A stretch of 35,561 nucleotides of DNA from a virus. Its lineage: Duplodnaviria > Caudoviricetes. The notes under the pieces were generated by a model. That model worked only from the letters and a program-made list of their open reading frames with translations, made no database searches and was not told the origin of the DNA. Location: IMG/VR virus record IMGVR_UViG_3300022218_000009, positions 1 through 35,561 of that record; one strand, 5' to 3'. Shown here piece by piece: positions 1 to 35,561 of this stretch. Every line of letters starts with the position of its first letter. The first letter of the stretch is position 1. The translations under genes were made by a program, and so were the position numbers.

Positions 1-164
1 ATAGATGTTGGTTCAGATGGTGAATTAGATCTATTAGCATAACTTAATGCAAATTCCAATACTTCAAGGTATTTATACCGATACTGCTCCTGATATTAGA
101 ACATCATACCCTAAAAACTTAATAGCTATTCCTAAACAAAGTGGAATATCTGCTGGTTATTTAA
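1..164. repeat. Terminal direct repeat (copy 1); circular-assembly overlap
   Basis: 1-164 equals 35398-35561 except C38 vs G35435; the repeat spans the end of the gp4-like gene and the start of the gp10-like gene. Confidence 0.95.
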
Positions 165-1405
165 GACCTCACGATGGTTTAGTTGAGTTTGTAGCTACTA
201 ATGATATTGATAGAGGTGGTATTAATTGGAATGGTACTTTATATAGAGTAATAGGTTCAAAACTTGTTAAGGTTGCTTCAAATGGAATAATCACTATTAT
301 AGGTAATGTTGGTAACGATAATATTAATGTTGCATTTACTTACTCTTTTGATAGATTGAGTGTTGCTAGTAATAATAATCTTTTTTATTATGATGGTTCA
401 GCACTTACTCAAGTAACTGATACAGATTTAGGTAATGTTTTAGATGTTGTATGGGTAGATGGTTATTTTATGACTACAGATGGTGAATATTTAGTTGTAA
501 CAGAGCTATCAGATCCTACTTCAGTTAATCCTTTAAAATATGGAAGTTCTGAAGCTAATCCTGATCCTATTGTAGCGTTAAAAAAAATTCAAAATGAGAT
601 TTATGCTATTAATAGACATACTATTGAAGTTTTTGATAATGTAGGTGGTACTACTTTTCCTTTTGCAAGAGTTGAATCAGCTCAAATAGATAGAGGTTGT
701 GTAGGAACTAAAGCTTGTTGTGAATATCTTAATGTTATAGCTTTTATAGGTAGTAGGTTGAATGAATCAGTAGGTGTTTGGTTAGGTATAAACTCTTCAT
801 CTACTAAAATATCTACTAAAGAGATAGATAGATTATTACTTGAATATTCTGAAGAAGTTTTAGCTGAAGTTTTAGTGGAAAGTAGAGTTGATAAATCTCA
901 TCAATTTTTATATATTCATTTACCTGATAAAACATTAGTTTATGATGGTGCTGCTTCACAAGCTTTAGGTGCTTCAGTTTGGAGTATATTAGATAGTAAT
1001 GGTGAATATAGAGCTAATAATTTTACCTGGTGTTATGATAAATGGATATTTGGAGATCCTACTTCTAACAAATTAGGGTATTTAGATGATAGTTTATCTA
1101 CTCATTTTGGCGATGTTATAGAATGGGAATTTAATACAGGTATTTTCTATAATGAATCAAGAGGTGCTATTTTACATCAAGTTGAGTTAGTAGGTTTTAA
1201 TGGTAATTCAACTGAAGGTAATATATCTACAAATTATTCTTTAGATGGTGTAAATTACACAACTCCTATTTCTATAGATATTACTAAAAGATTAGTATGG
1301 TTTCAACAAGGTATGATGCAAGATAAACGTATTCAAAGATTTAGCGGTACAGCTCATCTCAACTTAGTGAGGTTAGAAGTTCAAATAGAACCTCTTTATG
1401 TATAA
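47..1405 (+). CDS. P22 gp10-like packaged DNA stabilization / tail hub protein
   Basis: 452 aa, beta-rich; motifs DGYF, AEANPD-like SEANPDPIVA, TIEVF.NVG..FPF, GCVG; follows the gp4-like gene across the circular junction. Confidence 0.85.
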   Translation: MQIPILQGIYTDTAPDIRTSYPKNLIAIPKQSGISAGYLRPHDGLVEFVATNDIDRGGINWNGTLYRVIGSKLVKVASNGIITIIGNVGNDNINVAFTYSFDRLSVASNNNLFYYDGSALTQVTDTDLGNVLDVVWVDGYFMTTDGEYLVVTELSDPTSVNPLKYGSSEANPDPIVALKKIQNEIYAINRHTIEVFDNVGGTTFPFARVESAQIDRGCVGTKACCEYLNVIAFIGSRLNESVGVWLGINSSSTKISTKEIDRLLLEYSEEVLAEVLVESRVDKSHQFLYIHLPDKTLVYDGAASQALGASVWSILDSNGEYRANNFTWCYDKWIFGDPTSNKLGYLDDSLSTHFGDVIEWEFNTGIFYNESRGAILHQVELVGFNGNSTEGNISTNYSLDGVNYTTPISIDITKRLVWFQQGMMQDKRIQRFSGTAHLNLVRLEVQIEPLYV

Positions 1406-1407
1406 AT

Positions 1408-1959
1408 ATGGCCAATAACAAAATAATAAGAGTACCTAACAGAAAGTTATTAGAACAAATTTTTGGTAAAAATTCAGATTTAATTAGACAATATGAAAAT
1501 CTTTTTTCAATAAGTGATGAAATAATAGAAGAAATAAACCGTATAGAAGAAGCTGTTGGTTTAGATAGTGATGGTAACTATGTTCAACCTACAGACACTA
1601 GATTTTTAAATGATACTATTACAGTAATGGAAGCTTTATCTAAATTAGATGAAGAAATAGGTTCTATTAAAATATTAAATATAGATGTAAGTAGTTCCAC
1701 TTTACCAATAAATCAATTATTAATAGTAGATGCTACAAGTGGTAATATTACAATAACTTTACCTGATCCTACTGAGTTTTTTATAAATAATAACTCTAAA
1801 ACTATCTCAATTACTAAAAAAGATATATCTACTAATATTGTAACTATTGAACCTTATGGTACAGAAGAGGTAGTTGGTGAAACTTCTCAAGAGTTGTTTT
1901 CTGAGGGTGATGTAATAAATTTAATTACAGATGGTACAGATTGGTATCTAGGAGCATAA
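1408..1959 (+). CDS. Putative tail needle/short fibre protein (gp26 position)
   Basis: Directly after the gp10-like gene; helical N-terminus; C-terminal VDATSGNITITLP...ITDGTDWY module typical of phage fibre proteins. Confidence 0.5.
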   Translation: MANNKIIRVPNRKLLEQIFGKNSDLIRQYENLFSISDEIIEEINRIEEAVGLDSDGNYVQPTDTRFLNDTITVMEALSKLDEEIGSIKILNIDVSSSTLPINQLLIVDATSGNITITLPDPTEFFINNNSKTISITKKDISTNIVTIEPYGTEEVVGETSQELFSEGDVINLITDGTDWYLGA

Positions 1960-1960
1960 T

Positions 1961-2806
1961 ATGAGTAAATTAGGAAGAATAAGGGGTACTGATAATGAAC
2001 TGATTGAATCAGTATTAGGTACTTTAAATATATCTTTACATGATGGTTTAGGTAATCCTATCAACTCGTACAGGGGTGCTGTAAACACACATGATGCTGA
2101 TGTTCATAGAGAGATTATCAATCAACAGTTTCATCAACATACAGCTACAGTTACTACTTTTGCTGTAGCTGCTTCTGCTGGTGATACACAAATAGAATTA
2201 GCAGATGCTACAGGTTTTGCTACAGGTAATTATTTACATTTAGCTGATGGTGGTGTGGAGCATCCTCACCCTAAAATTACTTTATCAGGGACTACTGCTA
2301 CTTTAGATAGACCTCTTGACTATAGTTTTGCTATTGGTGATCCTATTGTAAAAGCTCTTGTTAATATGAATGTTATAGGTAGTTTAGCTTCACCTCAAAG
2401 TTTTAAAATAGAACCTTTATCTACTGAGGTTATGCACATAACAAGAATATTAATAGAAATGACACATGGTACTGCCGGTGATAATGGTTTATTTGGTGAT
2501 TTAACAACGCTTACAAATGGTGTTGTTTTAAGAAGGTATGATGGTACAACCGGTACAACCGGTATTTTTACTGTTTGGAAAAATAATAGTGATATTGTAA
2601 CTGATATGTATGATGTTACTTATTCAGCACGTTCAGGTGGTGGTGGTGCTTATGGTACAAATGCTAGAGGTACATTTAAAGAAGCAGGAGCTATAGTTTA
2701 TCTTGATGGTTCAAAAGGTGATTATTTAGAAGTTTTAATTCAAGATGATCTATCAGGTTTAGGCTCATTTAGAATAAAAGCACAAGGTCATTATGAAGAT
2801 AGTTAA
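1961..2806 (+). CDS. Putative tail-associated structural protein
   Basis: 281 aa, Gly/Thr-rich, TTFAVAASAGDTQIELADATGF motif seen in virion proteins; lies in the tail cluster. Confidence 0.45.
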   Translation: MSKLGRIRGTDNELIESVLGTLNISLHDGLGNPINSYRGAVNTHDADVHREIINQQFHQHTATVTTFAVAASAGDTQIELADATGFATGNYLHLADGGVEHPHPKITLSGTTATLDRPLDYSFAIGDPIVKALVNMNVIGSLASPQSFKIEPLSTEVMHITRILIEMTHGTAGDNGLFGDLTTLTNGVVLRRYDGTTGTTGIFTVWKNNSDIVTDMYDVTYSARSGGGGAYGTNARGTFKEAGAIVYLDGSKGDYLEVLIQDDLSGLGSFRIKAQGHYEDS

Positions 2807-2810
2807 AAGT

Positions 2811-2821
2811 TATGGTACAAT
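2811..2821 (+). promoter_or_regulatory. Extended -10 promoter upstream of the cupin-SET/ejection genes
   Basis: TATGGTACAAT, matching the TATGnTAyAAT motif also at 27922 and 32316. Confidence 0.55.
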
Positions 2822-2894
2822 ATTGAACAAGAATTAAAAAGTTGAGTTTTAAAAGAGTTTCCAACTACTCATAAACATTTATGAAGGGAAAGTT

Positions 2895-3599
2895 TTGAAA
2901 GCACCTACTTATTTTTGTGAAGCTATTGTACCTATTAAACATGAAATAGTTGATGGTATGTATGTTAGAACTGCTTATGCAAAAAAAGATCAACTTATTG
3001 TAGGGTGTTCTCATAAAAAACCAGGTATAGCTTTCTTAGAAAAAGGTAAGATAAGACAATTAGATGGTGAAAAAAAATATGAGATAGAAGCACCATTTAA
3101 AATAGCTACTGAAGCAGGATCTCAAAGATTTGCTTATGCTATGGAAGATACTACTTACACAACTGTTCATAGAGTTGAAGCTAAAACTGTAGAAGAAGCC
3201 GAACTAGAAGTGTTTGGTGAATTACCTCAACTTACTAGAATTAAAAAAAGTTATCAAGCTTTACTGCTAGAACATAACTTATCTGATAAAGATGTTCAAG
3301 AGGATATGAATAGTAAAGAAGTTATAGTTGAAGATTCAGATATGTATTATTTATCAGATTCTCCTATTCACGGTTTAGGGTGTTTTGCAGATAAAGATAT
3401 AGAAGCTGGTGAAAGTATCGCTGTATCTTTATTAAACGGTGTAAGAATGACTACAGCTAGGTATGTTAATCATTCAGATATACCTAATGCTAAACATATT
3501 CAAATAAAAGATGATCTAATAGCTTTAGTAGCTATGGTAGATATACCTAAAGATTATGAAATATTAACTAATTACAAGGAGATATTATGTCAGCAATAG
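2895..3599 (+). CDS. Cupin-like N-terminal domain fused to a SET-domain methyltransferase
   Basis: C-terminal SET motifs SPIHGLGCFA..DI..GE, ARYVNHSDIPNA, A..DI...EILTNY; N-terminal H...GMYVR...VGCSH...G.I...EAP....AGSQRFAYA.ED...TVH cupin-like pattern; TTG start with AAGGG RBS. Confidence 0.8.
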   Translation: MKAPTYFCEAIVPIKHEIVDGMYVRTAYAKKDQLIVGCSHKKPGIAFLEKGKIRQLDGEKKYEIEAPFKIATEAGSQRFAYAMEDTTYTTVHRVEAKTVEEAELEVFGELPQLTRIKKSYQALLLEHNLSDKDVQEDMNSKEVIVEDSDMYYLSDSPIHGLGCFADKDIEAGESIAVSLLNGVRMTTARYVNHSDIPNAKHIQIKDDLIALVAMVDIPKDYEILTNYKEILCQQ

Positions 3600-4261
3600 C
3601 TACAGCTATAGTCGGTGGTGCTGTTATAGGTGGTTATGCTTCTTATGAAGCAGGTGAAGCACAAAAAGAAGGTGCTGAAGCTGCAGCAGCAGCACAGCTT
3701 GAAGCAGCTCAAATAGGAACTGAAGAACAGAGAAGACAATTTGATTTAATGCAAAAAACTCTTCAACCTTATGTAAGTGCTGGTGAAACAGCATTATCAG
3801 GACAAATGGCTTTAGCAGGTTTGGCAGGTGAAGATGCTCAACGTACAGCTATATCTAACTTATCAGAATCACCTTTATTTCAATCTCAAGTTCAACAAGG
3901 TGAAGAAGCATTACTACAACAAGCTTCTGCAACAGGTGGTGTAAGAGGTGGTAATATACAAGGGGTTTTAGCTCAATATAGACCTCAAATGCTTCAACAA
4001 GAGATTAATAATCAATACTCACGTTTAGGTGGTATTACACAAGTAGGACAAGCGAGTGCTGCAGGTGTGGGTGCAGGTGCTATGCAAACAGGAGCTAATA
4101 TATCCAACCTTCAACAACAAGCAGGTGCAGCAATAGCAGGTAATCAATTAGCTCAAGCTCAAGCAACTGCTAATCAGTATTCAGGTATTGCAAGTAGTAT
4201 ATCTCAACCTCTTACTACTTTTGGTACTTTAAACTATATGAAACAATTAGGAGCGTTCTAA
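3587..4261 (+). CDS. DNA ejection/transfer protein, P22 gp7-like
   Basis: Ala/Gly/Gln-rich; hydrophobic N-terminus; EEQRRQFD..Q..LQPYV.AG..AL, Q.GEEALLQ.ASATGG.RGGN motifs. Confidence 0.75.
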   Translation: MSAIATAIVGGAVIGGYASYEAGEAQKEGAEAAAAAQLEAAQIGTEEQRRQFDLMQKTLQPYVSAGETALSGQMALAGLAGEDAQRTAISNLSESPLFQSQVQQGEEALLQQASATGGVRGGNIQGVLAQYRPQMLQQEINNQYSRLGGITQVGQASAAGVGAGAMQTGANISNLQQQAGAAIAGNQLAQAQATANQYSGIASSISQPLTTFGTLNYMKQLGAF

Positions 4262-5559
4262 TGCAACCATTGAATTATATGATAAATGTACCTAATCCTA
4301 CACAAGATGTAATGAAGGGTATTCAACAAGGTATGAGTTTAGCACAAGGTGTAGGCCAAATGGCTAACTTGAGATCACAAAGAGATTTAGCTGATGCTAA
4401 AAAGGCACAAGTTGAACAGCAACAAAAACAGTTTGGTATTTTACAAAAAGATTTAGGTGCTTTATCTTCTAAGTCTAATCCTACTGCTAAAGATTATACT
4501 GATGTTATGATTAAACACCCTCAAATATCTGAGCACTTAAACAAGAGTTATAATATTATGAATCAAGATCAGAAAGATCAAGCTGTAAAAGATGCTAGTA
4601 ACATATATTCTGCTATTAGTGCAAATAATACTGATTTAGCTGTTCAACTCTTAGAGAAGAAAAAACTAGCTGCTGAAAATTCAGGATTAAAAGTGGAAGC
4701 CGATGCTGCTGACGCTATGATACAAATGATAAAAATGAACCCTGAAGCTGCTAAAACAACTGCTGGTTTATTCTTAGCTTCTTCTGTTGGTGCTGATAAA
4801 TTTCCTGAGATGTATGATAAGTTAGGTCAATCAACAGGTGGTTATTCAGTTCTAACTGCAAATGATAAAAAACAATTAGGACTTCCTGAGAATGTACCTT
4901 TTCAAATGTCACCTAAAGGTCAGATAACACAAATAGGTTCTAAAGGTATAACTGTTAATGTTGAAGGTGAACCTCAATTTGGAACTATACCACCAGGTTA
5001 TCAAATAACTAAAGTTGGTGATAGTTTTAGAATGGAAGCTATACCTGGTTCACCTGCTGAAGCAAAAATAAAAGATCTAGCTAATACTAAAAATAAAGCT
5101 AAAGTAGAAAGAGTTAGAACAGGTGGTATAGTTCTTAAAGATCTTGAGAGATTAGAAAAGAAAATAAAAAACGCTCCTTGGTACAATCCTGTTACAGGTG
5201 TTACAGGTGCTGTAGCTTCTTTTATACCAGGAACTAATCGTGTAGATGCTGAGAGTTTATTTGAAACTGTTACTGCTAATATAGGTTTTGATAAACTTCA
5301 AGCTATGAGAGAAGCTTCACCTACAGGCGGTGCTCTTGGTGCTATATCAGATAGAGAACTTAGTAATCTTCAAGCTGTTATGGGTAGTTTACAATTATCT
5401 CAAAGTGAAGAACAGTTACTTCAAAATATAAACCGTTTAAATGGTGTATATAAAAAGATTCTTAAAAAAGCTGAAGCTTATCCTAATGCTGGTGAGTTTG
5501 GTTTTGACTTAACTGAAGAGAATAAGCAAGATATTTATAAAAAATATGGAATAGAATAA
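4261..5559 (+). CDS. DNA ejection protein, P22 gp20-like
   Basis: MQPLNY start, helical Gln/Lys/Ala-rich, C-terminal GGALGAISDREL..LQ...GSL; second gene of the ejection triplet; TAATG coupling. Confidence 0.6.
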   Translation: MQPLNYMINVPNPTQDVMKGIQQGMSLAQGVGQMANLRSQRDLADAKKAQVEQQQKQFGILQKDLGALSSKSNPTAKDYTDVMIKHPQISEHLNKSYNIMNQDQKDQAVKDASNIYSAISANNTDLAVQLLEKKKLAAENSGLKVEADAADAMIQMIKMNPEAAKTTAGLFLASSVGADKFPEMYDKLGQSTGGYSVLTANDKKQLGLPENVPFQMSPKGQITQIGSKGITVNVEGEPQFGTIPPGYQITKVGDSFRMEAIPGSPAEAKIKDLANTKNKAKVERVRTGGIVLKDLERLEKKIKNAPWYNPVTGVTGAVASFIPGTNRVDAESLFETVTANIGFDKLQAMREASPTGGALGAISDRELSNLQAVMGSLQLSQSEEQLLQNINRLNGVYKKILKKAEAYPNAGEFGFDLTEENKQDIYKKYGIE

Positions 5560-7601
5560 TGGCTAATTTAGAACAATTAAAAAAAGCACTTATACAAGCT
5601 GATACTGCTGGTGATACTAAAGCTGCTGAATTATTTGCTCAAGATATTAAAAAATTACAAACTACTCAACCTATTGTTGATCCTAGAACTATACCTGAGC
5701 GTTATGAGGACTTACCACCTAAACAAGAACCCACTATAGGTGAAAAAGTTGTTGGTGCTGGTGAAGCTGCTTTAGCTACAGGTACTGCTATGACAACAGG
5801 TGCTGTAGGTCACATTGTAGGAGCTATTAAAGGTATTGCTAAATCTATCAAAGATGGTACTTATGGTTCTATGGAAGGTGCTAGAGAGATGGAAAAACTA
5901 GCTCAAGAATATGCTGGTGAACTTACTTATGAACCTAGAACTAAAACAGGTAAAGAATATACTCAAGATGTAGCTGAAACAGTAGCCCCTTTAGAAGCTT
6001 TAACTCCTATGACTGCTGAAATAGGTGCTATGGGTAGAAATATACCTCAAAACATTCCTAGAAGAAGACCTAAACCTAAAGTTGAGAAAGTGGAAGAAGG
6101 ACTTGATTTAGAAGGTATTGCTGTTATGTCAGTAGATGCTGCTCAAGGTAATAAAAAAGCTAAAGCTAATTTGGCTAGAGAAGTTAAAGCTAACCCTGAA
6201 GCTATAGATGCTGCTGATAGATTAGGTATAGAGTTACCAGCAGATGTATTAGGTGATAACACTTTAATTAAACAAACAGTAGGTTTAGTTAGATCTCAAG
6301 TAGGTGAAGAAAGTGCTAAATTTGCTGATATGATTGATAACGCTGTTACTAAATCTGATGAAGCACTCTCTACTTTAGAACAAAGCGATTTAGCTACTAT
6401 GAGTGGTAAGATTATGGATAACTTTAATAAATCTCTTAGTGATCTAAATAATCAAGCTGCTAAAATATATGGTGAAGTTACAAATAAAATAGAAAAAAAT
6501 TCTGAAGTTACAGTAAATAACTCTAAAGAAGCTGTTTTGAAATACTTAGATGATTTAGGAATAGTTCCTGATGAAAAAGGTAAAGCTGATTTAAGAGGTT
6601 TAACTAAAGAAGAAAGGGATCTTTACAGACTTGTTACATCACCTAAAGTAACTTTTGGAGCATTAGAGAGAGAAAGAAGAGGTATTGGCGAAGCTTTAGG
6701 TAAAATGCCTACAGGTAAATATGCAAATTCTGATAAATCGTTACTTAAAAAACTTTATGGTTCATTAAAAAAAGATCAATTAGATAATGTTGAAACTATT
6801 TTAGGTAAAGATGCTAGAGATCAACTTCATTTAGCAGATAGAACTTTTCAAAAGAAAATAGCACTTGAAGAAAGAGCTGCTGATGTGTTTGGTAAAGAAG
6901 GTGATAAAAGTATAGCTTCATTGTTAAGACGTTCTATGTTACAAGGATCTAAAGGTGATATAACTGCTTTAAATAAAGTATTTAAAAACGTACCTCAAGA
7001 GTTACAAAAAGAAGCTATAGGCTCTGCTTTAGCTGATATAGCAACTTCTAAACAGGGTAGGTTTAACTTTAATGATTATGTTAAGCTTTATCAAGGGCTT
7101 AGAAAAAACGCTCCTATCTATAATAAGATTATTAAAACTTTAGGTGAAGATAAGCATAAATTACTACAAGACCTGTATGTAACTTCTAAGCGTTTACAAG
7201 ATGCTAAGAATAAAATCATATCTACAGGTAAAGCTAATCAAGCTATTCTAAATAAGATACAAGAAGAAGCTTTATTACAGAGAGTAATAAGGTTTACAGT
7301 TGAAAAAGGTGTTAAAACTGCTACTTTTGGAGGTTTACAACCTAGTTTAGATATGCTTTTTAAAGCACCTAAAGATAAGATAAAAGCAATTAGTGATCTT
7401 TTTGTATCTCAGGAGTTTAAAAATTTAGCTGTTGATGCTATTGATAAAACACCAGGTATGAGTAAGGTTAAGGCTTTTACTAATAGCAAAGCATTTAAAA
7501 AGTGGAATAAAACTATTGGTAATACAATTAAAGAACCTGAAACATGGATCTTAGAATCTTTTACATTAAATAAGGAACAGAACAATGAAAACAATAAATA
7601 A
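5559..7601 (+). CDS. DNA ejection protein, P22 gp16-like
   Basis: 680-aa helical protein, third in the ejection triplet; Gly/Ala hydrophobic segment near the N-terminus. Confidence 0.6.
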   Translation: MANLEQLKKALIQADTAGDTKAAELFAQDIKKLQTTQPIVDPRTIPERYEDLPPKQEPTIGEKVVGAGEAALATGTAMTTGAVGHIVGAIKGIAKSIKDGTYGSMEGAREMEKLAQEYAGELTYEPRTKTGKEYTQDVAETVAPLEALTPMTAEIGAMGRNIPQNIPRRRPKPKVEKVEEGLDLEGIAVMSVDAAQGNKKAKANLAREVKANPEAIDAADRLGIELPADVLGDNTLIKQTVGLVRSQVGEESAKFADMIDNAVTKSDEALSTLEQSDLATMSGKIMDNFNKSLSDLNNQAAKIYGEVTNKIEKNSEVTVNNSKEAVLKYLDDLGIVPDEKGKADLRGLTKEERDLYRLVTSPKVTFGALERERRGIGEALGKMPTGKYANSDKSLLKKLYGSLKKDQLDNVETILGKDARDQLHLADRTFQKKIALEERAADVFGKEGDKSIASLLRRSMLQGSKGDITALNKVFKNVPQELQKEAIGSALADIATSKQGRFNFNDYVKLYQGLRKNAPIYNKIIKTLGEDKHKLLQDLYVTSKRLQDAKNKIISTGKANQAILNKIQEEALLQRVIRFTVEKGVKTATFGGLQPSLDMLFKAPKDKIKAISDLFVSQEFKNLAVDAIDKTPGMSKVKAFTNSKAFKKWNKTIGNTIKEPETWILESFTLNKEQNNENNK

Positions 7602-9387
7602 TCTATCATCTACAAGTACTCTAGCGTTAGGTGACTTGTTAGCTTTATGGAGTACAAACAACGGTGATACTAGAAAAGTATCTATGAATACACTAATAGA
7701 TTTTGTTAAAGCTCAAGGGGGTGAGAGTGGTTTGACTACTATTAACACTTATGATGAGTTAAGACAATTAGACACTACTAATCCTGATACATTATCTCAA
7801 TATTTAGTATTAGGTGGTGATTCTGTTGATGATGGTAAAGGTGGAGTTTACTATTGGGATGTGTTATCCGTATCTGTTGATGATGATTTTACAGTTATTG
7901 ATTCAGACCAACCTGGTGATGGTAGATGGTTGAGATTGAATACAAGTAGTTTCTTAATAGTTAATACTTTTGTAGAACTAGATGCTTTAACTAAAGTAGG
8001 TACTTCAAGCGTTGATATTGCTTTTAATAGAGAAGATGGTATATTTTATGAATATACAGGGGGTGCGTGGGTGTCTTTTGACACAACCGTTTATGTTGAT
8101 GATGTGAGTTCACTTACAACAGCTTTAGGTGCTACACATAGTGCTGTAACAGTTACTACAGGTTTAAAAGGTATTTATATTTATGATGCTACAAAATCAG
8201 CGATCAATAACACCCTTACTATATTTAATGGTTGGGTTTTACAAGGAGAACTAACACTAGATACAGTTACTCAGATTGTTGATTTAACTTCAAATGATGA
8301 AGGAAGGGTTGTTTTTGTTAAAGATATAGATAGAGGTGGTAAATTTATTTATGATTCTTCTGAAGTTGGTAATCATAATGATGGTACTAATTTTCATGGA
8401 AGTGTTAGACAATATGATAATCATGTAAGTGTTTTATGGTTCGGTGCAAAAGGTGATGGTACAACAGACAATACAGCTATATTTACAGCAGTTGCAGCAG
8501 TTGTAAATATAGCAATAGTTCCTTACACTTCTTCTTCTTATTTTATTTCTTCCACTTTAGTAAATACAGGTACAACTTTTATATTTCATGGAGATAGTTC
8601 TCAAGTAACAGGTACAGTTACTGCTCAACAATTAAAAGCTATATATACAGATAATGGGTATATCAATGGAGTACCTGTTTCTGATGAATTAAGAGATAAA
8701 AAAATAGGAATAATAGCAGGAACATTAAGACAAGATGCAACTACTCGTTCACAATGGAATTGGATTAAAGATGTTGGTCACGAACCTATAGGGGTAGATG
8801 ATAGTGTTCCTGCTACAGCGACAGGTGATATATTATTTGTTAATTATGATAAAACGTACACTAAAACTTTAGTAGTATCAGCAACCCCTGATGAAACATT
8901 AGCTAGTAAACTTGGTATGTCAGTAGGTACATCAGTAGGGTTATCAGGTTTCAATATGAAAGCTTCTGTTAATTTAACACTTGCTGCTTCAATTAAGTGG
9001 AATGGTACATCCTGGGATATTGGATATGGAACAGGACAAGGTGGAGTAGGTGCACACAATGTGAATATTACAAATGTAGCATTAACAGGGGCAAATTTAG
9101 AAATAGATCATGATTGGATCCCAGGTTTTAATTTATCGTTAATAGGCTTTACAGATAACGGTGCTGTGATTCCTTATATTCCTGTTTTAAAAAGCACAAA
9201 TACTATTCAAACAGTAATTAACTTTGTTGATTATGCAGGTGCTTTTGTACAGCCTGAAGACACAAGGATGAGTTTTGTATTAGTTAAACAGTATAATGGT
9301 GGAGTAGATTTAGATGGAACAAACAACGGTGATACATTGGACTTAGATTTAGGTAATATTTGGGTACAAGGTATAATGCAATTTTAA
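7585..9387 (+). CDS. Tailspike/receptor-binding protein
   Basis: N-terminal particle-anchor-like segment, repeated GG.F/Y.YD modules, pectate-lyase-3-like cap VSVLWFGAKGDGTTDNTAIF, beta-rich C-terminus. Confidence 0.7.
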   Translation: MKTINNLSSTSTLALGDLLALWSTNNGDTRKVSMNTLIDFVKAQGGESGLTTINTYDELRQLDTTNPDTLSQYLVLGGDSVDDGKGGVYYWDVLSVSVDDDFTVIDSDQPGDGRWLRLNTSSFLIVNTFVELDALTKVGTSSVDIAFNREDGIFYEYTGGAWVSFDTTVYVDDVSSLTTALGATHSAVTVTTGLKGIYIYDATKSAINNTLTIFNGWVLQGELTLDTVTQIVDLTSNDEGRVVFVKDIDRGGKFIYDSSEVGNHNDGTNFHGSVRQYDNHVSVLWFGAKGDGTTDNTAIFTAVAAVVNIAIVPYTSSSYFISSTLVNTGTTFIFHGDSSQVTGTVTAQQLKAIYTDNGYINGVPVSDELRDKKIGIIAGTLRQDATTRSQWNWIKDVGHEPIGVDDSVPATATGDILFVNYDKTYTKTLVVSATPDETLASKLGMSVGTSVGLSGFNMKASVNLTLAASIKWNGTSWDIGYGTGQGGVGAHNVNITNVALTGANLEIDHDWIPGFNLSLIGFTDNGAVIPYIPVLKSTNTIQTVINFVDYAGAFVQPEDTRMSFVLVKQYNGGVDLDGTNNGDTLDLDLGNIWVQGIMQF

Positions 9388-9401
9388 TTAAGGGTTTAAA
9401 A

Positions 9402-9587
9402 ATGTTTAAAGATTTAAAAGGTAAAGTTTTAAGTACTTATAAACAATATGGTAATGCAAAAATAACTGATAAATTAGTAATTGATTATATTATTGATTTA
9501 GAAGAAGAAGAAAGAGCTAGACTAAAAGTAAATAGTTTTACTCAAGGTCAATTAACTAAAATGATTAGTAATATAAGTGAGGGGTAA
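9402..9587 (+). CDS. Small soluble protein paralogous to the C-terminal domain of 9952..10392
   Basis: ATG 9402 with AAGGG RBS is preferred over 9360; about 29 identities in about 58 positions by manual alignment. Confidence 0.75.
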   Translation: MFKDLKGKVLSTYKQYGNAKITDKLVIDYIIDLEEEERARLKVNSFTQGQLTKMISNISEG

Positions 9588-9590
9588 AAC

Positions 9591-9950
9591 ATGGCATGGT
9601 ATGATATATTTGGTGGAAGTGTTGCTAAATCAGTTGAAAATATAGCTAAAGAGTTTATTGATACTGATATGGAATCAGCAGAAGCTAAAGCTTTAATGGT
9701 TAAGACTTTAGATCCTAATGGTTTAATGAGAAGAGATCTATCAACTAAAGTAAGTAATTTGTATAGTGTTTACATAATAATTACTTTAGGTTTACTTCTT
9801 GCTAAAGCTTTTGGTATAGGTGATCCTAGTGAGGTTACAGAAGCTTTAAAAGCAACAGGTGATCTATTTGTACCTATTACAAGCATGTTTTCTTTAATTA
9901 TAGGTGCTTCTTTTGGTGTAAACTATGTAAATTCAAAGAAAGGGTTATAA
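9591..9950 (+). CDS. Putative holin
   Basis: Amphipathic N-terminus, two hydrophobic helices, basic C-terminus (FGVNYVNSKKGL); near the endolysin gene. Confidence 0.6.
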   Translation: MAWYDIFGGSVAKSVENIAKEFIDTDMESAEAKALMVKTLDPNGLMRRDLSTKVSNLYSVYIIITLGLLLAKAFGIGDPSEVTEALKATGDLFVPITSMFSLIIGASFGVNYVNSKKGL

Positions 9951-9951
9951 G

Positions 9952-10392
9952 ATGTTAAAATTAAAACAAGTTTTAGTAGATATAATATCTTTAATAAAAG
10001 ATTTAAAATTTTTATTAGCATTTTTTGGTGTTACAGGAGCAGGTATTGTGAATTTTAGTGGAGAAGCTTTAAACTTTTTTTATACGAACATTCACTTGTT
10101 CTCAGTATTCTCTTTATTCTTAATGCTTATTTATATAGAGATCACTAAACAAACAATGATTAAAGTTCAACAAGCTCAAAATGCAAAGCTATTAGAAGTT
10201 GAAACTAATCAACGTATTAGAGATTTAAAAGCTAGAGTTGATAGTGCTTATAAAGAATATGGTAATGATAAAATAATTGATGGATGGGTTATCAAAGGTT
10301 TATTAGAACTAAAAGATGAACTTGATGAGTTAGGTGTAAATAGTTATACTCAAGGTAAACTTGAGAGTATGATACGTAATATAGAGTATTAG
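9952..10392 (+). CDS. Membrane protein of the lysis cassette (holin/antiholin-like)
   Basis: One or two N-terminal TM segments, coiled coil, C-terminal Y..YG...LGVNSY domain; immediately before the endolysin. Confidence 0.5.
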   Translation: MLKLKQVLVDIISLIKDLKFLLAFFGVTGAGIVNFSGEALNFFYTNIHLFSVFSLFLMLIYIEITKQTMIKVQQAQNAKLLEVETNQRIRDLKARVDSAYKEYGNDKIIDGWVIKGLLELKDELDELGVNSYTQGKLESMIRNIEY

Positions 10393-10394
10393 TT

Positions 10395-10817
10395 ATGTAT
10401 ATGCAACTTGTAAGACCTACTGAGATAGGTGAAAAATCAACTGAGGGACATTTACTTGTTAATGGTACAAGTGAGTGTTTTACACTTGAAGATAAAGATA
10501 GAAAACTTGAAGATGGTGGTGAAAAGATTTATGGTAAAACTGCTATACCTAGGGGTATTTATGATATTAAAATTACTTACTCAAATAGGTTCAAAAAAGA
10601 TTTACCTCTCTTAATAGATGTTCCACAATTTGAAGGAGTTAGAATACACGCTGGTAATTCATCTGAAGATACTGATGGGTGTATTCTAGTAGGAACTGTT
10701 AATAAAGATCCTAATGATGATTGGATTGGAGCATCTAGAAAAGCTTTAGATAGTTTACAACCTAAAATTCAAGATGCTTTAGATAGAGGTGAAGAAGTAA
10801 CTATTGAGATAGTTTAG
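10395..10817 (+). CDS. Putative endolysin, DUF5675 (L,D-peptidase-like) family
   Basis: FTLED...KIYGKTAIPRGIY...VPQFEGVRIHAGN...DTDGCILVG with the His/Cys pair. Confidence 0.8.
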   Translation: MYMQLVRPTEIGEKSTEGHLLVNGTSECFTLEDKDRKLEDGGEKIYGKTAIPRGIYDIKITYSNRFKKDLPLLIDVPQFEGVRIHAGNSSEDTDGCILVGTVNKDPNDDWIGASRKALDSLQPKIQDALDRGEEVTIEIV

Positions 10818-11271
10818 CTAACTTAGCTTTTAAACCATTATTATATTCAATACCTAAATCTTCTATAAAAAGATCTATTAACTTTTTACTATCTTTTTGC
10901 ACTTGTTCATCAAACTCAATTTTAGTATTTTCTACTATTGAGTTATAAGCTTTTTCAAAAGTTTTTTGAGAGTAACTTTTTTTAGTATATTTCTCATTAG
11001 CTATTATTACATTTAAAGAACTGATAGTATCAGACATATTAATAACTAAATCATCATTACTTATTTTCTTTTGAGTATCTAACCATACTCTATTAGCTAC
11101 AGCTAGATTGTCTTCATGTAAACTACACTCATGTTTCTCTAAATGAGTTATAAACTTTCTTATATCTCGTTTTAACTTTGTTACAGGTTTAGTTTCTTCT
11201 TTATGTGTTATATTTTTAAGGAGTTTTCCCATTAATATAATTACCTGGATTATTTGGTTTCTACTTAGCAT
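10801..11271 (-). CDS. Hypothetical protein
   Basis: 156-aa ORF, last gene of the leftward operon, overlapping start/stop with its neighbour. Confidence 0.7.
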   Translation of the reverse strand: MLSRNQIIQVIILMGKLLKNITHKEETKPVTKLKRDIRKFITHLEKHECSLHEDNLAVANRVWLDTQKKISNDDLVINMSDTISSLNVIIANEKYTKKSYSQKTFEKAYNSIVENTKIEFDEQVQKDSKKLIDLFIEDLGIEYNNGLKAKLAKLSQ

Positions 11272-11560
11272 TTTCTAATATCCTTTTTATTTTATTTGCT
11301 TCTCTTTTGAGCATTTTGTTTGTGTTAGCTCTTACCTTTATAAAAGCTTGTTGTAGTATTTGTTCAAAGTTATTTTCTTCTTCATACTTAAAACCTAAAA
11401 CTTCAAATACATCTCTACATCTCTTATTATAAAAACTTGTAGCATCTTTTCTACTCATTCTTTGAGGGATAGATGTAGATCTTTCAGCGTGTTCAAACTT
11501 ATAATCAAAGCTATTAATTTTACACTTCCACTTATACCACTCTTCACCGTGAGTTTTCAT
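11261..11560 (-). CDS. Hypothetical protein
   Basis: 99 aa, ATGA-coupled to the VRR-NUC gene. Confidence 0.7.
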   Translation of the reverse strand: MKTHGEEWYKWKCKINSFDYKFEHAERSTSIPQRMSRKDATSFYNKRCRDVFEVLGFKYEEENNFEQILQQAFIKVRANTNKMLKREANKIKRILENAK

Positions 11561-11877
11561 ATCTCTAACATATCCTCAACTTCTTCAACAGATATAACTT
11601 TTGCGGCTAAACCACCAGCTCTTTTTATCTGTTTTATGTTTCTGTTTTGAAGCGGTTGTTTTTTATCACTTATTCTTCTAGCTTCTTCATCTCTCTTAAC
11701 TTCAGCACCTACAAATACACCAATAGTTTTACCTACCATATCTTGAGTTATCTTTATTGGAACACAAGCTACTATGTCAGTCACACCTGCTTTATTTGCT
11801 TTGATTACCTTTATAGTATATGCTCCTATTGAATGAAAAAAATCAATAATCTTCTTTTGAACATCACTCTCTTTCAT
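11557..11877 (-). CDS. VRR-NUC domain nuclease (putative Holliday junction resolvase)
   Basis: KESDVQKKI...GVTD...FVGAEVK...Q...I..AGG.A PD-(D/E)xK pattern. Confidence 0.85.
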   Translation of the reverse strand: MKESDVQKKIIDFFHSIGAYTIKVIKANKAGVTDIVACVPIKITQDMVGKTIGVFVGAEVKRDEEARRISDKKQPLQNRNIKQIKRAGGLAAKVISVEEVEDMLEI

Positions 11878-12043
11878 CTATACACATTTCTAATAGGTAA
11901 TTAAACTCTTCTTTAAGATGTTGTTTAATTTCTTCTCTCTCTTCTGTTACAAACTCTTCTAACTCACTCTCAGTAAGTTCTAAAGTTTTACCGCTTGATA
12001 AATGTACTGTATAAACACCAGCTCCTTCATAAATCTTAGTCAT
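11864..12043 (-). CDS. Small acidic hypothetical protein (59 aa, MTKIYEGAG...)
   Basis: Read manually; AGGGG RBS; fills the operon gap. Confidence 0.65.
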   Translation of the reverse strand: MTKIYEGAGVYTVHLSSGKTLELTESELEEFVTEEREEIKQHLKEEFNYLLEMCIDERE

Positions 12044-12152
12044 TATATACCCCTGCTATTATTTCTAGTAATACTTTTTTTATTTCATTCTTACCCCATG
12101 AGTTTTTACTCTCTAAAACTTTATAAAAAAGTTGTAATTGTTCTTTAGTCAT
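12036..12152 (-). CDS. Small hypothetical protein (38 aa, MTKEQLQLF...)
   Basis: Read manually; GGAG upstream; ATGA-coupled to the upstream ORF. Confidence 0.55.
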   Translation of the reverse strand: MTKEQLQLFYKVLESKNSWGKNEIKKVLLEIIAGVYND

Positions 12153-12298
12153 TTTCTCTTCTCCAATATATTTTTAGTTTTATAATAAGTTACTAAAAAT
12201 CTAGCGTAACCTATACCTATTGTTTTGCCTTCAAACTCAACAACTCTTAAACCTATAGTTTGAGCTATTTTTATCTCTTCTTCTAAAGCTTTAACCAT
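12149..12298 (-). CDS. Small hypothetical protein (49 aa, MVKALEEEI...)
   Basis: Read manually; AAGGA upstream; overlaps the helicase stop. Confidence 0.55.
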   Translation of the reverse strand: MVKALEEEIKIAQTIGLRVVEFEGKTIGIGYARFLVTYYKTKNILEKRK

Positions 12299-13478
12299 AA
12301 TCTTCCTTCTTATAATACCACTTAGAGGTAAAATTTTTCTTATCTATTGCTACTGCTCTATATACATCTTCATCTATACCACTTAACAAAAAGTGTACCA
12401 CTACTTCTTCTTTTCTAGTAATGAAGTTTAGTTGTCTTCCTATAACTTGTTGATAAGTTGCAGCACTAAAACCCATACTGTAGATTACCATATTTTTAAA
12501 ATGGCTATAATCAACACCATCACTATTTTTAGTAATAGAACCAACATTAGGAAACTTAGTAGCTAAATACTCTTGTTCAGGAATATAATAAGCTAATATA
12601 ATTGTTTCTTCAGGATCAAAGTTATCCATAATATATCTAACTTTTTTAGTTCCTACATCTATAACTTCTGTTTCACTTTCATTCAGATCATTAACTGCAT
12701 TTACATAACCCCCTGATATTTGATGTTTCTTTTGATTTAGTTTACTAGCTGTATCTGCTAATATAGTAAGATCATTACCTGGTAACTCATACATACCGTA
12801 CTTATTTAAAGCTTTGTATAGATCGTCTTGATATTTAGTTAATGGTATATGATGAAGCTTATCAGTAGGTTCAAATTTATGACCTGCTTCTGTTCTAGTC
12901 ATTGATATTTGTAAATGTTCAATATCAGCTAAAACTTTATGATCTTTTACTTTATCCCATTGTTTTACCATTAAATCATTAGCTACTTTTATCTTATAAG
13001 GAATACCATAATCATTATGCCACTTAGAATAAGTCTTATAAGCGCTCCAGGGTGAATCAGGACTGAGTGCTAACATATTAAACAACATAGCATAAGATTC
13101 AGGTGTAGGTGTTCCTGAACTAAATATAATATAATCAGCATTAGCACAAATTTTAGCTATATCTTTCCATATAGTAGATCTTTTAGGATAACCTGTAATG
13201 TATCTATGGCACTCATCTAATATAACTACTTTATAAATAGGTTCAAGTTTACCAGCTTGATGATAGTTAGTTACATTAGGAGTGAATTTTTGAACACCTG
13301 GTATAGCACCTTTTTTAGTGATTATTATAAACTCATTATTGCATAATCTTTGAGCTGCTAATATAAACGCTGCTGTTTTTCCACTTCTTACTTCACCTGC
13401 AAATAAGCATAAACCGTATAATCTAAGTTTTCTAACAATAGAACCAGCTTTTTTAACTTGATGAGGTAGTGCTTTCAT
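12291..13478 (-). CDS. SF2 (SNF2-like) DNA helicase
   Basis: LPHQ Q-motif, GEVRSGKT, ILDECH, SGTP, QQVIGR; start revised to ATG 13478 (ATGA overlap with the upstream small ORF). Confidence 0.85.
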   Translation of the reverse strand: MKALPHQVKKAGSIVRKLRLYGLCLFAGEVRSGKTAAFILAAQRLCNNEFIIITKKGAIPGVQKFTPNVTNYHQAGKLEPIYKVVILDECHRYITGYPKRSTIWKDIAKICANADYIIFSSGTPTPESYAMLFNMLALSPDSPWSAYKTYSKWHNDYGIPYKIKVANDLMVKQWDKVKDHKVLADIEHLQISMTRTEAGHKFEPTDKLHHIPLTKYQDDLYKALNKYGMYELPGNDLTILADTASKLNQKKHQISGGYVNAVNDLNESETEVIDVGTKKVRYIMDNFDPEETIILAYYIPEQEYLATKFPNVGSITKNSDGVDYSHFKNMVIYSMGFSAATYQQVIGRQLNFITRKEEVVVHFLLSGIDEDVYRAVAIDKKNFTSKWYYKKEDYG

Positions 13479-13588
13479 TGTTGTGTTCCATATAATATAA
13501 AAAGTAAAATGACATAAATAACATAAATAACATTTACCCAAAACCACGGATTATCAATAGTAACTTCTTTTAAATTTTTCATATCCAT
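13475..13588 (-). CDS. Small membrane peptide (37 aa, MDMKNLKE...WFWVNVIYVIYVILLFILYG)
   Basis: Read manually; TAATG and ATGA coupling on both sides; one TM helix. Confidence 0.65.
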   Translation of the reverse strand: MDMKNLKEVTIDNPWFWVNVIYVIYVILLFILYGTQQ

Positions 13589-14169
13589 TATATCCACCTA
13601 ATAATAGGTTCACCCTTGTAAGAGTGTTCCCATATAAACCACGCATAAGCAACCGTACCACCCCACTTTTTACCTGTTTTAGGGTTTAACTCTAAACCAT
13701 CTCTCCTATCATCTTGCCTAGCACTAAACACATATACATATTTAAGAGGTGTATTTTTAAAGAAATCTTTTCTAGCTTGACCTTCTAAGAACTGAAGCTT
13801 TAAAAACATAGCTACACCTGTATTAGTCATTGATAGAGATTTTTCTATAAACTCTTTAGCAAACTTATAAGGTGGGTTAGTAATTATCCAATCAACTTTA
13901 CTATCATCTTCAAGAGTTAGAAAATCTTTTACTCTAGTTCTTTTATAACCTCTATGTACTAAATCATAGAATTTATACTTAGCCTCAGGGTAGTATTCTT
14001 TTAGAACATTAGCTATGTGACCTTGACCTACACAAGGTTCAATAAAAGATGAACTTTCAATAGGATAAATATCTAAAAGATCTCTAACACTTTGAGGATT
14101 AGTAGCATAAAAATCATCTACTTCTCTACCATAAGTGCTGTTAGATCCTGCTAATCTACTACCTTTCAT
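13588..14169 (-). CDS. DNA amino-methyltransferase (probably N6-adenine), small phage type
   Basis: DDFYATNP, EPCVGQGHI (motif I), IITNPPY (motif IV); start at ATG 14169 or TTG 14178. Confidence 0.85.
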   Translation of the reverse strand: MKGSRLAGSNSTYGREVDDFYATNPQSVRDLLDIYPIESSSFIEPCVGQGHIANVLKEYYPEAKYKFYDLVHRGYKRTRVKDFLTLEDDSKVDWIITNPPYKFAKEFIEKSLSMTNTGVAMFLKLQFLEGQARKDFFKNTPLKYVYVFSARQDDRRDGLELNPKTGKKWGGTVAYAWFIWEHSYKGEPIIRWI

Positions 14170-14533
14170 TGTTTTCAATCTCCAATAAAAATAACAAACT
14201 ACATATAGCGTGAGCTAAGTGATTCTTACCACTTTCAGGATCAATCTTCTCACCTTGTTGATAAGCTAATATATGTCTTAATGGTGCAGATATATATCTT
14301 TCTTTATCATCTACTTTACTCCAATTTTTACGATCATATTTTTTAGCTCCAAACTCCATAACTTCAGCAACTTCAGATAAAGCATTACCTGTATCAAATA
14401 ATATAGCTAAGTTTACTTTGTTGTTATCAGCTTTGACAAACTCATCTTTAACCTCAGTTACTTTAAATGTGTTATCAGATTTAACATCCTCATTAAAACA
14501 TTCACAACTTGTTCTTTTACATACATCACACAT
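14159..14533 (-). CDS. dATP/dGTP diphosphohydrolase-like (DUF5664) protein
   Basis: V.EFGAKKY...NW...RY....LRH......GE..DPESG..HLAHA.C..LFL signature. Confidence 0.85.
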   Translation of the reverse strand: MCDVCKRTSCECFNEDVKSDNTFKVTEVKDEFVKADNNKVNLAILFDTGNALSEVAEVMEFGAKKYDRKNWSKVDDKERYISAPLRHILAYQQGEKIDPESGKNHLAHAICSLLFLLEIENNER

Positions 14534-15419
14534 TGAATAACCTCACTTTCCATAAGTCACTTCTCTTAGAGTAGCGACATTGATCTAAACCTACTAATCT
14601 TCTAGTAAGAATTGCATCTTCTTTAGTGTAACCTTTACTCTCATAAATCTTAATAACATCATCAAAAGTTCCACCTTCAGGTAAAAGTTTTTCTGCTGTT
14701 TTGAGAGCTACACCTTTAATACCTGGTATATCATCACTACTATCACCAGCTAAACTTTGAAGTAATACCCATCTATTTATCTCTTCAGGTGTATTAACAA
14801 TAACTTTCTTATGTTTAGCATGATAAAAGTATGCAGCAGGTACACCATTAACTACATCTTTATCACCTGAAGCTACAGGATCACCCTTCATAGCATAATA
14901 GTAAACTATATCATCCGCTTCAAAATTTTCAACTACAGTATTATTCTTTTTAGCCCATTTTTTTAATCTTTTTAAAGTAGTTGTTTGAGGTTTGTTTAAT
15001 CTACTTTTTTTATAGTCAGGAAATATATCATATCTGAAGTTCCTAGATGGAGTAAATACTAACTCAAAATCAGTAAAGCGTGGTAAATTACCTCTAAAAC
15101 TCTCTAATTCACATTGTTCTACTACATCACTAACTATCATATTAAAAGTGTTTTTAACATCTTTAAGAGTAGTGCGTTCAACATTACCTTTAAATGAACC
15201 CTCTTCAATAGATTCACCTGGTTTAAAAGCTGGTGAGTATGCAGCATAGTAAAGTAAACCATCTGCATCTATTCTAAGAGTTTTATCATAAATACCGGAT
15301 ACTTCTCTAATCTTAGCACACAACTCTTTTACCTCTTCAGGATCAGTTGTTTGTTCTAAATCATCTAGTAAGAACTTTTCTCTTACTGATACTTTAGGGT
15401 TGTCTTTCCAATAACTCAT
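14526..15419 (-). CDS. 5'-3' exonuclease / RNase H, T7 gp6 / FEN family
   Basis: IDADG, NFR..I.PDYK..R, EADD, DKD, GDSSDDIPGIKGV..KTA (H3TH). Confidence 0.9.
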   Translation of the reverse strand: MSYWKDNPKVSVREKFLLDDLEQTTDPEEVKELCAKIREVSGIYDKTLRIDADGLLYYAAYSPAFKPGESIEEGSFKGNVERTTLKDVKNTFNMIVSDVVEQCELESFRGNLPRFTDFELVFTPSRNFRYDIFPDYKKSRLNKPQTTTLKRLKKWAKKNNTVVENFEADDIVYYYAMKGDPVASGDKDVVNGVPAAYFYHAKHKKVIVNTPEEINRWVLLQSLAGDSSDDIPGIKGVALKTAEKLLPEGGTFDDVIKIYESKGYTKEDAILTRRLVGLDQCRYSKRSDLWKVRLFNV

Positions 15420-15435
15420 TTTTATTTCCTTAAAT

Positions 15436-15534
15436 TTAATTAGCTAACACTAAACCATCTCTTTCTACAAAATACAAGGCTATTCCTACACATATAACTG
15501 CTGATACAATCGTTAAAAATATAACATCTTTCAT
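15436..15534 (-). CDS. Small membrane peptide (32 aa, MKDVIFLTIVSAVICVGIALYFVER...)
   Basis: Read manually; strong AAGGAG RBS; one TM helix; first gene after a promoter. Confidence 0.7.
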   Translation of the reverse strand: MKDVIFLTIVSAVICVGIALYFVERDGLVLAN

Positions 15535-15554
15535 AATTTAACTCCTTATATAAG

Positions 15555-15601
15555 TTAAAGTATATATAAAGTTTTATTAAAGTATGTTTAAAGTTCTATA
15601 C
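15555..15601 (-). promoter_or_regulatory. Leftward promoter with 11-bp-period TTAAAGT repeats
   Basis: -10 TATACT (plus 15559-15564); heptamers at 15555, 15566, 15577, 15588; the box 15577-15601 is 23/25 identical to 20678-20702. Confidence 0.65.
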
Positions 15602-17491
15602 TTTAACACCTAAATCTGCTAAATGTTCTTCACATAATCTTAAATACTTATCATAATCAAGATCTTTAGGTATATTATCTGTTAGATCCATCATAGGTTT
15701 AGCACCTTCAGATTTTGGAACTTTATTACCATTAGTTTTAAATATCATTTTACCATCCATTGAATAGTACCATCTAACCGTTTTACCTAAATACTGAGTA
15801 TCTGATGAAGCTAATACTTGTTCTTTATGGTAGTTATCGTTACGCTTCTCAAGAGCTTTATTTTGCTTTAGTTGTTTATCTATATAGTTGGTGTACTCTT
15901 CAGTATCTTCAAGACTATTACCATAATAATAAACAGCACCACCTGTTACTTTTGTACTAAGTGTAAATCTAGCTACATCTTTACAATTATAAATAGTTTC
16001 TTCCATTGGTATATCTTTAGCTAAATACTCTCTAATAGCTTCAAATACAATAGGATATTCAACATTCTTCATTAATGGTGGTACTGCTTCTTCAGGATCT
16101 ACATAAGAACCCTTTGCTTTAGCTTTACCACCTGGATAAACTGCTACATAGTTATTTACATCTCTAGCAAATAGAGCGTTATACTCTCCAAACTCCATTT
16201 CCATTTTAGTTTCATCTTCCCATTCAGCAACTAATGATCTAAGTGAATCTTCTTGAGATTTTTTAAGTAGAACTTCTACACCATCCGTATTAGATGAAAC
16301 AACTCTCATACCTTGATCTTCAATCATCTCAATAAGCATTAGTAAATATAACTGCCCTGTAAACGTAACAGTTAGAAGTAAATCAGGTGAGTAAAGAAAG
16401 CTATACTTATTACCAAACTTACCATAACTACCATTTAAAGCAATTTTTAGAACATCATTAACAACTTTATTACCTGATCTTTTAGCTTCAAGTCTATCAG
16501 CTTTAATTTTTGCATAAACTTTTAAGAACTTTTTAGTAAGTTGTTTAGGATATAAACCTAATGCTAGTATAAGTGAAGGATAATATGAAGCAACATCAAC
16601 ATTCATAAGCTTCTCATCTTTACCAGGAACTACTACAAGTTGTTTCTCTTGAGAGTGTAAACCACCTAAACCTATATTATAAATGTTTTCACCTAGTTCA
16701 ATAGTAGTATCTTTTAACCATTGAGGTAATAAAGGTGCTCCATTCTCACCTAGTTCAATAGTAGTATCTTCTATCTTATCTACAATATCATTAAGATCAT
16801 CTCTAATAAACCTTACTGATTCAGGAGCTATATAATTAACATTGTTAGCTTTACCTCTTTGAACTTTCACACCTTCTTTAGATAACTCAGCTCTAAATAT
16901 TGCTTCAGCTATTTGAGCATCTGATTTACTCATAACATCAATATCATACTGATTACCTATTTGTTCTCTCAGTTTTAGCATAGGTATAAGTTTATTGTAT
17001 AGATCTAAAGTAGTTATTAAATCGTTTATATTATATTTAGCTACTTCTGCAGCTTGTTCATCAGTTAGTTTAGTATGTGGATCATAAGGTAGATCCTGTA
17101 ACTTCTTAGAGTTTAAACGTGCACCATATAATTTTAATGAAGCTTGTCCGGGTGCAACATCTATTAAATCTATACTCTCAAACTCTTTATTGATATTAAA
17201 CTTTTTGTAAACTTCCCAATATCTAGTTTGAGATTCAATAATAGCTTTAGATTTTCTATAAACTTGAGATACAGAATTTCCTAATAACATATAAGTAAAT
17301 ATAGGATCATCATAAGCTTTAGAGTTGAACCCTACTAATTGATTCATTAATCTTATCATTCTCTTAATATCTTCTTTACTAAAACTATCAAAAGACTCAA
17401 ACTGTTTAACTCTTTTAGTAACTGTACTCATAAACCCTACACACATATAGTTAGGATAACATTCAATATCATACACCCATAAATTATTCAT
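15596..17491 (-). CDS. Family B DNA polymerase with 3'-5' exonuclease domain
   Basis: YDIECYPNY (ExoI), GFNSKAYD (ExoII), YNIND (ExoIII), DVASYYPS (A), K.ALNGSYGK (B), NTDG (C). Confidence 0.92.
   Translation of the reverse strand: MNNLWVYDIECYPNYMCVGFMSTVTKRVKQFESFDSFSKEDIKRMIRLMNQLVGFNSKAYDDPIFTYMLLGNSVSQVYRKSKAIIESQTRYWEVYKKFNINKEFESIDLIDVAPGQASLKLYGARLNSKKLQDLPYDPHTKLTDEQAAEVAKYNINDLITTLDLYNKLIPMLKLREQIGNQYDIDVMSKSDAQIAEAIFRAELSKEGVKVQRGKANNVNYIAPESVRFIRDDLNDIVDKIEDTTIELGENGAPLLPQWLKDTTIELGENIYNIGLGGLHSQEKQLVVVPGKDEKLMNVDVASYYPSLILALGLYPKQLTKKFLKVYAKIKADRLEAKRSGNKVVNDVLKIALNGSYGKFGNKYSFLYSPDLLLTVTFTGQLYLLMLIEMIEDQGMRVVSSNTDGVEVLLKKSQEDSLRSLVAEWEDETKMEMEFGEYNALFARDVNNYVAVYPGGKAKAKGSYVDPEEAVPPLMKNVEYPIVFEAIREYLAKDIPMEETIYNCKDVARFTLSTKVTGGAVYYYGNSLEDTEEYTNYIDKQLKQNKALEKRNDNYHKEQVLASSDTQYLGKTVRWYYSMDGKMIFKTNGNKVPKSEGAKPMMDLTDNIPKDLDYDKYLRLCEEHLADLGVKV
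16689..16770. repeat. 25-bp perfect direct repeat inside the polymerase gene
   Basis: TCACCTAGTTCAATAGTAGTATCTT at 16689-16713 and 16746-16770; the protein has DTTIELGEN twice. Confidence 0.9.
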
Positions 17492-17681
17492 AGTATAACT
17501 CCTCAGTTGATGTATCTAAAAATTCAGCTAACTGATGTATAACTAAGGGTGTAGGGTTTCTTCTTCCATGTAAATAATGATATATACTCATCCTAGTTAT
17601 TTCTAAAGCTTCAGCTATATCCTGAGGTGTTACTTCATTTAGTTCCATATAATACTTTAACTTTTTAATAGATAGTTTCAT
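17484..17681 (-). CDS. XRE-family HTH protein
   Basis: TPQDIAEALEITRMSIYHYLHGRRNP....LAEFLD.S.EEL. Confidence 0.85.
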   Translation of the reverse strand: MKLSIKKLKYYMELNEVTPQDIAEALEITRMSIYHYLHGRRNPTPLVIHQLAEFLDTSTEELYYE

Positions 17682-17875
17682 TTTACTAACCTTACACTTT
17701 TGGTAGCTGGAATAGTTACACCTATTTGATTTAACTCTTTATAATGTTTTCTACACATCATACCGTATAAAGCTTTACTATCACATACTAATAATTTACC
17801 TAATATCTCGTAAAATATTATCTCTTTCACCTTAATCTCACATTTTAAGTTTCTACATTCTTCACACTTCTTCAT
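17678..17875 (-). CDS. Small Cys-rich hypothetical protein
   Basis: CEEC....C ... C ... CRKH; AAGGAG RBS. Confidence 0.65.
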   Translation of the reverse strand: MKKCEECRNLKCEIKVKEIIFYEILGKLLVCDSKALYGMMCRKHYKELNQIGVTIPATKSVRLVK

Positions 17876-17891
17876 CTTATCTTCTCCTTAA

Positions 17892-17933
17892 ATAACCTAA
17901 ATAAGACACTCCTAAAAGTGCCCTATGAAGCTA
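17892..17933 (-). other. Long intergenic RNA hairpin (processing/attenuation site)
   Basis: Minus strand ATAGGGCACT/AGTGTCTTAT stem extended by TAGCTT/AGGTTA, with G-U pairs on the coding strand. Confidence 0.55.
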
Positions 17934-18074
17934 TTTTTCTGCTTCTAAATATTGCATAAAACGCTTTTTACCATATCTTCTAATATTTCTATTATAAGCT
18001 ACAGCTAAAGCGTCACAGATAGTATAATTAACCTTAGCTATTTCTGCCGCTGCAAAACCACTTAAACTAATCAT
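17931..18074 (-). CDS. Small hypothetical protein (47 aa, MISLSGFAAAE...)
   Basis: Read manually; TAATG-coupled to the SSB gene. Confidence 0.55.
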   Translation of the reverse strand: MISLSGFAAAEIAKVNYTICDALAVAYNRNIRRYGKKRFMQYLEAEK

Positions 18075-18712
18075 TATCTTCTACTTCTTCTCGATCTTCT
18101 TGAGCGTTTAGGAGCTTCATCTTCAGCAGCACCCTCATCTTCAGGTTGTAAGTCGTTATCAAAACCTTTAAATGAACCATCTTCAATAGCTTCTACTTTC
18201 TCACCTTCATAAGGGATGAAATCTTTTATCTGAACCTTATTTAGATATAGAGATAAACCGTGTTCTTTCTTTTTACGATTACCCCGTTCCCATATAACAG
18301 CATTACCTAAAGCACGACCTGTAGAACCATTACCAATTAACTTACCTTCAGGTAGTTTTACATTATTACCATCTGAATCAAGAATATTAACTTTTGTTTG
18401 TTTCATTTCTCCGGTTTTTTTATCTTCATACTCAGTTTTAGTTTTATATGTAAAACGTACCATACCAGGTTCAATAGTATCATCATCTTCACTTGTTCTA
18501 TAAAATGTACCAGCTTCTTCACTATTTTTAGGAGCATTTTCATCTAAGAAATCTTCTAACTCAGCTATATAATCTTCAGCTTCTTTTTCAGGAACATCTA
18601 CACAAGTTTGATAATCGTAACCATCACCTTCAAAGTTTTCTTTACCTACACCTGTAACCATTACATACATTAAGTTCCCAATAGGACTTTGTGTTGGAAT
18701 TTTATTTGCCAT
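18074..18712 (-). CDS. Single-stranded DNA-binding protein, T7 gp2.5-like
   Basis: SP.G.L.Y, F..KTK, I.D..G, IGNGS, G.SLYL..VQI..F..Y, acidic C-terminal region. Confidence 0.75.
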   Translation of the reverse strand: MANKIPTQSPIGNLMYVMVTGVGKENFEGDGYDYQTCVDVPEKEAEDYIAELEDFLDENAPKNSEEAGTFYRTSEDDDTIEPGMVRFTYKTKTEYEDKKTGEMKQTKVNILDSDGNNVKLPEGKLIGNGSTGRALGNAVIWERGNRKKKEHGLSLYLNKVQIKDFIPYEGEKVEAIEDGSFKGFDNDLQPEDEGAAEDEAPKRSRRSRRSRR

Positions 18713-18714
18713 AA

Positions 18715-19680
18715 TTATTTACCTCTTCTTCTTGATCTAGTTTTCTTTGGAGCTACTTTTTCAGACCACTCTTTATAAGTATCTGAATCTTCACCAACTT
18801 CATCTGCTAACTCTTCCATAAGCTCTTTAATCTCAGCTTCATCATTTTCTTCAACTGCAACCGCTAGATCTTCTAAGATCTCACCTAGAACATCATCTTC
18901 AGCTTCATCTGTAGTAGGTTCTGTATTTTTAACAACAAAAGCACCTTTCCACTCTTTAGCTAAACCAGCATTAACTTCTTTTAACTCAGCAATAAGTTCA
19001 TTAAAATCTTTCTCATCACCATCGTCAATAGCTGTTTTTATATCTTCAATAATCTCAGCTTCTTCTTCAGTAAGACCTTTCTCATCTACTTTGTTAGGTG
19101 TTGGTTCAGGTACATTATCTTCAACTACACCAGCGGCCGCATACTCTTCAGGAACTTCATCACCACCTAGACCTTCAACAATCTCTTTAGCAAAATCAAC
19201 ATCTTTATCAGCTACTGCATCACTTAAATCAAAAATTGCATCTTCAACTTCACCACCATCTATAGCAAACCATTGATCTTTTAACTCAGATCTAATTGTT
19301 CTAAAAGCTTTTTTATCACCAGCTTCTACAATGTCATATAACTTATGATACAAAGTTGATACAGGATCTAACTTAGGTTCATCTTCAGCTACTACACCAC
19401 CTGTTTCTTTAGAAATCATATCCATTAAAGTATCAAAACCTTTGAAATACTCTTTTGTAAGGGCTTGTGTAAATCTTGAAGTACCGTTTACTCTTTCTGC
19501 ATCTATTAACTCTAAACTTATGTTCTCTAAACCTGCTACAGTTCCTTTAAACATATCTTCACCTTTGAAGTTATAAAAAACTCCGTTCTCAACTCTTTGA
19601 GGTGCAAACTTTAAACGATCTAAATCATTAGAAGTCTTCACCATATCTGTATAACCTGTTAGAAATGCTGTTAAAAACAT
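18715..19680 (-). CDS. Highly acidic protein with repeated helical units
   Basis: 321 aa, D/E-rich; four imperfect [IL].D[LI]..A[VI]..[GN]D......L..EL units; basic tail. Confidence 0.75.
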   Translation of the reverse strand: MFLTAFLTGYTDMVKTSNDLDRLKFAPQRVENGVFYNFKGEDMFKGTVAGLENISLELIDAERVNGTSRFTQALTKEYFKGFDTLMDMISKETGGVVAEDEPKLDPVSTLYHKLYDIVEAGDKKAFRTIRSELKDQWFAIDGGEVEDAIFDLSDAVADKDVDFAKEIVEGLGGDEVPEEYAAAGVVEDNVPEPTPNKVDEKGLTEEEAEIIEDIKTAIDDGDEKDFNELIAELKEVNAGLAKEWKGAFVVKNTEPTTDEAEDDVLGEILEDLAVAVEENDEAEIKELMEELADEVGEDSDTYKEWSEKVAPKKTRSRRRGK

Positions 19681-19715
19681 ATTCTTTCTCCAATCTTTAA
19701 AAATTCTGAGGGTTT

Positions 19716-19772
19716 AACTAACAACCACTCAACAGAACCTTCCTGAGAAAGCTCTATGGAATGTTGTTAGTT
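19716..19772 (-). other. Long intergenic RNA hairpin (processing/attenuation site)
   Basis: AACTAACAAC/GTTGTTAGTT perfect outer repeat; inner ATAGAGCTTTC/GAAGGTTCTGT stem with G-U pairs on the minus strand. Confidence 0.65.
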
Positions 19773-19979
19773 TAAAGCTCCATTTTGTTGAAGAACATTA
19801 GCTACATAATATTTAGCAAAATCAACTAACAGATCCTGCTTACCTTTTAACACTAATAAAGCTTCTGTAGTTTTACCTACTATCTCTATATTTTTAGTAG
19901 TATGTTCATGTAATAATACATCTAAAGCACTTTCACAAAACTCAACTGTCACTTTTTCTTTTGTTAATAAATCTTTCAT
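19767..19979 (-). CDS. Hypothetical protein
   Basis: 70 aa; AAGGA RBS. Confidence 0.7.
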   Translation of the reverse strand: MKDLLTKEKVTVEFCESALDVLLHEHTTKNIEIVGKTTEALLVLKGKQDLLVDFAKYYVANVLQQNGALN

Positions 19980-19980
19980 C

Positions 19981-20625
19981 TTAAAGTTCCTTTAACTCAA
20001 TAGCTTTAAATATAAAATATTTCCACTTGTTCCACCACTCTAAAGCGTCTTCATCCATACCTTTTATATAATCATCATCAAAGTTCTTCCACTCTTCAAT
20101 AAGGAATCGTTTACAACCTATTTGTAAAGTATCTTTTGTAAAACCTATTTGATAAGTATCTAACTGCATAGTACAAATAAATTTCATATCTCCAAATGCT
20201 CTTAGGTCAGCACCATATAGGTTAGCACCTCTTAGGTCAGCACCTCTTAGGTTAGCACCATATAGGTTAGCACCTCTTAGGTCAGCACAATATAGGTCAG
20301 CACTCTCTAGGTCAGCACTCTCTAGGTTAGCACCTCTTAGGTTAGCACCTCTTAGGTTAGCACAATATAGGTCAGCACTCTCTAGGTTAGCACCTCTTAG
20401 GTTAGCACCATATAGGTTAGCACCTCTTAGGTCAGCACAATATAGGTCAGCACAATATAGGTCAGCACTCTCTAGGTTAGCACCTCTTAGGTTAGCACAA
20501 TATAGGTCAGCACTCTCTAGGTTAGCTTTTTTACTTACTGCTTCTTTTACAGCTTCTACTATCGTATTAGCTGTATCACTTTTAAATATAACTTCTAGTG
20601 AAAATCTACTCTTAATCTCAATCAT
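19981..20625 (-). CDS. Pentapeptide-repeat protein
   Basis: 22 A[ND]Lxx repeats; C-terminal LQIGC......W...D......MD..A..WW domain common in phage pentapeptide proteins. Confidence 0.92.
20197..20526. repeat. Tandem 15-bp coding repeat array (22 units)
   Basis: Minus strand GCT-(AAC/GAC)-CTA-(AGAGGT/TATGGT/TATTGT/GAGAGT); the last unit ends AGA GCA. Confidence 0.95.
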
Positions 20626-20659
20626 CTGTTTCTTCCTCTTTTCCTAATTTGTTGAAGCA

Positions 20660-20744
20660 AGTATGACATACATTTTCTTAAAGTATTATTAAAGTTCTAT
20701 ACAAGTTTTGTTAAAGTTTTTATTAAGTTATATTATGAGATAAT
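20660..20744. promoter_or_regulatory. Divergent promoter region with 11-bp-period TTAAAGT-like repeats
   Basis: Leftward TATGtCATACT (plus 20660-20670), rightward TATGaGATAAT (20734-20744); heptamers at 20678, 20689, 20700, 20711, 20722. Confidence 0.65.
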
Positions 20745-20768
20745 TGCTTATTCTATATATTAAGGGAG

Positions 20769-20903
20769 ATGGTTTTGAAAGATAAAATCTTATTATGGGG
20801 TGTTATTGTTATTATGGTGGTTTCAGTAATTTATGGGATCTTAAATTCCCTTGATTGTGAAATTAAAAATAAAAGGATATATTGTGAAAAAGTTTATAGA
20901 TGA
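20769..20903 (+). CDS. Small membrane peptide (42-44 aa)
   Basis: Read manually; AAGGGAG RBS (TTG 20775 may be the start); ILLWGVIVIMVVSVIYGIL TM helix. Confidence 0.6.
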   Translation: MVLKDKILLWGVIVIMVVSVIYGILNSLDCEIKNKRIYCEKVYR

Positions 20904-21264
20904 AGCGTTAAGAACGGAGAGTAGTAATTTTATTACTCTAATGGATGAGGATCTAAATGAGTTTAGTACAGAGCGTTTAGTTCATGCTTGTTTTGGTATG
21001 CAAACAGAAACTTCTGAGTTTACTGATGCTATTAAGAAAGCATTGTTCTATGGTAAAGATTTGGATGTAGTAAATCTAAAGGAAGAGTTAGGTGATCTTA
21101 TGTGGTACATGGCTATTGCTATGGATGAGTTAGGAACTGATTTTGAAACAGAAGCTAATAGAGTTATCAATAAGTTAAAAGTTAGATACCCTGAAAAGTT
21201 TAGTAATGAAGCAGCAACTACTAGAGATTTAGAAGCTGAGAGAAAGGTGTTAGAACAATGTTAA
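20884..21264 (+). CDS. MazG-like nucleotide pyrophosphohydrolase
   Basis: G...E..E..D..KK..F.G...D...LKEELGDLMWY...N..KL..RYP; GTG 20884 with AAGGA RBS is preferred over 20851. Confidence 0.88.
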   Translation: MKKFIDEALRTESSNFITLMDEDLNEFSTERLVHACFGMQTETSEFTDAIKKALFYGKDLDVVNLKEELGDLMWYMAIAMDELGTDFETEANRVINKLKVRYPEKFSNEAATTRDLEAERKVLEQC

Positions 21265-21476
21265 TGTTTGATTTTATAGAAGGTAAAAAAGAAGAGGGTA
21301 TGACTATTAATAGAATAGCTAAAGTTTTAGGAGTTACTCAACCTACTATTCAAGCTCATTATAACGGTGATGCTGAGAAGGTTAATCTTAAACTTGCTAA
21401 GAATATTTATAAGTTATTTGATGTAGTTATTGAACCATATTTAGAAGTTGAGGTGAAGAGTAATGAAAACACTTAA
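21258..21476 (+). CDS. Cro/XRE-like HTH protein
   Basis: MTINRIAKVLGVTQPTIQAHYNG. Confidence 0.75.
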   Translation: MLMFDFIEGKKEEGMTINRIAKVLGVTQPTIQAHYNGDAEKVNLKLAKNIYKLFDVVIEPYLEVEVKSNENT

Positions 21477-21570
21477 AAAACATTATGGTTCAATATTAAT
21501 TATGTCATTCCCTTTTGTTTTTATAATAGGTATTGTAATATTTAATTATATGGTGAGGGTAGTAGAATGA
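21463..21570 (+). CDS. Small membrane peptide (35 aa, MKTLKKHYGSILIMSFPFVFIIGIVIF...)
   Basis: Read manually; GAGG upstream; TM helix; ATGA-coupled downstream. Confidence 0.6.
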   Translation: MKTLKKHYGSILIMSFPFVFIIGIVIFNYMVRVVE

Positions 21571-21689
21571 TAACTTTAATATTAGTATGGGTTAATACAA
21601 AGACTAATTGTGAGTATAGTTTTGTATTTGCATTAACAGCTATTATAGACATTACAATAATAAATCGTATAGCAGGATTACTATCATGA
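21567..21689 (+). CDS. Small hydrophobic peptide (40 aa, MITLILVW...)
   Basis: Read manually; ATGA overlaps on both sides. Confidence 0.55.
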   Translation: MITLILVWVNTKTNCEYSFVFALTAIIDITIINRIAGLLS

Positions 21690-23992
21690 CTTTTAAATAC
21701 AGTATCAGTAAGAACCACTACAACGGTTATAAGTTCAAAGAAGCTAAGAGTGTATCTGAGTTGCTTCAGGATCTAGCAACTAAATGTGTATCACCTGTTA
21801 CTGAGTATAAAGATAAAGAACTTACTTCAGTTGATACAGGTAAAACTTGGATGAGTAAGAATCATAGATCTAATCCTACTATTGTAGGTCGTGGTAATAT
21901 GGGTATGATTGATTATGAAGGTAGTCCTGAGAACTTCACTAAACTTATTAAGAAGATTGAAGATAAAGAGTTGTGGTATGTAGCTATTCCTTCTCAGTCA
22001 AACAAGAGTGATAAGAAGAACGCTAGGTATCATATTATGTATATATTAGCTAAGTCATATAGTATTAACTCAGAAGCTTATAAGAAACAAGCTAAAGAGT
22101 TCTTTGATTATATAGGTTACAAATGGGATGATCCTGATAGTGGTATAGATACTAGAGCTTCATTTAATGGTTGTGGATATTTCGCACCAACTATACAACT
22201 AGCTACTGATAAAGGTAAAGGTGCTAAGAAGATTAGTGATCCTTACTTAACTAATGAAGATATTGTTAAAGATACTCATGTTAGTAGATTCAAAGGTGAG
22301 TACACACCTACTACTGCTGCAAGTAATGAGGCTAATGAAGAGTTTACCAACATTATTAAGCGTGGTAGAAAGTTAGATGATAAATACACTAAGATAGTAA
22401 GAACTACATCTAAGGGTTATGTATTAGCTCCTGAAACTCACATTGAAGTTAATAATGGTAGGTTCATGACTTTTGAAAAGTTAGTTGAAACATTAGAAGA
22501 TAGTGATAGTGAGAACCCTAGAATATCTATGTTAGGTTGTCCTATTTGTAATCCAGGTCATACTGCACCAACTACTGTAGGTTATGCTTATATGCAATTC
22601 GATTATGAAGGTAAACCTTATATATGTTGTACAGGTAATGCTTGTGCATCTAGACCTTACTTTACTATGGCCGAGGGTGATCTTGCTATTTATCGTATAG
22701 GTAAGGGTAGTGATTATGTACTACTTAAAGATGAACAACTTGTTTACACTCATAAAGAGAATGAAACGTATGAACATACAAGTGATAGTATCATAGGTGA
22801 GTTATATCAAGATGGTTTAGCAATACTTGATGATTATGGGAACATTAACTCAGAACTAACTAGGAAACACTTTTGTTTACAAGCTGAGAGATTAGATGTT
22901 ACTAAGAACCCCTGGATTGAAGAGGGTATTGATTACAATGATATGACTTTCAATATATCTAAACCAGCTAAGTTTGAACCAACTGAAGCAGATCCTGATG
23001 AAGTTATATCTGAAGCTATTAAAGTTTTTGATAATGATGTTTTGATAGGTGATTATCCAGCTCCTTTAGTTTATCTAGCTTACTACTTATTTCATGATAC
23101 TAGAATTATGGCTAGTTTATTCCTGGTAAATCATAAGACAGGTTCAGGTAAGACTTTTTGGACTTATGAGCTTCCTGCATGGTTTTTAGGTGAAACTAAA
23201 GTTGGTTTAATGGATCGCGCTGCTATGACTAAAAATTGGGGTGATGTTAAACTTGGTAAGAGATTAGTAGTGTTTGAAGATATAGATGGTTTAACTAAGC
23301 AACAAGTTAATGAAATAGCTTCAGACATTAAAACTATGACTACTGCTGCTGGTTCTAATATAATGTTAGATATTAAAGGTAGAGGTCAGATGAAGTCTTA
23401 TGGTTATAATATTTTAGGTACTTCTAATGATGAGAAACAAGTACCTGTAAGTGGTGAAGAAGATAGACGTATCTATATTAGTGAGGTTCGTGTATTAGAG
23501 AACGCTAATTGGATCAGAGAACAGTTGATGGGAACTAATGGTGATAAACATAAAGCTAATGCTATTAACTATCTGTATAAGATCTACAATCATGTTAAGA
23601 GATTACCTGAGTGTCACGATTCTATATTTTATAGAGTACCTAAAACTGCTAAGAAGAAAAGTGTAACTGATTCGCAAAGTAATGATGGTATTCAAGCTAT
23701 GAACATTATAAGACGTAATGAGAAGACTAGGTTAATCATTAAAGAGTTAGAAGCTTTAGTTGTAAGTAGTACAAGTGAAAAAGAGTTAAGAAAGATTGTT
23801 GAAGAGATTGATATTAAAAATCATAATATTAGTGGTGCAACACTTGATAAACTTTGGAAGGTTCTTCCTAGTGGCGCGAATGATATTAGTGATAAGTCGT
23901 ATAAACAACTTGGAAAGATATTTGGGTTGTTAGATTACAAAACTGTAGTAGTTAATGGTAGTAGATTGAAAGGGTTTAAGTATGGGAACTGA
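21686..23992 (+). CDS. Primase-helicase (AEP-like N-terminus, Zn-binding middle, SF3/D5-like helicase)
   Basis: MIDYE, PSQS...RYHI, GID (AEP-like motifs); CPIC...H...CC....C; GSGKT, LVVFED, GTSN, DRR. Confidence 0.8.
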   Translation: MTFKYSISKNHYNGYKFKEAKSVSELLQDLATKCVSPVTEYKDKELTSVDTGKTWMSKNHRSNPTIVGRGNMGMIDYEGSPENFTKLIKKIEDKELWYVAIPSQSNKSDKKNARYHIMYILAKSYSINSEAYKKQAKEFFDYIGYKWDDPDSGIDTRASFNGCGYFAPTIQLATDKGKGAKKISDPYLTNEDIVKDTHVSRFKGEYTPTTAASNEANEEFTNIIKRGRKLDDKYTKIVRTTSKGYVLAPETHIEVNNGRFMTFEKLVETLEDSDSENPRISMLGCPICNPGHTAPTTVGYAYMQFDYEGKPYICCTGNACASRPYFTMAEGDLAIYRIGKGSDYVLLKDEQLVYTHKENETYEHTSDSIIGELYQDGLAILDDYGNINSELTRKHFCLQAERLDVTKNPWIEEGIDYNDMTFNISKPAKFEPTEADPDEVISEAIKVFDNDVLIGDYPAPLVYLAYYLFHDTRIMASLFLVNHKTGSGKTFWTYELPAWFLGETKVGLMDRAAMTKNWGDVKLGKRLVVFEDIDGLTKQQVNEIASDIKTMTTAAGSNIMLDIKGRGQMKSYGYNILGTSNDEKQVPVSGEEDRRIYISEVRVLENANWIREQLMGTNGDKHKANAINYLYKIYNHVKRLPECHDSIFYRVPKTAKKKSVTDSQSNDGIQAMNIIRRNEKTRLIIKELEALVVSSTSEKELRKIVEEIDIKNHNISGATLDKLWKVLPSGANDISDKSYKQLGKIFGLLDYKTVVVNGSRLKGFKYGN

Positions 23993-24737
23993 TCTATTTA
24001 ATGGTGATTGTTTAGAAATTATGGATAAGTTAATAGAAGAATGTGTTAAAGTAGATGCTATTATAACTGATCCACCTTACGGTACTACTGCTTGTAAATG
24101 GGATAGTGTCATTCCTTTTGATGAAATGTGGCTTAGATTAAACAAACTCATAAAACCTAATGGTGCGATAGTTTTGTTTGGAAGTGAGCCTTTCAGTAGT
24201 GCTTTACGAATGAGTAATATTAAGAATTACAAATATGATTGGGTTTGGGAGAAGTCAAGACCTATGGGATTTTTAGAAGCAAAAAATAAGCCTATGAAAA
24301 AGCACGAAAATATTTTAATGTTTAGTTTTGGGAATAGTGCAAATGGGTGTAAAAATAGAATAACATATAATCCTCAAGGACTAAAAGAGATAAATAAAAA
24401 AATGAAAAACAGCACTGATACTGATAATCTAGGAAATAGAAAATCAAGAGATGTTGGTACAGAGTATATACAAAAGCACACCAACTACCCAAACACAATA
24501 TTAAGATTTAAAAGTGCTTCAAAAACAGTACACCCCACACAAAAACCAGTTGCACTAATGGAGTATCTTATCAAGACTTACACAAATGATGGTGAGTTAG
24601 TTTTAGACTTCACAATGGGGTCAGGAACGACAGGCGTAGCGTGTAAGAACTTAGATAGAAACTTTATAGGCATAGAATTAGATAGTAAATATTTTAGAAT
24701 AGCTAGGAAAAGATTAAGACACGTTAAAACCTCTTAA
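23982..24737 (+). CDS. DNA N6A/N4C methyltransferase, beta class
   Basis: GDCLE, ITDPPY, HPTQKPV.L, VLDFTMGSGTTG, FIGIE. Confidence 0.92.
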   Translation: MGTDLFNGDCLEIMDKLIEECVKVDAIITDPPYGTTACKWDSVIPFDEMWLRLNKLIKPNGAIVLFGSEPFSSALRMSNIKNYKYDWVWEKSRPMGFLEAKNKPMKKHENILMFSFGNSANGCKNRITYNPQGLKEINKKMKNSTDTDNLGNRKSRDVGTEYIQKHTNYPNTILRFKSASKTVHPTQKPVALMEYLIKTYTNDGELVLDFTMGSGTTGVACKNLDRNFIGIELDSKYFRIARKRLRHVKTS

Positions 24738-25091
24738 ATAAAACCCCCTTATTTTTAGGGTGGTTATTTTACAACAATTTAAAGACCTTCTAAAATTAAG
24801 CCCTCTTAAATAACTCTTCTTTAATTTAAAGACCTCTTATTAAGACCTCTTATTTATATATTTATTATTATTTTATTAAAGTAACTGGTTACTATTTCTA
24901 AAGTAACTAAAAAGTAACCATTAATAAAGTAAGTAAAATAGGATAGTATAGAGAATAGTAACTAAGTAACCAATAACTCCTTAGTAGATTCTCAAGTAAA
25001 ATATATTTTTTGTTTTTTATTTCTAGCTCTAAGTGTAATAGGAAGTAGGGGTTACTACGGTTATCGGTTACTATTGATTTAAAGACCTCTT
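24726..25091. other. Putative replication origin (two iteron families plus AT-only tract)
   Basis: Largest non-coding region; AAGACCTCTT-like x6; AGTAAC x5 and inverted GTTACT x3; AT-only run about 24850-24880; near the primase-helicase gene. Confidence 0.6.
24742..24770 (+). terminator. Possible intrinsic terminator after the MTase gene
   Basis: AACC-CCCT/AGGG-t-GGTT stem followed by ATTTT. Confidence 0.45.
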
Positions 25092-25118
25092 GCTAAAACT
25101 TCAAAAAACTTGTATAAT
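25090..25118 (+). promoter_or_regulatory. Sigma70-like promoter
   Basis: TTGCTA-17 bp-TATAAT, then AAGGAG RBS before 25139. Confidence 0.7.
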
Positions 25119-25138
25119 GGTGTTATAAGGAGTAAGTT

Positions 25139-25699
25139 ATGAAAACAATATTTTTAATAATGAGTTTGTTCTTAGTCTTATCATCTGATACTTACATTAG
25201 AGAGTACAGTTATCTAGTAAGTAATGATGACAGTAGAAACATAGCTAGAACTAAAGCTCTAAACGAAATTAAAACCTCAACCCTTGAAGAGGTTGGTGTT
25301 CATGTAGAAAGTTCCGTAGAACTAAAGTATGATACTCTCACAACACAAATAGAAACTCAAACTGCTGGAATAATTAAAACTAAAATATTAGAAGAAAGTT
25401 TTAATGGTAAAGTGTTGTATTTAAAAGTAATACTTGAAGTAGATCCTAATCAAGTAAATACTAGAAGATCACTTACTAAAAATAATAAAACTTCTTTTGA
25501 TGTATGTTCATTAGAACCAGGTGTCACTAAACAAGAAGTAATGAGAATAGCAGGTGATCCTACTCATGTTTATTTTATCTACACTAGGAAATATGAGAAA
25601 AGACTTCAAGATGTAAAAACTTTCTACTATAATAACGGTAAGATAACTATTAACTTTGATGATTTTAATAGAGTTAATAAGATAACAGGGTGTATTTAA
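25139..25699 (+). CDS. Exported/periplasmic protein (LPP20/FlgT-N-like plus SmpA/BamE-like C-terminus)
   Basis: Signal peptide MKTIFLIMSLFLVLSS-D; AR..AL...K...LEEVGV.VES; L.PG.TK.EV...AG.P. Confidence 0.55.
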   Translation: MKTIFLIMSLFLVLSSDTYIREYSYLVSNDDSRNIARTKALNEIKTSTLEEVGVHVESSVELKYDTLTTQIETQTAGIIKTKILEESFNGKVLYLKVILEVDPNQVNTRRSLTKNNKTSFDVCSLEPGVTKQEVMRIAGDPTHVYFIYTRKYEKRLQDVKTFYYNNGKITINFDDFNRVNKITGCI

Positions 25700-25700
25700 C

Positions 25701-26312
25701 ATGACTGATAAAGAACAAAGTTTTATTGAAGAATATGTAATTGATAAGAATAGAACTAAAGCTGCAATAAGAGCAGGTTATTCTAAAAGAACAGCAGGAC
25801 AAATAGGAGCTGAACTTTTAACTAAACATCATATCAAAGTAGCAATAGATCTAAAACTAGCAGAACTTACAGTAAAAAATGAACTTACTGCTGATAGAGT
25901 TATTCAAGAGTATATGAAGTTAGCTTTCTATGATACTGAAAAGTTCTATGATATTTACTATGGTTTGGCCACTTGGAAAAAAGGTTATAAGAGAGCTAGA
26001 AGAAGATATGGTAGTAAATTATCTCTTGAAGAGTTCAATAATCTACCTTCAAAGTATAAAGAGTTCTATAGTCGTACAAAATCGCTTAAAGAACTAGGTG
26101 ATATGGATGAAACTCAACGTAAAGCTATCATTGGTATTAGTTATGATAAAAACTCTAATATGGTGCTTAAATTAGCCGATAAACAAAAAGCTTTAGAATC
26201 ACTTAGTAAACATCTAGGAATATTTGAAGCTGATAATAAACAAAAGACTATTGATCCATCTAAGAACCCTTGGACTGTAACAGTAGTAAAACCAGGAGAT
26301 AAAGATGAGTAG
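25701..26312 (+). CDS. terS: Terminase small subunit
   Basis: F.EEY.ID.N.TKAAIRAGYS..TA...G..LL; DKQKALE.L.KHLG.F. Confidence 0.9.
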   Translation: MTDKEQSFIEEYVIDKNRTKAAIRAGYSKRTAGQIGAELLTKHHIKVAIDLKLAELTVKNELTADRVIQEYMKLAFYDTEKFYDIYYGLATWKKGYKRARRRYGSKLSLEEFNNLPSKYKEFYSRTKSLKELGDMDETQRKAIIGISYDKNSNMVLKLADKQKALESLSKHLGIFEADNKQKTIDPSKNPWTVTVVKPGDKDE

Positions 26313-26372
26313 AGGTAGAAGAGAACGTGGTATATTAGTTCAGGGTTGGTATTTCTTTAATAGGAGAAGTAG

Positions 26373-26483
26373 ATGATTAATTTTGATGGAATTACAGCGT
26401 TTTTTATGGCAGCAGGAGTAACCTTATTAGTTTTAGGTTATGGTATAGGTAAACTTTTTGAGATAGTAATAAGTAAGTTATGA
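26373..26483 (+). CDS. Small membrane peptide (36 aa, MINFDGITAFFMAAGVTLLVLGYGIG...)
   Basis: Read manually; AGGAG RBS; ATGA overlap with terL. Confidence 0.65.
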   Translation: MINFDGITAFFMAAGVTLLVLGYGIGKLFEIVISKL

Positions 26484-27913
26484 GTAGTCAAATACAAATA
26501 CCTGAAAAGTTATTACCACTAATTGATAAACCTAAACGCTTTAAGATAGTGATAGGTGGTCGTGGTGGTGCTAAATCTACAGCTATAGCCAACATAATGT
26601 TGATGAAGATTGAAACAGAAGCTGCTGATATATTATGTTTAAGAGAGCTACAAAACTCTATTGAAGATTCAGTACATAAGTTGTTTAAGAAGTCTATTGA
26701 GTTAATAGGTATTGGAGATAGATTTTATACAACTGATAATAAGGTTGAATCACTAGCTACTAAAGCAGGAACAAGATATAAAGGTGCTGCTAGAAACCCT
26801 ACAGCTATAAAATCTGCTGAAGACTTTAAATACTCTTGGTTTGAAGAAGCTCAAACTATCTCTCAAAAAACTTTAGATGATTTAATACCTACAATACGTT
26901 CTGAAGGTTCTGAGTTATGGTTTAGTGCTAATCCTGGTAGTTCTAATGATCCTTTCTCACTAAGATTTATAACACCTTACTTAAAAGAACTAGAACGTGA
27001 TGGTTATTATGAAGATGATCTACACTTAATTATTGTAGTAAATTGGAGAGATAACCCTTGGTTTCCTAAAGAGTTGGAACAGAATAGATTATGGGATTAT
27101 GAACATTTACCTAGAGCTAAGTACGATCATATATGGGAAGGTAAGTTTGATGATACAGTTGAAGATGCAATTATACAACCTGAATGGTTTGATGCTTGTA
27201 TAGATTCTCACACTAAGTTGGGAATAGTACCTAAAGGTGTTGAGGTTGTAGCACATGATCCTTCAGATGTTGGTGAAGATAGTAAAGGTTTATGTTATAG
27301 ACACGGTATTTTAGTAAAAGATGTTCAAGAGATGGATCATGGTGATATAAATGAAGGTGGAGATTGGGCGGTTGACTATACTGCTTCACTAAAAGCTGAT
27401 GCATTTATTTGGGATTGTGATGGTATGGGTGTAGGTTTAAATAGACAAGTTACTGAAGGTTTAGCTGTTAAGAAGATAGATATTCAGATGTATAAAGGTT
27501 CTCAATCACCTAGACAACCAGGGGCTGTTTTTGAAAAGGTTGGTGATAAGGTTAAAACTAATGAAGAAGCTTTTGCTAATCAACGTGCTCAAGGTTATTG
27601 GTATTTAAGAGATAGGATCTATAAAACTTATTTAGCTGTTGAGAAGGGTGAGTATCAAAACCCTGATGATTTAATAAGCTTTAGTTCTGAGATAAGTAAC
27701 ATGGAAGGTATAAGATCAGAAGTTTGTAGAATACCTACTAAAAATAATGGTTCAGGTAAGATACAAATAATGAGTAAACCTGAGATGAAGAAGCTTAAAA
27801 TTAAATCTCCTAATATGGCAGATAGTATTATGATGGCTATGTTTTATCAACCTGAGATGAAGAAAAAAGTAGAAGTAAATGTTAAACCAATAACTAAAAG
27901 ATGGAAGAAGTAG
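26480..27913 (+). CDS. terL: Terminase large subunit (PBSX/Terminase_3-like, headful type)
   Basis: GGRGGAKS, RE.QNSI.DSV, WFEEAQ, W.S.NP, HDPSD.G.D, SPNMAD. Confidence 0.93.
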   Translation: MSSQIQIPEKLLPLIDKPKRFKIVIGGRGGAKSTAIANIMLMKIETEAADILCLRELQNSIEDSVHKLFKKSIELIGIGDRFYTTDNKVESLATKAGTRYKGAARNPTAIKSAEDFKYSWFEEAQTISQKTLDDLIPTIRSEGSELWFSANPGSSNDPFSLRFITPYLKELERDGYYEDDLHLIIVVNWRDNPWFPKELEQNRLWDYEHLPRAKYDHIWEGKFDDTVEDAIIQPEWFDACIDSHTKLGIVPKGVEVVAHDPSDVGEDSKGLCYRHGILVKDVQEMDHGDINEGGDWAVDYTASLKADAFIWDCDGMGVGLNRQVTEGLAVKKIDIQMYKGSQSPRQPGAVFEKVGDKVKTNEEAFANQRAQGYWYLRDRIYKTYLAVEKGEYQNPDDLISFSSEISNMEGIRSEVCRIPTKNNGSGKIQIMSKPEMKKLKIKSPNMADSIMMAMFYQPEMKKKVEVNVKPITKRWKK

Positions 27914-27921
27914 TTTAAAGA

Positions 27922-27932
27922 TATGATATAAT
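27922..27932 (+). promoter_or_regulatory. Extended -10 promoter upstream of the portal gene
   Basis: TATGATATAAT. Confidence 0.6.
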
Positions 27933-27965
27933 AGCTCTATTGAAATTCCAATAAGGTAGCTACAA

Positions 27966-30068
27966 ATGGAAGACTATAACGAAAACACAACTACAGAAGA
28001 AGAACAAACTGATGAGCTTAAAGAGATACATGAAGAAGCTTTAGAAGATTTTAACCGTGCTCAAAGTCCTGTTGCTGATGAACGTGAACAATGTTTAGAA
28101 GATAGAAGATTTTACTCTATATCAGGTGCTCAATGGGAAGGTAATCTTGGAGATCAGTTTGAAAACAAACCTCAACTAGAAGTAAATAAGATCCACTTAT
28201 CAGTTATGAGAATAATCAATGAGTATAGAAACAACCGTATTACAGTTGATTTTATGTCAGATGCTAATGATGGTATTGCAACTACTTGTGATAAGTTATA
28301 TCGTGCTAATGAACAAGAATCTAATGCTGATGAAGCTTATGATAATGCTTTTGAAGAATCTGTTGGTGGTGGTTACGGTGCTTGGAGATTAAAAGCTGAG
28401 TATGAAGATGAAGAAGATGAAGATAATGACTTTCAAAAAATAAGCATACTTCCTATTTATGATGCAGATGCTTCAGTATTTTGGGATCCTAATGCTAAAC
28501 GTCAAGATAAGAAAGATGCTAAATACTGCTTTGTAATAAGTGCTAAGAATAAAGAAACTTATGAAGAAGAGTACGGTGAATATGGTGATAGTGTACCTAA
28601 AGAAGTAGATCAAAGTGAGTTTGATTGGTCACCTGATGAGATTATTTATATAGCTGAATATTTTAAAGTGGAGCACGTTAAGAAGACTGTAAATGTTTAT
28701 GAAAATGCTCTTGGTGAAGAGAAGCGTTATACTTCAGATGAGTTAGAAGATGATCCTGAATTACTTGAAGAGTTATTAACTTTAGGTTTTAAACTTGTTA
28801 AATCTAAGACTGTTAAAAAACAAAAAGTTCGTAAATATATTATAGATGGTAAAAAAGTTCTTGAAGATTGCGGTTACATAGCTGGTAAATATATTCCTAT
28901 AGTTCCTATGTACGGTAAAAGATGGGTTGTTGATAATGTAGAACGCTGTATGGGACACGTTAGACTAGCTAAAGATGTTCAAAGATTAAAGAATATGATG
29001 TTATCTAAATTAGCTGAGTTTAGTGCTTCAAGTGGTATAGAGAAACCTATTCTTACTCCTGAACAAGTATCAGGACATGAAAAGATGTGGAGTGATGAAG
29101 CTGTTGAAGATTATCCTTATCTGCTTATTAATCCTATTACTGATGCAAATGGTAATGAAGTAGCTTCTCCACCAATAGGTTATACTAAACCACCTACAAT
29201 ACCACCAGCTTTAGCTGCATTATTACAATTAACTGATGGTGATATTAGAGAGTTATTAGGAGATCATCAAGCTATTGAGAAAGTAGTATCTAATATTTCA
29301 GGTGAAGCTATAGCTCAAATAAAAGAAACTCTTGATATGCAAACTTTCATCTATATGTCAAATATGGCTAAAGCTATGAAGCGTTCAGGTGAGATATGGT
29401 TATCAATGGCTAAAGATATTCTTATTGAAGAAAACCGTAAACTAAAAGGTTTAAATGAGAATGATGAGATAGAGTACATAGATATTTCTAAACCAACTAT
29501 GAATAAAGATACTAATGAAGTAGAGTATTTAAACGATATTACTAAAGCTAACTTAGATATTAAAGTAGCTGTAACTCCTTCAACTACTACAAGACGTGCT
29601 AAAACTGTTAAAGATATTACTAATATGCTTCAAATAACTTCAGATCCTGAGTTACAACAAGTATTAAGTTCAACTGCTGTTCTTAACATGGAAGGTGAAG
29701 GTGTTGATGATATTAAACAGTTCATAAGAAAGAAACTTATTAAGATGGGAGCTATACAACCTACTGAAAAAGAAGGTCAAGAGATGGTTGAAGAGTTACA
29801 AAATGCTAAACCAACTGCTCAAGATAGTTACCTGGAAGCTGAAGCTACTAAGTCTAAAGCTCAAGCTGAAAAATATGTAGCTGATACTCAAAAAGCTCTT
29901 GCTGATGCAGAGAAGATTAAAGTAGAGATGATAGAGATAGTTGCTAAACTTAAACGTGAAAATCAAGGTGCTGGTATAAGTCAAGCTAAAATGCTTCAAG
30001 AGTTAATGGAGAAAGGTCAAGCTAGACCTATGCAACAAGGAACTATTCCTGAAGCAGGAGAATTTTAA
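27966..30068 (+). CDS. Portal protein, P22 gp1-like
   Basis: 700 aa; EDRRF..I.G.QW, P.LE.NK, AYDNAF.E...GG.GAWR, IP.VP.YG, G.VR.AKD.QR..N; C-terminal coiled barrel. Confidence 0.9.
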   Translation: MEDYNENTTTEEEQTDELKEIHEEALEDFNRAQSPVADEREQCLEDRRFYSISGAQWEGNLGDQFENKPQLEVNKIHLSVMRIINEYRNNRITVDFMSDANDGIATTCDKLYRANEQESNADEAYDNAFEESVGGGYGAWRLKAEYEDEEDEDNDFQKISILPIYDADASVFWDPNAKRQDKKDAKYCFVISAKNKETYEEEYGEYGDSVPKEVDQSEFDWSPDEIIYIAEYFKVEHVKKTVNVYENALGEEKRYTSDELEDDPELLEELLTLGFKLVKSKTVKKQKVRKYIIDGKKVLEDCGYIAGKYIPIVPMYGKRWVVDNVERCMGHVRLAKDVQRLKNMMLSKLAEFSASSGIEKPILTPEQVSGHEKMWSDEAVEDYPYLLINPITDANGNEVASPPIGYTKPPTIPPALAALLQLTDGDIRELLGDHQAIEKVVSNISGEAIAQIKETLDMQTFIYMSNMAKAMKRSGEIWLSMAKDILIEENRKLKGLNENDEIEYIDISKPTMNKDTNEVEYLNDITKANLDIKVAVTPSTTTRRAKTVKDITNMLQITSDPELQQVLSSTAVLNMEGEGVDDIKQFIRKKLIKMGAIQPTEKEGQEMVEELQNAKPTAQDSYLEAEATKSKAQAEKYVADTQKALADAEKIKVEMIEIVAKLKRENQGAGISQAKMLQELMEKGQARPMQQGTIPEAGEF

Positions 30069-32302
30069 TGAACCCTCAATTTGTAAACCCTGAAGATGTA
30101 ACTGCTACAATGCCTGAAGATGTGTTTGATAGATCTCAAGCACTTCAAGCTGAAAGACAAAAGACTGTAGAAGGTTTACCTACTTTTGGTGAAACTATGT
30201 ATAGATCTACTGCTGATATTATAGGAACACCTGTTGATTTGGCTTCTATGGCTTTAGCACCGTTTGGTTATAGTGAGAAAGCTCCTATTGGTGGTTCTGA
30301 ATACTTTAAACAAATGGGTGAACAAAAAGGTATTATATCTTCAGCTTCTAACCCTATACTAGAAATAGCTGCTAGTTTAGTAGTACCTGATCCGTTGGAT
30401 GTACTTACTGTTACTAAAATGGCTACTCCTTTAATGATGGGTGCTATTGGTTTAGGTGGTGATGTTGGTAGAAAAATGGCTGATGATGTACCTGAAATGG
30501 TAGATGATGTAAAACCTTTTTACTCACAACTAGAACGATATATAGAAGGTGGTCAAAACGCTTACACTAAAGAACAAGCTAAAGGGTTTTTATCTAAACA
30601 AGGTTTAAAAGAAGATGAAATGAAATGGAGTGGTTTAAAAGATTATCTTGATTCACTTCCTGAAGGTTCTAAAGTTACAAAACAAGAATTACAAGAGGTT
30701 GTAAACCCACCTAAACTAGAAAAGAAAGTGTTAGGTGAACTTCCTAAAAAAGAAACTGAAGATATGTTTATCTTAGATTATGAAGATTTAGATGATGAAG
30801 TAATAGATTATTTAATTTCTTTAGATCCTCAAGATAGAGAAGTTGCTGAACAAATGATGAAACAATCTAATCAAAACTTATTAACAGATGGTACTTTTGA
30901 AAATGAATGGAATAAAATGATTACAAAGTACCCCGATCAAGATCATAATATAATTCATGATGTAAATGATGCTCTTTTTGATGAATACCATGAAGCTTAC
31001 TCTAAAGCAGATTTTGAACCAAAATATAGAGAATATGCAACAAGAGATGTAGGAACTAATTATCGTGAAGAATTGACTACATTAGGTTTAGAAGACAAAA
31101 AAGAAAAAGAACTTAACATTCTTTATGATGAAATTGCAAACAACCCTTATAAATACCCTAGAGGTAGTGATAAATATAATGATTACTTAGACTTATCACA
31201 AGAAATAGCTGAAACTAAAACAGGAAAAACAATAGTAAATAAACCTTATTCTGATGGGAGTGATAGATGGGTAATTTATGATAAAGATGGGAATGTTCAA
31301 CCTAAGATGTATGGTGAAAATAGACAAGGGGCTATAGCAGAACTAAATAATGAGGCTAGAATAAGCGATAGTAGTTATAAATCTTCACATTGGGATGAAC
31401 CTAATGTACTCTATCATGTTAGAAAACAAGATACTAATATAGAAGGTGATAACACTCTTCTTATTGAAGAAATACAATCCGATTGGCATCAAGCTGGAAG
31501 ACAAAGTGGATATAAAGGTTCTCAAGATGAAATAGAAAAAGCTAAAAAAGCTAGTAATGATTATAAAGAAATGTTAAAAACAAAATACGGTTTAGAAGAT
31601 GCTACACCTATGAAGTTAAGAGCTTATTTAAGAGATAACGGTTTAACTGAAGAGAGAGATACACTAAACAGATTATCAGCTGAATCAAATGCTGTAGATA
31701 AAGCCCTTGCTGTACCACAAGCTCCTTATAGTAAAACATGGCACGAAAAAGCTATGAAAGATCAAATAGCTGAAGCTGTTGAAAAAGATTATGATAGGGT
31801 TGCGTGGGTAGCAGGGAAGGAACAAGCAGGTAGGTATTCGTTATCTAAGCAAATAGACAAGCTAGAAGCAGAAGAAGCACCGTTAAAAGATGGCACTTAT
31901 GATGTATGGATATATAAGGATGGAGAAAGGGATTATCTAGGTAATAAAACTAAACTAGAATTATCAGACACCATTGGAAAAGATATGGCTGAAAAAGTAG
32001 TAAAAGATAATGGTGGAATTTATGAAGGGTTAGATTTAGAAGTAGGAGGTGAAGGTATGAAAGGCTTTTATGATAAAATGCTCCCCAAGTGGGTTTCTAA
32101 ATATATTAAAAAATATGATTCTAGTGTAGAAATAAAAGAACTTCCTAACGGTCAAAAAGTCTGGAGCTTTCCTGTTACTGATAAAATGAAACGGGAAGTG
32201 AGTACAAAAGGACAACCTTTATATACTCATCCTGCTACAGTTGGTGCTGTTGGTTTAGGTATTGGAGCTGGTGCTATGTATGAAGAAGAGGAAGGATTAT
32301 AA
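30068..32302 (+). CDS. Large accessory protein, polyvalent-protein/internal-virion-effector-like
   Basis: G.PVD...P.GGS N-terminus; FYSQLE...GLKEDE..WSGL; NYRE; SHWDEPNV..H.R; LLIEEIQSDWHQ; GMKGFYD; hydrophobic Gly-rich C-terminus. Confidence 0.6.
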   Translation: MNPQFVNPEDVTATMPEDVFDRSQALQAERQKTVEGLPTFGETMYRSTADIIGTPVDLASMALAPFGYSEKAPIGGSEYFKQMGEQKGIISSASNPILEIAASLVVPDPLDVLTVTKMATPLMMGAIGLGGDVGRKMADDVPEMVDDVKPFYSQLERYIEGGQNAYTKEQAKGFLSKQGLKEDEMKWSGLKDYLDSLPEGSKVTKQELQEVVNPPKLEKKVLGELPKKETEDMFILDYEDLDDEVIDYLISLDPQDREVAEQMMKQSNQNLLTDGTFENEWNKMITKYPDQDHNIIHDVNDALFDEYHEAYSKADFEPKYREYATRDVGTNYREELTTLGLEDKKEKELNILYDEIANNPYKYPRGSDKYNDYLDLSQEIAETKTGKTIVNKPYSDGSDRWVIYDKDGNVQPKMYGENRQGAIAELNNEARISDSSYKSSHWDEPNVLYHVRKQDTNIEGDNTLLIEEIQSDWHQAGRQSGYKGSQDEIEKAKKASNDYKEMLKTKYGLEDATPMKLRAYLRDNGLTEERDTLNRLSAESNAVDKALAVPQAPYSKTWHEKAMKDQIAEAVEKDYDRVAWVAGKEQAGRYSLSKQIDKLEAEEAPLKDGTYDVWIYKDGERDYLGNKTKLELSDTIGKDMAEKVVKDNGGIYEGLDLEVGGEGMKGFYDKMLPKWVSKYIKKYDSSVEIKELPNGQKVWSFPVTDKMKREVSTKGQPLYTHPATVGAVGLGIGAGAMYEEEEGL

Positions 32303-32315
32303 CCTTTTCTTAAAT

Positions 32316-32326
32316 TATGATATAAT
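32316..32326 (+). promoter_or_regulatory. Extended -10 promoter upstream of the scaffold gene
   Basis: TATGATATAAT, identical to 27922-27932. Confidence 0.6.
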
Positions 32327-32383
32327 TATCGCAGAGGTATCAGTACCACCTTAAAAAGGGCTAGTTAATTTAAGGACTAAAAA

Positions 32384-33184
32384 ATGTCAGTAGAACAACA
32401 AGAAGTTATAACAGAAGATCAGATTATTGAAGATGTAATTACGGATGAAGTAGATGCACCTGAAGTTGAAGAAGAAGATGTTATAACTATTGGAGATGAG
32501 GAAACGACACCTCAAACGGATAATAAGGAAGCTCCTGAGTGGGTAAAAGACCTTCGTAAAAAGAATCGTGAAGATCAAAAACGTATTAAAGAATTGGAAA
32601 AACAAATAGCTCAAAAAAACGGAGCACAAGATCCCGTTAAAGAGTTAAAAAAACCAACTTTAGCCGATTGTGATTATGATGATGCACTTTACGATCAGAA
32701 ATTAGAAGAATACTTTGTTGCTAAACAAGAAGTTGTTAAACAAGAAGGTAAAGTTAAACAAGCCTGGGAACAGAAGCTTGAAACTTACAGTTCTAAGAAA
32801 AATGAGCTTAAAGTAAGAGATTTTGATGATGCTGAAGATATTGTAAAAGATACTCTTAATGAAACACAACAAGGAATTATTTTACAAGGAGCTACTAATC
32901 CTGCTCTTGTTGTTTATGCTCTAGGTAAAAATGAGCAAAAAGCTAAAGAATTAGCAAAAATTAGCGACCCTATTCAATTTGCTTTTGAAGTTGCAAGACT
33001 TGAAACACAAATGAAGATTACTAAACGTACACCTTCTACTAACCCTGAAAAAGTTGTAGTTGGTAATGAAAGAATTGTTGGTGGTTCTCACGAAAAGAAC
33101 TTAGAAAAACTTAGAGCTAAAGGAAGAAAATCAGGTGATTTTTCAGAAGTTTTAGCATATAAGAGAAAACACAAATTAAATTAA
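32384..33184 (+). CDS. Scaffolding protein, P22 gp8-like
   Basis: Acidic N-terminus, APEWVKDLRK, KPTL.D.DYD, coiled coil, C-terminal LEKLR......GD.S.V.AYKR coat-binding-like hairpin; precedes the coat gene. Confidence 0.85.
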   Translation: MSVEQQEVITEDQIIEDVITDEVDAPEVEEEDVITIGDEETTPQTDNKEAPEWVKDLRKKNREDQKRIKELEKQIAQKNGAQDPVKELKKPTLADCDYDDALYDQKLEEYFVAKQEVVKQEGKVKQAWEQKLETYSSKKNELKVRDFDDAEDIVKDTLNETQQGIILQGATNPALVVYALGKNEQKAKELAKISDPIQFAFEVARLETQMKITKRTPSTNPEKVVVGNERIVGGSHEKNLEKLRAKGRKSGDFSEVLAYKRKHKLN

Positions 33185-33195
33185 AAGGATAAGTC

Positions 33196-34455
33196 ATGGC
33201 AAATGATTTTTCACAAACAGTCGATATATTTTTTGAACAAGTAGTACAAGGTTTTGAAGCTGCAAATGTTTCATCAAGAAACGTTAGTATGTATAAACCT
33301 GAAGTTGGTGCTTTAGCACTTAGCGGTCAAACATTCCACCGCCCTATGCCTTTAATGTTAGAAACTGCTGATGGTAGAGATGTATCAGCTGCTTATAAAG
33401 ATATGGTAGAACTTACAGTTCCTAGTACACTTACAGAATCACATCTTAGAAATGTTCCTGTATCTTTAACAGGTGTTCAGCTTAACAACCCTCATATTAT
33501 GAAAAATGCTGTTGATAGTGCTGTTATTCAACTTTCTAACAAACTTGATACTCTAGTTGCTGATAAAATTGCTACTTATGGTACGTTAGTTGTTACAAGT
33601 GGTACAAACATTGATACTTATGATGAGGCTGCTGAAGCTGATGCTATTATGTTAGAACAACAAGCTTCTAAAGGTATGAGAGTTATGCTTCTTAACCCTC
33701 GTATGGCAAAGAACTTAGCTGGTGATTTAGCTGGTAGACAAACTATGACAGGTGCTCCAATGAGTGCTTATGAGCGTTCTACTTTACCTCCTATCGCTGG
33801 TTTTGATACTTTCAGATCTGATTATGGTAAAACAATTACAGGTTCTGCTTTAACAGGTGATTTAGTTGCTGGTGCAAATCAAAATTATACTCCTGTTTCT
33901 AAAGATGCAAATGATCTTCCTGTTGATAACCGTACAATGACTTTAACTGTTGATGATGGTGCTGCTGGTGCTACAGGACTTGTTGCTGGTGATTGTTTTA
34001 CTATTGCTGGTGTTTACTCAGTAGGTCATATTAACAAGCAATCTACAGGACAGTTAAAAACTTTCCGTGTTATTTCTGCTGGTACTAATGATGTTGTTAT
34101 AGCTCCTGCTATTATCCCTGCTGATGGTACAGGTGCTCAAGTTGCTTATGCAAATGTTAATACAACTCCTGCTGATAATGCAGCTATTACAATTCTTAAC
34201 ACAACTACTAAACCTGCTTCTGTTTTCTATGAAAAAGGTGCTGTTGAGATCGTTCACGCTGAACTTGATACTTCTTCTTTTGAAGCTGATGGTAAGAAAA
34301 TCAGACGTGCTATTACTGATAGTGGTGTTCAGATCATCATGATGAGTGATTCAAACATTGATACACTTGTTACTAAATATCGTATGTTTATTTGGGCAAA
34401 TGTTGAAGTTCTAAATTATGAACTTGCTGGTGTTATGCTTGAAGCACAAGTGTAA
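33196..34455 (+). CDS. Major capsid protein, P22 gp5-like
   Basis: 419 aa; MANDFS start; I-domain-like insert (AGDCFTIAGV..V..I.KQSTGQLKTFRV). Confidence 0.9.
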   Translation: MANDFSQTVDIFFEQVVQGFEAANVSSRNVSMYKPEVGALALSGQTFHRPMPLMLETADGRDVSAAYKDMVELTVPSTLTESHLRNVPVSLTGVQLNNPHIMKNAVDSAVIQLSNKLDTLVADKIATYGTLVVTSGTNIDTYDEAAEADAIMLEQQASKGMRVMLLNPRMAKNLAGDLAGRQTMTGAPMSAYERSTLPPIAGFDTFRSDYGKTITGSALTGDLVAGANQNYTPVSKDANDLPVDNRTMTLTVDDGAAGATGLVAGDCFTIAGVYSVGHINKQSTGQLKTFRVISAGTNDVVIAPAIIPADGTGAQVAYANVNTTPADNAAITILNTTTKPASVFYEKGAVEIVHAELDTSSFEADGKKIRRAITDSGVQIIMMSDSNIDTLVTKYRMFIWANVEVLNYELAGVMLEAQV

Positions 34456-34465
34456 ATAGTGTGGT

Positions 34466-34535
34466 GAAAGAGGGTTAATTCTCTCTTTCCTACTTGTTTT
34501 TGAGCATTTTTAGGAATGTTGAAATTCAAGTAGGA
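34466..34535 (+). terminator. Tandem hairpins after the coat gene (terminator/processing site)
   Basis: GAAAGAGGG/CTCTCTTTC (34466-34489) and TCCTACTTG/CAAGTAGGA (34488-34535). Confidence 0.6.
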
Positions 34536-34565
34536 TCTTATAAAAATTATATTAAAGGTTATAAA

Positions 34566-34937
34566 ATGGGTAAAGTAATGTTATATTCATATCCTAGAAC
34601 TATCAAAAGTAATGATGAAAAGAAAGGCTTTTGTAAAGTAAAAGGTGAAGAAGTTGATTATATTATTGTAGATGAAGATGAAGTTGAATCTTGTTTAGAT
34701 CAAGGTTTTTATGAAACTCCTGGTGAAGCTATAGAAGGTGGATCAAATGAACAAGCTAATGTTACGGAAACAACACTATCGTTGAATGATTTAGAAGGTA
34801 AAACTGTTGATGAAATCAAAGCTGCTTATACAGTAGAAGAGTTACAGGTTTTAGCTAAAGTTTGTGATATTAAACGTGCTACTCGTATGAATGAAGATAC
34901 ACTTGTTGAGAAACTTTTAGAGAAACTAGGAGAGTAA
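34566..34937 (+). CDS. Hypothetical head-associated protein with C-terminal Rho-N/HeH-like motif
   Basis: Start revised to ATG 34566 (AAAGG RBS; 34494 lies in a hairpin); TVEELQ.LAK..DI.....MN...LV..L. Confidence 0.6.
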   Translation: MGKVMLYSYPRTIKSNDEKKGFCKVKGEEVDYIIVDEDEVESCLDQGFYETPGEAIEGGSNEQANVTETTLSLNDLEGKTVDEIKAAYTVEELQVLAKVCDIKRATRMNEDTLVEKLLEKLGE

Positions 34938-34938
34938 A

Positions 34939-35439
34939 ATGTCATGGACTAAAAGAGAGTTTTGTCTAACTGCTTTTGAAGAGTTAGGTTTATCGGATGC
35001 TAACTATAATTTGCAAGATAGTCAATTAAAAACTGCTCTTAAACGTCTTGACAGTTTATTAGCTAATTGGAACGGTAAAGCTATTAGAATAGCTTACCCT
35101 TTAACATCTTCACCTACAAGTGATACAGATTTAGAAGCAAGTTTAGATGTTGATACAACTGTTCCTGATGTGGCTAATGAAGCTATTTATCTAAACTTAG
35201 CTATACGTATGGCTTCAGCTTTTGGTAAACCTGTTTCTTTAGAGCTAAAAACAAGTGCTAGAGATGCTTACAAAACATTGTTATCTTATAATGCTTATCC
35301 ATTACCAACTAAGAAGTTCACTCCTTTACCTGCTGGTGCTGGTAAGAAAGTTCATATTGATAACTCACAAAATTTTATTCTACCTGAAGATTCATACATA
35401 GATGTTGGTTCAGATGGTGAATTAGATCTATTAGGATAA
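34939..35439 (+). CDS. Head-tail adaptor, P22 gp4-like
   Basis: WTKRE....AFEELGL, AL.RLD....W...I...YP, NLA.R.A..FGK, LPAGAG.K. Confidence 0.85.
   Translation: MSWTKREFCLTAFEELGLSDANYNLQDSQLKTALKRLDSLLANWNGKAIRIAYPLTSSPTSDTDLEASLDVDTTVPDVANEAIYLNLAIRMASAFGKPVSLELKTSARDAYKTLLSYNAYPLPTKKFTPLPAGAGKKVHIDNSQNFILPEDSYIDVGSDGELDLLG

Positions 35440-35561: not shown

Follow-up and report, generated by a model that had tools for sequence, protein, structure and literature searches.

What would a gene encoding a cupin joined to a SET domain do immediately before the first DNA ejection gene of a P22-like phage? This slot, that of T7 gp13 and P22 gp14 (IVP-A), has so far been described only as acetyltransferase-like and non-structural, as set out for T7 and phiRIO-1-like phages in part of PMC4819975. 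The gene 2895–3599 lies in the near-complete genome (CheckV 98%; 32% GC) of a P22-like podovirus (IMG/VR record IMGVR_UViG_3300022218_000009; the window, i.e., the whole stretch of DNA analysed, is 35,561 nucleotides long). A sequence-only reading had proposed that its product methylates lysine-rich ejection proteins or is delivered to the host. The covariation described here points to another candidate substrate, the exposed N-terminus of the protein encoded next. This substrate signature is the new element, and through it the role of the slot as a whole becomes open to experiment.

The head and virion module of the window contains terminase, P22-like portal, scaffold, P22 coat, gp4 and gp10 (47–1405), with two genes without assignment between gp10 and 2895–3599 (Table 1). 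The gene starts with TTG, four close relatives start at the equal position, and a scan of 2600–3700 for sigma-70-like promoters found none versus 5.1 expected in shuffles. As had been claimed, it occupies the T7 gp13/P22 gp14 position directly 5' of IVP-B and overlaps by 13 nt a gp7-like gene (34.2 bits to Pfam P22_gp7, cut-off 28; E 9e-37 to phrog_598), whose hydrophobic Met-Ser-Ala leader is the sole one of its kind among the 39 ORFs of the window. Elsewhere, the window combines the P22-like head with a T7-like SSB and a lytic-type replication module, and encodes a family B polymerase (15596–17491), MazG (20851–21264), a dATP/dGTP diphosphohydrolase, two DNA methyltransferases (13588–14533 and 23982–24737), a pentapeptide-repeat protein (19981–20625) and, between portal and scaffold, a 744-aa ORF without a Pfam or PHROG match (30068–32302).

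Table 1. Features of the cupin-SET gene and of the ejection genes that follow it
Feature	Position	Strand	Basis or remark
Shine-Dalgarno-like AAGGGA, 5' of the TTG start	2884..2889	+	sequence
Cupin-SET gene	2895..3599	+	234 aa, PHROG 34170 family
Cupin domain, residues 8–108	2916..3218	+	PHA00672-like, PHROGs 12032/24280
Helical hairpin, residues 112–140	3228..3314	+	goes with SET in both domain orders
Minimal SET domain, residues 146–231	3330..3587	+	profile, alignment, PDB comparison
AAGGAG ribosome site of the gp7-like gene, within the SET coding sequence	3576..3581	+	sequence
gp7-like (IVP-B) DNA ejection protein, 224 aa, 3 Lys	3587..4261	+	Pfam P22_gp7, phrog_598
Leader of the gp7-like product, hydrophobic and without Lys, starting Met-Ser-Ala (proposed substrate)	3587..3646	+	
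gp20-like ejection protein	4261..5559	+	phrog_2534, E 6e-12
Probable gp16-like ejection protein	5559..7601	+	phrog_6704 (function label: unknown); from position and size

The SET hallmarks that had been recognised by eye are all present, namely SPIHGLGCFA (residues 156–165, nt 3360–3389), RYVNHSDIPN (residues 189–198, nt 3459–3488) and EILTNY (residues 222–227, nt 3558–3575), and the product scores 35.7 bits against Pfam SET (PF00856, cut-off 22.4), while none of four proteins compared with NCBIfam matched a family there. Searched against the PDB, the family profile recovers the MLL1 SET domain (E 1.6e-14) and vSET (1n3j, E 6.9e-12). An AlphaFold2 model built from a 20-sequence alignment (pLDDT 89, pTM 0.83) consists of a beta-barrel (8–108), two helices (112–140) and a beta-rich C-terminal domain, of which residues 148–232 match EZH2 (Z 10.1, rmsd 2.3 Å over 84 residues), SET8 (Z 9.8) and SMYD3 (Z 9.4, rmsd 1.1 Å over 72 residues); vSET, recovered by the profile search instead, was absent among the fold-search matches listed. 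Across 121 cupin-SET sequences with a median pairwise identity of 29%, S156, G160, G162, N192, E222 and Y227 are invariant, and R189 and H193 are kept in 116 and 120, respectively. The SAM-binding GxG and NHS motifs and the catalytic Tyr are thus invariant or almost so, a pattern that suggests an active SAM-dependent enzyme. Two other readings of the gene, a chance SET motif and a pseudogene, were considered and rejected. The domain is minimal: between the two matched blocks the i-SET region has ~10 residues versus ~44 in MLL1, and the chain stops 7 residues past Y227 without a post-SET, so that the parts with which canonical SET lysine methyltransferases complete their lysine channel are largely missing. 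The helices between the domains had been taken for a linker, and while their presence is confirmed, they belong to the SET module, because they also precede SET in the reversed SET-cupin proteins.

The N-terminal half of the fusion is likewise borne out by the model and the fold searches, with residues 8–109 matching cupins (best Z 11.2, 5j4f; Foldseek E 5e-6, tm1459) and a cupin (RmlC-like) barrel of the double-stranded beta-helix type indicated by Z scores of 9–11 to many cupins over 85–98 residues. The whole protein matches phrog_34170, which carries the function label unknown, and its first 100 residues match phrog_12032/24280. Within the 121 sequences, R25 and G51 of the cupin are invariant and Y23 and H40 are kept in >90%. 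The suggestion that some His ligands are retained holds for H40 alone in the clade of 2895–3599, which has C38, G44 and Q77/R78 at the other positions and so falls short of the three to four His/Glu ligands in motifs 1 and 2 of a metal-dependent cupin. With H40 as the sole ligand left, a metal enzyme was rejected for this clade, and the proposed role of the cupin as a substrate reader would be compatible with the loss of most metal ligands. Small 113-aa cupins found in the same slot have His at all of the metal-ligand positions that the cupin-SET clade has mostly lost. The label of tail fibre or adhesin that PHROGs 12032/24280 and databases attach to these cupins was also rejected, as fold and context are against it, which would correct a common 'short tail fibre' annotation.

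The partner of the fusion was explored in IMG/VR loci chosen by the SET motif alone (120 loci of an estimated ~370), of which 80 had flanks, comprising 65 cupin-SET and 3 SET-cupin loci (68 fusions) and 12 SET-only loci. The next gene was visible for 66 fusions, its start lying between 28 nt 5' and 24 nt 3' of the fusion stop, and its residue 2 was Ser in 63, Thr in 2 and Ala in 1 (Ser in 55/58 with identical starts removed), with a small-hydrophobic leader following Ser2. By comparison, SET-only loci had Ser2 in 2/9 and a hydrophobic leader in none, and the background of Ser2 was 25% for long ORFs in the same loci, a figure raised by the partners themselves, and 11/99 for other gp7-like genes. 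A GTDB replicate with 22 fusions in 25 loci gave Ser2 in 19/21, with one Thr and one Pro. Beyond the leader, the partners have little in common: with the first 40 residues removed, 77 bodies form unrelated clusters (50 + 7 gp7-type, 6 unknown, 5 J-like/tail hub and 9 singletons); P22 gp7, T7 gp14-like, J-like tail hub and small pre-portal proteins all occur as partners. Similarly, 42 of 60 IMG/VR partners scanned matched phrog_598 (gp7), and the remainder were T7 gp14-like (phrog_418), J-like tail proteins, small pre-portal proteins or without a match. The presumed tie to the ejection module as such is not supported, as J-like tail-hub genes and small pre-portal genes can likewise follow the fusion, provided that their products have a Met-Ser leader. 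Judged by sequence, the partner of cupin-SET is defined by its N-terminus.

In siphovirus tail modules, cupin-SET is inserted between a phrog_2048 tail gene and the J-like central tail protein (L085, L096, L098, L101, L397–L400). The J-like genes with the insertion start MSG(F/I)V, while five inspected relatives without it start MGFLS (10/12 loci inspected, including one relative with a different upstream gene). In phage zth2-2 (OL791268, L411:2396–4394), the stretch after TerL and before the portal region encodes cupin-SET, a 110-aa protein starting MSAM, a GNAT and then a paralogue of the 110-aa protein, with 115 aa and an MGGA start. This amounts to a tandem of two pairs, each an enzyme and a leader, on small proteins that are paralogues.

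An independent control consisted of 115 gp7-like loci collected by an internal motif only (80 + 35 non-duplicate). Their slot held a large cupin (28), a small His-rich cupin (14), cupin-SET (7), four GNAT-type groups (20, several of these labels being based on sub-threshold matches), a sulfotransferase-GNAT (3), the DDxxD helical family phrog_21390 (6), a 117-aa family without assignment (5), an Asp beta-hydroxylase (2) or non-enzyme and other genes (30). GNAT, cupin and cupin-SET genes thus replace one another before gp7, the exchange that the sequence-only reading had suggested looking for. N-termini were compared for 79 loci (enzyme-type class, start ≤40 nt, core ≥60 aa; hydroxylases excluded), and residues 2–3 of gp7 were SG/SA for 6/7 fusions, [T/S][F/W] for 19/26 large cupins (Ser2 in 7/26), PW for 12/14 small cupins and AI for 5/10 of the main GNAT group, with GI (5/5), GL (3/3) and PD/AN (6/6) for other slot types. 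Across the 115-locus sample, a start of Ser plus [G/A/S] occurred at 6/7 fusion loci versus 0/99 others with a clean start, and residue 2 was aminopeptidase-compatible at 81/82 enzyme-type loci versus 18/24 others. Where gp7 cores were ≥80% identical and the slot family differed, residue 2 was shared in 10% of 223 pairs, versus 39% of 71 pairs with the same slot family and cores <50% identical, and the slot types lie dispersed across the tree of gp7 cores (60 changes vs 79 shuffled). As gp7 cores that are 95–100% identical carry different slot genes and different N-termini, the slot gene and the leader move together as a cassette, the N-terminal signature going with the slot gene and not with the gp7 body. 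Linkage also predicts a cassette; it does not predict that Ser should be kept between deeply diverged loci, with codons of both families and on bodies that are unrelated.

Several of the other slot types are of interest in themselves. The 113-aa cupins that precede the MPW starts (L164, L166, L172, L176, L184, L191, L210 and others) have a full His metal site and are likely to be metalloenzymes acting on the MPW N-terminus. An all-helical 150-aa family (phrog_21390; L162, L212, L331, L341, L342, L350), for which a fold predicted from a single sequence reached a pLDDT of 47, too low for use, always precedes gp7 starting MPDPV or MANPV and has a DDxxD-like motif that we take to resemble those of prenyltransferases. 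Sulfotransferase-like + GNAT fusions (L177, L198, L328) have an MGLAAA partner, and Asp/Asn beta-hydroxylase genes occupy the slot at L159 and L197.

A phmmer search returned 1718 cluster representatives at E ≤0.001, many of which may match one domain only; among 171 proteins, a set in which top matches favour two-domain proteins, 134 were cupin-SET, 33 SET-cupin, 2 cupin-only and 2 SET-only. A direct IMG/VR locus search with the single 2895–3599 protein gave no match. Hosts of fusion carriers span many lineages, and cultured carriers include Pseudoalteromonas phage PH1 (gp49) and Rhodoferax phage P26218 (gp30), each with the fusion directly 5' of a 'DNA ejection' gene. Among cupin-only relatives, that of VvAW1 lies 5' of gp7, that of RSB3 occupies the T7 gp13 slot, and those of Alteromonas H4/4 and BPP-1 are 5' of a small pre-portal gene. 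Matched enzyme-leader pairs are at hand in the cultured phages PH1, P26218, VvAW1, RSB3 and BPP-1. On a weakly resolved cupin tree (FastTree, 115 rows, 102 columns, including L016, a 'cupin' row that comes from a truncated contig end), attachment of SET changes at least 5 times on supported branches. Stand-alone mini-SETs with the same motif adjoin terminase, scaffold and capsid genes. A 393-aa protein, P0049, is a triple fusion of a GNAT-like domain (1–115; Atlas 0.95–0.96 to GNAT clusters, no PHROG match), SET and cupin. A search for longer fusions, weak on absence, gave 3 matches among 7994 scored candidates, the one relevant match being P0178, a 1919-aa virion-like protein (phrog_22602) with a mini-SET at residues 563–652 and a candidate injected methyltransferase. 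Cupin-SET is thus a widespread SET-family variant in the IVP-A slot that is unstudied in print: a literature search covering few subscription journals found neither a study of a phage cupin-SET fusion nor anything on N-terminal modification of ejection proteins, and virion proteomics was found for no carrier, including Shewanella X14. Parts of PMC2938197 hold a related idea, the predicted modification of tail-collar proteins by hydroxylase and sulfotransferase, and the literature covered also took in PMC9025141, PMC10386132, PMC9011153, PMC10975493 and bioRxiv 2026.05.18.726046.

From these distributions, it is likely that cupin-SET is a dedicated modifier of the gp7-like N-terminus during assembly. 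Methionine aminopeptidase removes Met before small residues, and a SET-type precedent for N-terminal methylation is the plant Rubisco small-subunit N-methyltransferase. On the preferred reading, the cupin would bind the hydrophobic Met-Ser leader and the SET domain would methylate the alpha-amine of the Ser exposed by the presumed removal of Met, before or during procapsid loading; in other phages, the same job would fall to GNATs or other enzymes fitted to other N-termini. Lys is absent from residues 2–26 in 39/66 partners (the other 27 have 1–3 there), and gp7 is the most Lys-poor product, with 3 Lys in 224 residues (1.3%, lowest of 38 ORFs), which leaves the alpha-amine of Ser as the one amine common to all partners and therefore the favoured site. 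That the cupin holds the leader while SET methylates this alpha-amine has a chance of being right that approaches even without reaching it. Ser2 may also be read by the cupin and not by SET, because cupin-only genes likewise precede MS leaders (e.g., bbp23 of BPP-1, followed by bbp22 starting MSGA); fusions with Ala, Thr or Pro at partner residue 2 exist as well. A complex prediction for cupin-SET 5–232, gp7 2–45 and SAM, run without controls, scored 0.13 against a mark of 0.32 and counts neither for nor against this reading. As the first 20 residues of P22 gp7 are cleaved off and dispensable, according to part of PMC8402733, and many gp7 loci are without an enzyme-like slot gene, an N-terminal modification step would not be universal, and the purpose of the mark is a matter of conjecture. 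If the reading is true, it would provide an N-terminal methyltransferase of the SET fold whose recognition tag is short and portable, and a case of post-translational tailoring of the DNA-entry machine.

The chief alternatives concern the target of SET. In one, the cupin would dock on the leader and the methyl group would go to the side chain of a lysine, either in gp7 just past the leader or in some other protein of the ejection set or the virion. Most SET domains characterised so far act on lysine (all of the best 60 PDB matches listed), 27 partners have Lys near the N-terminus, gp7 of the window has K27, and there are 41 Lys in the 4261 product and 79 in the 5559 product; yet no Lys position is conserved in partner alignments, the partners at L041 and L057 have a single Lys in 250–280 residues, and most of the i-SET segment, which in MLL1 forms the lining of the lysine channel, is absent, making this alternative unlikely. 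The original argument for it is weak, as the ejection proteins are not Lys-rich relative to the proteome of the window (9.5% for the 4261 product and 11.6% for the 5559 product versus a mean of 8.7%), and Lys-richness was rejected as a pointer to the substrate. It is also rather improbable that the cupin alone is an assembly factor, as chaperone or modifier of the hydrophobic leader, with SET a passenger that acts on a small molecule or on a host or other phage protein and gains from late expression. The greater frequency of cupin-only genes in the slot (42/115 vs 7 fusions), the repeated change in SET attachment and the stand-alone mini-SETs would fit a passenger, but both fusion orders and the composition of P0049 argue for a shared target, partner residues 2–3 are S-G/A/S with fused and T/S-F/W with unfused cupins, and SET loss in a sister clade coincides with a switch from MSGW to MAGW.

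A host protein as the target, with cupin-SET packaged and injected or active in the infected cell in the manner of vSET on histone H3, appears very unlikely. Despite the location in an ejection operon, the mini-SET within P0178 and the sequence likeness to vSET, T7 and phiRIO-1-like phages have a non-structural protein in this slot (as stated in part of PMC4819975), the operon is late, and what stays constant across many host lineages is the gene that follows in the phage itself; delivery of a methyltransferase to the host, as once proposed, is without support for 2895–3599. There is least to be expected of a reading in which the N-terminal signature is a by-product of linkage and translational coupling and the enzyme is unrelated to the leader. 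Overlaps of 4–28 nt occur in 46/66 loci, an ATGA overlap forces A at codon 2, and deeper overlaps use TCN, as TCA/TCT, in 22/22 cases; since leader codons overlap or abut the slot gene and recombination carries both, covariation among close relatives is explicable in this way, and independent contrasts of SET presence against partner residue yielded only 4 pairs on supported branches (sign test p 0.25–0.5). ATGA also permits Thr, Lys, Asn and Ile, yet Ser (AGY) is found in 23/24, and without overlap of the upstream frame Ser is still found in 18/20 (11 TCN + 7 AGY), across two codon families, ~29% enzyme identity and unrelated bodies.

The preferred reading of alpha-amine methylation may be extended to a swappable N-terminal code, in which the enzyme gene and the first codons of the next virion gene would form a cassette for the chemical capping of leaders that penetrate membranes, be it on pilot, wedge or tail-hub proteins. 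Cupin-SET would be the SET-fold protein alpha-N-methyltransferase among them and T7 gp13 an acylating member acting on the N-terminal Cys of gp14, and the cassettes would comprise cupin-SET/MS[G/A/S], large cupin/M[T/S][F/W], His-rich cupin/MPW, GNATs/MAI, MGI, MP or MC, sulfotransferase-GNAT/MGL and the DDxxD family/MPDPV or MANPV. Taken jointly, this extension is tentative and on balance doubtful.

Among known systems, MLL1/KMT2A, EZH2, SET8 and PBCV-1 vSET (A612L, PDB 1n3j) have the SET fold and motifs in common with cupin-SET, including motifs I (SxIxGxG), III (RxxNHSxxPN) and IV (E-x4-Y) of PF00856 members, and one GenBank record names a family member after vSET. In contrast to the lysine methyltransferases of PF00856, the phage SET is ~85 residues long, has the reduced i-SET, no post-SET and its own N-terminal helical hairpin, is fused to a cupin in a bacteriophage late operon and has an alpha-amine as its proposed target. 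PHA00672-like phage cupins (PHROG 12032/24280; VvAW1 gp04, RSB3 ORF39, BPP-1 bbp23), labelled in databases as short tail fibre or adhesin, are homologous to the cupin half, with YxR + GxxH motifs, and like cupin-SET lie directly before a leader-bearing virion gene, though without SET. T7 gp13 (PF11090) and P22 gp14 (DUF2824, PF11039) hold the equal position, tightly coupled and directly before IVP-B (T7 gp14, P22 gp7), whereas both domains of 2895–3599 have folds other than GNAT with no GNAT match, and its partner starts MSA versus MCW in T7 and a cleaved MLY leader in P22. Proteins of the gp7/gp14 type are hydrophobic and insert in the outer membrane, as described in part of PMC8954989. In proposed chemistry, the methylation of an N-terminal amine after Met removal, cupin-SET would resemble NTMT1, METTL13 and PrmA, the last of which also pairs a substrate-binding with a catalytic domain, as described in part of PMC10293735. 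The N-alpha methyltransferases named in that part of the source are all seven-beta-strand enzymes, none of them SET; NTMT1, METTL13 and PrmA, with their XPK or AK-type motifs, are non-homologous to cupin-SET, which lacks the seven-beta-strand fold and may work alike without belonging to that group.
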